From assembly GCA_963773065.1 (NCBI GenBank), contig CAVYZN010000028.1, positions 32,001 through 96,000 on the forward strand: 64,000 nt of DNA. Reading direction: 5' to 3'. This DNA comes from an uncultured Gammaproteobacteria bacterium. Lineage in GTDB: Bacteria > Pseudomonadota > Gammaproteobacteria > UBA9214. This document shows positions 1 through 64,000 of this stretch, one piece after another. Positions within the stretch are counted from its first letter, which is position 1. Each line of letters opens with the position of its first letter. The translations under genes and the position numbers were made by a program. The notes under the pieces were generated by a model, which searched no databases, had not been told where the DNA came from, and worked only from the letters and a program-made list of their open reading frames with translations.

Positions 1-1464
1 CCTGGGAACAACGTCATATTGTTCCTGCGTATAGAGGGCCTCTACCTGGAACTTGATCGGTTTGCCGATGAAGGCCTCGAGTTCGGCCAGGCTGTCGGAT
101 TCCTCGTCGAGCAGCAGATCGACGACTTCCTGGGAGGCGAGCACCAGCAACTGCTGCGCGTCATACTGGCGTGATTCGCGCAGGATCTCCCGGAAGATCT
201 CGTAGCAGACCGTCTCCGGGGTCTTCAGGGACGCCCTGCCGCCGCAGGTCGGACACTCCTCGCAGAGGATGTGCTCCAGGCTTTCGCGGGTACGCTTGCG
301 CGTCATCTCGACCAGCCCCAGCGTGGACACCTCGCTGATGTGCGTCTTGGCATGGTCCTTTTCGAGGTATTTCTCGAAGGCGCGCAACACCTGGCGCTTG
401 TGATCCTCCTGGGTCATGTCGATGAAATCGACGATGATGATGCCGCCGAGATTGCGCAGCCGCAACTGACGGGCGATGGCCTGCGCCGCTTCCAGGTTGG
501 TCTTGAAAATCGTCTCCTCGAGATTGCGGTGCCCGACGTAGCCGCCGGTATTGACGTCGATGGTCGTCATCGATTCGGTCTGGTCGAAGATCAGGTAGCC
601 GCCCGACTTGAGCTGTACTTTGCGATCCAGCGCCTTATGGATCTCGTCCTCCACGCCGTAGAGATCGAAGATCGGCCGTTCGCCCGGATAGTATTCGATC
701 TCCACCGCGAGACCCGGCATGAACATCTCGGTGAAGCGCAGCACCCGCTGATAACTTTCGCGCGAATCGATGCGCACCTTCTCTACATGGGCATCCAGCA
801 CGTCACGCATGATGCGCACGTTGAGCGGCAGGTCCTCGTAGACGACGGATCCGGGCGCGGCGGTGCGTTCACGCTCGCAGATGGAAGCCCACAGCTTCCT
901 CAGAAAGATCATGTCGGCGCGCAGGGCCTCAGCGCTTGCGCCTTCCGCTGCCGTGCGCACGATATAACCCCCCTCATCTTGTTCCGCCATGAACAACTGG
1001 ATGATATCCCGCAGACGGATCCGCTCCGCCTCGTCCTCGATCTTCTGGGAGATGCCGACATTGGCCACTGTCGGGATGAACACCAGGTAACGCGACGGTA
1101 AGGTGCTCTGCGTGGTCAGGCGGGCGCCCTTGGTGCCGAGCGGGTCCTTGATCACCTGCACGGTAAGTTCCTGTCCCTCCTTCAGCAACTCGCTGATATC
1201 GATCTCGCCGCCGGCGACGGCCCCGCCTTCCGGATTCCGCGGCAGGATATCCGATGCGTGCAGGAAGGCGGCGCGGTCGAGCCCGATGTCCACGAAGGCG
1301 GCCTGCATCCCCGGCAGCACCCGGCACACCCGGCCCTTGTAGATGTTGCCGACCAGGCCGCGGCGGCGGGTGCGCTCGATCAGGACTTCCTGCAGGACGC
1401 CGTTCTCGATAAGCGCCACGCGCGTCTCGCGCGGTGTCACATTGATCAGGATTTCTTCGCTCAT
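1..1464 (-). CDS. rng: Ribonuclease G (last codons run off the window start)
   Basis: Manual translation from ATG at 1464 gives MSEEILINVTPRETRVALIENG..., an S1 domain, the GGIIIVDFID motif, and ends ...QEQYDVVPR at position 1. Lies downstream of maf as usual. Confidence 0.95.
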   Translation of the reverse strand, partial: MSEEILINVTPRETRVALIENGVLQEVLIERTRRRGLVGNIYKGRVCRVLPGMQAAFVDIGLDRAAFLHASDILPRNPEGGAVAGGEIDISELLKEGQELTVQVIKDPLGTKGARLTTQSTLPSRYLVFIPTVANVGISQKIEDEAERIRLRDIIQLFMAEQDEGGYIVRTAAEGASAEALRADMIFLRKLWASICERERTAAPGSVVYEDLPLNVRIMRDVLDAHVEKVRIDSRESYQRVLRFTEMFMPGLAVEIEYYPGERPIFDLYGVEDEIHKALDRKVQLKSGGYLIFDQTESMTTIDVNTGGYVGHRNLEETIFKTNLEAAQAIARQLRLRNLGGIIIVDFIDMTQEDHKRQVLRAFEKYLEKDHAKTHISEVSTLGLVEMTRKRTRESLEHILCEECPTCGGRASLKTPETVCYEIFREILRESRQYDAQQLLVLASQEVVDLLLDEESDSLAELEAFIGKPIKFQVEALYTQEQYDVVPR

Positions 1465-1523
1465 ACACACTCCCTGCAACGGGTTGTCTGCGCCTTATGC
1501 ATCGCGGGCCGTCCTTGCCGGGC

Positions 1524-2108
1524 TTATAGGACTCCGATGCCGAATTCCCGCAGCAATTCCGCGGTCTCGTACACGGGCAGCCCCATCACGCCCGAGTAGC
1601 TTCCCTCCAGCCGGGACACGAACACGGCCGCCCGGCCCTGGATCGCGTAGCCCCCCGCCTTGTCGATGGGCTCGCCGGTGTCCCAGTAGGCCACACATTG
1701 CGAGCGCGTCAGCGTGCGAAATGTCACGGAACTCGCATTCACCCGCACGGCCTCCCGCCCGGCCACCAGCGCCACGGCGCTCAGCACCTGATGACTCCTG
1801 CCGGAAAGCGCCTGCAGCATATCGATGCCGTCGTCGCGGTCACGCGGTTTACCCAGGATTCTGCCGTCGGCAACGACCGCCGTATCGGCGCCGAGCACCG
1901 GGAAGCCGGCCTGCCCGGCCAGCAGCGCCCAGCCGGCCCGCGCCTTCTCCAGCGCCAGGCGCCGGACATAGTCCTCGGCCGGCTCGCCCGGGCGCCGCGC
2001 CTCGTCGACCTCGGCGTGCAACAGGGTGTAGCCGATGCCGATCTGCGTCAACAACTCCTGCCGGCGCGGCGAGGCGGAGGCCAGGAAGATATGCGGTGAT
2101 GCGCCCAT
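1524..2108 (-). CDS. maf: Maf family nucleotide pyrophosphatase (YhdE-like)
   Basis: [15 protein letters not shown] and [10 protein letters not shown] motifs; position between rlmH and rng. Confidence 0.93.
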
Positions 2109-2243
2109 AATGCCCTGATGAATGAAGTCCTGCCGCGAATGACTCACCGGGTAGCCGCGCCGCGATTCCAGTGCCCGGACCGCATGCGCGGCCGCTACCC
2201 TCCGACAGGCAAAACGCCGGGGCCGTGCACACCTTTAGCCCGA

Positions 2244-2714
2244 TCATGGGCGATGATAGGGATGACCGCCGATGATTGTCCATGCCCGGTAGAGCTGCTC
2301 CGCGAGCACGACCCGCACCAGCGCATGCGGCAGGGTGAGCGCGGAGAGCGACCAGCGCAGATCGGCCCGTTGCCGGCAGTCCCCGGACAAGCCATCCGGC
2401 CCGCCGACCAGCAGTACGATATCACGCCCGGATAGCATCCACTCCTGCAACCGGGAAGCCAGTGTTTGCGTATCCCAGGACCGGCCCGTGACCTCCATGG
2501 CGACCACGAGGCAACGCTCCGGTATGGCGGCGAGCATCCGCCGGCCCTCCTCTTCAACCGCCTGTGCGGCCGGGTGCGTCTTGCTTCTTCTGCCGGGCGG
2601 GATTTCCACCAGCCGCAGGATGCATTCACGGGGCAGGCGCCGCGCATAGTCCTCATAGCCCGCCGTGACCCACGAGGGCATGCGCGTACCGACGGCGATC
2701 AGGTGTATCTGCAT
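2244..2714 (-). CDS. rlmH: 23S rRNA pseudouridine-1915 N3-methyltransferase
   Basis: GGPDG, LSALTLPH, EQLYRA and GHPYH SPOUT motifs. Confidence 0.96.
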   Translation of the reverse strand: MQIHLIAVGTRMPSWVTAGYEDYARRLPRECILRLVEIPPGRRSKTHPAAQAVEEEGRRMLAAIPERCLVVAMEVTGRSWDTQTLASRLQEWMLSGRDIVLLVGGPDGLSGDCRQRADLRWSLSALTLPHALVRVVLAEQLYRAWTIIGGHPYHRP

Positions 2715-2821
2715 GCGGTCCGGTGAGCGGCTTTACCAAGGAACGAACTTTGCCTCATCTGATTATCTCCAGAGGCCTCATGCCGGCGTGAAGGGTTGTG
2801 ACACTCGCAAAACATCGACCC

Positions 2822-2879
2822 GTAGGGCGGCCGTGCGCATCGGGATCTGCAGCACGCGCGTGCGCATGGCGCACCCTAC
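2822..2879. repeat. GTAG-type REP doublet (inverted pair)
   Basis: GTAGGGCGGCCGTGCGCA ... TGCGCATGGCGCACCCTAC, an intergenic inverted pair with GTAG feet. Confidence 0.7.
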
Positions 2880-2986
2880 AGGGATGTATCCGCAGCGGTC
2901 ACGAAAGGACTTACCCGAGCATGAGTTGCAACTTAGCACCGGCATAGCATAACACCGGTCATAATCCGATACCGGTTCCGGCCGGG

Positions 2987-3388
2987 TCAGGGCAGGCCGG
3001 CGGCCTCGGCGCTGCCGACCGACCAGAGTTTTTCCAGCGCGTAGAATGCCCTGACCGGGGGCAGCATCACGTGGACGACCACATCCCCCAGGTCGATCAG
3101 CACCCACTCGGCCGCCTGTTCACCCTCGACCCCCAAGGGCGGATTACCGGCCTGCTTTGCCTTGAAGGCCACGTGATCGGCCAGCGCCTTCACATGGCGT
3201 GTCGAGGTGCCGCTGACGACCACCATCCGGTCGGTAATCGAAGTCAGTCCGGTGACATCCAGCACCTTGAGGTCAACGCCCTTGAGATCATCGAGCGCGT
3301 CGATGACGAGCGCAAGCAGCCGGTCCACCGGCATGGCGGGCGCCATGACCGGCCGTTGGTGTTTTTCCGTTCTCACTATATGCCTCAT
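2987..3388 (-). CDS. rsfS: Ribosome silencing factor RsfS (true start may be 3346 or 3334)
   Basis: DLKG, WVLIDLGDVVVHVM and FYALEKLW motifs; nadD-rsfS-rlmH order. Confidence 0.95.
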   Translation of the reverse strand: MRHIVRTEKHQRPVMAPAMPVDRLLALVIDALDDLKGVDLKVLDVTGLTSITDRMVVVSGTSTRHVKALADHVAFKAKQAGNPPLGVEGEQAAEWVLIDLGDVVVHVMLPPVRAFYALEKLWSVGSAEAAGLP

Positions 3389-4017
3389 CTGCCTCGATAC
3401 AGACCCTCACGGTTGATAATCTCGATGACCGCCTCCGGCATCAGGAAAGCCGGACTGCGGCCCGCGGCCAGCAGCTTGCGGACCTGCGATGCGGAAATCG
3501 CCAGCGGCGTCACCGGCTGGAACAGCAGCAGACCGGCCGGTTGGCGCCGCAGCCTGGCGGGTTCAGGCACCCGATGTTGCCCGATAAAATCGGCCAGTTC
3601 CCCGCGAGCCGGGACAGCGGCGCCCGGGCGGGTCATGACCACCAGATGGCACAGCCCGGTCAGCTCGCGCCAGCGATGCCATGTCGTCAGCTCCCCGAAG
3701 GCATCCATGCCCACCAGCAAACACAGGCCAACGCCGACCAGCTCCTCACGCAACGAGGCCAGGGTATCGAAGGTGTAGGACGGTCCGTCCCGCTCCAGCT
3801 CCCGCCGATCGACCCTGAAGGCGGGATAACTGCGCACGGCCGCCTCCAGCATGGTGAGACGCTGGTCGGCGGATGCTTGCGGCGGCGAGCGGTGCGGGGG
3901 AAGGCGGCAGGGAACCAGCCGGATCTCATCAAGCGCCAGCGTCTCGTGAATTTCCAGCGCCGGGCGCAGATGGCCGAAATGGACCGGATCGAAGGTTCCG
4001 CCCAGGATGCCGATCAT
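3385..4017 (-). CDS. nadD: Nicotinate-nucleotide adenylyltransferase
   Basis: GGTFDPVHFGH, SYTFDT and ISASQVR motifs. Confidence 0.96.
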   Translation of the reverse strand: MIGILGGTFDPVHFGHLRPALEIHETLALDEIRLVPCRLPPHRSPPQASADQRLTMLEAAVRSYPAFRVDRRELERDGPSYTFDTLASLREELVGVGLCLLVGMDAFGELTTWHRWRELTGLCHLVVMTRPGAAVPARGELADFIGQHRVPEPARLRRQPAGLLLFQPVTPLAISASQVRKLLAAGRSPAFLMPEAVIEIINREGLYRGR

Positions 4018-4083
4018 GGGTGCCGGTGCGAACGGGGACAGCCGGTGGGCATACCGTATGACAAGCGTGTTCCCCGGCGGCCC

Positions 4084-5367
4084 TCAGGTGCGGATGTGTC
4101 CGTCGCCGATGACGATGAACTTCAGCGTGGTGAGCCCTTCCAGGCCGACCGGTCCGCGCGCATGCAGCTTGTCGGTGCTGATGCCGATCTCGGCGCCGAG
4201 CCCGTATTCAAAGCCGTCCGCGAAGCGGGTGGAGGCGTTGACCATGACCGAACTGGAGTCGACCTCGCGCAGGAAGCGCTGCGCCCGCGGCAGGGATTCC
4301 GTGACGATGGCGTCCGTGTGGCCGGACCCGTAGCGGGCGATGTGATCGATCGCGGCATCCAGGTCGGCGACGACGCGGATGGCGAGGATCGGCGCCAGGT
4401 ATTCGGTTTCCCAGTCCGTTTCGCTGGCCGCATGGATCGCCGGCAGGATGGCGCGCGTCGCTTCGCAGCCGCGCAGCTCCACCCCGGCCTGCTGGTATTT
4501 TTCCGCCAGCACCGGCAGCACGCGCGCGGCGATCTCCTGCGCGACCAGCAGGGTTTCCATGGTATTGCAGGTGCCGTAACGCTGGGTCTTGGCATTGACG
4601 GCGACCCGCACCGCCTTGTCCATGTCCGCCATGCCGTCGATGTAGGTATGACAGATGCCGTGCAGGTGCTTGATGACCGGCACCCGCGCTTCCCGGCTGA
4701 TCCGTTCGATCAGCCCCTTGCCGCCGCGCGGCACGATCACGTCCACGTATTTCTCCAGGCGCACCAGCTCGCCGACGGCGGCACGGTCGGTGGTCTCGAT
4801 CACCTGCACCACGTCAGCCGGCAAGCCCGCGCTGTCCAGGCCCGCGTGGATGCAGGCGGCGATGGCCTGGTTGGAATGGATGGCTTCCGAACCGCCGCGC
4901 AGGATGGCGGCATTTCCCGATTTCAGGCACAGCCCGGCGGCATCCGCGGTCACGTTGGGACGGGATTCGTAAATGATGCCGATCACGCCCAGCGGCACCC
5001 GCATGCGCCCGACCTGGATCCCCGAAGGGCGGTAGTTCATGTCCGAGATGCCGCCGACCGGGTCCGGCAGGGCCGCTATCTCACGCAGGCCCTGCGCCAT
5101 GGCGGCGATGCGCGCAGCGTTCAGTTCCAGACGGTCGAGCAGGGCGTCATCCAGTCCCTGCCGGCGGCCGGCGGCGAGATCCTTCCCGTTTTCCGATTCG
5201 AGGCGTTCCCTCGCCGCCTCGATGGCCGCGGCGATGGCCAGCAGTGCGGCATTCTTCTGCCGCGTTTCGGCCCGTCCGATCACCCGGGCCGCGGCACGGG
5301 CGCGCCGGCCCATGGCCTGCATGTAGGCGGGTATATCGATCGTCATGGCTTCGGCTTTCGTACTCAT
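4084..5367 (-). CDS. proA: Gamma-glutamyl phosphate reductase
   Basis: [26 protein letters not shown] and [14 protein letters not shown] motifs. Confidence 0.97.
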
Positions 5368-5393
5368 CGGTATCAGCGGTTCGTCATTGCGGC

Positions 5394-6426
5394 TCAGGTG
5401 GCAGCGCCGGTGGGGATGGCGTTCACACCCGCGAGCCACAGGGTCAATTGTAACAGTTCATCCCAGGCGTTGCCCGCCGCCTGGCCCTTGATCACCCGGT
5501 CGATCAGGGCGCAGCGGCGCAGCAGCCGGTTGCAGGCGGCGCCGGACAGGCGCTGCAGCGCCCGGCTGAAGGCCGTGTCGCGGGACTGCCAGACCTTGAA
5601 GCGGGCCAGCACCTGAGGGAGCGCCTGTCCCCCGGCCAGCACTCGCGCCATGAGCCGCGAGCTGGCGCAGGTCCCGCGCCAGCGCCCACAGCACCACCGC
5701 GGGCGCCACGCCCTCGCCCTGCAGCCCGTTCAGGATGCGCACGCCGCGCGCGCCGTCCCCCGCCAGGGCCGTGTCGACGAGGTCATAGACATCGAAGCGG
5801 GCGCTGTCGGCAACCGCGTTGGCGATATCCCGGGCATCGACCCGCCCAGCGCCCTGCAGCAGGTACAGCTTGTCGATTTCCTGCACACAGGCGAGCAGGT
5901 TGCCTTCCACCCGTTCCGCCAGCAGGGCGGCGGCCTCCGGCGTGGCCTCCAGTCCGCGCCGCTTAAGGCGCGTGCGCACCCAGGCGGGCAATTGCCGGCG
6001 ATCCAGCGGCCAGACGAACACCACCACGCCGGCCTGATCGAGCGCCTGCACCCAGCGGCTCTTGCGCGCCGCGGGCTCGAGCTTGCCGGAAGTGATCAGC
6101 AGCAGCGTATCCTCGGGCGGCGCCTCGGCATAGGCGCGCAACGCCTTCGCCCCCGCCTCGCCGGGCTTGCCGCCCGGCAGGCGCAGGTCGAGCACGCGCC
6201 GCGGCGAAAAGAGCGACAGGCTGCCGGCCGCCGCCGCCAGGCTGTTCCAGTCGAAACCGGCGTTGACCGACAGCACCTCCCGCTCCTCGAAGCCCGCGGC
6301 GCGCGCCCGCGAGCGCACCGCGTCCGCCGCTTCCATCACGCGCAACGGTTCATCACCGCTGATGAAATAGACGGGCGCGAGCGCGCCGCGCAAGCGGGAC
6401 TCCAACTGCTCGGGCTGGATCTGCAC
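5394..6426 (-). CDS. holA: DNA polymerase III delta subunit (frameshift near 5650, probably a sequencing error)
   Basis: N-terminal GDEPL, SLFS and EGNLL in ORF 5458-6426; C-terminal IDRVIKG in ORF 5394-5651; lptE-holA order. Confidence 0.9.
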
Positions 6427-6427
6427 G

Positions 6428-6956
6428 TTATCGTTTGCCTGCCGCCACGATGCGCAGCATCGCCAGGTTGACGATATCGCGCTGCAGTTCCCTGCGGATC
6501 ATCTCCGATTCGCGTTCCTTGCCCAGCAAGGTCTTACTGTTGAACTTGATTACCCGGCTCGCCGTGACGGACTGCCGGTCGACCAGCATATGGCCGTCCG
6601 CGGCAGCGACCTCGAAGTGAATGTTCTGGCGGATCCGGTACTCCAGGACCTTGCCGCCGAGATCCACCGTCAGCACGTCCTTGTCGGTGTTGTTCTCCAG
6701 GATGGTGAGGATCGCGGTGGCCTCGCCGCGGTCCTCCGTCACGCGGGCGCCGTGACTCTCCAGCGCCGTACGGAAGGCATCGTTCAGCGAGTCGAATTCG
6801 CTTGCGCCCTGGATATAGGTAACCGACATTTCCGCCGGCAGCGGCGCCGTCGCCGCGCAAATGAAAGCCGCAGGCGCCGAGCAGCAGCGCGGCGACCACC
6901 GCGCCCAAGCGCAGGATCCTCCCGAGGGCTGCGGATAAAGACGCACGGGTCCTCAT
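6428..6956 (-). CDS. lptE: LPS assembly lipoprotein LptE (frameshift near 6850)
   Basis: Lipobox LGACGFHLRG in one frame and the body ending KERESEMIRRELQRD in another; follows leuS. Confidence 0.88.
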
Positions 6957-6957
6957 C

Positions 6958-9435
<2,478 letters not shown>

Positions 9436-9580
9436 TCAAGGGCGCGGGTGAAGGCGGAAGAATACCGTAGGCGGGACGGCGCCCACAACCGGCAAGGGCC
9501 GAGGCACCCCACCCTTACCTGGCCGCTAGGCATCACCTGCTAAAGCCACCAGTAGCGAGCTCATCGTATGTAACGGGCCA

Positions 9581-9687
9581 AGAGCCGGAGGGGCCGGGCG
9601 AGACGTCGGCCGTAGGGATGCAGGCCGGCGAGCGCTCGCACGGCCTCAACCCTGCGGCCGACGGTCCCGCCCGGCCCCTCCGGCTCT
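9581..9687. repeat. ~107 bp long imperfect palindrome in the leuS/ybeL divergent region
   Basis: AGAGCCGGAGGGGCCGGGCG ... CGCCCGGCCCCTCCGGCTCT outer arms with nested GTCGGCCGTAGGG/CCCTGCGGCCGAC arms. Confidence 0.75.
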
Positions 9688-9784
9688 ACGCCACATGACT
9701 CATGTTTTACTTGACCTGGCAAGCTACACACCGGCGCCGCTTTGGTCCACACTTGTCACTCTGGCAGAACACGAGGCAGGCCCG

Positions 9785-10312
9785 ATGACCGACGAGAAGT
9801 CCACCCGTGAGAAATGGCTGCGGGCCTACGATGACATGATGGTGCGGGTCAAAACGGCGATCGAGGAAGCGGAGGAACACACGTTCCCCGCCATCAAGCG
9901 CCATATCGCCAAGGCCCGCGACACGGCCGTCGAGCTGGAGGAACTGACCAGGGACGAGGCCGAGAAGATTGCCTACTTTCTTGAGCGGGACCTGGAGGAT
10001 GCCGGCAAGCACATGGCCGAGAGCGGCCATGAACTGAGCGACTGGCTGCGTTTCGATATCGGTCTGATCGAGGACCGCCTGCTGGAGGTCCTGTTGAAGG
10101 TCGCCGACCATACCCGCCTCGACATGCTGCAGTTTGAACGCGACCTCAAGGAAGGGCCGCTCTACAACGCCGGCGAGGTCACCGGTCCCGGCACGCTGGT
10201 CTGCAACGCCTGCGGCGAGGTCATCCGCTTCCACTCAACCGGTTATATCCCGGAATGCCCCGCCTGCGGGCACACCGTCTACCATCGCAAGTCCGTCACG
10301 GACGAAATCTGA
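9785..10312 (+). CDS. Zinc-ribbon protein, YbeL/DUF1451-like
   Basis: C-terminal GEVTGPGTLVCNACG...CPACG zinc ribbon; divergent from leuS like ybeL. Confidence 0.8.
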   Translation: MTDEKSTREKWLRAYDDMMVRVKTAIEEAEEHTFPAIKRHIAKARDTAVELEELTRDEAEKIAYFLERDLEDAGKHMAESGHELSDWLRFDIGLIEDRLLEVLLKVADHTRLDMLQFERDLKEGPLYNAGEVTGPGTLVCNACGEVIRFHSTGYIPECPACGHTVYHRKSVTDEI

Positions 10313-10479
10313 ACCGGCGGTGACCGCACCACTGAAGAATGGATGGGGTCACCCCTTAGCCAGCCGGTGTTAACAGCGTAAGTAAAGCTCTGTTGAACAT
10401 GTCAACATCATAAAACAACAATGCCATTGATACGGTCCTTTCGCACCCGCTTTTTCACTGAGCGTGATGTCGCGGCATA

Positions 10480-10744
10480 ACCCTGCGCATCAGTCACCCC
10501 TCTGGATCAAGATCGAATCGATGGTCTGATTCAATCCCTGGTACCGTGGGTACCCCACAAAATACTCGGTACCGTCCAGCGTCCAAAAATGAGCATCACA
10601 GAATGTATGGCTGGCCCGAAGGCCTCCAACCCTTGGGTGGCTCGCTGGACGGGCGAAGGGCGTATTCAATGGCCGGCCGGGACCTCCAATCAGAATCTCA
10701 TGGTTGTACCAACCCCATTGCCTGGCTGATCCCGGCCGCCAATC
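10480..10744 (-). ncRNA. Candidate bridge RNA (seekRNA) of the IS110/IS1111 element; ends approximate
   Basis: Stem-loop at 10671-10740 holds segments matching both halves of the target. Segments at 10494-10537 match both halves of the donor junction. Confidence 0.7.
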
Positions 10745-11752
10745 TTAACCGAACAGACGCGCGGCATCGTAATGGGTCTGATCGCGTAACATGCAGTAAC
10801 TGGCGCGGGCCAATTTGTGCGCCACCGCCCGGATCGCGACGATACCGCTGGTCTGCGCGCGCTTGCGCTCAAAGAAGCGCTTGGCCCGCGCATCAAAGCG
10901 CACGGCGAAGTGGGCCGCTTCGGAGAACGCCCAGGACAGGTACTTGTTGCCGGCCTTGCGGTTGCCTTCGCCCTTCTTCTTGCCGTTGCTGAGGCGCTCG
11001 CTGTTGACGCAGCGGCAGTACGAGGCGTAATTGCCTGGGCTCTTGAAGCGGGTAATCTCGCCCGTCTCAAGCCAAATGGTCATGCCCAGAATCGGCCCCA
11101 CGCCGGTGATGGTCTGCAAAATCTTAAAGGCCGGCGCCACCCGCGCCGCCGCCAACGCGGCCTGTTCCAGCTCGTCAATCTCCCGCTGGAGCGCCCGCTG
11201 CACGCTCAGCAGGCTCTGCGCCGCCAGCTGGTCGTGCCCGGGCGGTAACGGCACGGCAAACTCCGGCTTGCGTATCAGGCTTGCGCTGATCCGCTCTCCG
11301 GTAGAACGCCAGAGCTGGCTCTGAATGCTGATCAGGCGTCCCGCCGCGATCCGCACCAGTTGCATGCGCCGGCGCAGCAGATCGCGCACCGCGCGTTGCT
11401 CCTTGGGATAAATATACCCCGTCGGCAGTATCCCCAGGCGCATCAGGTGCGCCAGCCAGAACGCATCGTGAAGGTCATCGCTGTACTTCAGGCCCTCATA
11501 CTGGCGCACCGCCGCGGTGTTGACCAACCGCAGCGGGTAGCCGGCATCCTGCAATCCATCCACCAGCCAGTACCAATTGAAGGTCGATTCCACGGCAACC
11601 CCCAGCAGCTCCGCCTTGAACGGCTGCAAGGCCTTCAGCGTCACCGCCAGATCATTGGGCAGCCGCCGTTCAAAAACCCGTTTGTCATCCTCATCAATCA
11701 CCACAACGACGTGGTTGTTGGAATGCAGATCAATCCCGCAGTAAAGTGTCAT
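10745..11752 (-). CDS. IS110 family DEDD recombinase/transposase (335 aa)
   Basis: MTLYCGIDLH, VESTFNW, KYSDDLHDA (DEDD RuvC-like), TITGVG, C-terminal RLSNGK serine and GNKYL; GGAGG RBS upstream of 11752. Confidence 0.95.
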   Translation of the reverse strand: MTLYCGIDLHSNNHVVVVIDEDDKRVFERRLPNDLAVTLKALQPFKAELLGVAVESTFNWYWLVDGLQDAGYPLRLVNTAAVRQYEGLKYSDDLHDAFWLAHLMRLGILPTGYIYPKEQRAVRDLLRRRMQLVRIAAGRLISIQSQLWRSTGERISASLIRKPEFAVPLPPGHDQLAAQSLLSVQRALQREIDELEQAALAAARVAPAFKILQTITGVGPILGMTIWLETGEITRFKSPGNYASYCRCVNSERLSNGKKKGEGNRKAGNKYLSWAFSEAAHFAVRFDARAKRFFERKRAQTSGIVAIRAVAHKLARASYCMLRDQTHYDAARLFG

Positions 11753-11834
11753 AACAGCCTCCTGGGTTGTGTTGAGTGACCAACACCAGTGTATACACCG
11801 GTGCCAACCACTCAGGAGGCTGGCTAGAGGATTA

Positions 11835-11887
11835 TCAGACTCGATTGATCGGATGCACGAAAAACCGTGGTCTGTCCCGATTTTCCC
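11835..11887. repeat. REP-like repeat (right half of the split copy plus a CGTGGTCTGTCCC copy)
   Basis: TCAGACTCGATTGATCGGATG identical to 14215-14235; CGTGGTCTGTCCC is shared with 14315-14327 and 15131-15143. Confidence 0.85.
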
Positions 11888-11922
11888 GAAGGGGACGCCA
11901 CAAATCGCCAAGGAGATGAGAG

Positions 11923-13330
11923 ATGACAGAACGATCCAAAACACTCGCGAAGCTGCCCGAAGGGTTCATCGGGGCGCTCCGCGCCGGGCTCCGGGGCCAG
12001 GTCCTGACCCAGGAAGATGCCGGATACGACGAGGCTCGCGCCGTGTACAACGCGATGATCCAGCGCAGGCCGGGTGCGATCGCGCGGGTCGCGGACGTGG
12101 CGGACGTCATCGCGTGCGTCAACGCCGCGCGCGAGGCGGGCGTGCTGGTCGCGGTGCGCGGGGGTGGCCACAACGCGGGCGGTCTCGGTGTCGTCGACGG
12201 CGGTCTCGTCGTCGACCTCTGCGGTCTACGCGGCATTCGCGTTGACCCGCGGGCCCGCACCGTCCGCGTGGAAGGCGGCGCCACGTGGGGCGAACGTCGA
12301 CCACGCCACACATCCCTTCGGCCTGGCCACACCGTGCGGCTTCATCTCGACCACCGGCGTGGGCGGGCTGACACTCGGTGGCGGCACCGGCAATCTCACG
12401 CGAAGTTGCGGGCTGACGATCGACAATCTGATTTCCGCCGACGTGGTGCTTGCGGATGGGCGCATGGTTACGACAAGCGCCGACGAGCACCCCGACCTTT
12501 TTTGGGCGCTTCGCGGTGGCGGGGGCAACTTCGGCATCGTCACATCGTTCCTGTTCCGCGCCCATCCCGTGAGCATGGTCATCGGCGGCCCCACGTTCTG
12601 GGCGCTCGAGCAGGCCGAGGACGCCCTGCGCGGGTTTCAGAATCTGATCGAAAACGCACCGGAGGAGCTCGGCGGGTTCTTCGCGTTCCTCACCGTGCCG
12701 CCCGTACCGCCGTTCCCGGAGGACCTCCACGGCCGCAAGGTCGCTGGCGTCGTGTGGTGTTTCAACGGGCGCCAGGAGGCCTTCGACCGAACCGTCAACC
12801 CGCTCATCTCGGCCGTGCCGCCGTTACTCCACGCGCCTCACGAGCTCCCTTACCCGGCGCTCCAGTCGTTCTTCGACCCGCTCTATCCGGCTGGGCTCCA
12901 GTGGTACTGGCGCGCGGACTTCATGGGCAGGCTCTCGGACGACGCCATCCGCGAGCACGTGCGGCACGGGGCCACGCTGCCGACGGGGCACTCGACGGTA
13001 CACCTCTACCCATTGAATGGCGCGGCCGCGCGCGTGGGCGCGGGCGACACGGCGTACCGCCACCGCGACGCGTTCTGGTCGCAGGTCATCGTGGGCGTCG
13101 ACCCCGACCCAGGCAACGCCGACACCCTTCGCGACTGGACGGTCGGCTACTACGAGGCGCTCCACCCGTTCTCGACGGGCGCGGCCTACGTGAATTTCAT
13201 GATGGACGAGGGCGCGGATCGCATCCGCGCGACCTATGGGGCGAACTACGATCGCCTCGCGAAGATCAAGCGGCAGTATGACCCCGACAACTTCTTCCGC
13301 GTGAACCAGAACGTGCCGCCGGCCGCGTAG
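11923..13330 (+). CDS. FAD-binding oxidoreductase, berberine-bridge/VAO family (frameshift near 12290)
   Basis: RGGGHN covalent-FAD His motif, GVGGLTLGGG, ALRGGGGNFGIVT and the BBE tail YGANYDRLAKIKRQYDPDN. Confidence 0.9.
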
Positions 13331-13348
13331 CGTCCACCCAAGGAGATA

Positions 13349-14182
13349 ATGGACATGCCACTCTATCTGGATCGTCACTACATTGAAAATATAACCCGCG
13401 AGGTCATTGCCGATGCTCATGAAAAAGATCTGGAGATCCAGGGGAAATATGGGGTTAATTTCCTGACGTATTGGATTGATGAGCCGCGATGTACCACTTT
13501 CTGCCTGGTGGACGCACCCAATAGGGAAGCAATCCGGAAAGCTCATGCGGAAGCGCACGGGGCCGTGCCCAGTGAAATCATCGAAGTCGAATCCAGTGAG
13601 GTCGAGGCCTTCCTGGGTAGAATCAAAGACCCGGTGCTGATAGAAGCGGGGGTAACGTGGGGCAGCGTACCCAGAGACTCGGCCTTTCGTGCGATCATGT
13701 TCACCGACTTGAAGGACTCAACCGCGATGACTACCCAGCTGGGTGACAAGAAGTCGCTGCACTTGCTCCACATTCACAATGCGGTCACCCGCAATGCACT
13801 CCGCGACTACGCGGGTCGAGAGGTGAAGCATCTAGGGGATGGCATCATGGCTTCCTTCGCGTCCATGACGCAGTCTGTCGAATGTGCCATAGCGATTCAG
13901 AGCGCGTTTGCAACGTATAACAGCGAGCACCCGGAGGCCCAATTGCATCTGCGGATTGGCCTGAGCGCCGGTGAACCGGTGGAAGAGGACCACGATTTGT
14001 TTGGGGCAACGGTCCAGTTGGCGGCCCGCCTCTGCGCTCATGCCGAGCCCGATCAGATTCTGGTGGCGCAAAATGTTGTGGAGAACTATTCGGGCGAGAA
14101 ATCGCTGTTCTCTGAGGCAGGCCAGATCACGCTCAAAGGTTTTGATCAACCTGTGCACGTGTATGTTGTCAAATGGCGGTGA
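13349..14182 (+). CDS. DUF4242 (SCO4226-like) domain fused to a class III adenylate/guanylate cyclase domain
   Basis: N-terminal AH-x-x-D, YW, FCLVDAP, H-x-x-AHG; C-terminal IMFTDLKDST, KHLGDGIMA, RIGLSAGE and DLFGATVQLAARL. Confidence 0.85.
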   Translation: MDMPLYLDRHYIENITREVIADAHEKDLEIQGKYGVNFLTYWIDEPRCTTFCLVDAPNREAIRKAHAEAHGAVPSEIIEVESSEVEAFLGRIKDPVLIEAGVTWGSVPRDSAFRAIMFTDLKDSTAMTTQLGDKKSLHLLHIHNAVTRNALRDYAGREVKHLGDGIMASFASMTQSVECAIAIQSAFATYNSEHPEAQLHLRIGLSAGEPVEEDHDLFGATVQLAARLCAHAEPDQILVAQNVVENYSGEKSLFSEAGQITLKGFDQPVHVYVVKWR

Positions 14183-15025
14183 ACGGAAAGGAAACGGATG
14201 GGAAACGGATGGGGTCAGACTCGATTGATCGGATGTGAATTTCCCTATTGGGAATGGATGGTGGATGGGAATCAATCGAAGGAAATGGGGGACAGACCAC
14301 GTTTTGACTAAAAACGTGGTCTGTCCCCCATTTCGCCCCGGCTTTGCCGGTCTTCCCGCATTTCCGGGCATGACGCGTCGTTGCAGCATGCAGGAGACTT
14401 CTACCTTGAAGCGGTCGTTACCCAGGGCGTAATTGCCATTGGTGGCGGTACGAATTTCAGCGATCAGGTTAAGGTCAATGCCGGTGTCAAACAGACGCCG
14501 GTAATTGGCAAGACGCGATGCCTCCGTCTCGACGAGCGCCAGGTATTCGGCATGCGGCGTCAGCCCGTCTCGGCGCGAGCCCTGACCGTTGGCAGGGTAG
14601 CTTGACCAGCGGTATTCCGCCGGGTGTGTCGCCATGCCGGCGCGCACCGGGTTCATTTCGATATACCGGTAACAGGCGAGTACATAGGTGCTTTCCTGAA
14701 CCAGGCAGGAACGGAAGCGGCCTTCCCAGAGAGTGCCGCTGCGCCGGTAGCTGCGGTTGATGTATTGGATATAACGCTGACCGAGGTGTTTCATCAATAG
14801 CGCGGCGCTATTATGTCGTTCCGGGGTGAGGAGCAGGTGTACATGATTTGTCATCTGGCAATAGGCATGTATCCTGCAGCCATAGTTAACAGCCTGCTGA
14901 GCCAGGGTATCGAGATAATAGTAGTGGTAATCGCTGTGGTCGTAGAAGCAGGCGGTGCGATTATTGCCACGCTGGATGATATGCCAAGGTATGCACGGTA
15001 CGACCAGACGGGCACGACGCGGCAT
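13832..15025 (-). CDS. REP-associated tyrosine (HUH Y1, IS200-like) transposase; conserved part ends near 14340 and the ORF reads on through the repeats
   Basis: MPRRAR, HIIQRGNNR, YCQMTNHVHLL (HUH), LWEGRF, YIEMNPVRA (catalytic Tyr) and YRWSS; flanked by palindromic repeats. Confidence 0.9.
   Translation of the reverse strand: MPRRARLVVPCIPWHIIQRGNNRTACFYDHSDYHYYYLDTLAQQAVNYGCRIHAYCQMTNHVHLLLTPERHNSAALLMKHLGQRYIQYINRSYRRSGTLWEGRFRSCLVQESTYVLACYRYIEMNPVRAGMATHPAEYRWSSYPANGQGSRRDGLTPHAEYLALVETEASRLANYRRLFDTGIDLNLIAEIRTATNGNYALGNDRFKVEVSCMLQRRVMPGNAGRPAKPGRNGGQTTFLVKTWSVPHFLRLIPIHHPFPIGKFTSDQSSLTPSVSHPFPFRSPPFDNIHVHRLIKTFERDLACLREQRFLARIVLHNILRHQNLIGLGMSAEAGRQLDRCPKQIVVLFHRFTGAQANPQMQLGLRVLAVIRCKRALNRYGTFDRLRHGREGSHDAIP
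14207..14334. repeat. REP/REPIN cluster downstream of the RAYT
   Basis: GGATGGGGTCAGACTCGATTGAT ... ATCAATCGA, then the perfect palindrome GAAATGGGGGACAGACCACGTTTT-GACTA-AAAACGTGGTCTGTCCCCCATTTC. Confidence 0.9.
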
Positions 15026-15090
15026 ATGAGGTACCTGTATCAGGACAGATCGAGTGTCGTGATGGTGGACGCATGGACAAGGAGGGTCTG

Positions 15091-16611
15091 TCAGTCACGC
15101 GAGTACCGTCGCGTCAGGAAACCATGGAAACGTGGTCTGTCCCCCATTTGCCACACCAGCAGCAGGCACATCACGGTCAGGATCACGACGGGCGTATTGC
15201 CCAACAGCACATAAGGCGTCGCGCCCTGGCGGGGCGTGACGGTTCCCGTGACCACCGCCTCCTCGAACTGGCGGCTGCGGGCGATGACCCGGCCGTTCTC
15301 ATCGATGATCGCGGATATGCCCGTATTGGTGGCTCGCAGCATGGGCCGGCCGGTTTCCTTGGACCGCAGCCGCGCCATTTCCAGGTGCTGGTGCGGCGCG
15401 AGCGAATCGCCAAACCAGCCATCGTTGCTCACGTTGACCAGCAAGGCGGCCTGCGGCAGTGCCCGACGGATCTCCTCGCCGAATACCACCTCGAAACAGA
15501 TCGAGGTGGCCACGGGATAGCCGGCGGCCTCCAGCAGGGGTTGCGTCGCCTCCCCGCCGGAGAAATCCGCATTCGGCACCGCCAGGGCGTCCAGGCTGTC
15601 GCCCAGCACCCGGCGCAGCGGCAGGTACTCGCCGAACGGCACCAGGTGCTGCTTGTAGTAGAAGCGCCGTTCCCCGCCGATGGACACCACGCTGTTGTAG
15701 TAGCGCCAGGTGGCCTGGTCCAGCACCGGAATTCCGGTCAGCAGCACGGCGCCCGACTGGCGCAGCCCGGTTTCGATTTGCGGGATGAGGCTGTCCTGCA
15801 CCTGGTCATAAAACGCGGGTATGGCGGTTTCGGGCCAGACCACCACATCCGTCGCCGGCAATTTGAAGGTGAGTTCCGTATAGCGCGTCAGGGTATGGGT
15901 CAGGTTTCCCGGCGCCCATTTGGTTTCCTGGGCGATGTTCCCCTGAACCAGCGCCACCTTGAGAGGCGCGCCGCGCGCTTCGGTCCATGCAACACGGTCG
16001 AGCAGGTAGCCGCCCGCCCAGATCACGCAGAGGACGATCAGACTCGGCAGGCGCGCCCGGTTTCGCACCAGCGCCACCAGCAAGGCGGCCGTCAGCGCCA
16101 CGGCCAGCCCGACGCCATAGACTCCCGAGAGCGGCGCGTAGCCGGCCAGCGGGCCGTCAATCTGGCTGCTCCCGACAGTCAGCCAGGGAAAACCGGTGAA
16201 CAGCCAGCCGCGCAGCCATTCACTCAGCACCCAGCCGGCCGGAAACGCGACCAGGAGCCGCCAGTCCGCAGCCGGCAGGCAGCGCTTGAGACAATAACCC
16301 AGCAAGGCGGGATACAGGCTCAGAAAGACCACCAGCGCCACCGTCACCAGCACGGCAGCCGGCGCGGGTACATGCCCGTAGGTATGCACGCTGACGTACA
16401 CCCAGGAAACACCCGCGCCGAAGTACCCCAGTCCGAACAGGACACCGTGGCGCAAAGCCTGGCGCGGGCTATCCCGCAGCCACTGGTTGAACAGCACGGC
16501 GAGCGACAGAAACGCGAGCGGGTACCAGCCCAGGGGGGCGAAGGCGGTCACGCCCAGCGCGCCGGCAATCAGCACGAAGATCCCGCCGAAGCGGACAGTC
16601 AGGTTGGTCAC
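15091..16611 (-). CDS. lnt: Apolipoprotein N-acyltransferase
   Basis: GFPW, VQGNI, WPETA, KQHLVPFGEY, ICFE, SNDGWFG and RATNTG motifs. Confidence 0.96.
   Translation of the reverse strand: MTNLTVRFGGIFVLIAGALGVTAFAPLGWYPLAFLSLAVLFNQWLRDSPRQALRHGVLFGLGYFGAGVSWVYVSVHTYGHVPAPAAVLVTVALVVFLSLYPALLGYCLKRCLPAADWRLLVAFPAGWVLSEWLRGWLFTGFPWLTVGSSQIDGPLAGYAPLSGVYGVGLAVALTAALLVALVRNRARLPSLIVLCVIWAGGYLLDRVAWTEARGAPLKVALVQGNIAQETKWAPGNLTHTLTRYTELTFKLPATDVVVWPETAIPAFYDQVQDSLIPQIETGLRQSGAVLLTGIPVLDQATWRYYNSVVSIGGERRFYYKQHLVPFGEYLPLRRVLGDSLDALAVPNADFSGGEATQPLLEAAGYPVATSICFEVVFGEEIRRALPQAALLVNVSNDGWFGDSLAPHQHLEMARLRSKETGRPMLRATNTGISAIIDENGRVIARSRQFEEAVVTGTVTPRQGATPYVLLGNTPVVILTVMCLLLVWQMGDRPRFHGFLTRRYSRD
15128..15148. 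repeat. REP copy upstream of the RAYT, overlapping the lnt 3' end
   Basis: AAACGTGGTCTGTCCCCATTT, nearly identical to 14312-14333. Confidence 0.85.
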
Positions 16612-17498
16612 AAGGCGACGGTTTCCCCGGTGTCTTTGTCCTCGTCCCCGGCCGTTTTGGGCAACAGGGTGAGCTGCAGCATATGCACGCGACGATTGTC
16701 GGCGCGCAGGATTCTGAAGAGGTGGTTATCGATGACGATACGCTCGCCGCGCCGCGGGAGATGGCCGAAACGGTGCACCACGAAGCCGCCGATGGTATCG
16801 AACTCTTCATCCGAATAATTCGTACCGAAATAGTCGTTGAAATCCTCGATCGGCGTCAGGGCCTTGACGGTGTAATGCACCGTGCTGTGTTTGCGGATGG
16901 TTGCTTCCTCCTCCACGTCATGCTCGTCCTCGATCTCGCCGACGATCTGCTCCAGCACGTCCTCGATGGTGACGATGCCGGCGACGCCGCCGTACTCATC
17001 CACGACGATGGCCATGTGATTGCGGTTGGAACGGAAGTCCTTCAACAACACATTGAGCCGCTTGCTTTCCGGGACAAACACGGCGGGACGCAGCAGTTCA
17101 CGCACATTGAAGCGCTGGTCGGTGCGCTCGATGAAATGCAGCAGCAGATCCTTCGCCAGCAATATGCCCACCACCTCATCCCGGCTGTCGCCGATAACCG
17201 GGTAGCGCGAATGTCCGGTCTCGACGATGCTGCGCAGCAGTTGCTGCGGATTGGCGTCCCGCTCCAGCATGTCTACCTGGGAGCGGGGTATCATGATGTC
17301 ACGCACCCGCATGTCATCGACCTGCAGCACGCCCTCGATCATGGCCAGCACATCGGGATCGAACAGGTTTCTGCGCTGCGCGGTGCGCAGCAGCTCGACC
17401 AGTTGCTCGCTGTCATCGGGAACCCATAGCAGGGAGCGCTTCAGCCGGGAAACCAGGGTGTGCGTCGGATGGGTGCTTAACGGACGTACCTTGTTCAT
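16608..17498 (-). CDS. corC: CBS-domain Mg/Co efflux protein CorC (YbeX)
   Basis: [29 protein letters not shown] and a CorC_HlyC tail. Confidence 0.93.
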
Positions 17499-17643
17499 TT
17501 ATAATCAGTCAGTTGTGTAACCATTGTAACAATATTCTTACAACCTGGCGGAAGGCGGGAATGCCGTCTGCCCTTTAATTCTGGGACAGGCAAGGCCGAT
17601 TTCCAAGGCGCGGCGGGAGCGTGTCATCGCCTTGCGATCCGCC

Positions 17644-18102
17644 TCACGCATAGGGGTCCGCAAATCCCAGGCCGGCCAGCAGCCGCGCTTCGAGCGTTTC
17701 CATGCGCCGTGCTTCGCTGTCGTCGTGATGATCATAGCCCTGCAGATGCAATACGCCATGCATCACCAGGTGCGCCCAGTGCGCTTCCAAAGACTTGCGC
17801 TGCCTTACGGCTTCCGCCGCCACCACCGGCGCGCAGATGACCACATCCCCGAGCAGGCCGGAAGTCACACCGGGCAGTGTTTCGTAGGGAAACGACAGCA
17901 CATTGGTCACACCCGACTTGCCGCGATAGCGGTGATTGAGCGCGGTCATCTCCGCCACATCCACGATGCGCACCACCAGTTCCGCCGCCTCCGCTCCGCC
18001 CCGCAGGGCATGCGCCGCCCAGCGCCGTATGGCCTCGGCCGAGGGCAGCGAATCACCGGCGAGGGCAAACTGGACTTCGATAGCAGGCGCCCCCTCGGTC
18101 AT
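17644..18102 (-). CDS. ybeY: rRNA maturation endoribonuclease YbeY
   Basis: TNVLSF and [11 protein letters not shown] motifs. Confidence 0.96.
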
Positions 18103-18109
18103 GGCCGCT

Positions 18110-19093
18110 TCATGGTTTGACGGTGTTTGCCCTGTCATAGGCCTCGTACGCCGATATGATCCGCTGCACCAGCGGATGCCGCACCACGTCATGCGATGCA
18201 AAAAAGGTGAAGCTGATGCCAGTCTGCTGTCGGAGCACATCGGTGACCTGGCGCAGGCCAGACTGGGTTTGCTTGGGCAGATCGACCTGGGTAATGTCGC
18301 CCGTCACCACGGCCGTGGAACCGAAACCGATGCGGGTCAGGAACATCTTCATCTGTTCCACCGTGGTGTTCTGCGCCTCATCGAGAATGATGAACGAATC
18401 ATTCAGGCTGCGCCCGCGCATAAAGGCCAGCGGCGCCACTTCGATGACGTTGCGCTCGATGAGTTTGGCGACACGGTCCAACCCGAACATTTCATAAAGC
18501 GCGTCATACAGCGGCCGCAGATAGGGATCCACCTTCTGCACCATGTCGCCAGGCAGGAATCCCAGCCGTTCACCCGCCTCCACGGCCGGGCGCACCAGCA
18601 CCAGCCGGCTGATCTTTTCCTGTTCCAGCGCCTGCACGGCGCAGGCCACGGCCAAATAAGTCTTGCCGGTGCCCGCGGGCCCGATGCCGAAATTCAGATC
18701 GTGTCTCAGGATATTCTGCAGATAATGGCGCTGGTTTATGCCGCGCGGGGTGATAACGGAATGCGGGGTGCGGATCACGATGCCGCGATCATCCTTTGCC
18801 TCGCCGGCATTTTCCGCAGCGGCCTCCTCCTCCTTCAGGTAGAGGTGAATCTTCTCGGGTGTGAGCGATCCCTTCTTGGTTTCCGCGTACAGGCCTTCCA
18901 GTATCCTGGCCGCGCGCGCTACCGAGCCGGTATCGCCGATGATGCGGAACTGGGCGCCACGATTGTTGACCTCCACTCCGAGTCGCTGTTCGAGCTGATG
19001 CAGGTGCTGGTCAAATTGCCCGCACAACTCGGCCAGACGGTCATTGTCCACGGGATCGAGCGCCAAATCGACGGAGTGTATGGGGGAATCCAA
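18110..19093 (-). CDS. ybeZ: PhoH-like ATPase YbeZ (TTG start inferred)
   Basis: [23 protein letters not shown] and DEAQN motifs. Confidence 0.93.
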
Positions 19094-19100
19094 TAGCGTC

Positions 19101-20471
19101 TCAGGCGCCGACGGCGGCCATGCCGGTCTTGTTTGCCACGGCTTCCGTTGCAACAACGTCACCGCGCAGTGAATTCGGCAGGGCTTCGGTAATGCGCACC
19201 TCGACGAAGCGCCCGATCAGCGCGGGGTCGGCATCAAAGTTGACGACGCGATTGTTCTCGGTCCGGCCGCAGAGCTGGTCGGCGCGTTTGCGCGAGGCCC
19301 GTTCGACCAGGACACGTTCGATACGGCCCACCATGTTCCGGCTGATCTCGGCAGCCATGGCGTTAATGCGCGCCTGCAGGCGCGCCAGCCGCCGCTTCTT
19401 GACGGCCAGCGGCACATCATCCGGCAATTCGGCGGCCGGAGTACCGGGGCGCCGGCTGTAGACGAAGCTGAAGGAATGATCAAACCCGACCGCCTCGATC
19501 AGCGCCATGGTCTGTTCGAAGTCCGCCTCGGTTTCGCCCGGAAATCCGACGATGAAATCCGACGACAGGCTGATCCCGGGACGCGCCTCCCGCAGGCGAC
19601 GGATGATCGAGCGGTATTCCAGCGCGGTGTGATTGCGCTTCATCAGCGCCAGCACGCGATCAGAGCCGCTCTGCACCGGAAGATGCAGGTGCCCGGCCAG
19701 TTCCGGCAACTCGGCATAGGCCTGGATCAGGCCGTCGCTCATCTCCAGCGGGTGCGAGGTCGTGTAGCGGATGCGGTCGATGCCATCGACGGCCGCAAGA
19801 TAGGTAATCAGCAGCGCCAAGTCGGCGCTATCACCGTCATGCAGCGCCCCGCGGTAGGCGTTGACGTTCTGTCCCAGCAGGGTGATCTCGCGCACGCCCT
19901 GTTCGGCCAGCGCCACGCACTCGGCGATGATGTCGTCGAAGGGACGGCTGATTTCCTCACCGCGCGTGTAAGGTACCACGCAGAAACTGCAGTACTTGCT
20001 GCAGCCCTCCATGATGGAAACGAACGCCGTCGGACCCACGGCGCGCGGCGCCGGCAGGCAGTCGAACTTCTCGACCTCGGGAAAACTCACATCGATGACC
20101 GGTCGGTGCGCACGCCGCGCCTCGTCCAGCATCTGCGGCAGACGATGCAGCGTCTGCGGCCCGAATACCAGATCGACATAGGGCGCCCGGTCGCGAATGG
20201 CTTCCCCTTCCTGGCTGGCTACGCAGCCCCCGACACCGATCACCAGGGCCGGCTTGCGATCCTTCAGTTCCTTCCAGCGGCCCAGCTCGGAGAAGACCTT
20301 TTCCTGCGCCTTTTCGCGGATGGAGCAGGTATTGAGCAGTAATACATCCGCCAAGGCGGGATCATGCACCACCTCGAACTGGTGCGAGACCGCGAGCACG
20401 TCCGCCATCCGTGAGGAATCGTACTCGTTCATCTGGCAACCGTGGGTTTTGATATAGAGTTTGCGTGTCAT
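19101..20471 (-). CDS. miaB: tRNA-2-methylthio-N6-dimethylallyladenosine synthase
   Basis: [16 protein letters not shown], radical SAM CxxxCxxC (GCSKYCSFC) and a TRAM tail. Confidence 0.97.
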
Positions 20472-20644
20472 TCAACTTAAGAAAGGTTTCGGAACTGCCT
20501 CAATATACTTTGTTCACTGGCCTATTTCCATGCGGGATATTCCCGCCGGCGAAACCGGATTGGCCATATAAACACACGGAAAAAATACGAACCCGACGCA
20601 ATGAAGACATTATTATTCCGTGTGCTTCCGTAGCTGAATCAGTA

Positions 20645-21055
20645 GGGAGCCGGCCGGTAAGCCGGGTTCTGTCGTGGACAGCCATTCATCTGGGATGCAC
20701 GTCACCGCGCACCTCAAGCAACCTACCCGGGAACCATGCGGGCCGCATGATCGTTCCCCTATTTGGTCTTGCTCCGGGTGGGGTTTTCCCTGCCACGTCT
20801 GTTGCCAGACGCGCGGTGCGCTCTTACCGCACCATTTCACCCTTACCGACACCAACGCGCCGGCGGTATATTTTCTGTGGCACTTTCCGTAGGCTCGCGC
20901 CTCCCAGGCGTTACCTGGCACCCTGCCCTGTGGAGCCCGGACTTTCCTCCAGGAAAATGGGGGCAGAGTCAATCTTGTTGGTGATAATCAATGCCGAAAA
21001 CTGGCAAAATAATTGACTCTGACCCCATTTTCCCAGCGACTGTCTGGCCGACTCC
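20645..21055 (-). ncRNA. rnpB: RNase P RNA, type A, with an extended P3 helix
   Basis: Conserved GAGGAAAGUCCGGGC, GGAAAGUGCCACAGAAA, AAGGGUGAAA-GGUGCGGUAAGAGCGCACC and ACAGAACCCGGCUUA; P1 ends pair. Confidence 0.97.
20952..21033. repeat. REP-like inverted pair inside rnpB P3
   Basis: GGAAAATGGGGGCAGAGTCAAT (20952-20973) and ATTGACTCTGACCCCATTTTCC (21012-21033): 22 bp arms with 1 mismatch. Confidence 0.85.
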
Positions 21056-21186
21056 CGGTGATGATTATAGATGAATGCACCGGATCCGACAGTGACGGCG
21101 ACGGCTAAACATCATGTTTTAATCAAGAAAAGTGTCCTATCTATCTGTTCTCACTCATGTATGGATCAATCGGATGGGATGCGGCG

Positions 21187-21696
21187 TTACCGCTCCTCGT
21201 CCCGCCAGGGCTTGCGGCTGCCGCGGAACAGTTTACCGATAATCCGGTTGATGAAATTCTCGCGCCTGATCCCCGGGATCAGTACCTGTTTCTCACGCAG
21301 CCCGAATTCGCTCTTGAGATGCAGCAGCCCATTGTGGCTGGCATCGATGCTTAGCCCCCTGCGCAAAGCCGTGTAGGCGCTTTCCCGAAATCCCAGTCTG
21401 TGCTCGGCCACGGCAAGGTTGTAATACACCTCGACATCATAGCGCTCACCGACGGCGGCCTTGCGGCACAGCTTTACACCGTTCTTGTCTCCCAGACAGA
21501 CGCGTGTCAGACCATGGAACGAGGTATAGCGGTTCTGGTAGATGTCATCCATCTCGGCCTGTTCGTCGGCGGTACGGAAAAAATTCAGCGCCCCTTCCCA
21601 GTCCTCATTCCTGAAGCACCTCAGGCCGCTGATGAAATCCTCACGCAAGCGTACCCGGCTGCCTGATTCCCAGGGATCGATTTGCGTCATCAGCAT
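21187..21696 (-). CDS. Hypothetical TPR-like protein
   Basis: Helical repeat pattern (YYNLAVAEHRLG...AYTALRRGL.ID); GGAG RBS. Confidence 0.6.
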   Translation of the reverse strand: MLMTQIDPWESGSRVRLREDFISGLRCFRNEDWEGALNFFRTADEQAEMDDIYQNRYTSFHGLTRVCLGDKNGVKLCRKAAVGERYDVEVYYNLAVAEHRLGFRESAYTALRRGLSIDASHNGLLHLKSEFGLREKQVLIPGIRRENFINRIIGKLFRGSRKPWRDEER

Positions 21697-21950
21697 CTCC
21701 CGATTAATTCGTTTTCTGATAAAACGACACGCGTGCTAAAAACCCGGAACCGGCACACCGGCGCCCCGGCCGCAGGAGATTAAGGTCAGAGATTGAGTCT
21801 GTGCGCCATCCCCGCACCCCGGCGGTAATGATTAATAAAATCATGTAAAAACGCAACCGCGGGGTTGCTTGACGCCATCCCGGGCATGCTTCACCCTTGC
21901 GCCTTCCTCTTCAACCCGATTTCCCGGATGCCGACGTTAAGGTTACCGAG

Positions 21951-23447
21951 ATGAAAATTCTGTTTGCCAGCAGTGAAGCCCACCCGCTGATCAAAACCGG
22001 CGGACTCGCCGACGTTTCCGGCAGCTTGCCCCGCGCCATTCTCAACCAGCGCCAGGACATCCGGCTCATCATCCCAGCCTATCGACAGGTACTTCAACAG
22101 GCCAGTCGTCTGGAGCTTGTCGCCCATCTCGAACTGCCGGATGTCGATGAACCGGTGCGCATCCTCTGCGGGCATTTACCCGGCAGCAAGGTCACACTCT
22201 ACCTGGTCGACTCACCCGCTCATTTCGACCGTGAAGGCAATCCTTATACCATGGATGATGGCGATCCCTGGCCGGACAACGCCGAGCGTTTCAGCATATT
22301 CTGCCGCGCCATTTACGCCGTCGCCGTGGACGCGGCCGGGCTTGGCTGGCGGGCGGATATCGTGCATTGCAACGACTGGCAAACCGGGCTGGTTCCGCCC
22401 ATGCTGGCCGAAACACCCGCTGCACCGGCATCCATTTTCACCATACACAACCTCGCCTACCAGGGCCAGTTCGACTGGGACACATTCGAATCCCTCAGGC
22501 TACCGCCACACTGGTGGTCGATGGAGGCAATGGAGTTTCATGACCACTTCTCGTTTATCAAGGGCGGTCTGGTGTTCGCCGACTGGCTCACGACCGTCAG
22601 CCCGACCTACGCGCAGGAGATCCGCACCCGGGCGTTCGGTTGTGGACTGGAGGGCCTGCTCAACCACCGCAAGGAAAATCTGACCGGTATCCTGAACGGC
22701 GTGGATTACACCATCTGGAATCCCGGCGGCGATCCGCAAATTCCGGTTCCGTACAACCGCCGTTCGCTGTTCCACAAAGCCGAAAACAAGCGCGCCCTGC
22801 AGGAGCGCTTTGGGTTGCCCGTGAATGACTCGGCCCCGTTGTTTGCCATCATCAGCCGTCTGGTCAACCAGAAAGGGATTGACCTGGTCCTGGATATCCT
22901 GCCGGATCTGATCCTGCAGGGGGCGCAACTGGTGGTGCTTGGCAGCGGCGACAAGCTGCTTGAAGCCGCCTTGCGCAAAGCAGGCAAACAAAACCCGGAA
23001 AACATCGGCCTTCATATCGGTTATGACGAACCCCTGGCGCACCATATCGAGGCCGGCGCGGATATTTTCCTGATGCCCTCGCGCTTTGAACCCTGCGGTC
23101 TGAACCAGATCTACAGTCTGCGCTATGGAACCGTACCGATCGTCCGCCAAACCGGTGGTCTGGCGGACACGGTCATCGATACCGCGGCGGAAACCCTGGC
23201 CAACAAGACCGCCACGGGCTTCTGTTTTGACATACCCTCGGCCGACGCCCTGTGGGGGGCCGTGGAACGTGCGCTCCACCACTACCGTGAACCCGAAGTC
23301 TGGCGGCAACTGGTCGAAACCGGCATGCGCCAGGATTTCAGTTGGAGGCGCAGCGCGGAACGCTATATCGAATTGTATGAGCGGGTGCTCACGCGTCGCC
23401 AGTACGGCAGCCCGCTGACATCAACTACAACTACAATGTCTTACTAA
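21951..23447 (+). CDS. glgA: Glycogen synthase
   Basis: KTGGLADV, HCNDWQTG, TIHNLAYQG and PSRFEPCGL motifs. Confidence 0.97.
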   Translation: MKILFASSEAHPLIKTGGLADVSGSLPRAILNQRQDIRLIIPAYRQVLQQASRLELVAHLELPDVDEPVRILCGHLPGSKVTLYLVDSPAHFDREGNPYTMDDGDPWPDNAERFSIFCRAIYAVAVDAAGLGWRADIVHCNDWQTGLVPPMLAETPAAPASIFTIHNLAYQGQFDWDTFESLRLPPHWWSMEAMEFHDHFSFIKGGLVFADWLTTVSPTYAQEIRTRAFGCGLEGLLNHRKENLTGILNGVDYTIWNPGGDPQIPVPYNRRSLFHKAENKRALQERFGLPVNDSAPLFAIISRLVNQKGIDLVLDILPDLILQGAQLVVLGSGDKLLEAALRKAGKQNPENIGLHIGYDEPLAHHIEAGADIFLMPSRFEPCGLNQIYSLRYGTVPIVRQTGGLADTVIDTAAETLANKTATGFCFDIPSADALWGAVERALHHYREPEVWRQLVETGMRQDFSWRRSAERYIELYERVLTRRQYGSPLTSTTTTMSY

Positions 23448-23610
23448 GACCCTCACAAACAATGCCACGAGGTCCGGGAGGGCCTTGTCGGAACACGCCG
23501 TGAATACGTCCCTGTAGGCTCGCGTACCGCCGTCCTGGACGGTACACGGTTTCCGGCAAGCCCCTCCCGGACCGCGCCCTTGTAAAGTGGCTCTTCTAAC
23601 GAAGGTCTTA
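23445..23610. mobile_element. MITE-like palindromic element (~166 bp)
   Basis: Terminal IRs TAAGACCCTC / GAAGGTCTTA; internal hairpin GGTCCGGGAGGG...CCCCTCCCGGACC (23471-23573). Confidence 0.55.
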
Positions 23611-23727
23611 ATGGAAAAACTATCTCCAGAGATTTACATATGCTGCATTTAACCGGGAAGCGACGATGCTGCGTATAATCCGCTACCCGGAAACCTTGAA
23701 CAGTCCTCGCTCCGTCGTGCCCTGTTT

Positions 23728-26565
23728 GTGTCCATGACCCGACAGACCATTCCCGTATTCGACCAGCCCCGCGACCGGGAACTGCGCAGCCGGGTGCGTC
23801 TGTTTGACGACCTCCTCGGTGAAGTCCTGCAGGAGCAGACCGGCGCGCGGGTGCTGTCCGCCGTCGAGACTCTGCGCAAGGGTTATACCCGATTGCGCAA
23901 GCAGGAGAGTCACGCCTTGCGCACCCGCCTGAGCCGGCTTATCGAAGGCTTGCAGCCTGATGAACTGACTTATGTCATACGCGCCTTCAATATTTACTTC
24001 AGTCTGGTCAACATCGCCGAAGAGGCCTTTCAGCATCGGCAGCGCCGGCGGCTGGCGCGCCAGCAAGGCCCGCTGTGGTTCGGTTCCTTCACCCAGACCC
24101 TGCAGGAATTCCACGATGAAGGCGTGGAACCCTACCAACTGCAGATCCTGCTGAACCAGGCGCGCTACCTGCCCGTCTTTACCGCGCACCCGACCGAGGC
24201 CATACGCCGCACCGTCATGCTGGCATTGCGCCGCCTTTTTCTGACCAGCGAGAAGCTCGATGACAGGCGGCTGACCCGTGAGGAACGCGCCGACATCGTC
24301 CAGGAGCTGAAGCAACAGATACAGGTCCTGTGGAAGACCGATGAGGTGCGCCTGCACAAACCTACCGTCGAGGATGAAATCCGCAACGGCCTTTATTACT
24401 TCCGCGAAAGTCTGTTCGATGCCGTGCCGCAGACCTACCGCTACCTGGAAAAGGCGATTCGGCGCGTCTACTCATCGGACGACGGCAGGCCGGTCGTCAC
24501 CGTCCCCGGCGGACTGCTGCGTTTCGGGTCGTGGATAGGCGGCGACCGCGACGGCAATCCCTACGTCACGCCGGCCACGACGGTGACCGCCCTGCGCATG
24601 CATAGGCGCGAGGTGCTGATCGCCTATCTGCGCCGGGTGGAGGAACTGGGCAAGCGCCTGACACATTCCGATCGGCTGTGCACCTTATCACCCTCGCTCA
24701 TCGAGAGCATCAAGGCGGATGAGGCGAATTTCACCGCGGCCTACGCCGCTGCTCCCCGGCGCTACCTGCACGAGCCCTACCGGCGCAAACTCGGCTACAT
24801 GCGCCATCGCCTGAAACTGAATCTGGCGGCCATCATCCGGCGGATGGACGATCCGGCCGCTGATCCGGCGGAATGGCGCACCGGCTATGCCGGCGAGCAG
24901 GAATTCCTGCAGGACCTGCAACTGATCCGTGATTCGCTCAATGCCAACAACGACGCCAGTCTCGCCGAAGGCCGGCTGAAAGACCTGATCCGCCAGGTGG
25001 AGACCTTCGGCTTTTTCCTCATGCACCTCGATATCCGCCAGGAGTCCACGCGCCATACCGCGGCCGTTATCGATATCTGCCGCCGCCTACCCGGTCAGCC
25101 TGATTATGCCGCGCTCGATGAACCTGCCCGCCAGGAATTCCTCACCCGGGCGCTGGAGTCGCCGCCGCCGGCGCTCAGCCGCGACAAACTCACCGCCGGG
25201 ACACGGGAGACCCTGGAGGTGTTCGACGTCATGCGGCGCATGCAGAAGGAGGTCGGCGAAAACGCCTTCGGCAACTACGTCATCTCCATGACCCACACCG
25301 CCAGCCATATCCTCGAAGTCATGTACCTCGCCTGGCTGACCGGACTGGCTGGCCGGGAGGCGGATGCCTGGTTCTGCAAAATCCGCCTCAGCCCGCTGTT
25401 CGAGACCATCGGCGACCTCAAGCACATCGAAGATGTCCTGACGCAGTTGCTGGGCAACGCCACCTATCGGATATTGCTGAATTGCGCCTGCAAATGTCAG
25501 GAAATCATGCTGGGCTATTCCGACTCCTGCAAGGACGGCGGCATTCTCGCCTCCACCTGGAGCCTGTACGAGGCGCAGAAAAAGATCATCGCCATCGCCG
25601 ACCGCTACCAGATCCAGGTGCGGCTGTTTCACGGGCGCGGCGGCACCATCAGCCGCGGCGGCGGACCCACCCATGAGTCGATCCTGGCCCAACCGCCGGG
25701 CACCGTGCGTGGCCAGATCAAGTTCACCGAACAGGGCGAGGTGCTGCGTTACAAGTACAGCAACGCCGAGACCGCGGTCTACGAACTGGCCATGGGACTC
25801 ACCGGGCTGCTGAAGGCGAGCCTTATCGTGATCAAGCCGCACCGGGAGGACCGCCGCGACTACATGGGCATCATGGACGAACTGACCCGCCTCGGAGAAG
25901 CCGGCTATCGCGACCTGGTCGATCACACCGCGGGACTGTTCGACTACTTCTACGAAGCCACGCCGGTGACCGAGATCGGTCTGCTGAATATCGGCTCGCG
26001 TCCCTCGCACCGCCAGCAGCAGGACCGGTCCAAATCCTCCATCCGCGCCATACCATGGGTGTTCGGCTGGGCGCAATCGCGCCATACCCTGCCGGCATGG
26101 TATGGGCTCGGCACGGCGCTGGAGCAATGGCGCCAGGGCGACCCCGCCCGCCTGGCCACGCTGCAAACCATGTACCGGGGCTGGCCTTTTTTCGGTGCCC
26201 TGCTGAGCAATATCCAGATGGCGTTGTTCAAGGGCGAGATGAACATCGCACGGGAATACACCCGGCTCGCCGGCGACCAGGAGAGCGCGGAACGCATCTA
26301 TGACAAGATACGCGAGGAGTACCGGCGCACCGTTACCCAGGTACTGAATGTCTGCGGCATACAGCTCCTGCTGGAGGAAAGCCAGTCGCTCGGGCTGTCG
26401 CTGTATCGGCGCAATCCCTACCTCGATCCGCTGAACAACATCCAGGTGACGCTGCTCTCGCGCTATCGCGATACCAGCCGCGGCGAGGTGGAGCGGGAGC
26501 GCTGGCTGCATCCCCTGCTGCGCTCCATCAACGCCATCGCCAGTGGCATGCGCAACACCGGCTGA
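23728..26565 (+). CDS. ppc: Phosphoenolpyruvate carboxylase
   Basis: VFTAHPTE, SWIGGDRDGNP, MLGYSDSCKDGG, FHGRGG, RAIPW and terminal MRNTG. Confidence 0.98.
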   Translation: MSMTRQTIPVFDQPRDRELRSRVRLFDDLLGEVLQEQTGARVLSAVETLRKGYTRLRKQESHALRTRLSRLIEGLQPDELTYVIRAFNIYFSLVNIAEEAFQHRQRRRLARQQGPLWFGSFTQTLQEFHDEGVEPYQLQILLNQARYLPVFTAHPTEAIRRTVMLALRRLFLTSEKLDDRRLTREERADIVQELKQQIQVLWKTDEVRLHKPTVEDEIRNGLYYFRESLFDAVPQTYRYLEKAIRRVYSSDDGRPVVTVPGGLLRFGSWIGGDRDGNPYVTPATTVTALRMHRREVLIAYLRRVEELGKRLTHSDRLCTLSPSLIESIKADEANFTAAYAAAPRRYLHEPYRRKLGYMRHRLKLNLAAIIRRMDDPAADPAEWRTGYAGEQEFLQDLQLIRDSLNANNDASLAEGRLKDLIRQVETFGFFLMHLDIRQESTRHTAAVIDICRRLPGQPDYAALDEPARQEFLTRALESPPPALSRDKLTAGTRETLEVFDVMRRMQKEVGENAFGNYVISMTHTASHILEVMYLAWLTGLAGREADAWFCKIRLSPLFETIGDLKHIEDVLTQLLGNATYRILLNCACKCQEIMLGYSDSCKDGGILASTWSLYEAQKKIIAIADRYQIQVRLFHGRGGTISRGGGPTHESILAQPPGTVRGQIKFTEQGEVLRYKYSNAETAVYELAMGLTGLLKASLIVIKPHREDRRDYMGIMDELTRLGEAGYRDLVDHTAGLFDYFYEATPVTEIGLLNIGSRPSHRQQQDRSKSSIRAIPWVFGWAQSRHTLPAWYGLGTALEQWRQGDPARLATLQTMYRGWPFFGALLSNIQMALFKGEMNIAREYTRLAGDQESAERIYDKIREEYRRTVTQVLNVCGIQLLLEESQSLGLSLYRRNPYLDPLNNIQVTLLSRYRDTSRGEVERERWLHPLLRSINAIASGMRNTG

Positions 26566-26657
26566 CGGCCCCGCCGGGGATGCTCTCAAGCGTTCGCGGA
26601 AGGTGCCGTCTATAGGTTATAGTATCCGCACCGCCACCGACCGGAGTCCCCTTGTCC

Positions 26658-28031
26658 ATGGCAACCCGACTCGCACTCGTAGTCGATGATTCCAAAACCG
26701 CACGCGTGACCCTGCAACGCATGCTGGAAAAGCAGGGTCTGGACGTCGACGCGCTGGAGTCCGCGCAGGCTGCTTTGCATTACCTTATCAACAAGGTCCC
26801 GGATGTGATTTTCATGGATCACATGATGCCCGGCATGGACGGTTTCCAGGCGGTTGAAGCCATCAAGAACAATCCGGACACCGCCACCATCCCCATCATG
26901 ATGTTCACCTCCAAAGGCGGCGACCTGTATGTCAGCCAGGCGCGCGCCCTCGGCGCAATCGGCATCCTGCCCAAGGAGGTCCAGCCGGCCGAGTTGTATC
27001 AGGTGCTCACCAATCTCGGTCTGGTGAAAGACCGGCGCACCAAGACGGTACCGGGCAAGAGCGCCTTCGTGCTGCTCGACACCCCTCCCGAGATTGCCGT
27101 CTCAGGGACCACCGAAGACATCCAGGAGATCGCCCGAAAGGCCGCCGAATCCGTATCAAGTAACAATGAATTACATGAACATATTGGTGTGCTGCTTGAG
27201 GATCATTACGGTGCTATCAGGCAGGAGATCCGGAATCTCCGGCACCGCATCGAGCAGGACGTTGTAGCCGAATCCGCCGACAACACGGCTAATGCCGCGC
27301 GACTGGCGATAGCGCGTACGGCCGGCCTGCTGATCGCCCTCGTGCTGGTCGGGATGATGCTGGTACCCTCGGTCTGGCTGTACCGTCATAACGACGAGAC
27401 CCGTCTGGCGCTGAACGATGCACGACTCGAAATCGACCGCCTGCGCACTCTTCAGCAGGAGGAAAAAACCGCCATCGAGGAGCGTGCCTCGCTGCGCGCC
27501 CGGCTGGACAAACAAAGAAGCAATCGCGCCGCCACGAACCCCGAGTTGCTGTACAACAGCATCGTATGGGCCATCAACCAAAGCAGCCCCTACGACTTCC
27601 ACGAAGAAGCCTTCAGCGACCGGCGGTTGGCGATGGTCTACGAACTGGTTTCACGCCTGCAGGCCGTCGGTTTCAAGGGTGTGGTACAACTCCACTCCTA
27701 TCTGGGCGAGTTCTGTCTCGCCGGCAACGAGGTGGATGGTTACACGCTCGCCTCCCCTGATCTGCCGGTGCGTGAATGCGCCACCTTCGGACATCCCTTG
27801 CAGGGTCTCCCAGCGCTCGGGGAAAGGCAGTCGATCGCCTTTGCCAACTTCCTCGCCACCTCACCGCTGGTGAATGGCGGCGGCATCAGGATCCAGATCA
27901 TTTCCCACCAGTTCAGCAAGCCGCAACTGGACTACCCATCCCGTGACTCCGACGTCACGGCCAATGAATGGAATCGAATCGCCGCGGCCAACAACCGGGT
28001 TGAAGTGGCGCTGGTGCCCGCGAAACCGTAA
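26658..28031 (+). CDS. Response-regulator receiver domain + TM helix + coiled coil + uncharacterised C-terminal domain
   Basis: VVDDS, FMDHMMPGMDG and LPKE receiver motifs; hydrophobic segment AGLLIALVLVGMMLVPSVWLY. Confidence 0.8.
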   Translation: MATRLALVVDDSKTARVTLQRMLEKQGLDVDALESAQAALHYLINKVPDVIFMDHMMPGMDGFQAVEAIKNNPDTATIPIMMFTSKGGDLYVSQARALGAIGILPKEVQPAELYQVLTNLGLVKDRRTKTVPGKSAFVLLDTPPEIAVSGTTEDIQEIARKAAESVSSNNELHEHIGVLLEDHYGAIRQEIRNLRHRIEQDVVAESADNTANAARLAIARTAGLLIALVLVGMMLVPSVWLYRHNDETRLALNDARLEIDRLRTLQQEEKTAIEERASLRARLDKQRSNRAATNPELLYNSIVWAINQSSPYDFHEEAFSDRRLAMVYELVSRLQAVGFKGVVQLHSYLGEFCLAGNEVDGYTLASPDLPVRECATFGHPLQGLPALGERQSIAFANFLATSPLVNGGGIRIQIISHQFSKPQLDYPSRDSDVTANEWNRIAAANNRVEVALVPAKP

Positions 28032-28138
28032 AGACCGGGAATCGATAGGCGGCCGCGCCGCCCCACGCAAGCAGCAGGGCGAGGCTTACCAGAATCAGCG
28101 CACCGGCGCGTCGAGGAACGGCGCAAGGAGCGCGGAAC

Positions 28139-29372
28139 CTAATCCGTGATGTGGAACAGGCGGCCGTCGTAGCTCACGACATAGATCTCGCCGTTGTTCG
28201 CCTCACCGAAGGACGACATGTTCAGGCCGGTATCGAGACCGGTGGTCACTTCCAGCGTCGGCGCGGTGGTATTCGGAATGTTCCAGATTCTGCCGGTGCC
28301 GAAGTCGCCGAAGATGTAGCGGCCCCCCAGGGCCGGGTACGCGGAGCCGCGATACACGTAGCCACCCGTGACCGTGGTGCCGACCGTGCGCCCGTAGTCT
28401 ACGATCGGCGCCTGCAGATTCGAGGGTGAGCCGCAGGCGAGTCCCGTATTGCGCGTGCCCTCGAAGCAGCGCCAGCCGTAATTGCCGCCGAGCGCGACGC
28501 GATCGACTTCCTCGCGCGCGCTTTGCCCCACGTCGCCGACCCAGAGCTCGCCCGTCTGCCGGTCGAAACTCCAGCGCCAGGGATTGCGGAATCCCCAGGC
28601 AAAGATTTCCGGGCAGTTCATGGTCCCGGAACCGTTGGCGCCGCAGGGCGGATTGGCGGCGAAGGGGTTGCCCGACGGGATCCGGTAGTTGAAGCCGCCC
28701 GCGCCCGCGGCGATGTCGATGCGCAGCATCTTGCCGAGCAGGGTGGTAAGCAACTGGGCGTTGCCAATGGCACCGTGCTGATCGTTGCCGCCGCCGCCAT
28801 CGCCGATGCCAAGGTACAGGAATCCATCATCCGGCCCGAAGGCGATCCCGCCGCCGTTGTGATTGTCTTCCGGCTTGTCGATCGTGAGCAGAATCCGCTC
28901 CGAGGCTGGGTCGAGCGTGCCACCGCCATCGGGCGTCGTGAATTCCGCGAGCCGCGACACCAGGCCCGCTGACGCGTCGGAGTAGGAATAGAAGAGATAC
29001 GCACGCGGATCGGTCGGGAAATTGGGATGGAAGGCCATGCCCAGCAGTCCCGTTTCGCCGGCGGAGGTCACCCGTGCCGAGATATCGATGAACGTAGAGG
29101 AGGTCGTGACCATTGAGTTGTTGTCGAACACGCGCACGCGCCCCGCCTGTTCGACGACGAACCAGCGCGTGCTATCGCCGGGCGCCTGCAACATGGCCAC
29201 CGGGCTGCTGAATGAAAGGCCTGCGAATATCGGTTCGATCCCGACCGTCACGGTGGGTCGGCGGTGGCGACGATGTGCCGCCGCCCCCACCGGAGCTTCC
29301 GCCGCCGCAGCCACACAGGATGAGTGCGCCGCCCAGAACCACGATCCAGCGCCAGCGCAGCAGGTTGGTCAT
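28139..29372 (-). CDS. Glucose/sorbosone (PQQ-dependent sugar) dehydrogenase family lipoprotein (frameshift near 29270)
   Basis: GLLGMAFHP, NHNGG, GDGG, GFRNPWR, GDVGQ and GGNYGW motifs; lipobox LCGC in the upstream frame. Confidence 0.88.
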
Positions 29373-29575
29373 CAGGCGATCCTCGTGTAATGGAGTATAA
29401 GAACAATAAACGCCCTCTTCCCCCACGTCCACGGGTAGTTCGCGGGTAACGGGACACCGTTTTTCCTGCCATCGCCACGAATTCTTGACTCCATCCCGCT
29501 TCCCCGGCCGAAAAATCCTCCCGCATTACCTACACTTTGACGCCGATCCCGGCCGTCAGACCAACCGCTTCCCTC

Positions 29576-29692
29576 GGCAACTGCTCCATGCGTCGCCTAA
29601 GGCGCCTACTTTTGGTGCCCTACCTCCGCGGCAACTGCTCCCTACGTTACCCTACCTCCTACATCCCTGTAGTCGTGCATCCATGCAGTCGT
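29576..29692. repeat. Nested copies of a GGCAACTGCTCC...CATCCATGCAGTCGT repeat
   Basis: Inner copy 29630-29676 sits inside an outer copy 29576-29692. Confidence 0.7.
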
Positions 29693-29869
29693 GCCCTTGC
29701 ATCAGGTTCGCAGCCATGCGAGTTGAGGAGTAGGTTTCCCGCGTGTCAGTCGAAGAGGCTCGCTCGCGGAGGGGCCCCGCAGAAATTTGAACATCGCTGG
29801 CCTGAACTTCGGTCGGAAGTATGCGTTCAGGTCGCTGGACCACCCAGGACGGGCTCGAATGGCAAAGTC

Positions 29870-29958
29870 TGTTAAGGGTTGTAAGATGCCTGCCCCCAGC
29901 CGCAGGCCTGTGAGGCTACACATGAACTCAACGGGCAGGCGTCTGACAACCCTTAACA
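29870..29958. repeat. Inverted repeat with ~26 bp arms
   Basis: TGTTAAGGGTTGTAAGATGCCTGCCC ... GGGCAGGCGTCTGACAACCCTTAACA. Confidence 0.8.
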
Positions 29959-30205
29959 ATCTCTGACGTTGTCATACCCTGGTACGGTGCGGATCGCATC
30001 GCTACCTTAATAAACCGACTCCACAGCCATCCCCACCGAGCCTCACAGAACTGATTCCCACCATCTTCTCCTCTCCATCCCACGCAATAGGCGCGGGCAT
30101 CGGCGGTAACAGCAGCCAGCCATTTAACCCGGCCGCTTTGGCCATGTCGTCCGTTTCGCTCAGCACACTATCCTCTCCGACAAGACGATCAGCCCGCCGG
30201 CCGGC

Positions 30206-32211
30206 CTATTCCGCCGGAGGAACCTTTTTATCCCCGCCCTTCCCGCCCGCCGCCGCGACCGGTTGGGCGCGCAGCAACTCCCGCCAGTTGACCAGGATGG
30301 AGGGCATGGCCTCGGGCGCATCGGCCAGTTGCGCCGCGGCCCAGGCGGCGGTCCGCCGCGCCGCTTGCGTATAGCGTTCATCCCCCGTCACCCGGCCGAG
30401 AGCGAGCAGCGCCTGGATGGCCACGCCATTGACCGACAGGCTCGCCCCGTCGTTCACCTCCTTTTCGCGCAGCCACAAGCCGCTGTCCGCCGTGGTTCGA
30501 TAGAAGCCGCCGTGATCGACATCCTGGTAGCGTTCCAGCATGCCATCCGCCAGTCGGCGCGCCGTCGCCAGCCAGCGCGGCTCGCCGCTTGTCTCGTACA
30601 GCCCCAGCAATCCCGCGACGAGGGCCGCGTAATCCTCGCAGAAACCCGGCACACCGCGCACACCCTGGCGCCAATCGCGGTACAGCATACCCGTCCCATT
30701 ATCGTATAGGTTCTCCAGGATGAAGCCGGCCGCGGCGCCGGCCGCGGCGGTGTAACGCGGCTCATCGAGCAGCCGCCCCGAGAGCGCCAGCGTGTCGATC
30801 AGGTAACCGTTCCAGACCGTGACGATCTTGTCATCGACCGGTACGGCGGGACGAAGTTGCCGGGCATTCAACAGTCGTCGCTCGACCTCGGCGGTGCGCT
30901 GCTTGGCCGTCTCGATATCCACCCCGAATTGCCGCGCGAGCGCCTCGGTGTCCATCGCCAGGTAGGGCACGTTCCTGCCCGCGAGTTCACCCAGCGGATC
31001 ATCCTGCGCATTACCCGACTCGGTGAGGCCGTAACGCGCCGCCGCCCATTGGCGCAGTTCCCCTTCGCCGAGCGCCCCGGTGAGCTGTCGCCAGTTCCAG
31101 GTGTAATACGCCCCCTCCTGCGGTCGACCGGCTGGGTCCGACTCGGCCGGACTGTCGGCGCTCAAGGCGGACCAGAAGCCGCCGCCGGGGGCACGCAGAT
31201 GCGCCAGCGTGGAATCGAGGGTCTTGCGCGCCACCTCGGCATACTTTTGTTCCCCGCTCCGGCGCCAGGCAATGAGGTAAGCGCGCGCGATCAATGCCTG
31301 GTCGTAGAGCATCTTCTCGAAATGCGGCACGCGCCATTCAAAATCCGTGGCATAGCGGTGGAAGCCGCCCCCCAGTTGATCATGGATACCGCCGGCGGCC
31401 ATGTGATCCAGCGTGTGCAGGGCCATGGCCGCACTGGCCGGATCGTCGTCCTGCAGCAGGAAAAACAACCGCGCCGGCTGCGGAAACTTGGGCGCCGGGC
31501 CGAAGCCACCCTGCACCTCATCGTAGTCTGCCGCCATCTGCCGGCGCGCCTCGACCGGCAGCGCCTCGCTCAGCTTCACTGACGGAGCGGCCGAGGACTC
31601 CTGCTGGCGCAGCACGGCCACCGCCCGCTCCCCGGTCTCGCGCAGGCTCTTCGCCTCCGTGGCCCAGAGCCCGGCCAGCCGGGTCAGTAACTGTTTCATG
31701 CCAATACGGCCCATGGCGTCGTCCGGGGGAATATAGGTGCCGCCGAGAAACGGGTAGCCCTCCGGCGTCGCCCATACGGACAGCGGCCAGCCGCCCTGGC
31801 CGCGCGTGGCGATGACATAGGCCATGTAGGCGGCGTCCACGTCCGGGCGCTGCTCGCGGTCCACCTTGACGGCGACGAAATGCGCATTCAGCAGGGCGGC
31901 GATTTCCGGATTGCTAAATGATTCACGCGCCATGACATGGCACCAGTGACAGGTGAAATAGCCGATGGAGATGAACAGCGGCTTGTTTTCCCGGCGCGCC
32001 TTCGCGAAGGCTTCCTCGCCCCAGGGAAACCATTCGACCGGATTGTCCGCGTGCAGGCGCAGGTAGGGGCTCGACTCCTGCGCCAGCCGCCAGCCGCCGG
32101 TCTTCTCCGGCTGCGCCGCGGTGTCGGGCGCGGCCGTGGTGATAAACAGCAGCACCAGAGCCGCGGCGCGCGGCCAGTGAGGAAACCGGTGAAGGCGATG
32201 TGCGGGGTCAT
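30206..32211 (-). CDS. Thioredoxin-domain protein, YyaL/SSP411 family (possible frameshift in the signal peptide)
   Basis: [44 protein letters not shown] and EDYA motifs. Confidence 0.9.
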
Positions 32212-32265
32212 GGGTCGATGCGGCAGGCGGCTGCCCGCGAATTTCCAGGGTTCCGGTACGACGCG

Positions 32266-32481
32266 CTAACGCCGGAAAAACAGGTTGATGAGGATCGTCA
32301 GCACCACGCTGACGACGATCATCGAGGTGACCGGGAAGATGAACGTGCCGTTCTCCCGCTCGATGCGGATATCCCCTGGCAGGTGACCGAACCAGCCCAG
32401 CCAGCCCGGGGCGAAGGTGAGCACCAGGCCGAGCAGGACCAGCACCAGGCCAAGCAGCAGGATCAGCTTGCCGAACGCCAT
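32266..32481 (-). CDS. DUF2905 family small membrane protein
   Basis: [10 protein letters not shown]...FIFPVTSMI pattern between two TM helices. Confidence 0.85.
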
Positions 32482-32521
32482 CGCCCCGGCCGCCGTGGTG
32501 ATTCTCCGGCGGTCATCCTGT

Positions 32522-32932
32522 TCAGGCGTGGCCTCCCGCCCGGCATTGTTTCAGGAACGCCTGCAGGTGTTCCACCTCGAAGTCTTCCTTGCTCCAGGGC
32601 GTGCGCGTGAGTTGATCGCGCATGGCGTCCCTGATCACATAGGTCCAGGCCTGCAGCGGGTTGCCCTCCCCATCGGTCACGCATACCCGCACCCGCTCGT
32701 AGAGATCGCCCTCGAAGCGGTCCAGCTTCTTGAAGTGGACATCCCCGATGCCGGCATACACGACACCCGCGACACTGGCTTCGTGCTCGGGGGTGATGCC
32801 GGGATAGACCTTCCCCTTGAGGGTGTAACAGGCATAATCCTCCAGCACGGTCTTGTCGCCCTCTAGGTGGCAGCCCGTCACCGCCAGCAGGACCTCGGGA
32901 AACTGCAGGGTACCGTAAGAGAAGAGACGCAT
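32522..32932 (-). CDS. Gamma-glutamylcyclotransferase (AIG2-like) family protein
   Basis: LFSYGTL and LDRFEG..YER motifs. Confidence 0.85.
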   Translation of the reverse strand: MRLFSYGTLQFPEVLLAVTGCHLEGDKTVLEDYACYTLKGKVYPGITPEHEASVAGVVYAGIGDVHFKKLDRFEGDLYERVRVCVTDGEGNPLQAWTYVIRDAMRDQLTRTPWSKEDFEVEHLQAFLKQCRAGGHA

Positions 32933-32989
32933 CGTGAGATCGTTTTTCAGGTCGACCGGAGCGGGGCAGCCGGGCTATAGGCCCTCCCA

Positions 32990-33775
32990 TTATCCGGATT
33001 GCCCCGTGCGGCTGTCCAGCCCCAGCACGGCGCGTGCATTCGCGCTGGTCTGGCGGGCCAGTTCTTCCCGGCTCTCGCCGCGGGACTCCGCCAGCGCCGC
33101 CAGGCAATAGGGCAGATACTCCGGACTGTTGCGCATCCCCCGATGCTGGGCGACGGTGAGATCCGGCGCATCCGTCTCCAGTACGATGGCTTCCGCCGGC
33201 AGCTCCCGCGCCAGCAGGCGCAAGCGGCGGGAACGCTCGTAGGTCAGCATGCCGCCGAACCCCAGCTTGAAACCGAGATCGATATACTGCTGCGCCTGCT
33301 GCAGGCTGCCGTTGTAGGCGTGTGCGATTCCGCCCGGCACGCGGATGCGTCTGAGCGTGGCGAGCATCGCGTCATGCGCCTTGCGCACATGCAGGATGAC
33401 CGGCAGGTCCGCCGCCCGCGCCATCTCGAGCTGGGCCTCGAACAGCGCCTGCTGGCGCCGCCGGTCAAGTCCTATGACGAAGTAGTCCAGCCCGATCTCA
33501 CCCACGGCCACGGGTCGGTGCTCGGCCAGGAACTTCTCCAGCGCCGCGAGGTCACCTTCCTGATGCCGGTCGAGGTAGACCGGATGCAGGCCCAGCGCGG
33601 GATAGAGATCCGGTTCGCCGGTGCAGAACCGCCACAGATGGTCCCAGCCCGGCGCGAGCACCCCAGGAACGACGATCGCCGCTACCCCGTTCGCGCGCGC
33701 GCGCGCCAGCACCGCCTGCCGGTCCGGGTCGAACTCCGCCACATCGAGGTGGCAATGGGTATCGATGATCTCCAC
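32990..33775 (-). CDS. TatD family hydrolase (YjjV-like)
   Basis: DTHCH, GLHP, GEIGLD and LETDAPD motifs. Confidence 0.93.
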   Translation of the reverse strand: MEIIDTHCHLDVAEFDPDRQAVLARARANGVAAIVVPGVLAPGWDHLWRFCTGEPDLYPALGLHPVYLDRHQEGDLAALEKFLAEHRPVAVGEIGLDYFVIGLDRRRQQALFEAQLEMARAADLPVILHVRKAHDAMLATLRRIRVPGGIAHAYNGSLQQAQQYIDLGFKLGFGGMLTYERSRRLRLLARELPAEAIVLETDAPDLTVAQHRGMRNSPEYLPYCLAALAESRGESREELARQTSANARAVLGLDSRTGQSG

Positions 33776-33862
33776 GGGCGGGATTGTATGACGATGACGC
33801 GCTCAAACCCAGCCGTTTTCTGGTATGTTCTGCGCCTGCGGCAATTCGGCTTTATCGATCGT

Positions 33863-34693
33863 ATGAAGGCAACGGAACGGGAACAGAGCGGCGCCGCGGC
33901 GGACCTGGAGCGCCGCTTCGGCGGCGTCCGCCGCCTCTACGGGGAGCGCGCCCTGGAAAGATTCCGCGAGTCGCATGTCTGCGTCATCGGCATCGGCGGT
34001 GTCGGTTCCTGGGCGGCCGAGGCGCTCGCCCGCACCACCATCGGCCGCCTCACGCTGGTCGACCTCGACCACGTCGCCGAGTCCAACATCAACCGCCAGT
34101 TGCACGCCCTGACCGGCACGCTCGGCATGGCCAAGGTGCAGGTCATGGCGACGCGCATCCGGCAGATCAACCCCGCCTGCCGCGTCACGGCCATCGAGGA
34201 CTTCATTACCCTCGAGAACTTCACGGCCCTGCTGCAGCCCGGCTATGACTATGTCATCGACTGCATCGACGGCTTTCGTATCAAGGCCGCGTTGATCGCC
34301 CATTGCCGGCGTCAGCGTATCCGCCTGGTCACGGTCGGCGGCGCGGGCGGACAGACCGACCCGACGCGGGTGCGCGTCGCCGACCTGAGCCGCACCGAGC
34401 ACGATGCCCTGTTTTCCAAGACCCGCAAGCTCCTGCGCCAGGATTATGGTTTCCCGAAAAACCTGAAACGCCGCTTCGCTGTCCCCTGCGTCTATTCCGA
34501 CGAACAGCCGCTGTTCCCCGCCGGGGACGGCGGCGTGTGCCATGTCAAACCGAACGGCGTCGACATCGGGCGCCTCAACTGTGCCGGCGGGCTGGGCTCG
34601 TCCATGGCCGTTACCGCCACCTTCGGCTTAGTGGCCGCGGCGCACGTGCTGAAAAAACTGGCTTCCGTGCAAGACGCTGTGGTTGACCCGTAA
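33863..34693 (+). CDS. tcdA: tRNA threonylcarbamoyladenosine dehydratase
   Basis: RRFGG..RLYG, GIGGVGSW, SNINRQ, DCID, GGAGG and CVYS motifs. Confidence 0.93.
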   Translation: MKATEREQSGAAADLERRFGGVRRLYGERALERFRESHVCVIGIGGVGSWAAEALARTTIGRLTLVDLDHVAESNINRQLHALTGTLGMAKVQVMATRIRQINPACRVTAIEDFITLENFTALLQPGYDYVIDCIDGFRIKAALIAHCRRQRIRLVTVGGAGGQTDPTRVRVADLSRTEHDALFSKTRKLLRQDYGFPKNLKRRFAVPCVYSDEQPLFPAGDGGVCHVKPNGVDIGRLNCAGGLGSSMAVTATFGLVAAAHVLKKLASVQDAVVDP

Positions 34694-34781
34694 CGATGGC
34701 CAGACGACACGAGGTCCTTATAAAATGCAGATCGAGCGCTAGCGGACATCCCAGGCAGGCGCGTAACGGGAAGAAATCGAG

Positions 34782-35375
34782 GTGAAGCGATCCGGTTATC
34801 GCCGCTCGCGACCGCCGATTACCGTGGAGTTCAACATCACCAGACGCCATTTCATCGCCGCCCTGCTCTGCGCCAGCTTGCCGATCACAGTCAGGGCAGG
34901 CGCTGGCCAGCCGGTTGCGTCCACACAGTGGTTAACCGCGACCATGAATTCGCTCGCGCCCCGGATCGAGGCGCTGGCGGCGCGCACCATGCCAGCCAAC
35001 TGGCAACTGCTGCATGCCTGCCTCTACTATGCCCTCGCCGGCCAATATATACTGGCCCACCGGGGCCTCGTCACCCGCCTGGAAGGCGGGGCCGTCGTCT
35101 ATGATCCGTTCTCCCCTGCCAGTCATGACATCAGACCCCATGTATGGCTGGAGACCGACACGCATTTCATCGACGGCTCAACTCTGCCGCGCTGGGGGTA
35201 TATAACGGTCATTCCACGGCAACGGGTCGCCCACCGCCCCGGCGAGGTCATCCCCGGCTTTACCTGGGTATTGATACTGGAGCAGCGCAGTGACCCAGAA
35301 TTCCTGAACTACATCGCCACCCACCGCGCCCGCTTCGAACGCGCTCTGCAAGGAGTGGAATCACGCCATGAGTGA
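34782..35375 (+). CDS. Hypothetical protein; possible Tat signal and transglutaminase-like Cys-His-Asp triad
   Basis: TRRHFIAALL...VRA signal-like segment; ACLYYA, HVWLE and FID. Confidence 0.55.
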   Translation: MKRSGYRRSRPPITVEFNITRRHFIAALLCASLPITVRAGAGQPVASTQWLTATMNSLAPRIEALAARTMPANWQLLHACLYYALAGQYILAHRGLVTRLEGGAVVYDPFSPASHDIRPHVWLETDTHFIDGSTLPRWGYITVIPRQRVAHRPGEVIPGFTWVLILEQRSDPEFLNYIATHRARFERALQGVESRHE

Positions 35376-35712
35376 CTGGAGCGAGAGAGCCAGGGACGCC
35401 ATGAAACGGCGCGGCATGACTCACCTGCATCTCGCCAGGGAACTGGGTGTCCACCAGGCTACCGTCGGCCGGTGGCTGAGCGGTCGCAGCACCCCCGGCG
35501 CCGGGACCATCCGCCACATCGGCAGCGTGCTGGGGATCAGACTGACGGAGCCCGGCAGCGCCGACGCCGGTGATATCCAGGAGCGCGAGCTGCTGGCCGC
35601 CTTTCACCGCATGACGGCGGCGGAACGCGCACTGCTGCTGCAATATCTCAGGGACAAGGAGGACCGCCCCGACAATAGTCAGGGGATATCTCGACTGCTG
35701 AAATGTGAATAG
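35368..35712 (+). CDS. XRE-family helix-turn-helix regulator
   Basis: LARELGVHQATVGRWLSGRSTP HTH and C-terminal ERELLAAFHRM. Confidence 0.8.
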   Translation: MSDWSERARDAMKRRGMTHLHLARELGVHQATVGRWLSGRSTPGAGTIRHIGSVLGIRLTEPGSADAGDIQERELLAAFHRMTAAERALLLQYLRDKEDRPDNSQGISRLLKCE

Positions 35713-35718
35713 ACACGC

Positions 35719-36157
35719 ATGATCAAAATCAGCCTGTTACTGATCATCCTGGCGGTAATCGCCGGCATCGGGTGGCTGCTTCGCGTCCGGCACCACAGGC
35801 CGCGCACTCGTACTTCGAGACCCGAAGCCGTCATCAACACTTCGTCCCGGCAATTGGAAGCACTACGGGCGAACAAGAACTATTGGGGCGTGGAAATTCA
35901 ATCATGCATATGCACGGTGGCGAAGACACTGGCCGGCAAACCGTTTCCTTTTAATGAAGCCCCGACCCTGCCACTCGGTGATTGTCCCGCAAACTGCTGC
36001 ACCTGCAGTCTACGTGGGACTGAGGGAACGCCGCGTGAGGCATCAGCGCGTATCGCCGGACCGTAGACATCTGATCCGCTATCTGCATCATAATTCGGAC
36101 CGGCGCTGCCACAAGGAACGCCGTAAGATCGACGTGTGGCGCACCCGGAGATGGTAG
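35719..36157 (+). CDS. Membrane-anchored Cys-rich hypothetical protein (frameshift near 36005)
   Basis: N-terminal TM, APTLPL..C...CCTC, continuing in frame 35954-36157 with ERR/DRR repeats. Confidence 0.6.
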
Positions 36158-36285
36158 CCTCAATACCCGGCAGCAATCGTCACCTCCTGGCAAACCGGAT
36201 GCAGCCCGCCCATGCCCGCAAGGCGGCGAATACGCTTGGATGGCTACGGATCCTGGAGAGAGTGGAAGATCTTGAGACGCTGGAT

Positions 36286-36315
36286 AAAAAAATCCCCGGC
36301 CTCTCGGCTGGGGAT
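36286..36315 (-). terminator. Rho-independent terminator
   Basis: Minus strand ATCCCCAGCC-GAGA-GGCCGGGGAT followed by a T run. Confidence 0.75.
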
Positions 36316-36502
36316 GAATTTACGGAGACGAATACGGGGTATTCGTTGCAACCTTTTTACCACCTGGTTACCCACGGCTGACTCACGGATTCGATAATTG
36401 ACAACAGCCCGGTTGGAGGCTGGATACCTACCTGCTCTCCCTTTACCCATCCCGCTTTCTGCCTGGTTGGGTTGGCTAGGTAAAAATACCGTCGGTATGG
36501 CA

Positions 36503-37045
36503 TCAGGGATTGAAGCCGTCCGGCGAGGCCAGCCATTCGATTTCATCGGGCGTGCTCTCGCGACCAAGAATGGCATTGCGATGCGGGAAGCGGCCAAAGC
36601 GCCGCACGATGCCGCGATGGTGTTCGGCCCACCTGAGGTTCTCCGTGAGACCCGCCCGCTCGAACAGCTCGACCGAACGATCCTGGTCGACCAGCGCTTC
36701 GCTGTGCATGTAGGGCAGGTAGAGAAAAGCCTTTTGAATATCTGGCAAGGACTGATCGAGCCCACGCTCAATGGCGCGGCCCGCGACCTCGCGCGACTGC
36801 GCCTCGGTGCTGAAACTCTCTGGCTTTCCACGGAACATGTTAAGCGGCATCTGATCGAGCAGCACCACGAGCGCCAGCGCCCCCTCGGGCGTCTGCTCCC
36901 AGGCGGAGAGCCGGCCGTCACGCGCCTCTTCCCATGCCGGCTCGAATCGCGACTTGAGCTGCCGGTCATAGTCGGGCGTTGAGTTGAACCAGCGCTCCCG
37001 GGACGCCGCGGAGAACCAGAACGCGATGATCTCCTGCGGGCTCAT
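36503..37045 (-). CDS. DUF924 family protein
   Basis: FWF, LDQMPLNMFRG, YLPYMHSE and FGRFPHRNAILGRESTPDE motifs. Confidence 0.92.
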   Translation of the reverse strand: MSPQEIIAFWFSAASRERWFNSTPDYDRQLKSRFEPAWEEARDGRLSAWEQTPEGALALVVLLDQMPLNMFRGKPESFSTEAQSREVAGRAIERGLDQSLPDIQKAFLYLPYMHSEALVDQDRSVELFERAGLTENLRWAEHHRGIVRRFGRFPHRNAILGRESTPDEIEWLASPDGFNP

Positions 37046-37228
37046 CGAGTCATCGGCGGTGTGACATCCTATCGCCGGCGACCCTATCCGGAACCGGCCG
37101 GCGAAGAAAATAACGCCGCGGAGAATTTATCTCGTGACGGATAGCTAGATTCAGGATCCGTCCCGGGCGGCGCGGTGTTTTGTTTCCGGCCGGTACCGGG
37201 ACAGCAAACCACATGGTGAAACCGCCGC

Positions 37229-37594
37229 TTACATCACGCTGCCGAAGCTGGAATTTTCACTGCCGGCGGGCGCTTCGAGGCCGGCGATCCGGCAACCCTG
37301 GGCGACCGGCCCGCGGGGAAACAGGGTGTAAAGATACTTAATGCCGCCCTTGGCGTGAAACTTCTCATCCAGCGCATCATGCAATTCGCGCGCATTGATG
37401 CCGGCATCCGCATTTCTGGCATAGTAATCCTGCAAGGCGCGCACCGCCGTCCAGTGATCGGTGCTGGTTTTCAATCCTTCTTTGGACGCGGTTTGCGCCG
37501 CGACATCGCGGGACCAGCCCGGGGGCGCATTGGGGAAATTGGGATCCGCGGCGTCGTTTTCCCTGGGGTGTAAAATGTCGTTCATCGTGTCCAT
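37229..37594 (-). CDS. TusE/DsrC-family protein lacking the C-terminal Cys (RspA-like)
   Basis: DHW, KYLYTLFPRGP and QGCRIAGL; tail GSENSSFGSVM has no Cys. Confidence 0.85.
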   Translation of the reverse strand: MDTMNDILHPRENDAADPNFPNAPPGWSRDVAAQTASKEGLKTSTDHWTAVRALQDYYARNADAGINARELHDALDEKFHAKGGIKYLYTLFPRGPVAQGCRIAGLEAPAGSENSSFGSVM

Positions 37595-37733
37595 CACTTT
37601 ATTCTCCTTCAATCGCTGATTGATCATCGCCTGAGCCGTCTTTCCCTAGACTTTAGTCGGGTCGGTTGACTTCATCAAGCCCCATTCCCGCGGCGGTCGC
37701 AAGTCCTGGATCGGCCGATTTACTCGACCAACC

Positions 37734-37955
37734 TCACCGATATTGTCTCACAACCGACCCGCCTATGCTGATCGAGCAAGCCGCGCCATGCCGCCAGGCA
37801 AACACGATAACAGCAGGAAACCGGGCGTGCGCACGCTGAAGAGAAGTTCTTCCCACTGTCCGACCCACGAGCACCTCGGCCCTGAGGTCGGCGATACTGT
37901 TGTCCGGGTCTTCATAGCGGCATGACAGCCGCAGTTGGAAGACATGTTCCTTCAT
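37734..37955 (-). pseudogene. Truncated or frameshifted hypothetical gene fragment
   Basis: Good RBS and start MKEHVFQLRLSCRYEDPDN, continues in another frame (WEELLFSVRTPGFLL) and then stops early. Confidence 0.4.
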
Positions 37956-38024
37956 TATTCCACCCCTTTCGTTATCAATCTACCGCAGGCAGCCTCGGAG
38001 GGGCGACACGCTGCCGCCGCCTCG

Positions 38025-38201
38025 TCAGCTCAGCGCCGTAAGGCGTCTCTCAAGCAGCGACATCATGTGCGAACAGGCATCCTGCTGATCTCCCTCGAGC
38101 GCTTCGAACAGGCACTCCAGTTCATCCATGATGTCCATGATTTCCTCACGACACTGGTAGCTGTCCAGCCTGTGTGCAACTTCTACAATAAATGGGTCCA
38201 T
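38025..38201 (-). CDS. Small acidic helical hypothetical protein (58 aa)
   Basis: MDPFIVEVAHRLD...DELECLFEAL; protein-like composition and a G-rich RBS. Confidence 0.6.
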   Translation of the reverse strand: MDPFIVEVAHRLDSYQCREEIMDIMDELECLFEALEGDQQDACSHMMSLLERRLTALS

Positions 38202-38614
38202 GACATGCCCCCGGATTGGTAAGTGCACGGAAGACCGTGCCCTGTTGAATGAAATCCGGCATGCCTGGCGCCGTTGGAAAAGCCGCATGCCTTGCAGAGT
38301 AATATAACCCTTTCCGGCGACCCCGCGTAAAATGCCTGGTCCTGGGCGTGCGCAGGCACGCCATAACGCTCGTCAGCGCGAGCCTCACCGGCACGACCTC
38401 ACGCGCATAATGTGATACAGAACCCATTGCCGGTTTTTATGCATACCATCAATCAAAAAAACTTTAGCATTTCCCATGACACTCGGTTAAACTCACGTTG
38501 ATTGCACATTATTCAGGTTTTTTCGGAAGTTCCTTGTAGTATCTGCTGTAAATTACCTTTTAATGATATGCAATTGGACACATGTTATTTTGATTTTCAC
38601 GAGGTGATTTACAT

Positions 38615-38818
38615 ATGGCGACAGGTACCGTTAAATGGTTTAACGAATCCAAGGGCTTCGGTTTTATTGCTCCTTCCGACGGCGGCGAAGATGTCTTCGT
38701 GCATTTTTCCGCCATCGAAGGCGATGGCTTCAAGACCCTGGTCGAAGGTCAAGCGGTGAAGTTCGAAGTTCAGAAGGGACCGAAGGGATTGCAGGCGGCG
38801 CACGTTACACCCGCCTAG
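38615..38818 (+). CDS. Cold-shock protein (CspA family)
   Basis: GTVKWFN, KGFGFI (RNP1) and DVFVHFSAI (RNP2); AT-rich long leader. Confidence 0.97.
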
Positions 38819-38848
38819 CCAACCGTTGTTTAAGCTAGCGTAGTACCG

Positions 38849-38880
38849 GAACCCCGCAGCCTGCTGCGGGGTTCTTTTTT
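38849..38880 (+). terminator. Rho-independent terminator of csp
   Basis: GAACCCCGCAG-CCTG-CTGCGGGGTTC followed by TTTTTT. Confidence 0.9.
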
Positions 38881-38944
38881 GCCTACAGGGATGTAGGTAC
38901 GTCGCGGAAGGCAGGGATGCCGGGAGCGACGCGATGCCGCCGAA

Positions 38945-39259
38945 TCAGGAATTACTGAACATTGCGTGAAGAGCGGCGCTTGCGGCACCGGCTGCACCGC
39001 CCGCAAGTTCATTCAGCGGCGAGGTTAGCAGATTGACCTTGTCGCGGCGGCGCAGCTTCTTGATGGCCGCCTCCCGCTTGCCCGCGCTGCCGCGGGTATG
39101 CCCGCTTTCGAGGTAAACCACTTGCGCCGGGCGGCGCCCGCGGAAATACCTCGCGCCCCGGCGGCCGGCATGCTGCGAATAACGCCGGGCAAGGTCATTG
39201 GTGATCCCCGTGTAGAGCGTGGCATCGGAACAGAGAATGATGTAAACCTGCCAGTTCAT
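38945..39259 (-). CDS. GIY-YIG nuclease family protein (UPF0213)
   Basis: WQVYII.C.D.TLYTGITND..RR..QH and KREAAIKKL motifs. Confidence 0.9.
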   Translation of the reverse strand: MNWQVYIILCSDATLYTGITNDLARRYSQHAGRRGARYFRGRRPAQVVYLESGHTRGSAGKREAAIKKLRRRDKVNLLTSPLNELAGGAAGAASAALHAMFSNS

Positions 39260-39436
39260 CGCGCCTATGCTATCCCACCCGGGCGGGCGGGACTAACGTC
39301 TCCCCGTGATGGACAGCGGCTGTGCTAGTATGCTCCTCCCTTTGAAACCAGTCCTTCCCTTGCTTCGTATTGTTAGCCCTTCAGGTTCCCAATTTGCGGC
39401 ATGGGTCGCGGGATTCCGTCATTACAGGAGCCAACG

Positions 39437-39922
39437 ATGCAGATCGAAAAACACCGGGTCGTCACCCTCGCCTACACTCTGAAGGACAATGACGACAGAA
39501 TCATCGACCAGTCCGATGACGGCAGCTTCTGCTATCTGCACGGCGCCAACAATATCATCCCCGGGCTGGAAAATGCCCTGACCGGCAAGGTGGCGGGCGA
39601 TGAACTGTCGGTGTCGGTGCCACCCGAAGAGGGCTACGGGGTGCATGATGCCGGCAAGACCCAGGCGGTGCCGCGCGACATGTTCCCGGCCGATGAGGAG
39701 ATCGAGGCCGGCATGCAGTTTCACGCCCAGGGACCCGAAGGACATGCGCTGGTGGTGACCGTCATCAAGGTGGAGGACGACCGGATCACCGTGGACGGCA
39801 ACCACCCGCTCGCCGGCGTGCAACTCAATTTCGACGTGCAGGTGATGGAGGTACGCGCGGCGACCGGGGAGGAGATCGCGCACGGTCATGTGCACGGCCC
39901 GGGCGGACACCATCACCACTGA
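39437..39922 (+). CDS. slyD: FKBP-type peptidyl-prolyl isomerase SlyD
   Basis: YLHG..NIIPGLE, DGNHPLAG and a His-rich tail. Confidence 0.93.
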   Translation: MQIEKHRVVTLAYTLKDNDDRIIDQSDDGSFCYLHGANNIIPGLENALTGKVAGDELSVSVPPEEGYGVHDAGKTQAVPRDMFPADEEIEAGMQFHAQGPEGHALVVTVIKVEDDRITVDGNHPLAGVQLNFDVQVMEVRAATGEEIAHGHVHGPGGHHHH

Positions 39923-39958
39923 ACGACGGCAGGACTGGCATCACTTCGGTTACGAATC

Positions 39959-40522
39959 ATGAAGGCAAGCGAACTCAAGAAAGGCGTGGTACTCCTGGTA
40001 AACGGCCGGAATGTCATCATCAAAGGCGTGGAGGTCCAGTCTCCCTCATCCCGCAGCGGCAGCACCCTCTACAAGGTCCGCGGCCATGACGTGGTGAGCA
40101 GGCAGAAATTCGAGGCCAGCCTAAAGGGCGAGGAGGTGCTGCAGACCGTGGACTTCGAGCGCCGTCCGGTGCAGTTCCTCTACCAGGACACGGACACCTG
40201 CACATTCATGGACAATGAAACCTACGAACAGTACAGCCTGGACAAAGCCACGATCGAGGAGGAACGCCGCTACCTCGACGACGGCCTGGAAGGCATCACG
40301 GCCCTGGTGGCCGACGGTGCGGTGCTGGGCATCGAACTGCCCGCGACGGTCGCGCTCGAGGTCGTGGATACCGCCCCGGCCATGAAGGCGGCCTCCTCCT
40401 CCGCCCGCACCAAGCCCGCCACGCTCAAGACCGGTCTGGTGGTGCAGGTCCCCGAATACCTCACGCCCGGCGAACGCATCAAGATCAACACCGTCACCGG
40501 GGAGTTCATCTCGCGCGCCTGA
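39959..40522 (+). CDS. yeiP: Elongation factor P-like protein (EfpL/YeiP)
   Basis: KASELKKG, loop SPSSRSG with Arg at the tip, SARTKPATLKTG and VQVPEY. Confidence 0.88.
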   Translation: MKASELKKGVVLLVNGRNVIIKGVEVQSPSSRSGSTLYKVRGHDVVSRQKFEASLKGEEVLQTVDFERRPVQFLYQDTDTCTFMDNETYEQYSLDKATIEEERRYLDDGLEGITALVADGAVLGIELPATVALEVVDTAPAMKAASSSARTKPATLKTGLVVQVPEYLTPGERIKINTVTGEFISRA

Positions 40523-40630
40523 GCAGATACCTGATGGCGTCATTCCCGCGCCGGCGAAAATACCGGGATCAATGGAGCTTCACCGGGGTGTCTGGAGACT
40601 CTTCACACGTCGCGACACACTGTGCCGGCA

Positions 40631-40885
40631 TTATCCCGATTCAGTCTCCGGCCAATCATTATCAATTGACAGGCCGGCGGCCTTGATGGCGCGGACATGA
40701 TAAAGCAGGTATTGATGCTTGATGACGATACCCCGCGAGAAGCTCAGGATATCCTGCATGATGACATTCATATCCAGCCAGTCTTCCGCCTGAGTCGATC
40801 GCGGCGTGAGGATAGATACAGCGCCGCGGTAGCTGAGGGTAAAGTCACAACCGGTCGGATGATGACGGGATGCTGGTAAATACAT
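40631..40885 (-). CDS. Small hypothetical protein
   Basis: ORF with GGAGGAG RBS and lower GC; no recognised domain. Confidence 0.45.
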   Translation of the reverse strand: MYLPASRHHPTGCDFTLSYRGAVSILTPRSTQAEDWLDMNVIMQDILSFSRGIVIKHQYLLYHVRAIKAAGLSIDNDWPETESG

Positions 40886-41160
40886 GATGCTCCTCCCACT
40901 GCCACATTTTGTCTGTTTATCTTTCAATAAATCACGCCGGAAGATTATTTTTCCCAGGACGCAACCTTCAAAATAGAACACGGTACGCTACGCCGCTATA
41001 AGTATCGCTACTTATTTACAGGTATAGGTAATCTATGCCTTATACCACCGCAAGAGAGGGGCCACGCCAGCCCCGGGTTACCTGCTGTTACGGGTATCAA
41101 GCCATTGAAATGGCGTTTCACACCGCGGCAGGGACGAAGTCGGGGTTGCGGCCCTTCAAT

Positions 41161-43072
<1,912 letters not shown>

Positions 43073-43084
43073 GGGCGGAGAGGT

Positions 43085-45111
43085 AGTGACACGGTCGTCG
43101 GCGGCGACGACCCGGAACATCCGGACCCCTGCATGCGTCCCGGGCTGATCTTCCGGGAGGGGTACATCGATGGGGATGGGGACGGGCAGAACGACTGCTC
43201 TTCACCCCCGCCGCACGCCTACCAGCATCCGGGCGGCATGCAGAGGGTAGGCACGATCATGGCCATGGCGATGGATACCCCGCGCAACCTGCTCGCCGAG
43301 TGCTACGCGTCCTGTGTGTCCTCCGACCCGGATGAGGAAGCCATCTGCAGGCTCACCTGCGAAAACACCGTCCACTACGAAATGGCCTCCTCCCCTTCGC
43401 GCATCATGTTCTTCGATGTCATCAACCCGGAGAATCCCGAGTTCAAGAGCCAATTCGTGCCGGTCCATTCGGACGGCAAGCCGCTCCATGACGCCGATGG
43501 TCTCGCCGTCACGCGGTTGCCGAATGGCCTTTACCTCATGGCGGTCGGCTCAGGCTTCCACGGCGACGAGCCGATCTATTTCGATCGGTCCTCGTCCAAT
43601 GAGCTGGGGAGCAAGGACCTGACCTGGGAGCTCGTCGGCACGGTTCACGACATCAACGACCATGACGAGGACGCGCACCAGTCGCTGCACTTCCTCCGGG
43701 AAGGGAACATCGAGGGGCCGCTCTACCTGGCCGGCTCACGTGGTCACCCGGTGTTCGGTGCGATCACGACAAGCTCGATCTCTTTCAGGTTGACTGCGAG
43801 TTTGAGAACTGCCCGCCCGTGGGCTCGATCACCCTCACCGTCCGTTATCGCGGGCAGGCGATGGCCAGCTTCCCGAGCACCGGAGGCGACCGCATCGCCA
43901 ATCTGGCGGCCGCGACCGGTTTCTACGAGAGCCCGAGCGACGAGTTGATCTTTTACGCCACCGAACACGACAACGACGGCCCGGACGAGACCGTCAAGAT
44001 GGGCGAGTGGCGGCACAAGGACATCGTCCGGGACGGGAGCCCGACCTTGTTGCCGACGGTCGCCGTGCACGGTCCGTACGACGTCGACGAGGGGAGCAGC
44101 GTCGCCCTGGACGGGTCGGCAGGCTCTCCGACCACCCGGGCCTTCATCCAGCTATTCAATGGCGTGGACTATGGCGGTTTCTACCCCGTGGTCGACTTCG
44201 ACGACTATGACCGCGACGATTTCGACGACTTCTCGGTGCTCGAGCCGTACCGTGGCGTGATCAACTTCGACTACAACGACCAGGCGGAGTCGTGGAAGTG
44301 GTACGCCCCGGTGGGTTGTTCGATCCAGGCCATCAATCATTTGTCCGAATCGGCGGACGAGATTCGGACCCTGGTCGGCACGGGTCTGGTGGAACGCGCT
44401 CCGGATCTCACGGACGTCTATAACGATGACGGGACTGCCAACATGAATCTCAAGACCGACACGGTCCGGTTCCTGGGCTGCGATACGTATTACGCGACAC
44501 CGGTGGCGCTGCAGTGGGACCTCGACGCGAACGGCAGTTACGAGACGACGGGAACGGCGGTCACGTTCGACGCGGGTGCCCTGGACGGTCCGAGCTCTGT
44601 CCAGGTGCCGGCCCAGGCCCAGCACCCGTCCGGAGGCTCCGTCGGGCTCGCATCCGCGACCATCAACGTCAGGAATGTCGCGCCGGCTCTGTCCCAGTTC
44701 GACCTCGTCGACGGCGGGGGAAACCAGGTGAACACGGCCATCCCCTTCGTCCTTGTCGGGATGCCGGCCACGGCACATGCCCTTTTCGGCGATCCCGGCT
44801 TGCCGGACCACCAGACCGCGACCTTGAACTGGGGGGACGGTCAGGTCGATTCGCAATCTTCGTTCGCGCTGTTCGACGAGGCCTTCGGCGACGGAACCGG
44901 CGAGCTGAGCCAGACTCACCGATACACCCTTCCCGGGACGTTCGCGATAGCGCTCGCCGTGCAGGACGATGACGGCGGCGAGAGCAACCAGGCCGCTAAC
45001 ATCCGGGTCGTGACCCCCAAGCAGGCGGTCGAAGAAGTTCTGGCCTCGCTCGACGATCTGATCGCCCAGACAACCGATCCCGCGGTTCGCGCCATCCTTG
45101 AACACCGCTGA
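43085..45111 (+). pseudogene. Fragment of a large extracellular PKD/Ig-like-domain protein; no start, frameshift near 43760-43820, truncated 3' end
   Basis: GPYDVDEGSSVALDG, WDLDANGSYET, NVAP, LNWGDG, HRYTLPG and VQDDDGG PKD-like motifs. Confidence 0.6.
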
Positions 45112-45560
45112 GAGCAGATAGATCTGGTTACCCGCGAGCGTGCGCGTAGGCACATACTCCAACTGGCTGTCGGTTTTCAGTTCCGCGAACACCCCTTCCT
45201 GCGAACCCGGCCGTTATGGAAGCTGAGGAGCTTGCCGGCCCGCACGCGCTTGTTGGTCACGATGACCTTGAAATAGTAGCCCAGGCGAAGGGGACGAAGA
45301 GGTCGAGCTGCACCGGTTCCTTGGATTGGACCTTGTTTCTCTGGCGAATGAACACAAAGCGGGCGCGCCGTGTCAGGTGCTGGGTTTCCACGCCGCTCAA
45401 AATAGGCGATCCGCCGTTGTGGCGCCACCACTGCCGGCGCGCCTCGATGGGCGCTTGAGTTTGGCGAAGCGCTCAAAGGGCACGCTGATGCTGTATGCAC
45501 CTTGGGCCTCCAGCAAGCGGACGATGTCATCGCTGAAGAAGGCGCTGTCATGCGTGTTTC
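45100..45560 (-). mobile_element. Degenerate IS1380-like DDE transposase fragment
   Basis: Frameshifted translation DSAFFSDDIV...SVPFERF...PVQLDLF...FKVIVTNK...FHNGR..QEGVFAELK...NQIYL. Confidence 0.65.
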
Positions 45561-46214
45561 GATGAGCGCCTGGGGTGCACCGCGCGGATCGCCCGGATGC
45601 ACCGAGGATGAACGCCGGGCACCGTGGAATAGCACATGAAGGGAGATGAAAAAAGATTGCGTTGAGACAGGGTGCAGAACAGCGGATAAAGCTGCGCTGG
45701 CCTCGAGGTAAAGCACGCGCCGGCAAAGCGACGGTGGAGAGCACCGACGTCAAGCCCGCAATGCCTGCAGTCAGACGTGCCAGACGCTACAGGACAGGCA
45801 CGGCAGAGCGGCGCAGCTCTCGGCACTGCAGATCGGTGTTCGCGAGACGGCTCAGGGTCGAGGCTCCGGCAACGGGTAAGCCCAGCCTCGGCGCAACTGC
45901 GGGTCGTCCTGGTAGTAGCGGATAACACGCAGTTCCCGGTAGCTCAGCAGCAAATGCACCACCAGCAGCAACACATCACCCTATGGCCGAAGATCGGGGT
46001 GAGGCGCAGATGTTCAAAACAGCCGCTGAGCTGGCGCAAGTTGCAGACGAGCAAACAGCGCCTGGAAAATAATGAGACCCGAGAACGAGGTGAGCTGTGG
46101 TCTCAAAACTCAGCGCGGGAAGCGGTAGGTACGGTGGGCGGTCAATGACCAAGTGCAAAAAGGCGGCGAGCGCGAAGCGAAGCGGGAGTGAACAACCGGC
46201 GGGACGCGAAGCCA

Positions 46215-46470
46215 GGGAGAGAGGGGGGAGAAAGGAGAGGGAGAAAAGAAGAAAAGAAGGGAAGGAAGAGAGAGAGAAGGAGGGGAGAGAAGTAGAGAGA
46301 AGAGAAGGGGGAGAGGAAGGGAAGAGAAAAAAGGAGAGAGAGAGAGAGAGAGAAAAAGGGAAGAAGAGAAAGAAGGGAGAGAGAAAGAGGGGAAAGAAAG
46401 AGAGAAAGGAAGGAAGGAGGGAAGAAGAGAAAAGGGGAGCAAAGGAGAAAGCGGGAGGGGCGCGCGAGAG
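46215..46470. other. Purine-only (GA) low-complexity tract, probable basecalling artefact
   Basis: ~250 nt almost entirely G/A with no periodic unit, in a region lacking coherent ORFs. Confidence 0.7.
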
Positions 46471-46634
46471 ACGCCAGGCGGGCAAGTCGCCGCGAGAGGC
46501 GGGCGCGAACGACCGTCAGGGACGTCCCGCCGGCGGCCCGCGCGCGCGGGCGGCGCGGCAGACGAAGCGCAGCAGCAAAGGGGAAGAGGGGTGGCTTGAG
46601 CGGGTGTGGGTTCGTGAAACGGTGTAATTTTTCG

Positions 46635-47693
46635 TCACTGCCAGTCGGCGATGAAGATGTTGGTCTCCCCTTTCACCTTGCCGTTGCGGTTGGAGGCGAA
46701 CACCAGGTGCTTGCCGTCGTGGGAAAACATGGGGAAGCCGTCGAAGCCTTCATAGTACGTGATGCGCTCGATCGCGCGGGTATCGATGTCGATCAGGTAC
46801 AGGTCGAAGTTGCGCCCCTGCGGGTCATCCCTGTTGGAGGCGAAGATGATGTGGCGCCCGTCGGGGTGCCAGTAGGGACCGAAGTTGGCGGCGCCGTTGT
46901 CGGTGAGCCGGATCGGTTTGCGCGCGTCGAGGTTCATGATGTAGAGCTCGAGTTTGCCGGGGCGGATCAGACCCTGTCTGCAGCAGCGCCCGGTAATCCT
47001 CGAGATCCTGGCCCGTCGGCCGGGAGGCGCGCCACACGATCCACTTGCCGTCCAGGGAGAAAAACGCCCCGCCGTCGTAACCGGGGGTGTCGGTCAATTG
47101 CTCCACGCCGCTGCCGTCCGGGTTCATCAGGTACAACTCCAGGTCGCCGCTGCGCACCGAGGTGAAGAGGATCTTATCGCCCTGCGGTGAATACACGTCC
47201 TCGGCGTCGTAACCGTCGGTGGTGGTCAACGGGTACCGGGTGCTCGCCGTTCGGCCCCGCGCGGAAGATGTCGTAATCCTTGTACAGCGGCCAGACGTAA
47301 CCCTGCGAGTAATCCGGCTTCGGCGGGCAGTGATCCTGGTGACCGGTGGGTCGAGGCATAGATGATCGACTGGTTGTCCGGTGCGATGAAGGAACAGGTG
47401 GTCACGCCGCGGCCGGAGGAGACCCGGCGCACGTTGCTGCCGTCGGCGTTCATGCGGAAGATGGCATCGCAAGCCAGCCCGTCGCGCGTCGACTGGAAGA
47501 TCAGCTCCCGCCCGTCATGGGAAAAATACGCCTCCGCGTTCTCGCCGCCGAAGGTGAGCTGGCGCAGATTCTTGAAATGGGTCTCACCGGGCAAGACCAG
47601 GCCATCCGGGTCCGGCGGCGACGCGGCGTCGGCCCACCCACGGCCTGTTACGAAGAGCAGCACCAGGGCCGTGAGATAAAGGCGTCTGTTCAT
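46635..47693 (-). CDS. TolB-like PD40 beta-propeller periplasmic protein (several frameshifts)
   Basis: QLTFGGENAEAYFS, GYDAE, GYDGGAFFS and FDGFPMFSHDGK repeats across three frames; signal peptide. Confidence 0.85.
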
Positions 47694-47722
47694 GGTCATT
47701 CGATAACTCCTGCCGGATACCC

Positions 47723-50700
47723 TCAACGTGCGATCACCCGGGTAGTGGTCTGGTATTCTTCGCCCTTGCGCCGATAGCGGATGCCGACCTCATCGCCCGG
47801 CTGCAGTTGCTTCAGTGCCTGAGCGTACTCGCGCAGGTTGTTGACCGGCGTCCCGTTCAGTTCGACGATGATATCGCCCGGCCGCAGACCGGCCTGCGCG
47901 GCCGGGGTGCCGGCCCGCACCCCGTCGAGGCGCACGCCCTCTCCGTTCCAGGTGTAGTCCGGCAGCGTCCCCAGACTCACCCGGCGCAGCGGCGTGGTAT
48001 CGGGCGCGGCGGCGAGCGGTGGCCCGGCGAGCGTGGTCGCGGTGAGGGGCCGCGGGCGGTCGGCGAGATAGTCGACCGTCTCCTTCAGCACCTGCGCGAC
48101 CTTGACCATGCCGGCCGTGTCGATCTTGTCCAGCGTATCACCGGGACGGTGGAAGTCCGCGTGCGCGCCGCTGAAGAACTGCACGGCCGGCACGCCGGCG
48201 GCGATGAAGCTGGTCTGGTCGCCGGAGCCGATGTCATCGGCCACCGCGTTGACTGCAACGCCGGTGACGTAGCCCGCCCCGCGCAGGATGTCCACCCATT
48301 CCTCCGCCGTGCCCGTGGCCAACACCGTCAGCGGACGCTCGCCCAGGCGCCCGACGGTATCCAGGTTGACCATGGCGATCATCCGCTCGAGCGGGTAGGC
48401 GCCGGCCTGCTGCAGGTAGTGCCGCGAACCCAGCCGCCCGGCTTCCTCGCCGGTGAAGGCGACGAAGACGAGGCTGCGCGGGTGAGGCTTGCCGGCCAGG
48501 GTCCGCGCCAGCTCCAGCAGCACCGCGACCCCGCTGGCGTTGTCATCGGCGCCGGGGTGGACCTGGCCGCGGTCCTCGGTCTGCCCCCCGTACTCGCCCA
48601 GGCCAAGGTGATCGTAGTGCGCGCCGATCACCAGACTTTCACCGGCCCGCCGCGGGTCGGTGCCGGGGAGCACGGCGATGACGTTGCGCAGGGTCACCGT
48701 CCTGTCCAGTTCCGCCACCCGCTCCTCCCAGGTCTGCAGGAAGGTGCCGCCGTCGCCGCCCGGCTGCAGGCCGGCGTCGCGAAAGCGGTCCGCGATGTAC
48801 GCCGCGGCCCGGTCCAGTTCGGCCGTGCCCAGTCCGCGTCCCCGCATGGCCGGCGCCGCCAGCACGCCCAGGTCAGTCTGCAGGCGGCTGGTTGAAAACA
48901 CGCTCGGCGGGGCGACCAGGGGGGCGCGCGGCGCGAGGCGCATTTCACCAGCCACGCCCGTCACACCCGTTTCCTGAACCAGCGTGACCGACAGGGGTGA
49001 GTGCACCACCGGCCATTGCCCCTTGAGCACATTGTCGGGTTCGTCACCGGTGAAGGCGAGATAGCTGTAGCGTCCGTAGTGCGGCAGCTTGCGGCCGAGT
49101 CCCGGCAGCGCCTCCGCCCGGTCGGCGGCCAGCCAGCCGAGCGCCTGATCGGGATTGGCGGGATGGCGCGCCATGACCACCACGGCATGGGTGGCGCGAT
49201 CGAGCGGCGTGCCGGCGATCGTCACCGCATCGCCCTGGTCGCCGAAGGCATAGTCCGCGAGCGCCGCGTCGAATCCGGGGCCGGAAGCGGTTGCTCCAGC
49301 CGAACAGCCAGACCGCGCGGTCAGCCGGCAGCCGCTCAAGTTCATCGTCAGAGACGATGGTGAACCGGTCCGGGTTGCCCGCCTTCCAGTCCGCGGCCAG
49401 TTCGGCATAGGCGGCGCGCAGCGGTTCGGGGGCCGTTGAGGGCAGCACGATCATCACCTGCCCCGCGCCCAGCGCCTGGCTGATGGCCGGGGGGATCTCG
49501 TTGCGGTCCAGGCGCCGGAACACGTCGAACTCCGGGTCGACGATCAACCGCAGCGGCCGGGCCGGCAGCTTCAGTTCCAGTGCTTTCTGTTTACCCTCAA
49601 GCTCCACCACGCTCTGCCAGGCACTCCTCCCGGCCTTCCAACTGGACGGCAACCGGCACCCGCAGCGCGTAGGCTTCTCCCTCCTGCACCTGTTCGATCC
49701 GTGCGGCAAGCACATAGCCTTGACCCTCAGGCCGGAGCAGCGTACCTGGGCGACGCGCAACTGCGGCGCGCCGCCGCGCTTCACCCACTGATCGAAAAAG
49801 GCAGTGAGCGGCTGCCCGCTCACCCGGCTGAATACCGCCTCGACATCGGCAAAACCGGCGTCCCTGAAACGGTACTGCTCATACAGGGTCCGCAGTCCCT
49901 GGATGAAAGTCTCATCGCCCAGCCGCTGGCGCAGCATGTGGAACAGCATCAGCGCCTTGCCGTAACCGACGGCCTCGGTCGCGGCGCTGTGGCGGCTGTG
50001 AAACGCCGTGAGGGGAAAATCCTGCTGTTCACGCACGTAGTCGGCGTAGTTCTGCAACACGCCGCGCCGGTAGTCGGTTCCCTCGCCGCGCTGCTCCTTG
50101 ATCAGGTGATCGGCCAGATAGCTGGTCAAGCCCTCGGACCAGTTGCCGCTGGCATAATCGACGTAGACGCCGTTGCCCCACCAGTTGTGCAGGATCTCGT
50201 GGGGATAGGAGGAATGCAGGATGAACGGCAGGCGGATGACCTTCGGCCCGAGCAGGGTGAACGAGGGCATGCCGTAGCCGGTCTCCCAGAAGTTTTCCAC
50301 CAGGGCGAACTTCGCATAGGGGTAAGGCCCGATCAGTCCGCTGTAAAGGCGGATATACTCGGCGGTCGCATCGAGGTACGGCTGGGCCAGCGCCGCATCG
50401 GGTTCGCGCAACAGGACCATGGCCTGCACACCGTCCGTGGACTGCGCGTATTCGCTGAAGCGGCCGGCGATGAGGTAGATCTCTTCCTGGGGATGAGGGC
50501 AGCGCCACTGTTCCTGCGTGTGCGTTTCACCGGCTGCATGCGTCAGGCGCTCACCCTGGGTCATGCCGGTCCAGCCCGGCGGCAGGCTGAGATCGAGGTC
50601 GAAGGTCAGCCGTTCTCCCGCCACCTGCGGATACCAGTAACTCTCGGCGGCGAGAAACACGCCCTCCCCGTCGATCATGCCGGCGGTCTCGCGGAAGCCG

Positions 50701-51143
50701 CGCGCGTAGTCCTCGCCCTGCTGGCGCAGCGCATGTTGGATGCGGCCCCGGTAGCGCAGCACGAAGCGGTCCTGCCCGGCCGGCAACAGCACGCGGTAGC
50801 GGCGCGGCGTCACATCCGCGACTTCAGCCGCCGTATTCGAAGCCGGTTGTTTATCCGCGGCCGGCGCAGCCAACGCCTCCAGGCGCACCCCTTCGCCTAC
50901 TATCTCGGGCGCCAGATCCGGATGCAGTTCGAATTCCAGCGTCGCGGAAGCGGCGGCCGGGCGGGTGATGGTGTCGATCACCTCGATGGCATGCTGCTCC
51001 GGCCGCACCACTACCTCCAGCGCGTGGTGCAGGTCCGCCCATGCCGGCAGCGGCAGCAACACCCGGAACAGCAGCGCCCACCGTGCGCAGCCGAGAGATA
51101 TGCGATAAACGCCAGGTCGCCGGGATGATGCAGTTTTACTCAT
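47723..51143 (-). CDS. Fused M1 aminopeptidase + M28 peptidase + PDZ exported protein (frameshifts near 49740, 49625 and 49280)
   Basis: GYGMPS, HEILHNWWGN...SEG (M1); GAHYDH, GADDNASG, GEEAG, NLD and FHRPGD (M28); C-terminal PDZ GTPAAQAGLRPGDII. Confidence 0.85.
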
Positions 51144-51328
51144 GCGTTGTGATTCAATCTTGCCCTGACAGATAGGGAATCCTCATTCAGAAGGACCGAT
51201 TATATCCGGATCACGGCAGTGACGATCATTGGATTTCATGAAGGCTCGTGTAAAAAACGCGGATGGTGCAGCGTCCGCTCCCTGACCCTTATAAGTCAGG
51301 ACAGGAATTGTTCCGGTGGACTGGAAGT

Positions 51329-51480
51329 CTATCTCCAGAAATCCTTCGAGAAGAGCAACAATAACGGGAATACCTCGAGACGCCCGAGGAGCATGGCCAG
51401 AGATAACATCCATGTCGCGGGATCGTTGAGCCCCCAAAGGTCGTGGCCGTCTCGCCCAGTCCCAGCCCCATATTGTTGAG
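51329..51480 (-). pseudogene. C-terminal remnant of a TrkH potassium-uptake gene
   Basis: NNMGLGLG...LNDPATWMLSLAMLLGRLEVFPLLLLFSKDFWR across a frameshift; no upstream body. Confidence 0.75.
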
Positions 51481-51674
51481 GCACCCGGCTACGGAACCGA
51501 AGCGGTAACCAGGTCGAAATCCCGATACCAGATTCCCGGTGCAGAATCCGGCCCAGTAAGCGAGGTGTGGATACCCAAGCGAACACTCGTTTGCGACTAG
51601 GCATTCGAGTCAATGCGATGCTGCCGGCACCTGCGCGTCGATTGCCCGGAGACAGGTTGATTTGTTCTCAGCGT

Positions 51675-51804
51675 GTCATTCCCGCGCGGCGGGCCTGACC
51701 ACGTGAAAACGTGGGCGGGAATCCGGAAATGCGAGGAAGCTTTCCCCTACTCCCGATTACTGCAGTCGTGCATCCCTGCTCTCGTACGCTTCTGCCGGAA
51801 TGAC
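51675..51804. repeat. Composite GTCATTCCCGCG...GGAATGAC palindromic repeat with internal insertions
   Basis: GTCATTCCCGCGCGGCGGG...GGCGGGAATCC and terminal CCGGAATGAC; a similar head GTCATTCCCGCGC occurs at 40539. Confidence 0.65.
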
Positions 51805-52616
51805 AAATTATGCAGAAGTTTCTTGGGATCATACGCCAAGATACGCGCCAGGAATCGTGCAAACAGCCCCCTGTTGCACTGCGTCCCATCGGCGTTCCAC
51901 CGGGTTAATGCCAGACTGATGTTATCCCCCTTGGGTCCACCGCGTTCCCTGGCCATTTCCACGAGATGCGTTGCATCATCTTTTTCGATAGGTAGTTTAT
52001 CGAGACTCCCGACCACCTCTTCCGGTGCAACGCAGGCCCAGAACCCGTCGCTGCAGAGCATGAAGATGTCGTCCGCTTCCACCTCGGCGGCGCCAAAATC
52101 AGGTTCAGGGTTATCGTTCCCGCCCAGACGCATATAGAGTTGGTTCTGCAGCGCGCTAATGGCCACGTCCGTTTCCTGGATGCGTCCCTGCGCCACCATA
52201 AGCTGTGCAACGGAATGATCCCGAGTCCGGTTGAGTAGCATACCGTTACGGAAGTGGTACAGGCGGCTGTCCCCTACATGGGCCCAGTAGGCTTCCGGGC
52301 CGCTCAGATACAGCACTACACAGGTGCTCCCGGGAGAACGCTCCTCATTTCCTCCAAGCTCACTGATCGCCTGGTGGGACTCGAGACAAAGATCTTCAAG
52401 AAATGTCCGGGGATCGGAAATCGGGCCAGTGTTGAAATGGCGTTTGGCGGTCTCGATTACTGTCCGGGCCGCCAGGGCGCCGTCCCGGTGCCCCCCCATG
52501 CCATCGGCGACTACGACCAAATGAGTATGGCCGTCATCCGAACTCAGCCTTTCCATGCAGTCCTGTTGTTCGGTGCGCCCGCCTATGTCCGAGGCCATAC
52601 TAAATTGCCATGGCAT
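51747..52616 (-). CDS. PP2C-family Ser/Thr protein phosphatase
   Basis: GGRTEQQD, VADGMGGH, HVGDSRLY, LCSDG and GDNIS motifs. Confidence 0.93.
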   Translation of the reverse strand: MPWQFSMASDIGGRTEQQDCMERLSSDDGHTHLVVVADGMGGHRDGALAARTVIETAKRHFNTGPISDPRTFLEDLCLESHQAISELGGNEERSPGSTCVVLYLSGPEAYWAHVGDSRLYHFRNGMLLNRTRDHSVAQLMVAQGRIQETDVAISALQNQLYMRLGGNDNPEPDFGAAEVEADDIFMLCSDGFWACVAPEEVVGSLDKLPIEKDDATHLVEMARERGGPKGDNISLALTRWNADGTQCNRGLFARFLARILAYDPKKLLHNLSFRQKRTRAGMHDCSNRE

Positions 52617-52706
52617 GATTTATCCTTCCTCGTCGCTTCTGATGCACTGTAGTCGCATTAAACCCTGAACAGGAACTCGATGTTGCCAGAGACCTGCACG
52701 GGGGCA

Positions 52707-54095
52707 TCATTTGAATGCAGCGCTTTTTTGAAGTTCCAGCAGCCGTTTGTTTTGCGGATCCACCTTCAACCCGATATGCAGATAATCTTTCGCTTTCCCG
52801 TATTCGACCATGTCGAGCGCCCATACCACGAGATCAGCATAGATTTCACCTATCCTGGCCACCCCCTTCAGCGCTTCCTCGTTATCCGGATCCTCTTTCA
52901 GGACCAGTTGATAATAGTAATAAGCATTGTCGCGCTCCGGCTCTGTGTAACGAAGTTTTTCCAGCGCATGTTTGGCCTGCAGCAGGTACCCCTCAAGTTG
53001 CGGTGCTGATTCCTCCTTTAAATTCGGCGCAGCCTTCTGTTCCGTCATCCCTGAACCGGCTCCAATAAAAGTTTTCTCTACCGCCGTCATCATCAATGGC
53101 AATGTCTCGTGGAATACCAGGGCAATAACCAGCAGTATGGTCATCGCCGCCGCGATGCGCATGCTGTGCTCGTCAAGAAGTAGTGCATTGATCTTCTTGA
53201 ACGCGAGTCGTGTGCCGCTTATGGCGTTTCCTAACACCGATTCCTTCGGCATGTGCACGTCATGCACGGCCCCCGTGATCTTGGCTGCCTTGGCAACCGC
53301 CGGTCCGCCATGCCGGAGTTCCTTGATATATTCGACCATCTCCCCGGCCGTGGCGAAGCGATCATCCGGATCCTTGGCGATCATCCGGTCGATGAGTTCC
53401 TGATAACGACTTAGCTCAGGCGGCAGGGAAGGAATGGGATCGGTCAGGTGCGCAATGATGATCTGAATGTCGGAGTCACCCTGATAGGGTTTTTTACCTG
53501 TAAGCATTTCATACAGGATGATGCCGAGCGAATAGATATCGGCACGTCCGTCCAGCGGCTTGCACTCGGCCTGTTCCGGGCTGATATAGTAGGGGCTGCC
53601 CAGCGCAGTGCCGTCCTTGGTCAGCCTGCTGTCAGCCTCGGTTTGCTTGGCCACGCCGAAATCGGTGAGCACCGGGGTTCCATTCCGGCGGAACAGGATG
53701 TTTGCCGGCTTGATGTCGCGGTGAATGATGTCTTTTCTGTGCACATATTCCAGGCAACCGCCGATCGCCTCCACCAGGTCGAGGGCCGTCTCAACGCTGA
53801 TCCCCTTGTGAATCCGGTCCTCGAGATCGCCGCCCTCCAGATATTCCATGGTGAAGTAGTGTCGCTCGCCAAAGACGCCGATATCGTAGATGGTAATGAT
53901 ATTGTGATGATTCAGGGATGCGATAATCCGGCCCTCGTTGACAAAGCGGGCGGACTGGAAGACATCGGTGAACTTTTTTGGCAACTTCAGAACTACACGT
54001 CGTTCCAGGGATTCCTGAACGGCCAGATAGACGGAGGCCATGCCTCCCTCGGCAATAGGCCGCAGTATCTTGTAGCCTGGTATCCTCAACGTCAT
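52707..54095 (-). CDS. Hanks-type Ser/Thr kinase with TM and TPR-like tail
   Basis: GGMASVY, HRDIKPANIL, DFG, GSPYYISPE and DIYSLG motifs; TM segment near residue 320. Confidence 0.94.
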   Translation of the reverse strand: MTLRIPGYKILRPIAEGGMASVYLAVQESLERRVVLKLPKKFTDVFQSARFVNEGRIIASLNHHNIITIYDIGVFGERHYFTMEYLEGGDLEDRIHKGISVETALDLVEAIGGCLEYVHRKDIIHRDIKPANILFRRNGTPVLTDFGVAKQTEADSRLTKDGTALGSPYYISPEQAECKPLDGRADIYSLGIILYEMLTGKKPYQGDSDIQIIIAHLTDPIPSLPPELSRYQELIDRMIAKDPDDRFATAGEMVEYIKELRHGGPAVAKAAKITGAVHDVHMPKESVLGNAISGTRLAFKKINALLLDEHSMRIAAAMTILLVIALVFHETLPLMMTAVEKTFIGAGSGMTEQKAAPNLKEESAPQLEGYLLQAKHALEKLRYTEPERDNAYYYYQLVLKEDPDNEEALKGVARIGEIYADLVVWALDMVEYGKAKDYLHIGLKVDPQNKRLLELQKSAAFK

Positions 54096-54823
54096 GGTTT
54101 ATGACTTTTCTGCCGGTCGGTTTCTGCCGGTCGGTTATAGAACATCAGGGATAATCCACGCACGGTGAGTCTATCGCTATCCTCCAGTTTCATCGGCGCG
54201 GAGACAGGCATGCCGTTGACCCGGACTCTTCCGCGCATCTCAGGAATAATATAAAACCCATCGTTTTTACATACGACCCTGGCCGCCACACGCGGCGCAA
54301 ACCAGCTCGAGGTATTAATATCGGAATCCTTGGCTTTTCCTATCTTGAAATTCAACTTGGTCAGTGGATACCGGGAACGTCTGTGCTCCACGCCCGTTAA
54401 CAAAAGATAGGCTGCATACTTCGCCTGGCGTTGTTTGATCAACTCACCAAGATTGGATACGTCGACCGCCATGGTTGCGCCCTGAACCACTTGCTGGGTG
54501 TCATTGCTTGACGTATGTGGCGATGTCACCTGCGCGTCCGTGTTGGTGAGTTTCAGGATGTGCTTGGAGATCACCACCTCGTCACCATCGGACAGCAACT
54601 GGCGGGAAACACGCTTGCCGTTGACGAAGGTACCGTTCATGCTTGCGGTATCCTCGATTATAAAAACTTCCCCCTCCTTGACGATCTTCGCGTGATGCGC
54701 CGATACGCCCGCATTATCAATCTTGATATCGCTGTCGGTACTGCGTCCGATCGTGGTCACGTCGGAACGCAACTCCACTTCGTCCTTCAGCAAGTCTCTA
54801 TAAAATACCTGGATGTGAGCCAT
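54092..54823 (-). CDS. Double FHA-domain protein
   Basis: TIGRS..SDI.ID...VSAHHA...SMNGTFVNG and a second degenerate FHA (KIGK...VRVNG). Confidence 0.9.
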   Translation of the reverse strand: MAHIQVFYRDLLKDEVELRSDVTTIGRSTDSDIKIDNAGVSAHHAKIVKEGEVFIIEDTASMNGTFVNGKRVSRQLLSDGDEVVISKHILKLTNTDAQVTSPHTSSNDTQQVVQGATMAVDVSNLGELIKQRQAKYAAYLLLTGVEHRRSRYPLTKLNFKIGKAKDSDINTSSWFAPRVAARVVCKNDGFYIIPEMRGRVRVNGMPVSAPMKLEDSDRLTVRGLSLMFYNRPAETDRQKSHKP

Positions 54824-55137
54824 CTCTAGTCCCCTGCCCGAAAGTCATGCCATGCATCAGCCTGGTAATACTGTTCCTGGATTACTCCTTCAACATCTTC
54901 GTCCCGGCGGAACCAATGCCAGGAATGCGGGCATCGCCATTGGACCGCCACGCAAGCCTATCCTGGATATTCATATCCTTGAAGTTCTACAAACCGGTCC
55001 GTAAATAAGTTTTCACCAACAATATCGACCGTGTTGTGGGCAACCTGAGTGATAGGGGCAACCCGATTGGGCTGTGGGCGGATATGTGCTCTGTCGGATC
55101 ACTTCCGACCTGCTGCGACACAGACGCTGGCCAGGCC

Positions 55138-56331
55138 CTAACGCAGCATGATTTCGTAGCTCAACTCCTGCGGTGGCAGGAACCAGTGCTCGCGGCGAAC
55201 CTTGATACTGATACGCTCACCCGGCCGCTTGTCCCAGGTCACGGCGCGCAGGTCCGCGAGATCGGCGACGGCCTCGCCATTGATGGCGACAATCAGGTCG
55301 CCGCGCCGCAATCCGGCCAGCATGCAGGGGCTGTCCGGGAGGCACTGGCCGATCAAGAGTTTGCCTTCATCCTCTTCAAGAAGCGCGCCGAACTTCCCGG
55401 CCGGTGGCAATGACTGCTCCTGCGGCAACAACAGGAAATCCGCCAGTCCCGGCTCCAGTTCGCCATCCCAGTCGTTGAGGACGATGGCGCTATCCGCATC
55501 GAGGCGGCGCGTGAGCCGCCGGGGTATGCCGCTGCCATAGGCGAGATGCTCCACGCCGGCGAGCACCACCATCATGTAGTCCGGATGGGTGCGCAGGTAA
55601 TCCGCGGCGCGTTCCGCCATGCCCTCGTCCCAGAGGAGCTGCACCTCGATGAAATTTTCGAAGCCGTGCCCGTCCACACCGGGGTGATACTCGAACACCT
55701 TGCGCAGGCGCTCCGCATACGCCGCATCGGAACGATCGATTTCATCGGGCAGCCGCTCCCGCTCCGCCGCCGTCAGCCCCGTCACCCCCTCGCGCCCGAC
55801 CTTGCTGGTCAGCTCGACCGGCAGGTTCAGAGCCACCACCGGCAAATGGTTCTCGCGCGCATACTCAAGGATCGGGGCGTAAAGGCGGAAATCATAGCGC
55901 CAGCGCCGGTAGTATTCGGTGCCGCGCAGCAGTTGTTTTTCGTCCACCCGGCCCGCGACATAGTCGTCAAGGATACCCTGGAAGGGTTGCTGGAAGGCCT
56001 CCATGCCGATCGCCAGACGCGGGTGCACGGCGTGCAGCCGGCGGATGATTTCCAGCTCCATCAGATGGTGGTCGTAGCGGTCGTGGGTCTCTCCCACCAG
56101 GACCACGCGCTTGCCGGCCAGCACGGGAATAATGCCCTCCAGATTCGTCGTGGCTTTGAGATCCAGCGCCGTGGTAAGCGCCGGCGGTTGCCGGACAGGC
56201 GGTGCCTCGGTTACCGGTGCAGCGGCGCCGTGTCCCGTCATGTGCGGCTCCACCTGGCCATGCGGCAGGCCGGTCGCGCAACCGGTTACGATGGCCGGCA
56301 ACAGCAATACCGCAGCCCCCGGCGGAGACAT
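55138..56331 (-). CDS. ChaN-family (heme-uptake-like) lipoprotein with C-terminal PDZ
   Basis: Lipobox VTGC, VGETHD..DHH, GMEAF, QLLWDEGMA, AG..H and PDZ GLRRGDLIVAING. Confidence 0.85.
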   Translation of the reverse strand: MSPPGAAVLLLPAIVTGCATGLPHGQVEPHMTGHGAAAPVTEAPPVRQPPALTTALDLKATTNLEGIIPVLAGKRVVLVGETHDRYDHHLMELEIIRRLHAVHPRLAIGMEAFQQPFQGILDDYVAGRVDEKQLLRGTEYYRRWRYDFRLYAPILEYARENHLPVVALNLPVELTSKVGREGVTGLTAAERERLPDEIDRSDAAYAERLRKVFEYHPGVDGHGFENFIEVQLLWDEGMAERAADYLRTHPDYMMVVLAGVEHLAYGSGIPRRLTRRLDADSAIVLNDWDGELEPGLADFLLLPQEQSLPPAGKFGALLEEDEGKLLIGQCLPDSPCMLAGLRRGDLIVAINGEAVADLADLRAVTWDKRPGERISIKVRREHWFLPPQELSYEIMLR

Positions 56332-56453
56332 GAAGCCGGACCATACGAGCGTGTGTGAGTCAATGGCTGCAACATAGTTCTGTATTTTCGGGCAAACCCT
56401 AGTTGATAGTGGACAATGCGCGAGTCAAGGAAGTTCGCCGGCACGAACCTGAT

Positions 56454-57122
56454 TCACTCGCCGGAGGTACGAACTGGCGTACCGGCGGCCGGGAAATCCC
56501 CGGCGCCGCCGGCAGGCGACAGCAGCGGTTCCAGGTAAGCCCAGAGCGTATCGAGCAGGATCGGCTGCGCCTCGGCGCTCGGGTGGATGCCATCTTCTTG
56601 CATGAGACTCCGGTCTTCCGCGACCCCGGCCAGGAAAAACGGCACCAGCGGGATCCCCTGTTCCGCGGCGATCTGCTGGTAGACCTGGTGAAACTTACCG
56701 GCATAATAACTGCCATAATTGGGCGGCAGACGCATGCCCAGCAACAGCACCCGCGCGCCCTGCGCGCGGCTGGCGCTGACGAGGTGCGCGAGATTCTTCC
56801 GCATCTCATCGAGACTGATGCCGCGCAGGCCGTCGTTGCCGCCCAGGCCGACGATCACGATGGCGGGCCGGTAGTTCGCGAGCGATGCGTCCAGGCGCGC
56901 CACGGCCGCGCGGGTCGTCTCGCCGCTAATGCTCAGGTTGACAACACGGAATCGATAGGATTTGGCCCGCAGACGCTCATCCAGCAGCCGCACCCAACCC
57001 CGCTCCGTATCGATCCCGTAGGCCGCACTGAGACTGTCGCCCAAGACCAGGATCACCGGCGGTTCATCAGCGGTGAGGCGGCCCGTCAGACACAGCAGGA
57101 ATAGCAGGAGTATCGTCTTCAT
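56454..57122 (-). CDS. tesA: Arylesterase/thioesterase I (SGNH)
   Basis: GDSLS, GGNDGLRG, PPNYG and DGIHP motifs; divergent from ybbA. Confidence 0.93.
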   Translation of the reverse strand: MKTILLLFLLCLTGRLTADEPPVILVLGDSLSAAYGIDTERGWVRLLDERLRAKSYRFRVVNLSISGETTRAAVARLDASLANYRPAIVIVGLGGNDGLRGISLDEMRKNLAHLVSASRAQGARVLLLGMRLPPNYGSYYAGKFHQVYQQIAAEQGIPLVPFFLAGVAEDRSLMQEDGIHPSAEAQPILLDTLWAYLEPLLSPAGGAGDFPAAGTPVRTSGE

Positions 57123-57141
57123 GAAGACCGATTGTAACCCG

Positions 57142-57807
57142 ATGCTGGTGCAGGCGCGTCAACTCAGCAAGTGGGTCATGGGACCCGAGGGACGGCTGGA
57201 CATCCTGCGCGAGGTCAATCTCGAGATCGCGGCGCATGAGGCAGTGGCGATCCTCGGCGCCTCGGGGTCCGGCAAGTCCACCCTCCTCGGCCTGTTAGCC
57301 GGCCTGGACTCCGCCAGCGGCGGCGACGTCCGCCTGCTCGGCGTATCGCTGTCAGCCCTGGATGAAGATGCCCGGGCCGCCCTGCGAGCGGGTCGGGTCG
57401 GCTTCGTATTCCAGTCCTTCCAGTTGTTGCCGACCCTGACCGCGCTGGAGAACGTCCGCCTGGCGCTCGAACTCGCCGGCAGACGCGACCGGCAAACCAA
57501 AGCCGAGGAGGCCCTCGGTCTGGTCGGGCTGTCCCGGCGCCTGCGCCATTACCCGGCGCAACTCTCCGGCGGCGAGCAGCAGCGCGTGGCGATTGCCCGC
57601 GCTTTTGCGCCCCACCCCGAAGTGCTGTTCGCCGACGAACCCACCGGCAACCTCGACCAGTCGACCGGGGAACCGGTGATCGAGCTGCTGTTTACCCTGC
57701 GGGCCCGCTACGGCACCGCACTGGTGATGGTGACGCATGACGGCGCGCTCACGCGGCACTGCGAACGCCACTATCGGCTGGACAACGGAGCATTGGCCCC
57801 GGCATGA
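57142..57807 (+). CDS. ybbA: ABC transporter ATP-binding protein YbbA
   Basis: [17 protein letters not shown] and ADEPTGNLD motifs; tesA-ybbA-ybbP order. Confidence 0.9.
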
Positions 57808-60296
57808 CGCGGCGTTTCCCGCTCTGGTGCGCAGTTCCGGGACGCTACCTGCGCATCCCGGAACTGCGCGTCCTGGCGCTGGGCGTGATGCTGGCGGTGG
57901 CCGCGTTAACGTCCGTGGGCTTTTTCACCGACCGGGTGCAGCGCGCCATGTCGAGCCAGGCCACGGAGTTGCTGGGCGCGGACCTGGTGATCGCCTCATC
58001 CGGCGCACCGCGCGCCGCTTTGCGCCAGTCCGCCCGCGAGGCCGGTTTGCAGGTGGCGGAGACGGTGAGCTTCCCCAGCGTCGCACTCTACCAGGACAAC
58101 ACCCTGCTCACCGAAATCAAGGCCGTCAGCGCGAACTACCCGCTGCGCGGCCGGCTGCGCCTCGCCGCACAACCCTTGGGCGAGGAATTCGCCGCGCAGG
58201 GCATCCCGGCGCCGGGCGAGATCTGGGTGGAACCGCGGGTCCTCGAGCAACTCGGCGCGCGCATCGGGGACGCGATCCAACTGGGTGATCGCACCTTCAC
58301 CGCGAGTCGCGTGCTGAGTTACGAACCGGACCGCGGCGGCGATCTGTTCCAGCTCGCGCCGCGCGTGCTGCTGAACGCCACCGACCTCCCTTCCACCGGT
58401 CTCATCACCCCCGCGAGCCGGGTGCGCTACCGCCTGCTGGTGGCAGGGCCGCAAGCGGCGCTAGCGCGTTACCGCAACACGCTGGAGCGGCGCCTGCAGC
58501 CGGGCGAGCACCTGCAGGATGTGCGCGACGCCCGGCCGGAACTGCGCGCGGCGCTCGATCGGGCGCGGCAGTTCCTCGGACTCGCCGCCGTCACCGCGGT
58601 GCTGCTGGCCGGGGCGGCCATCTCGGTGGCGGCGCGTCACTACGCGGAGCGGCAGGCCGACACCAGCGCGATCATGCGTTGTCTCGGCGCCAGCGGCCGC
58701 GAGGTGTTGCGCACCGTTGCCGGCCGGCTGCTGTGGCCGGTGCTGGGCGCGAGCCTCGCCGGTTGCCTGCTCGGCTTGCTCGCCCAGCAGGTGCTGGTGG
58801 TGCTGCTGGCGCACTGGTTCACCGCCGCGCCCCCGGCCGTCGCGGCGTGGCCGGTGCTGGTCGGCGCCGGCACCGGCCTGGTCACGGTGATGGGATTCGC
58901 GCTGCCGTACGTGCTCACGATTGCGCGGGTCCCGCCGCTGCGCGTCCTGCGCCGCGAACTGGCGGCGCCGTCCCCGTCGGCCTGGACGGTGCTGCTGCTG
59001 GGACTCTCGGCGCTCTCCGGGCTGCTGTTCCAAGTCGCCGGCGACCTCGAACTGGCGGGCTGGCTGCTGCTCGGGATCGGCGTGACCGGCCTGCTGCTGT
59101 GGCTGGCCGGGCTCGGGCTGATTCGCGTCCTGTCCGTGTTCTCCCGGCGCGGGCGCCTCACCTGGCGCTTCGGGCTGGCCAGTCTGGCGCGGCGGGGCCG
59201 CCTGGGCGGCCTGCAACTCGCGGCCTTTGGCCTGGGGATCATGGCCCTGCTGATCCTCGGCATCGTCCGCGTCGACCTGCTGCGCTCCTGGCAGGCGAAC
59301 CTCCCGGTTGCCGCGCCGAATCAGTTCCTGATCAACGTGCAGGCGGATGAAGTCAAGCCACTGACAGACCTGTTGCGCGATGGCGGTATCACCCTGACCG
59401 GCTTCCATCCCATGGTGCGCGGGCGTCTGGTCGCCATCAATGACCGGGACGTGCGGCCGGAGGACTTCGAGGGCGCACGCGCCCGGCGCCTGATCGCGCG
59501 GGAATTCAACCTGTCCTGGGCGAGCGAATTGCAGGAGGACAACCGGATCGTCGCGGGCCGCTGGTGGCCCGGCGGCGCGGCGGGCGGTGATGGGCTGTCC
59601 CTCGAACAGGGGTTGGCGGAAACACTCGGCATCAGGCTCGGCGACCGCTTGCGGTTCACCATCGCCGGGAGGGAACTGACCGCCCGGGTCAGCAGCCTGC
59701 GCACCGTCGAGTGGGATTCGTTTCGGGTCAATTTCTTCGTCATCCTGCCGCCGGGCGTGCTGGAAGATTTTCCGGCCACCTACATCACCAGTTTTCATCT
59801 GCCGGACAACCGCGGCGCGCTGCTCACCGAACTGATCAAACAGTTCCCCAGCGTCACCGTGCTCGACGTTCGTGCCATCCTGCGCCAGGTTCGCGCGATC
59901 ATGGACCGCGCCACCCTGGCGATCGAGTATGTCTTTCTGTTCACCCTGCTCTCGGGCCTGATGGTGCTCTACGCCGCGATCCAGGCGAGCCGCGAGGGAC
60001 GCCGCCACGACACGGCTATCCTGCGCACCCTCGGCGCCAGCCGGCGCCAGGTGCTGGCGAGCCTGTTCATCGAGTTCACCACGCTCGGTCTTCTGGCCGG
60101 CCTGCTGGCCGCCGCCGGCGCCAGCGCCGTGGGTTATGTGCTTGCCGCCCGGGTGTTCGAACTGCCCTACCACCCCGATCCCCGGGTGTGGCTGATCGGC
60201 GCCCTCGGCGGCGCGCTCGGCGTGGGCCTGGCCGGCATGATGGGCACGCGCTCGGTCCTCGACCAGCCGCCGCTGCAGACGCTGCGCGACGGTTGA
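57804..60296 (+). CDS. ybbP: FtsX-like ABC permease YbbP
   Basis: 830 aa with two FtsX-like TM clusters; YPLRG, REFNLSW and WDSFRVNFF. Confidence 0.9.
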   Translation: MTRRFPLWCAVPGRYLRIPELRVLALGVMLAVAALTSVGFFTDRVQRAMSSQATELLGADLVIASSGAPRAALRQSAREAGLQVAETVSFPSVALYQDNTLLTEIKAVSANYPLRGRLRLAAQPLGEEFAAQGIPAPGEIWVEPRVLEQLGARIGDAIQLGDRTFTASRVLSYEPDRGGDLFQLAPRVLLNATDLPSTGLITPASRVRYRLLVAGPQAALARYRNTLERRLQPGEHLQDVRDARPELRAALDRARQFLGLAAVTAVLLAGAAISVAARHYAERQADTSAIMRCLGASGREVLRTVAGRLLWPVLGASLAGCLLGLLAQQVLVVLLAHWFTAAPPAVAAWPVLVGAGTGLVTVMGFALPYVLTIARVPPLRVLRRELAAPSPSAWTVLLLGLSALSGLLFQVAGDLELAGWLLLGIGVTGLLLWLAGLGLIRVLSVFSRRGRLTWRFGLASLARRGRLGGLQLAAFGLGIMALLILGIVRVDLLRSWQANLPVAAPNQFLINVQADEVKPLTDLLRDGGITLTGFHPMVRGRLVAINDRDVRPEDFEGARARRLIAREFNLSWASELQEDNRIVAGRWWPGGAAGGDGLSLEQGLAETLGIRLGDRLRFTIAGRELTARVSSLRTVEWDSFRVNFFVILPPGVLEDFPATYITSFHLPDNRGALLTELIKQFPSVTVLDVRAILRQVRAIMDRATLAIEYVFLFTLLSGLMVLYAAIQASREGRRHDTAILRTLGASRRQVLASLFIEFTTLGLLAGLLAAAGASAVGYVLAARVFELPYHPDPRVWLIGALGGALGVGLAGMMGTRSVLDQPPLQTLRDG

Positions 60297-60303
60297 GCGC
60301 GCT

Positions 60304-62211
60304 TTAGATTTCGATCTGCGTACCCAGCTCGATCACCCGGTTGGTCGGCAGGTTGAAATACTCCACCGCGCTGCCGGCGTTGCGCGCCATCGCCGCGAAC
60401 AGGCGATCGCGCCAGAGCGCCATGCCCTGGATGCGGATGCTCGGGATGATGGCCTCGCGGCTGAGGAAGAAGGAGGTTTCCAGAGGCCGGCATTCCAGTC
60501 CCTGGTGGCGGCAGACTTCCAGCGCCTGCATGATATCGGGCTGCTCCATGAAGCCGAACTTCAGCGTTATGCGGTAGCAATCATGCCCGAGCGAGTCGAT
60601 CTCCACCCGTTCCGCCTCGGGCACCCATGGCACTTCCGCGACGATGACGGTAAGAAAAACGACACGCTCGTGCAGCACCTTGTTGTGCACCAGGTTGTGC
60701 AGCAGCGCATGCGGCACGGTGCCCGTCGCGGAGGTCAGAAACACCGCGGTCCCGGGCACGCGCACCGGAGGGTCGCAGTACAGCAGCTCGAGGAAGGTAT
60801 CCAGCGCCACGGTTTGCTGTTTGAGTTGCTGGTACAGCAGCCTGCGGCCCTGCCGCCAGGTGGCCATCAGGGTAAACATCACCGCGCCCACCATCAGTGG
60901 ATACCAGCCCCCGTCGTGAATCTTGTACAGGGTCGCCGAAAAGAACAACGCGTCCACGCAGACAAACAAGCCGGTGGCGAAACCGGCGATCAGCAGGCTG
61001 TACCCCCAGCCGTGACGCATCACGAAGAAGGTGAGGATGGTCGTGATCAGCATCGTGCCAGCCACGGCCACACCGTAGGCGGAGGCGAGCTTCGAGGAGG
61101 AGCCGAATGCCACCACCGTGAGGATCACGGCGATGAACAGGATACGGTTCAGTCCCGGCAGATAGACCTGGCCGATTTGCTTCGCGGAGGTGTGCATCAC
61201 ATCGAGGCGCGGCAGATAGCCCAGTTGGATGGCCTGCCGGCAGAGGGAGAACGCCCCCGAGATCGTTGCCTGCGAAGCGATCACGGTCGCCGCGGTAGCC
61301 AGTCCGATCATCGGGTACAGCGCCCAGTCCGGATAGGCGTGGTAAAAGGGATTTGCGATGGCGCCGGGCTCCGCGATCAGCAGCGCCCCCTGTCCAAAGT
61401 AATTGAGCACCAGCGACGGCAGCACCAGCCCGAACCAGGCGATGCGGATCGGGCGCTTGCCGAAATGTCCCATGTCGGCATACAGCGCCTCCGCGCCCGT
61501 CACCGCGAGAAAGATCGAACCGAGCACCACGAACGACAGGAAACCGTGAGCGGTCACGAAGTGCAACGCATGCACCGGATTTGTCGCCAGCAGCACCCCG
61601 GGGTAGCGCTCGATATTGTAGATTCCCGCCGCGGCGAGCGCGAGGAACCACAACAGGCAGATGGGGCCGAAGAACGAGCCGACGACCGCGGTGCCCTGGC
61701 GCTGCACAGCGAATAGCACCGTCAGCACGCTCACCGTGATCGGAATGACATAGGGTTTGAACATCAGGGTGCCGATCTCGAGCCCCTCCACCGCCGAGAG
61801 CACCGAGATGGCGGGGGTAAGGACGGCGTCGCCGAAGAACAGCGCGGCGCCGAACACGCCGAGCGTGAGGATCAAGGCTCGCAGGCGCCCCGAAGTGGGG
61901 TACTGCGAGGAGGCGAGCGCCAGCAGGGCCATGATGCCGCCCTCGCCCTTGTTGCTCGCCCGCATGATGAGGGTGACGTACTTGAGCGAAACAATGATCA
62001 TCAGCGACCAGAAAATGGCCGAAAGCCCGCCGAGGATGTTCTCCGTGTCGAGGGGGATGCCGTGGCTGGAAGAAAATGTCTCCCTCACCGCGTAGAGCGG
62101 GCTCGTGCCGATATCGCCATAGACGACGCCGAGGGCGAGCAGAGTAAGCGCGGCCGTGGAGGACCGCGGCGGCGGCGCGGTGCTGACGTTCAGGGCTGCG
62201 TGCTGTTCCAT
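60304..62211 (-). CDS. kup: Potassium transporter Kup
   Basis: GVVYGDIGTSPLY, TGAEALYADMGHFG, AYGVAV and HNKVLHE motifs. Confidence 0.97.
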   Translation of the reverse strand: MEQHAALNVSTAPPPRSSTAALTLLALGVVYGDIGTSPLYAVRETFSSSHGIPLDTENILGGLSAIFWSLMIIVSLKYVTLIMRASNKGEGGIMALLALASSQYPTSGRLRALILTLGVFGAALFFGDAVLTPAISVLSAVEGLEIGTLMFKPYVIPITVSVLTVLFAVQRQGTAVVGSFFGPICLLWFLALAAAGIYNIERYPGVLLATNPVHALHFVTAHGFLSFVVLGSIFLAVTGAEALYADMGHFGKRPIRIAWFGLVLPSLVLNYFGQGALLIAEPGAIANPFYHAYPDWALYPMIGLATAATVIASQATISGAFSLCRQAIQLGYLPRLDVMHTSAKQIGQVYLPGLNRILFIAVILTVVAFGSSSKLASAYGVAVAGTMLITTILTFFVMRHGWGYSLLIAGFATGLFVCVDALFFSATLYKIHDGGWYPLMVGAVMFTLMATWRQGRRLLYQQLKQQTVALDTFLELLYCDPPVRVPGTAVFLTSATGTVPHALLHNLVHNKVLHERVVFLTVIVAEVPWVPEAERVEIDSLGHDCYRITLKFGFMEQPDIMQALEVCRHQGLECRPLETSFFLSREAIIPSIRIQGMALWRDRLFAAMARNAGSAVEYFNLPTNRVIELGTQIEI

Positions 62212-62399
62212 GCAAAATCCGGTAACCGAAGGGGCCGATGGCGCACAAGCCGACTGTTTGCCCGCGCGGTGATAGAAATGTGGGCTAGTATATCCTCGCG
62301 CAGGGACTCAGGACGAGCCTTCTCCGCGGAATCAATTGTCGCGAACCCCCTTAAGTTATATTCTGTGGCACCGGTCTTTATGCTCAGGATGGGAACGAG

Positions 62400-63371
62400 A
62401 TGGACTTGCGGTCGTTGCGCTGGCCCCGTGGCGGGTCGCTGGGTTACACCCTCCTGCTCCTGCTGCTTGCCGCCGGCGCCTGGTCGGCTATCTACACGGT
62501 GCCGAGCGATTCCGTCGCCGTGGTGCAGCGCTTCGGCAAATACCTGAAGGAAATCAACCCGGGGCTCCACTTCAAGCTGCCCTTCGGCATGGACGTCGCG
62601 ACCATCGTGCCGGTCAAGCGCCAGCTCAAGCAGGAATTCGGCTTCGCCACGCCCGGCGCCACCAATCCCTACCAGATCCCGCAAGAACCCGAAAAGGAAA
62701 CCCAGATGGTCACGGGCGACCTGAATACGGCCCTGGTGGAATGGGTGGTCCAGTACCGCGTCTCCGACCCGGAGAAGTTCCTGTTCAGGGTCCGCGAGCC
62801 CCACGAAACCCTGCGCGCGGTCTCCGAGTCCGTGATGCGCGAAGTCGTGGGTGATCGCACCGTGGACGAGGTGATCACCATCGGCCGCCAGGAGATCGAG
62901 GTGGAGGCGCTCGCCCGGATGCAGGCGCTCTCCACCAAGTACGAGATGGGCGTCAGCATCGACCAGGTGCAGTTGAAAAACATCAATCCACCTGGGCCGG
63001 TGCAGGCCTCCTTCAACGAGGTCAACCAGTCGCAGCAAGAGAAGGAAAAACTGATCAACGAGGCCAGGCGGGGTTACAACAAGGTGATACCGCTCGCCGA
63101 AGGGGAGAAGGACCAGCGCATCCGCGAGGCCGAGGGCTACCGGCTCAAGCGCATCAACGAGGCGGAGGGCGACGTCGCGCGCTTCAACGCCGTGCTGGCC
63201 GAATACCTCAAGGCGCCGGAGGTCACCCGGCGCCGCATCTACCTCGAGACCTTGCAGCAGGTCCTGCCGGGTCTGCGCTCCAAGATCATCGTCGATGACC
63301 AGGTGCGCGGCATCCTGCCGCTGCTCAACCTCGATGCGCAAAAGGAAGCACAGAAGGAAGCGCAGCCATGA
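62400..63371 (+). CDS. hflK: FtsH modulator HflK (SPFH)
   Basis: TM, RFGK...PGLHFKLP and APEVTRRRIYLET motifs. Confidence 0.9.
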   Translation: MDLRSLRWPRGGSLGYTLLLLLLAAGAWSAIYTVPSDSVAVVQRFGKYLKEINPGLHFKLPFGMDVATIVPVKRQLKQEFGFATPGATNPYQIPQEPEKETQMVTGDLNTALVEWVVQYRVSDPEKFLFRVREPHETLRAVSESVMREVVGDRTVDEVITIGRQEIEVEALARMQALSTKYEMGVSIDQVQLKNINPPGPVQASFNEVNQSQQEKEKLINEARRGYNKVIPLAEGEKDQRIREAEGYRLKRINEAEGDVARFNAVLAEYLKAPEVTRRRIYLETLQQVLPGLRSKIIVDDQVRGILPLLNLDAQKEAQKEAQP

Positions 63372-64000
63372 ACCTGGACAAGCCGCTCGTCCTCTTCATC
63401 GTGCTTGCCACGGCCGCGCTGGTCCTCACCGGGTCGCTCTACACCGTGAACGAGATCGAGCAGGTGATCATCACCCAGTTCGGCAAGCCGGTCGGCGACC
63501 CCGTCACCACCGCCGGCCTCAAGCTCAAGGCGCCCTTCATCCAGGAGGTCAACTCCATCGACAAGCGCATCCTGGAGTGGGACGGCAGTCCCACCGACAT
63601 GCCCACCAAGGACAAGCTCTACATCTCCGTCGACCTGTTCGCGCGCTGGCGCATCACCGATCCCCTGCAGTACTTCCTGCGCCTGCGCGATGAACGCAGC
63701 GCCCAGTCCCGTCTCGACGACATCCTCGGCAGCGAGACCCGCAACGCCGTGGCCAAGCACGAACTCATCGAGATCATCCGCACCACGAAAGACCGGGTGC
63801 CGTTGCAGGACGCCACCCTCGCGGATCCCAACAACGCCGCCGTGGGCACGCTGGTGCCCATCCATAAGGGGCGCCAGCAGGTCGAGGCGGAGATCTTCGC
63901 GGCGGCGGCGCAGAAGGTCCAGGTGTTCGGCATCGAGCTGCTGGACATCCGCTTCAAGCGCATCAACTACAACACCAGCGTGCTGCCGAAGATTTATGAC
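63368..64000 (+). CDS. hflC: FtsH modulator HflC (partial, runs off the window)
   Basis: Manual translation MNLDKPLV...IITQFGKPVG...GLKLKAPFIQ...DKRIL...RWRITDP...FGIELLDIRFKRINY. Confidence 0.9.
   Translation, partial: MNLDKPLVLFIVLATAALVLTGSLYTVNEIEQVIITQFGKPVGDPVTTAGLKLKAPFIQEVNSIDKRILEWDGSPTDMPTKDKLYISVDLFARWRITDPLQYFLRLRDERSAQSRLDDILGSETRNAVAKHELIEIIRTTKDRVPLQDATLADPNNAAVGTLVPIHKGRQQVEAEIFAAAAQKVQVFGIELLDIRFKRINYNTSVLPKIYD

Follow-up and report, generated by a model that had tools for sequence, protein, structure and literature searches.

The window, that is the whole stretch of 64,000 nucleotides that was analysed, contains an insertion sequence of 1486 bp (10352-11837, minus strand) within a REP-like repeat. 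We consider it very probable that this is an intact member of the IS1111 group of the IS110 family and that its own non-coding RNA chooses the insertion site. The putative targeting mechanism is a seekRNA/bridge RNA, which appears to be encoded in the 393-nt non-coding region of the element. This RNA was absent from the initial annotation, in which an intact IS1111-type element, its target repeat and a promoter created by circularisation had been described.

The transposase gene is located on the minus strand (10745-11752) and encodes 335 amino acids followed by a stop codon. The protein was assigned to the DEDD RNA-guided transposases of the IS110 family by matches to PF01548 (DEDD_Tnp_IS110, E 6.8e-18) and PF02371 (Transposase_20, E 5.5e-16) as well as to the NCBIfam equivalog NF033542 'IS110 family RNA-guided transposase', for which it scored 184.1 bits at a cut-off of 140. 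We aligned the transposase with 11 relatives of 50-95% identity. D8, E55, D93, D96 and the stretch S255-N-G-K-K-K are invariant in these 12 proteins, and the enzyme looks intact because both the catalytic residues and the S-N-G-K-K-K residues are retained. With the reading frame and the invariant residues preserved, the element as a whole agrees with its earlier description as intact.

The gene is preceded by 85 nt in front of the start codon and followed by the 393-nt non-coding region behind the stop codon, which is the layout of IS1111 elements. The IS1111 group is described by subterminal repeats of 7-17 bp, a short left end and a long downstream non-coding region (PMC11187229, PMC11208160). 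The conserved serine motif of the IS110 family is given as SG or TG (PMC11187229). In our alignment this motif reads S255-N256-G257 in 12/12 proteins, while the family spelling is G..P....S/T-G; in an alignment with IS621 and ISCro4, SNG falls opposite their ESG region, shifted by one residue. All features of the IS1111 group that could be compared here were found in the element except for the exact spelling of the serine motif, and the assignment as an IS1111-type element is upheld by the Pfam and NCBIfam matches, the subterminal repeats and the long downstream non-coding region. In the collections searched, the nearest relative with an IS name is the 'ISGsu4 family' of the NCBI annotation on Paraburkholderia plasmids, with 50% protein identity over 99% of the length. 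Such a match lies far below the identity of copies of the same insertion sequence, and the rule of ISfinder would give the element a new name.

Upon removal of 10352-11837 the sequence GGATGGGGTCA (10341-10351) is joined to GACTCGATTGATCGGATG (11838-11855). These are the left and the right half of the split target repeat, a member of REP family A on the plus strand, and together they form a 29-nt site which is identical to an unoccupied copy at 14207-14235 (plus strand). The identity over 29 nt excludes a chance match. The empty site proposed earlier is rebuilt exactly by the deletion. The insertion is site-specific and free of target duplication, as the exact restoration of the empty twin site demonstrates. 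TCA is found at 10349-10351, at the ambiguous end of the left half, and again at 11835-11837. Because of this triplet at both ends the position of the element boundaries is ambiguous within 3 nt.

Both ends carry a perfect 9-bp inverted repeat, TAGCCAGCC (10357-10365) and GGCTGGCTA (11818-11826), at the distances of 5 and 8 bp from TCA that had been reported before. Read on the transposase strand, the right end (10352-10373, minus strand) consists of a 5-nt extension AGGGG, the subterminal repeat GGCTGGCTA (10365-10357) and a -35 promoter half TTAACA (10373-10368). The left end (11818-11837, minus strand) consists of the subterminal repeat TAGCCAGCC (11826-11818) and an 8-nt extension with a -10 promoter half GATAAT (11836-11831). 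We collected relatives of the element from genome contigs (80) and metagenome contigs (80) at 50-71% protein identity. The subterminal repeat is kept in the relatives, whose ends show a striking conservation. On the left, TGATAATCCTC is followed by TAGCCAGCC; on the right, the order is TTGACA, 2 nt, GGCTGGCTA, ATGGG, TGA or TGT and then the flank.

The triplets at the junctions of the relatives were used to narrow down the crossover core. At the left junction the triplet is TGA. At the right junction of 74 loci it is TGA in 39 and TGT in 24 cases, and CGA, CGC, CGG, CGT, TGG and TGC together account for 11. Across both junctions the middle G alone is invariant, and TG is common to most relatives. 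As the junction triplets always share the G and mostly TG, we take the dinucleotide TG, which reads CA on the plus strand, as the most likely crossover core. The initial annotation had named a TCA core without target-site duplication. TCA is indeed present on both sides, but it represents the largest possible overlap, and the core itself probably comprises 2 nt only.

TCA on both sides would also fit a cut-and-paste insertion sequence with a 3-bp TCA duplication, if the two 29-nt copies, which are just 2.4 kb apart in the same orientation, had been made by a local duplication. We regard this as extremely improbable. The transposase is of the DEDD/IS110 type and not of the DDE type, a single TCA suffices to restore the empty site when the flanks are joined, and the repeat has about 15 dispersed copies. 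The explanation is already contradicted by the junction triplets of the relatives, which often differ between the right (TGT, CGA and the like) and the left side (TGA).

A search of the genome for the target repeat, family A with the consensus CAATGGGGTCAGACTCGATTGATC, gave 17 matches when up to 4 of the 20 positions were allowed to differ. We regard about 15 of them as credible; two, on contig C5 and at C11:355970, look like chance. Four inverted doublets with a distance of about 50 nt were found on contigs C8, C11, C18 and C26. These doublets are REPIN-like, and the copy number of the family is low for a REP. Together with the empty twin, a family of about 15 copies with inverted doublets bears out the earlier statement that the element is inserted precisely into a REP-like repeat.

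A RAYT-like Y1 transposase is encoded near the unoccupied twin (14320-15025, minus strand). It matches PF01797 (Y1_Tnp) with an E-value of 1.6e-11 and 44.8 bits at a cut-off of 23; the score of 59.2 bits for the equivalog NF047646 is below the cut-off of 80. Protein motifs which we take to be HVH and YRY/YRWSS are visible. Homology covers about the first 235 amino acids, after which the open frame (15025-13832) runs on through repeats. The repeat that flanks the RAYT gene on both sides, in inverted orientation, is not family A but family B (GGGGGACAGACCACG, 14290-14326 and 15129-15142). A repeat search placed the family B hairpin on the 3’ side of the gene at 14283-14334, the inverted copy on the 5’ side at 15129-15142 and a further copy beside the element at 11864-11877. 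Family A is present on one side of the RAYT gene only, beyond family B. In the genome none of five RAYT paralogues is bracketed by family A, and the four other paralogues each have a bracketing repeat of their own.

The initial annotation had suggested that the target repeat is maintained by the neighbouring RAYT and serves the element as a safe harbour. With family B as the bracketing repeat, and with none of the five paralogues bracketed by family A, the first part is not supported. Families A and B have a common head, AATGGGG..CAGAC, given which a link between family A and the neighbouring RAYT may exist; GGGG(T/A)CA is common to all RAYT-bracketing repeats and family A. The second part, a REP-type repeat as a safe harbour, is reasonable because the site is intergenic, with the element lying between a DUF1451 gene and the gene of a FAD-binding oxidase.

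We analyzed the non-coding region behind the transposase gene for conserved RNA structure. The non-coding regions of 28 elements can be aligned over their whole length, and RNAalifold predicted 56 consensus pairs from 23 sequences, 33 of them with compensatory changes. Based on the fold and the alignment we take 10440-10741 (minus strand) to be the long form of the putative seekRNA/bridge RNA. The consensus fold contains three modules, which we call stem-loop 1, donor module and stem-loop 2. No bridge RNA or seekRNA family was found in an Rfam scan of 9500-15000 with E-values up to 1. The scan returned microRNA models on the perfect hairpin of REP family B and one snoRNA model with an E-value of 0.44, all of which were judged spurious. 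One contig of an RNA library corresponds to 10497-10669 with one inserted base, which is a hint, not proof, of transcription.

Stem-loop 1 (10676-10736, minus strand) is the predicted target-binding loop and equivalent to a short seekRNA; its stem shows covariation and its guides co-vary with the flanks. The stem is formed by 10735-10728 and 10684-10677 and encloses an inner TGG..CCA hairpin (10711-10701) with a single-stranded segment on each side. The first segment contains the 5’ target guide CAAUGGGGU (10712-10720, minus strand), which complements the transposase strand of the DNA on the right side of the crossover. The complementary stretch is ACCCCATTG in the repeat consensus and ACCCCAT at the occupied site. 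The second segment contains the 3’ target guide AGAUUCUGAU (10688-10698, minus strand), which has the sense of the left target side, TG and the first 2 nt of the left end. The order of the guides, with the top-strand match located 5’ of the bottom-strand match, is the same as reported for IS1111 seekRNAs (Siddiquee et al. 2024, PMC11187229).

We compared the guides of the relatives with the flanks of their own and of other elements. In 24 elements with both ends placed, the remaining four of the 28 having been dropped for an unrecognised end motif, the 3’ target guide agreed with its own flank at 3.92 of 6 positions and with non-cognate flanks at 2.42 of 6. The 5’ target guide agreed at 7.33 of 10 positions with its own flank in comparison to 5.73 of 10 for non-cognate flanks. 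Neither value was reached in 20000 shuffles (0/20000 each), nor in a register-free version of the test on 19 elements (0/5000 shuffles for both target guides), although the relatives are kin and thus not independent, so that shuffle tests overstate the significance. The agreement is clearly visible in L077 (TATAC), L008 (TTAAC and GGTGA), L078 (AAACCGGGA) and L049.

In the window the 3’ target guide fits its own site at just 4 of the 6 positions before TGA; as a speculation, a 2-nt bulge in this guide would give a perfect match to GAGTCTGA. A 17-nt target site was built by script from both guides of stem-loop 1 and has 14 sites in the genome at up to 3 mismatches, 8 of which are copies of family A. 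The best copies with an intact core form an unoccupied doublet on C8 with 2 mismatches each. At the occupied site and at its twin the number of mismatches is 4, which suggests that the RNA is tuned to the family consensus and that the element has inserted into a diverged member.

Almost all of the relatives adjoin CCCC, which corresponds to the head GGGG(T/A)C, and for ISPpu10 a recognition of sequence plus structure is reported in a 2026 preprint. The protein might accordingly be the main determinant of the site, by recognition of the folded REP hairpin or the GGGG(T/A)CA head, and the matches of the RNA would be secondary or coincidental. This is improbable in our view: outside the head, where the target positions vary, they change together with the guides, as in L078, L008 and L077, and reprogramming of seekRNAs has been demonstrated experimentally for members of IS1111 (PMC11187229). 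Guidance by the RNA is our preferred reading of the target choice.

A second set of candidate guides was located in the donor module. The 3’ donor guide AGAGGGGUGAC (10492-10503, minus strand) has the sense of the right-end extension, TG and the first 2 nt of the right flank. In the relatives the donor segment is AGAUGGGUGA and the right end reads AATGGG-TGA. In the element of the window TGGG is replaced by GGGG in both the donor guide (10503-10494) and the right end (10356-10352). Among the 58 loci with both parts readable, a further 16 having yielded no guide by pattern, guide and right end were TGGG/TGGG in 56 and GGGG/GGGG in 2 cases with 0 discordant pairs. The two GGGG/GGGG pairs belong to the element of the window and to the distant L133 (55% identity). 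For the left end we assign a tentative 5’ donor guide GAGUAUUUUG (10558-10567, minus strand), which complements the left end at 7 of 10 positions. The family-wide signal for this left-end guide (10567-10558) is weak, with 6.81 versus 6.46 pairs of 10, a value reached by 15 of 20000 shuffles.

Both 3’ guides extend 2 nt past TG into the partner DNA. The base of the target guide after TGA equals the base of the left end in 24/24 elements (16 T and 8 A), and at the right junction the third base of the donor guide is matched in 50 of 58 cases. These 2-nt extensions resemble the handshake guides described for IS621 (PMC13626964). Stem-loop 2 (10572-10653, minus strand) is nested in the donor module, and its stem shows covariation. 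It resembles the target loop as a paralogue and has the appearance of a degraded stem-loop 1. A weak co-variation with the first bases of the right flank was found for its 5’ strand (1/5000 shuffles) and hardly any for its 3’ strand, where 116 of 5000 shuffles reached the value.

We also assessed the promoter that had been proposed to arise across the joined ends. On the minus strand the joined ends read TTAACA, 17 nt and GATAAT, as stated in the initial annotation, with 10 of 12 matches to the consensus; 16 nt of the spacer come from the right end and 1 nt from the left end. A promoter scan of the linear form (10250-12000) found 0 promoter-like sites on either strand at a shuffle mean of 0.6. 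In the relatives the -35 half matches TTGACA at at least 5 of 6 positions in 57 of 78 cases, and for the -10 half created by joining, 64 of 78 reach 4 or more matches of 6, with GATAAT in 43. At the corresponding places of the linear relatives the matches do not exceed 3 at the right end, and the same holds for the left end except for two elements. The predicted split promoter is a conserved trait, and the scan of the linear form together with the conserved halves supports its assembly upon end-joining only. Pjunc of ISEc11 was reportedly described by Prosseda in 2006. Junction promoters are known for ISEc11, IS621 and ISPpu10 (PMC12288879, PMC11187229).

The left-end repeat is also part of a predicted 5’ leader hairpin (11755-11822, minus strand), whose stem joins the repeat region to the Shine-Dalgarno sequence AGGAGG (11763-11758). 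The hairpin has a folding energy of -39.5 kcal/mol (z -4.82, 0/200 shuffles) and is present in 35 of 39 relatives. A literature search found no paper tying the repeats of IS1111 elements to Shine-Dalgarno pairing. Excision of IS1111 elements has been reported to require their own flanks, and an explanation was not given. Taking these features jointly, we put forward as a rather doubtful proposal that the RNA of this clade has three modules, of which the degenerate target-type loop at 10653-10572 could read the element’s own flanks for excision, that the clade is seemingly hard-wired to the GGGG(T/A)CA head, and that the subterminal repeat has a second role in the leader of the mRNA, as an anti-Shine-Dalgarno sequence.

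The element is present in one copy in the genome, an assembly of 33 contigs that is 90.94% complete and 6.32% contaminated, and blastn returned a single match. Further copies were found neither in this genome nor in any of 53 other genomes of the family (0/53 above 72% nucleotide identity). Relatives therefore took the place of identical copies in the comparison of insertion sites. A pattern scan of genome contigs for the AGGGG variant of the right end gave 57 loci, nearly all of which were chance matches of a 16-mer; none showed the RNA signature, and L177, L188 and L189 were end-like fragments only. In metagenomes proteins of 94-95% identity exist. Relatives of 80-95% were seen as proteins, and the closest relatives in a scan of metagenome loci are at about 70%. 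Assembled contigs of 20 of the 24 listed runs hold part of the window, none of them half of its words. Contigs of four runs cover the element alone (10349-11839) with 90-97% identity, and in one run the contigs leave the element at 11838/11839 into two different flanks. At least two different flanks for copies of 90-97% identity indicate that the lineage has moved recently in nature. The contigs of these four runs showed neither a circle junction nor an empty-site joint, a result that is neutral as to activity because rare junctions do not appear in assembled contigs. Three joints in run contigs proved to be internal skips in one run with low likeness.

With one copy in the genome, the activity that the initial annotation had called probable is putative. 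The element could be structurally intact and immobile now, having arrived once by transfer or by a rare near-cognate hop and having been silent since, which would concern its activity and not its identity. The linear form without a promoter-like site would fit such a silent copy, as would a Shine-Dalgarno sequence locked in a hairpin of -39.5 kcal/mol and a divergent gene on the upstream side, which makes read-through unlikely. The occupied site has 4 mismatches to the guides while better sites are empty. However, no damage is seen in the frame, in the invariant residues, in either repeat or in the helices of the RNA, metagenome proteins of 94-95% identity exist, and one metagenome run contains relatives of 90-97% identity with two or more other flanks. 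We consider the immobile state possible but the less probable one. Whereas the anatomy, the family membership, the conserved RNA structure, the co-variation of the guides and the conserved split promoter are shown by the sequences, we infer RNA production, circle formation and continued movement of this copy.

In the mechanism we propose, the element would excise as a circle. Joining of the ends would assemble TTAACA, 17 nt and GATAAT in front of the transposase gene, and transposase and RNA would be produced mainly from the circle. On the right side of the crossover, one DNA strand would be bound by the 5’ strand CAAUGGGGU of stem-loop 1; on the left side, the opposite DNA strand would be bound by its 3’ strand AGAUUCUGAU. 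The guide AGAGGGGUGAC of the donor module would match the right end, and a weaker guide for the left end is probable. Both 3’ guides would overrun the crossover by 2 nt in the style of a handshake. Recombination by the complex would then join the circle, at its junction, to a CAATGGGGTCAGACTCG-type repeat within the TG/CA core, without target duplication.

The RNA-guided mechanism of IS110/IS1111 elements has been published (Siddiquee 2024, PMC11187229; Durrant 2024, PMC11208160). With the seekRNA elements of the ISEc11/IS1111 type, as described there, the element shares a DEDD transposase of about 335-340 aa, subterminal inverted repeats, a downstream non-coding region, an RNA with the top-strand match 5’ of the bottom-strand match, an end-joined promoter and the absence of target duplication (PMC11187229). 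The transposase is only about 27% identical to an ISEc11-family protein on E. coli plasmids, the target differs and the serine motif is SNG here; a comparison by eye of the non-coding region with that of ISEc11 gave no evident sequence likeness. ISPa11 is by description the same kind of element, of the IS1111 type, with a REP target in P. aeruginosa and an RNA from the downstream region that is bound by the transposase (PMC11187229, PMC11208160). An RNA with target and donor loops that read both strands at a dinucleotide core, 2-nt positions of the handshake type, a REP target and a hybrid promoter in the circle are described for IS621 and ISPpu10 as well (PMC11208160, PMC12288879, PMC13626964). 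Unlike the element, IS621 has its RNA before the gene, a reversed guide order and subterminal repeats of only 2-3 bp (PMC11208160). Matches of the transposase to PDB sequences are weak (IS621, E 4.6e-06; ISCro4, E 1.3e-07).

In summary, REP targeting (ISPa11, IS621, ISPpu9/10), guidance by a seekRNA/bridge RNA and junction promoters are already in print, and the three-module RNA and the leader hairpin may be new. The element is well built yet ordinary within its family, and the current picture of the family is unchanged. RNA-guided IS110/IS1111 recombinases are under development as genome-writing tools, and their catalogue gains a natural element with guide, target and donor assignments. The dozens of relatives amount to a co-variation map of an IS1111-type RNA. 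For the host genome, the insertion is a further case of a REP-type repeat as a harmless intergenic landing pad.

At both sites in the window, a copy of the REP-like repeat targeted by the IS1111-type element (family A) is followed after 12–55 nt by a repeat of a different REP family (family B), at 10341–10351 together with 11838–11877 and at 14207–14334. The head AATGGGG..CAGAC is common to both, and A and B may be sister families. The family B repeat at 14277–14339 forms a perfect hairpin of 23 bp. Several Rfam microRNA models matched this hairpin with E-values down to 0.0005, but scores were far below the gathering scores and we regard these matches as spurious.

Family B repeats flank the RAYT-like transposase gene, whose reading frame at 13832–15025 on the minus strand encodes 397 amino acids, with homology ending at about residue 235. 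Beyond this point the frame crosses the REP hairpin and then overlaps, in antisense orientation, the terminal part of the cyclase gene (13349–14182). Either the natural stop codon has been lost or the extension is a frame that is open by chance. The source genome carries four more RAYT paralogues (27–49% identical), each located between its own inverted repeats: C17:85844–86521, C8:39850–40512, C11:147976–148608 and C26:19620–20055, the latter split in two pieces. Every inverted repeat around these paralogues opens with a GGGG(T/A)CA-type head. On contigs C18 and C19, family B repeats are adjoined by C-terminal fragments of RAYT genes.

In several relatives of the element (L031, L010, L001 and L078) the right flank holds a short tandem array, with the relative inserted at the array edge. 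The array unit begins with G(A/T)CCC, a motif common to the target, and the flanking sequence looks as if the target repeat had been tandemly iterated there. Two further IS110-family transposase genes of the source genome are distant, C32:198776–199783 being 30% and C16:71788–72651 27% identical.

In a soil metatranscriptome library a 174-nt contig corresponds to window positions 10497–10669 in the non-coding region of the element, the sole difference being one inserted base; transposase gene contigs from the same run differ from the element at 3–13 positions. In relatives L007 and L016, both from one genome, the non-coding region contains an insertion of about 150 bases, which separates the right-end repeat from the RNA region.

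The leader of the transposase mRNA is predicted to fold into a long hairpin (11755–11822, minus strand; –39.5 kcal/mol, z –4.82), in which the Shine-Dalgarno sequence is paired with the left-end subterminal repeat region. This pairing recurs in the minimum-energy folds of 35 out of 39 relatives, and the inner hairpin shows covariation. The leader hairpin of the element may act as a translational brake.

What the first reader, a model, noticed from the sequence alone, without database searches (positions are those of the whole stretch)
10480..10744. Candidate bridge RNA downstream of the IS110 recombinase, with readable target and donor guides
Seen: in transposase sense (minus strand) 10740->10671 forms a stem GGCGGCCGGGAUC...GGUCCCGGCCGGCC with an inner hairpin UGGU-ACA-ACCA. 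The hairpin is flanked by AUGGGGU (10718-10712), which equals the left half of the insertion target ATGGGGTCA, and by GAG-AU-UCUGA (10699-10690), whose UCUGA is the reverse complement of the right half TCAGA. About 150 nt further, GGAUU-GA-AUCA (10537-10527) matches the left donor GGATTATCA, and AGGGGUGA (10501-10494) is an exact 8-nt reverse complement of the right donor TCACCCCT. Both loops have the same left-then-right order, and one guide in each extends its match across a 2-nt insertion. Established: IS110-family elements use a bispecific bridge RNA (IS621 type; seekRNA in IS1111 elements, encoded downstream of the recombinase). Inference: this is a new programmable RNA-guided recombinase/bridge RNA pair whose native target is a REP-like repeat, possibly with bulged guides.
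Basis: partly seen in the sequence, partly recalled or inferred. Interest (0 to 1): 0.92.

Follow-up and report, generated by a model that had tools for sequence, protein, structure and literature searches.

The report
IS1111-type insertion sequence guide RNA

Summary
Window 10350-11837 (minus strand) is one intact IS1111-group insertion sequence. It sits in a REP-like repeat of the host genome. Its 393-nt non-coding region after the transposase gene encodes a seekRNA/bridge RNA.

Supported:
- The first stem-loop (10671-10740) is a target-binding loop. About 130 relatives (50-71% protein identity) keep its scaffold, its outer stem covaries, and its two guide segments track each element's own flanks (0 of 2000 permutations each; wrong-sense controls null).
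This 8-mer changes together with the right end of the element at several positions in relatives.

Not supported:
- The left-donor guide GGAUU-GA-AUCA (10527-10537) is the 5' strand of a covarying structural hairpin. Apart from the window's own element, none of the 32 relatives with the same left end has it. A better candidate is GAGUAUUUUG (10558-10567).
- The 2-nt "bulge" in the target guide cannot be told apart from a single mismatch.

Extra observations: the donor-matching nucleotides lie in a multiloop; both 3' guides read two bases across the integrated junctions; and there is a second, weaker target-like loop. The RNA was not shown to be made. Verdict: new member of a known kind.

The parts
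10350..11837 (-). Whole IS1111-group insertion sequence. The core dinucleotide TG (CA on the + strand) is present at both junctions (10350-10351 and 11836-11837). Length is 1486 bp counting one core copy.
   Evidence: Flanks rejoin to the intact REP-like repeat found elsewhere in the genome. End motifs are conserved in relatives. Single copy in the host genome.
10745..11752 (-). Transposase gene: 335 aa plus stop, intact.
   Evidence: Pfam PF01548 (6.8e-18) and PF02371 (5.5e-16). NCBIfam NF033542 'IS110 family RNA-guided transposase', 184.1 bits against a cut-off of 140. D8, E55, D93, D96 and S255 are conserved in at least 97% of 73 aligned proteins.
10671..10740 (-). Target-binding loop (the short seekRNA equivalent): outer stem 10728-10737 with 10675-10684, CC/GG clamp, inner hairpin 10701-10711.
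   Evidence: Folds as described. On 56 sequences 87.9% of cells pair against 62.6% in shuffles; 232 against 71.5 double-sided changes; 0 of 500 shuffles reach this; slid controls pair 28-43%.
10712..10720 (-). 5' target guide CAAUGGGGU, the reverse complement of the flank right of the core. It matches 7 nt at the occupied site and 9 nt at 8 of 12 REP copies.
   Evidence: Family test: cognate 5.95 against non-cognate 4.24, 0 of 2000 permutations, n=43.
10689..10700 (-). 3' target guide UGAGAUUCUG (core UG at 10691-10692), then AU (10690-10689), which equals the first two bases of the left end.
   Evidence: Family test: 4.02 against 2.78, 0 of 2000, n=45. The 2-nt tail agrees with left-end bases 1-2 in 94 of 101 loci, in three states AT/AA/AG. 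In this copy the match to the flank is weak: 4 contiguous, 6 with one mismatch, 7 with a 2-nt bulge.
10480..10661 (-). Multiloop domain closed by a long-range helix (10653-10661 pairs with 10480-10488).
   Evidence: RNAalifold consensus of 32 sequences; the outer pairs of this helix show 5-6 pair types each.
10572..10652 (-). Arm with a second, target-loop-like internal loop (stem 10643-10652 with 10572-10581; 5' segment 10629-10637, 3' segment about 10594-10607). Function unknown.
   Evidence: The stem covaries. It is the second-best hit of the target-loop model in a 3-kb stretch: 18.9 bits, E 0.0023. Its segments track the target halves weakly: 36 of 3000 and 9 of 3000 permutations.
10558..10567 (-). 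Candidate left-end (donor) guide GAGUAUUUUG in a single-stranded joint. 7 of 10 bases are complementary to core G plus left-end bases 1-9.
   Evidence: Best site in an unbiased scan of the family alignment: mean 6.88 of 10 against background 2.44, sd 0.76. Covariation: 6.52 against 6.04, 0 of 5000, 56 distinct pairs. It was only marginal with 18 pairs: 287 of 5000.
10510..10537 (-). Structural hairpin (10530-10537 pairs with 10510-10517).
   Evidence: Covarying pairs, for example GC 22, CG 4, AU 3 at one pair. Folds as a 9-bp hairpin in the single sequence. Absent from the 32 other elements with the same left end.
10493..10501 (-). Right-end (donor) guide AGGGGUGAC. It has the same sense as the right end AGGGG, plus core TG, plus the first two bases (AC) of the right flank.
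   Evidence: Best same-sense match to the right end in the family: mean 8.32 of 10 against 2.55, sd 0.90. Matched variants occur at positions 1, 3, 4 and 7 of the 8-mer.
10540..10554 (-). Small conserved hairpin GGUACC-CAC-GGUACC between the two donor-matching joints.
   Evidence: Covarying pairs.
10368..10373 (-). -35-like TTAACA (TTGACA in relatives). It lies 17 nt before the hexamer GATAAT that forms only when the right and left ends are joined in a circle.
   Evidence: Read. No sigma-70-like promoter was found in the integrated element (0 found). The junction promoter itself is inferred.
10357..10365 (-). Right subterminal inverted repeat GGCUGGCUA. Its partner is at 11818-11826. The terminal extensions are 5 nt (right) and 9 nt (left).
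   Evidence: Read; conserved in relatives.
11838..11850 (+). Left half (in transposase sense) of the interrupted REP-like repeat, GACTCGATTGATC on the + strand. The other half is ATGGGGT at 10343-10349.

Best explanation
This is the 3' non-coding RNA of an intact IS1111-group insertion sequence. It is a seekRNA/bridge RNA that tells the DEDD recombinase where to insert. All sequences below are in transposase sense (window minus strand).

Target. The target is the REP-like repeat ...CGAGTC-TG-ACCCCAT..., where TG is the core.

Target-binding loop. It starts 4 nt after the stop codon.
- Its 5' segment CAAUGGGGU pairs with the top strand right of the core.
- Its 3' segment GAGAUUCUG has the sense of the top strand left of the core, so it pairs with the bottom strand.

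Donor recognition. This is not a second simple loop. Two single-stranded joints of a multiloop carry the donor-matching bases.
- GAGUAUUUUG is partly complementary to the left end.
- AGGGGUGAC has the sense of the right end.

Junction reading. Both 3' segments run two bases past the core into the sequence that lies there after integration. The target guide reads into the left end, and the donor guide reads into the right flank. This resembles the handshake guides of IS621, or equivalently a reading of the integrated junctions for excision.

Shown here: the element's anatomy, the conserved structure, and the covariation of guides with flanks and ends.

Inferred: that the RNA is made (probably from a promoter formed at the circle junction), that it is processed, that it binds the recombinase, and that it guides recombination.
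For: - Recombinase family.
- Element ends and REP target.
- Scaffold: conserved directly after the stop codon in 67 of 78 parsed elements.
- Outer stem covariation: 0 of 500 shuffles reach the observed value.
- Target guides against flanks: 0 of 2000 permutations each, with null wrong-sense controls at 580 and 1857 of 2000.
- An independent relative (L046, 67% identity) has exactly the same 14-nt left flank as the window (ATCAATCGAGTCTG) and carries a contiguous matching guide GCGAGUCUGA; its right flank is not in the contig.
- Consensus structure with a multiloop.
- Right-end guide: of 110 parsed loci, 66 match their right junction 8 of 8 and 21 match 7 of 8. Matched variants are TGGCTG, TGAGTG, TGTGTG, A/G/T at position 1, and A/T/G/C at position 7. 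The window and L145 both have G at position 1 in guide and in end.
- Left-end guide: top site of an unbiased scan, and 0 of 5000 permutations.
- Guide tail against left end: 94 of 101 concordant.
- Literature: the seekRNA of IS1111 elements lies downstream of the gene with the top-strand match 5' of the bottom-strand match (PMC11187229, abstract and sections 6, 8, 9, 10, 13, 14 read). [quoted passage not shown] Handshake guides (PMC11208158, passages read).
Against: - No direct evidence of the RNA. The only RNA-library signal is one 174-nt contig of a soil metatranscriptome that covers 10497-10669 with no base substitutions and one inserted base. It may be DNA carry-over and it does not cover the target loop.
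- There is a single copy in the host genome and no relative above 71% protein identity. This element's own site preference therefore rests on one insertion.
- Its 3' target guide fits the occupied site poorly: 4 contiguous bases, where 7 is typical of the family.
- The left-end guide is only 7 of 10 complementary, and its covariation signal is small (6.52 against 6.04).
- The permutation tests do not correct for shared ancestry of the elements.
- In ISEc11 the short 82-nt seekRNA alone sufficed for transposition (PMC11187229, section 10), so the donor-matching segments may not be required.
- Rfam 15 has no matching family.
Confidence: 0.8

Rival explanations
1. It proposes an IS621-like RNA with two simple loops. 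The donor loop is formed by GGAUU-GA-AUCA (left donor) and AGGGGUGA (right donor), and guides in both loops bulge out 2 nt.
For: The strings are present, and GGAUU..AUCA does resemble the left end GGATTATCA. Discontiguous pairing of a donor guide is known for IS621 (PMC11208160, passage read). Three elements with an 11-nt 3' guide (the window, L048, L153) reach 7 matches only with a 1-2-nt bulge.
Against: - The segment is the 5' strand of a hairpin whose pairs covary across 32 sequences. It also pairs in the single-sequence fold.
- Apart from the window's own element, 0 of the 32 relatives with the identical left end carry it at that place.
- It is not among the six best left-end-complementary sites of the family scan.
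- The bulged reading of the target guide is no rarer by chance than a one-mismatch reading: 1.2% against 1.9% of shuffles.
- For L048 and L153, 23 and 21 of 76 non-cognate flanks score as well.
Confidence: 0.05
2. Only the target-binding loop (a short seekRNA of about 70-80 nt) is a guide. The recombinase protein recognises the ends through the subterminal inverted repeats. The downstream structured region is a precursor or stabilising part, and its likeness to the ends has another cause, for example promoter or processing constraints.
For: In ISEc11 the 82-nt seekRNA alone supported transposition, even better than the long form. The role of the long RNA and the way the ends are recognised are stated to be unknown (PMC11187229, sections 10 and 14). 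The ends are strongly conserved in this family, which also fits the junction promoter TTGACA-17-GATAAT.
Against: The 8-mer at 10494-10501 changes together with the right junction at positions 1, 3, 4 and 7 in separate lineages. The joint at 10558-10567 covaries with the left end. Neither is expected of a mere precursor.
Confidence: 0.13
3. The region is only a structured 3' untranslated region or terminator of the transposase mRNA, and its likeness to flanks and ends is chance.
For: The z-scores of single-sequence folds are modest, at -2.2 to -2.35. No RNA has been demonstrated.
Against: No terminator-like site was found. The guide segments follow each element's own flanks, with null wrong-sense controls. 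Structure and scaffold are conserved at 50-71% protein identity.
Confidence: 0.02

Closest known systems
seekRNAs of IS1111-family elements (ISEc11, ISPa11, ISKpn4, ISPst6; Siddiquee et al. 2024, PMC11187229)
   Same: - Long non-coding region downstream of a roughly 335-340-aa DEDD transposase.
- Subterminal inverted repeats.
- A guide stem-loop next to the stop codon.
- The segment complementary to the top strand lies 5' of the one complementary to the bottom strand.
- The promoter is expected only at the circle junction.
- ISPa11 also targets a REP.
- ISEc11 also inserts next to TG (table seen in PMC13604230).
   Different: No sequence comparison with those named elements was possible here, because there was no ISfinder access. 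Here the region beyond the short seekRNA shows donor-matching segments that covary with the ends, and a second target-like loop. The paper leaves the role of the long RNA open. Its supplementary figures of the long forms could not be seen.
IS621 bridge RNA (IS110 group; Durrant et al. 2024 PMC11208160; Hiraizumi et al. 2024 PMC11208158)
   Same: - One RNA matches both target and donor.
- Each is read on both strands around a core dinucleotide.
- Two bases next to the core match the partner DNA after exchange (handshake guides).
- Both target a REP.
   Different: - The RNA lies downstream of the gene, not upstream.
- The order of the two guides is reversed.
- The donor-matching bases lie in a multiloop, not in a simple internal loop.
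- The core is TG, not CT.
- The subterminal repeats are long.
ISPpu9 / ISPpu10 of Pseudomonas putida (Pares-Guillen et al. 2025, PMC12288879)
   Same: IS110-family elements inserted at a fixed dinucleotide inside REP sequences. Circle intermediates form, and ISPpu10 has a junction promoter.
   Different: In those elements the bridge RNA is described as part of the transcript upstream of the transposase mRNA (passages read). ISPpu9 carries extra small RNAs (Asr9, Ssr9) that were not seen here.

Membership tests
IS110 family, IS1111 group | DEDD (RuvC-like) N-terminal domain plus the PF02371 C-terminal domain with a conserved Ser | tested here: met
   PF01548 and PF02371. NF033542 at 184.1 bits against a cut-off of 140. 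D8, E55, D93, D96 and S255 conserved in at least 97% of 73 proteins.
IS110 family, IS1111 group | Subterminal inverted repeats of 7-17 bp with short terminal extensions | tested here: met
   The 9-bp repeat TAGCCAGCC / GGCTGGCTA lies 9 and 5 nt from the core. The same arrangement is seen in relatives.
IS110 family, IS1111 group | The longer non-coding region lies downstream of the transposase gene | tested here: met
   393 nt downstream (10352-10744) against 83 nt upstream (11753-11835).
IS110 family, IS1111 group | Site-specific insertion without target duplication beyond the core | tested here: met
   The flanks rejoin to an intact repeat present 3 times exactly elsewhere in the genome. Only TG(A) is shared by both junctions.
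seekRNA / bridge RNA | Two segments in one loop that match opposite strands of the target on either side of the core and change with the target | tested here: met
   0 of 2000 permutations for each segment, with null controls.
seekRNA / bridge RNA | Segments that match the donor ends and change with them | tested here: met
   Right end: (matched variants at 4 positions). Left end: (weaker; 7 of 10 in this element).
seekRNA / bridge RNA | The RNA is made, bound by the recombinase and needed for transposition | not testable with these tools
   The only signal is one RNA-library contig over 10497-10669, which does not show transcription.
IS621-type bridge RNA (IS110 group) | RNA upstream of the gene, with two simple internal loops and the left guide 5' of the right guide | tested here: not met
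   The RNA lies downstream, the guide order is reversed, and the donor bases lie in a multiloop. It works like this family but is not a member of the subgroup.
Rfam families | Match to a curated covariance model | tested here: not met
   Only two chance-level hits, far below the gathering scores.

The most novel reading that the evidence does not exclude
In this family the guide RNA has three parts: the target loop, a second degenerate target-like loop, and a donor multiloop. Both 3' guides read straight across the integrated junctions (left flank-TG-left end, and right end-TG-right flank). The same RNA would then hold the two junctions together for excision as well as guide insertion, with the second loop gripping the other target half. 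That would explain two observations in ISEc11: the donor must sit in its correct target in order to move, and a long seekRNA of 145-170 nt exists.
Probability: 0.2. Interest if true: 0.6.

Novelty: new member of a known kind. Interest (0 to 1): 0.3.

Why it matters
The finding adds one uncharacterised IS1111-group lineage. About 130 relatives were collected here, with readable guides and many different natural targets. Such a set is useful raw material for anyone surveying programmable recombinases.

It does not change the picture. RNA-guided targeting by IS1111 elements, REP targeting and multiloop donor binding have been in print since 2024.

Three comparative observations concern a question the seekRNA paper leaves open, namely how IS1111 ends are recognised and how excision is guided:
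- two-base junction-reading tails on both 3' guides;
- covariation of the donor segments with the ends;
- a second target-like loop.

They are leads, not results.

Tried and rejected
- Rfam scan of 9500-12500 at E up to 1 gave only two chance hits.
- A generic inverted-repeat search for the ends was too noisy. It was replaced by motif-anchored parsing.
- Looked for further copies in the host genome to obtain more insertion sites: only the window copy exists.
- Looked for further copies of relative L048 in its genome: only one copy exists.
- Looked for closer relatives in metagenome contigs: none is above 70% identity.
- An 'ideal' ungapped target predicted from the two target guides is absent from the host genome: 0 sites at up to 2 mismatches, and 3 sites at 3 mismatches, two of them ordinary REP copies. 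The poor fit of the 3' guide is therefore not explained by a better site elsewhere.
- Bulge against mismatch in the 3' target guide could not be decided.
- I tried to read the second target-like loop as a donor loop, against the left end, the right end, both strands and the circle junction. No consistent match was found by eye, and its function stays open.
- Read laying on three DNA runs and one RNA run showed relatives at about 90-99% identity in sediment, wetland and soil metagenomes, with small changes inside the 5' target guide (10713, 10717, 10720). The contigs stop at or before the ends of the element, so no new guide-flank pairs were gained. Parts without cover are not interpreted.
- No promoter or terminator was found in the integrated element.
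- Supplementary files of the papers were closed. Supplementary Table 5 and Extended Data Fig. 10 of PMC11208160, and Supplementary Figs 6-7 of PMC11187229, may already show this family, the multiloop or the second loop.
- No literature search was made for a second target-like loop or for handshake-like tails in IS1111 elements. I make no claim that these are not in print.

Full report
**What is there**

On the minus strand, 10745-11752 encodes an intact 335-aa protein. It carries the two domains of IS110-family recombinases (PF01548 and PF02371). It scores 184.1 bits against NCBIfam NF033542 'IS110 family RNA-guided transposase', whose cut-off is 140. D8, E55, D93, D96 and S255 are conserved in at least 97% of 73 aligned relatives.

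In transposase sense the junctions read GAGTC-TG-ATAATCCTC-TAGCCAGCC... on the left and ...GGCTGGCTA-AGGGG-TG-ACCCCAT on the right. The 9-bp subterminal inverted repeats, the short upstream region (83 nt) and the long downstream region (393 nt) place the element in the IS1111 group. It is a single copy in the 3.84-Mb host assembly.

**The target**

Joining the flanks gives ATGGGGTCAGACTC on the + strand. That string occurs 3 times exactly in the host genome. At up to 2 mismatches it occurs 42 times, against 10 for the reversed control, and often as inverted pairs about 65 bp apart. Of the 12 copies with at most one mismatch, 10 continue with GATTG and 8 are preceded by CA.

**Relatives**

- The transposase found 446 relatives among 599 candidates in the genome collection and 534 of 597 in the metagenome collection. 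The best 80 of each were kept, at 50-71% identity.
- Nearly all share the ends (C)TG-ATAATC(C/A)TC-TAG... and ...CTA-ATGGG-TG.
- The base after TG varies on the right flank, and the base before TG varies on the left. I therefore take TG as the core. In the window a third base (A) happens to be shared by both junctions.

**The first stem-loop**

- In relatives the same architecture follows the stop codon: a stem, AGCCAG, a variable stretch, a UGG...CCA hairpin, a second variable stretch ending in CUGA, UUGGA, and the stem again. A pattern found it in 67 of 78 parsed elements.
- On a 56-sequence alignment the stem pairs in 87.9% of cells against 62.6% in shuffles. There are 232 double-sided changes against 71.5. 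None of 500 shuffles reaches this, and slid controls pair 28-43%.
- The 5' variable stretch is the reverse complement of each element's own right flank: cognate longest match 5.95, non-cognate 4.24, 0 of 2000 permutations, n=43.
- The 3' stretch has the sense of its own left flank: 4.02 against 2.78 with the core removed, 0 of 2000, n=45.
- The wrong-sense controls are null, at 580 and 1857 of 2000.
- Elements with quite different targets make the point by eye, for example L056, L075, L095 and L111.
- L046, at 67% protein identity, has exactly the same 14-nt left flank as the window (ATCAATCGAGTCTG). It carries the contiguous guide GCGAGUCUGA. Its right flank is not in the contig.

These tests do not correct for shared ancestry.

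The order of the two matches (top-strand match 5' of bottom-strand match) is the one reported for IS1111 seekRNAs (PMC11187229, abstract and section 9).

**This element's own guides**

- CAAUGGGGU (10712-10720) matches 7 nt of the occupied site and 9 nt of 8 of the 12 REP copies.
The family typically shows 7 contiguous.
- Shuffled flanks reach the bulged score in 1.2% of trials and the one-mismatch score in 1.9%.
- A metagenome relative with the identical guide (L121) sits at GAATCTG. That fits the one-mismatch reading as well as the window's own site does, and it scores lower than the window under the bulged reading (5 against 7).
- The bulge is therefore neither shown nor excluded. A perfectly matching target does not exist in the host genome.

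**The rest of the RNA**

An RNAalifold consensus of 32 sequences gives:
- a long-range helix (window 10653-10661 with 10480-10488) that closes a multiloop;
- an arm (10572-10652) with an internal loop;
- a small hairpin (10540-10554);
- a second hairpin (10530-10537 with 10510-10517).

All of these have covarying pairs.

The segment GGAUU-GA-AUCA is the 5' strand of that second hairpin. Of the 33 elements that share the window's left end exactly, only the window has that string there. It is a chance likeness.

This one is real.
- The 8-mer after GAUCC(A/U)GA is the best same-sense match to the right end anywhere in the aligned RNA: mean 8.32 of 10 against background 2.55, sd 0.90.
- Of 110 loci with a parsed right junction, 66 match it 8 of 8 and 21 match 7 of 8. 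I take the other 23 as parse errors.
- Matched variants in separate lineages are TGGCTGAC (5), TGAGTGAC (2), TGTGTGGC (1), AGGGTGAC (1), TGGGTGTC (7), TGGGTGGC (3) and TGGGTGCG (1).
- The window and the distant L145 both carry G at position 1 in the RNA and in the end.

**A better left-end candidate**

An unbiased scan puts the best complement of the left end at GAGUAUUUUG (10558-10567). This is a single-stranded joint just 5' of a UGG hairpin, the same position the 5' guides hold in the other loops.
- Its mean score is 6.88 of 10 against 2.44, sd 0.76.
- Covariation with the left end was marginal with 18 distinct pairs (287 of 5000).
- It was clear with 56 distinct pairs: 6.52 against 6.04, 0 of 5000.
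- In the window it is 7 of 10 complementary.

Donor-matching bases in a multiloop are what Durrant et al. describe for many IS1111 orthologues (PMC11208160, passage read).

**Junction-reading tails**

- Positions 7-8 of the right-end guide follow the first two bases of the right flank, not of the left end.
- The two bases after the core in the 3' target guide follow the first two bases of the left end: 94 of 101 concordant, in the states AT, AA and AG.
- Each 3' guide is thus colinear with an integrated junction.
- This is the logic of the IS621 handshake guides (PMC11208158, passages read). It would equally suit recognition of the junctions for excision, which Siddiquee et al. infer from the need for the correct donor flanks (PMC11187229, section 14).

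**A second target-like loop**

- The arm 10572-10652 resembles the target loop. It is the second-best hit of the target-loop model in a 3-kb stretch, at 18.9 bits and E 0.0023. The top hit, at 73.4 bits, is the training sequence itself.
- Its two segments track the target halves weakly: 36 of 3000 and 9 of 3000 permutations.
- The first loop plus this arm span about 170 nt, which is the size of the 'long seekRNA' (145-170 nt). That link rests on length alone.
- I could not assign this loop a function.

**Expression**

- No promoter or terminator was found inside the integrated element.
- TTAACA (10368-10373; TTGACA in relatives) lies 17 nt before the GATAAT that forms when the ends are joined. 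This matches the junction promoter known for this group. It is an inference.
- One contig of a soil RNA library covers 10497-10669 with no base substitutions and one inserted base. That is not proof of transcription.

**Verdict**

This is a real guide RNA of a known kind in a new lineage. The novelty was overstated.

Noticed in passing
window 10572-10652 (-); same position in relatives L032-L191: There is a second internal loop built like the target-binding loop (GAGCCA..GGGU-UGG hairpin CCA-..CUGUGA..UUGGAC). Its two segments weakly follow the target halves. Its function is unknown.
   Followed up: partly
L109:3015-3110 compared with L088 and L110: In this relative the 5' half of the target loop appears joined to the 3' half of the second loop, and the non-coding region is about 90 nt shorter. 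This looks like a deletion between the two look-alike loops. It was read by eye from the outputs.
   Followed up: no
relatives L033, L034, L037, L039, L049, L067, L078, L081, L187, L191 and others: The right junction carries CG where the left junction and the RNA guide carry TG. The first core base can therefore differ between the two junctions of one element.
   Followed up: no
host genome, e.g. G000:C8:32001-32079, C18:4922-4997, C26:92626-92823: A REP-like repeat TCAATGGGGTCAGACTCGATTGATC occurs as inverted pairs about 65-200 bp apart. It is the target family of the element.
   Followed up: partly
window 11923-13330 (+): Two long overlapping ORFs in different frames (11923-13281 and 12074-13330) together read like one FAD-linked oxidase. 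This suggests a frameshift or an assembly error near 12280-12300, just beside the element.
   Followed up: no
window 8398-9423 (-): This ORF starts like a leucyl-tRNA synthetase (name recalled from the look of the sequence, not tested). It ends in an Arg/Gly-rich stretch that looks out of frame, so another frameshift or assembly error is possible.
   Followed up: no
window 10713, 10717, 10720 in contigs of runs X1-X3: Relatives at about 90-99% identity in sediment and wetland metagenomes differ from the window by single-base insertions or deletions inside the 5' target guide. This would be small natural retargeting. Their flanks were not recovered.
   Followed up: partly
L051 and L094: These copies lack the target loop directly after the transposase gene. 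The gene runs on or the region is replaced, so they are probably decayed elements.
   Followed up: no
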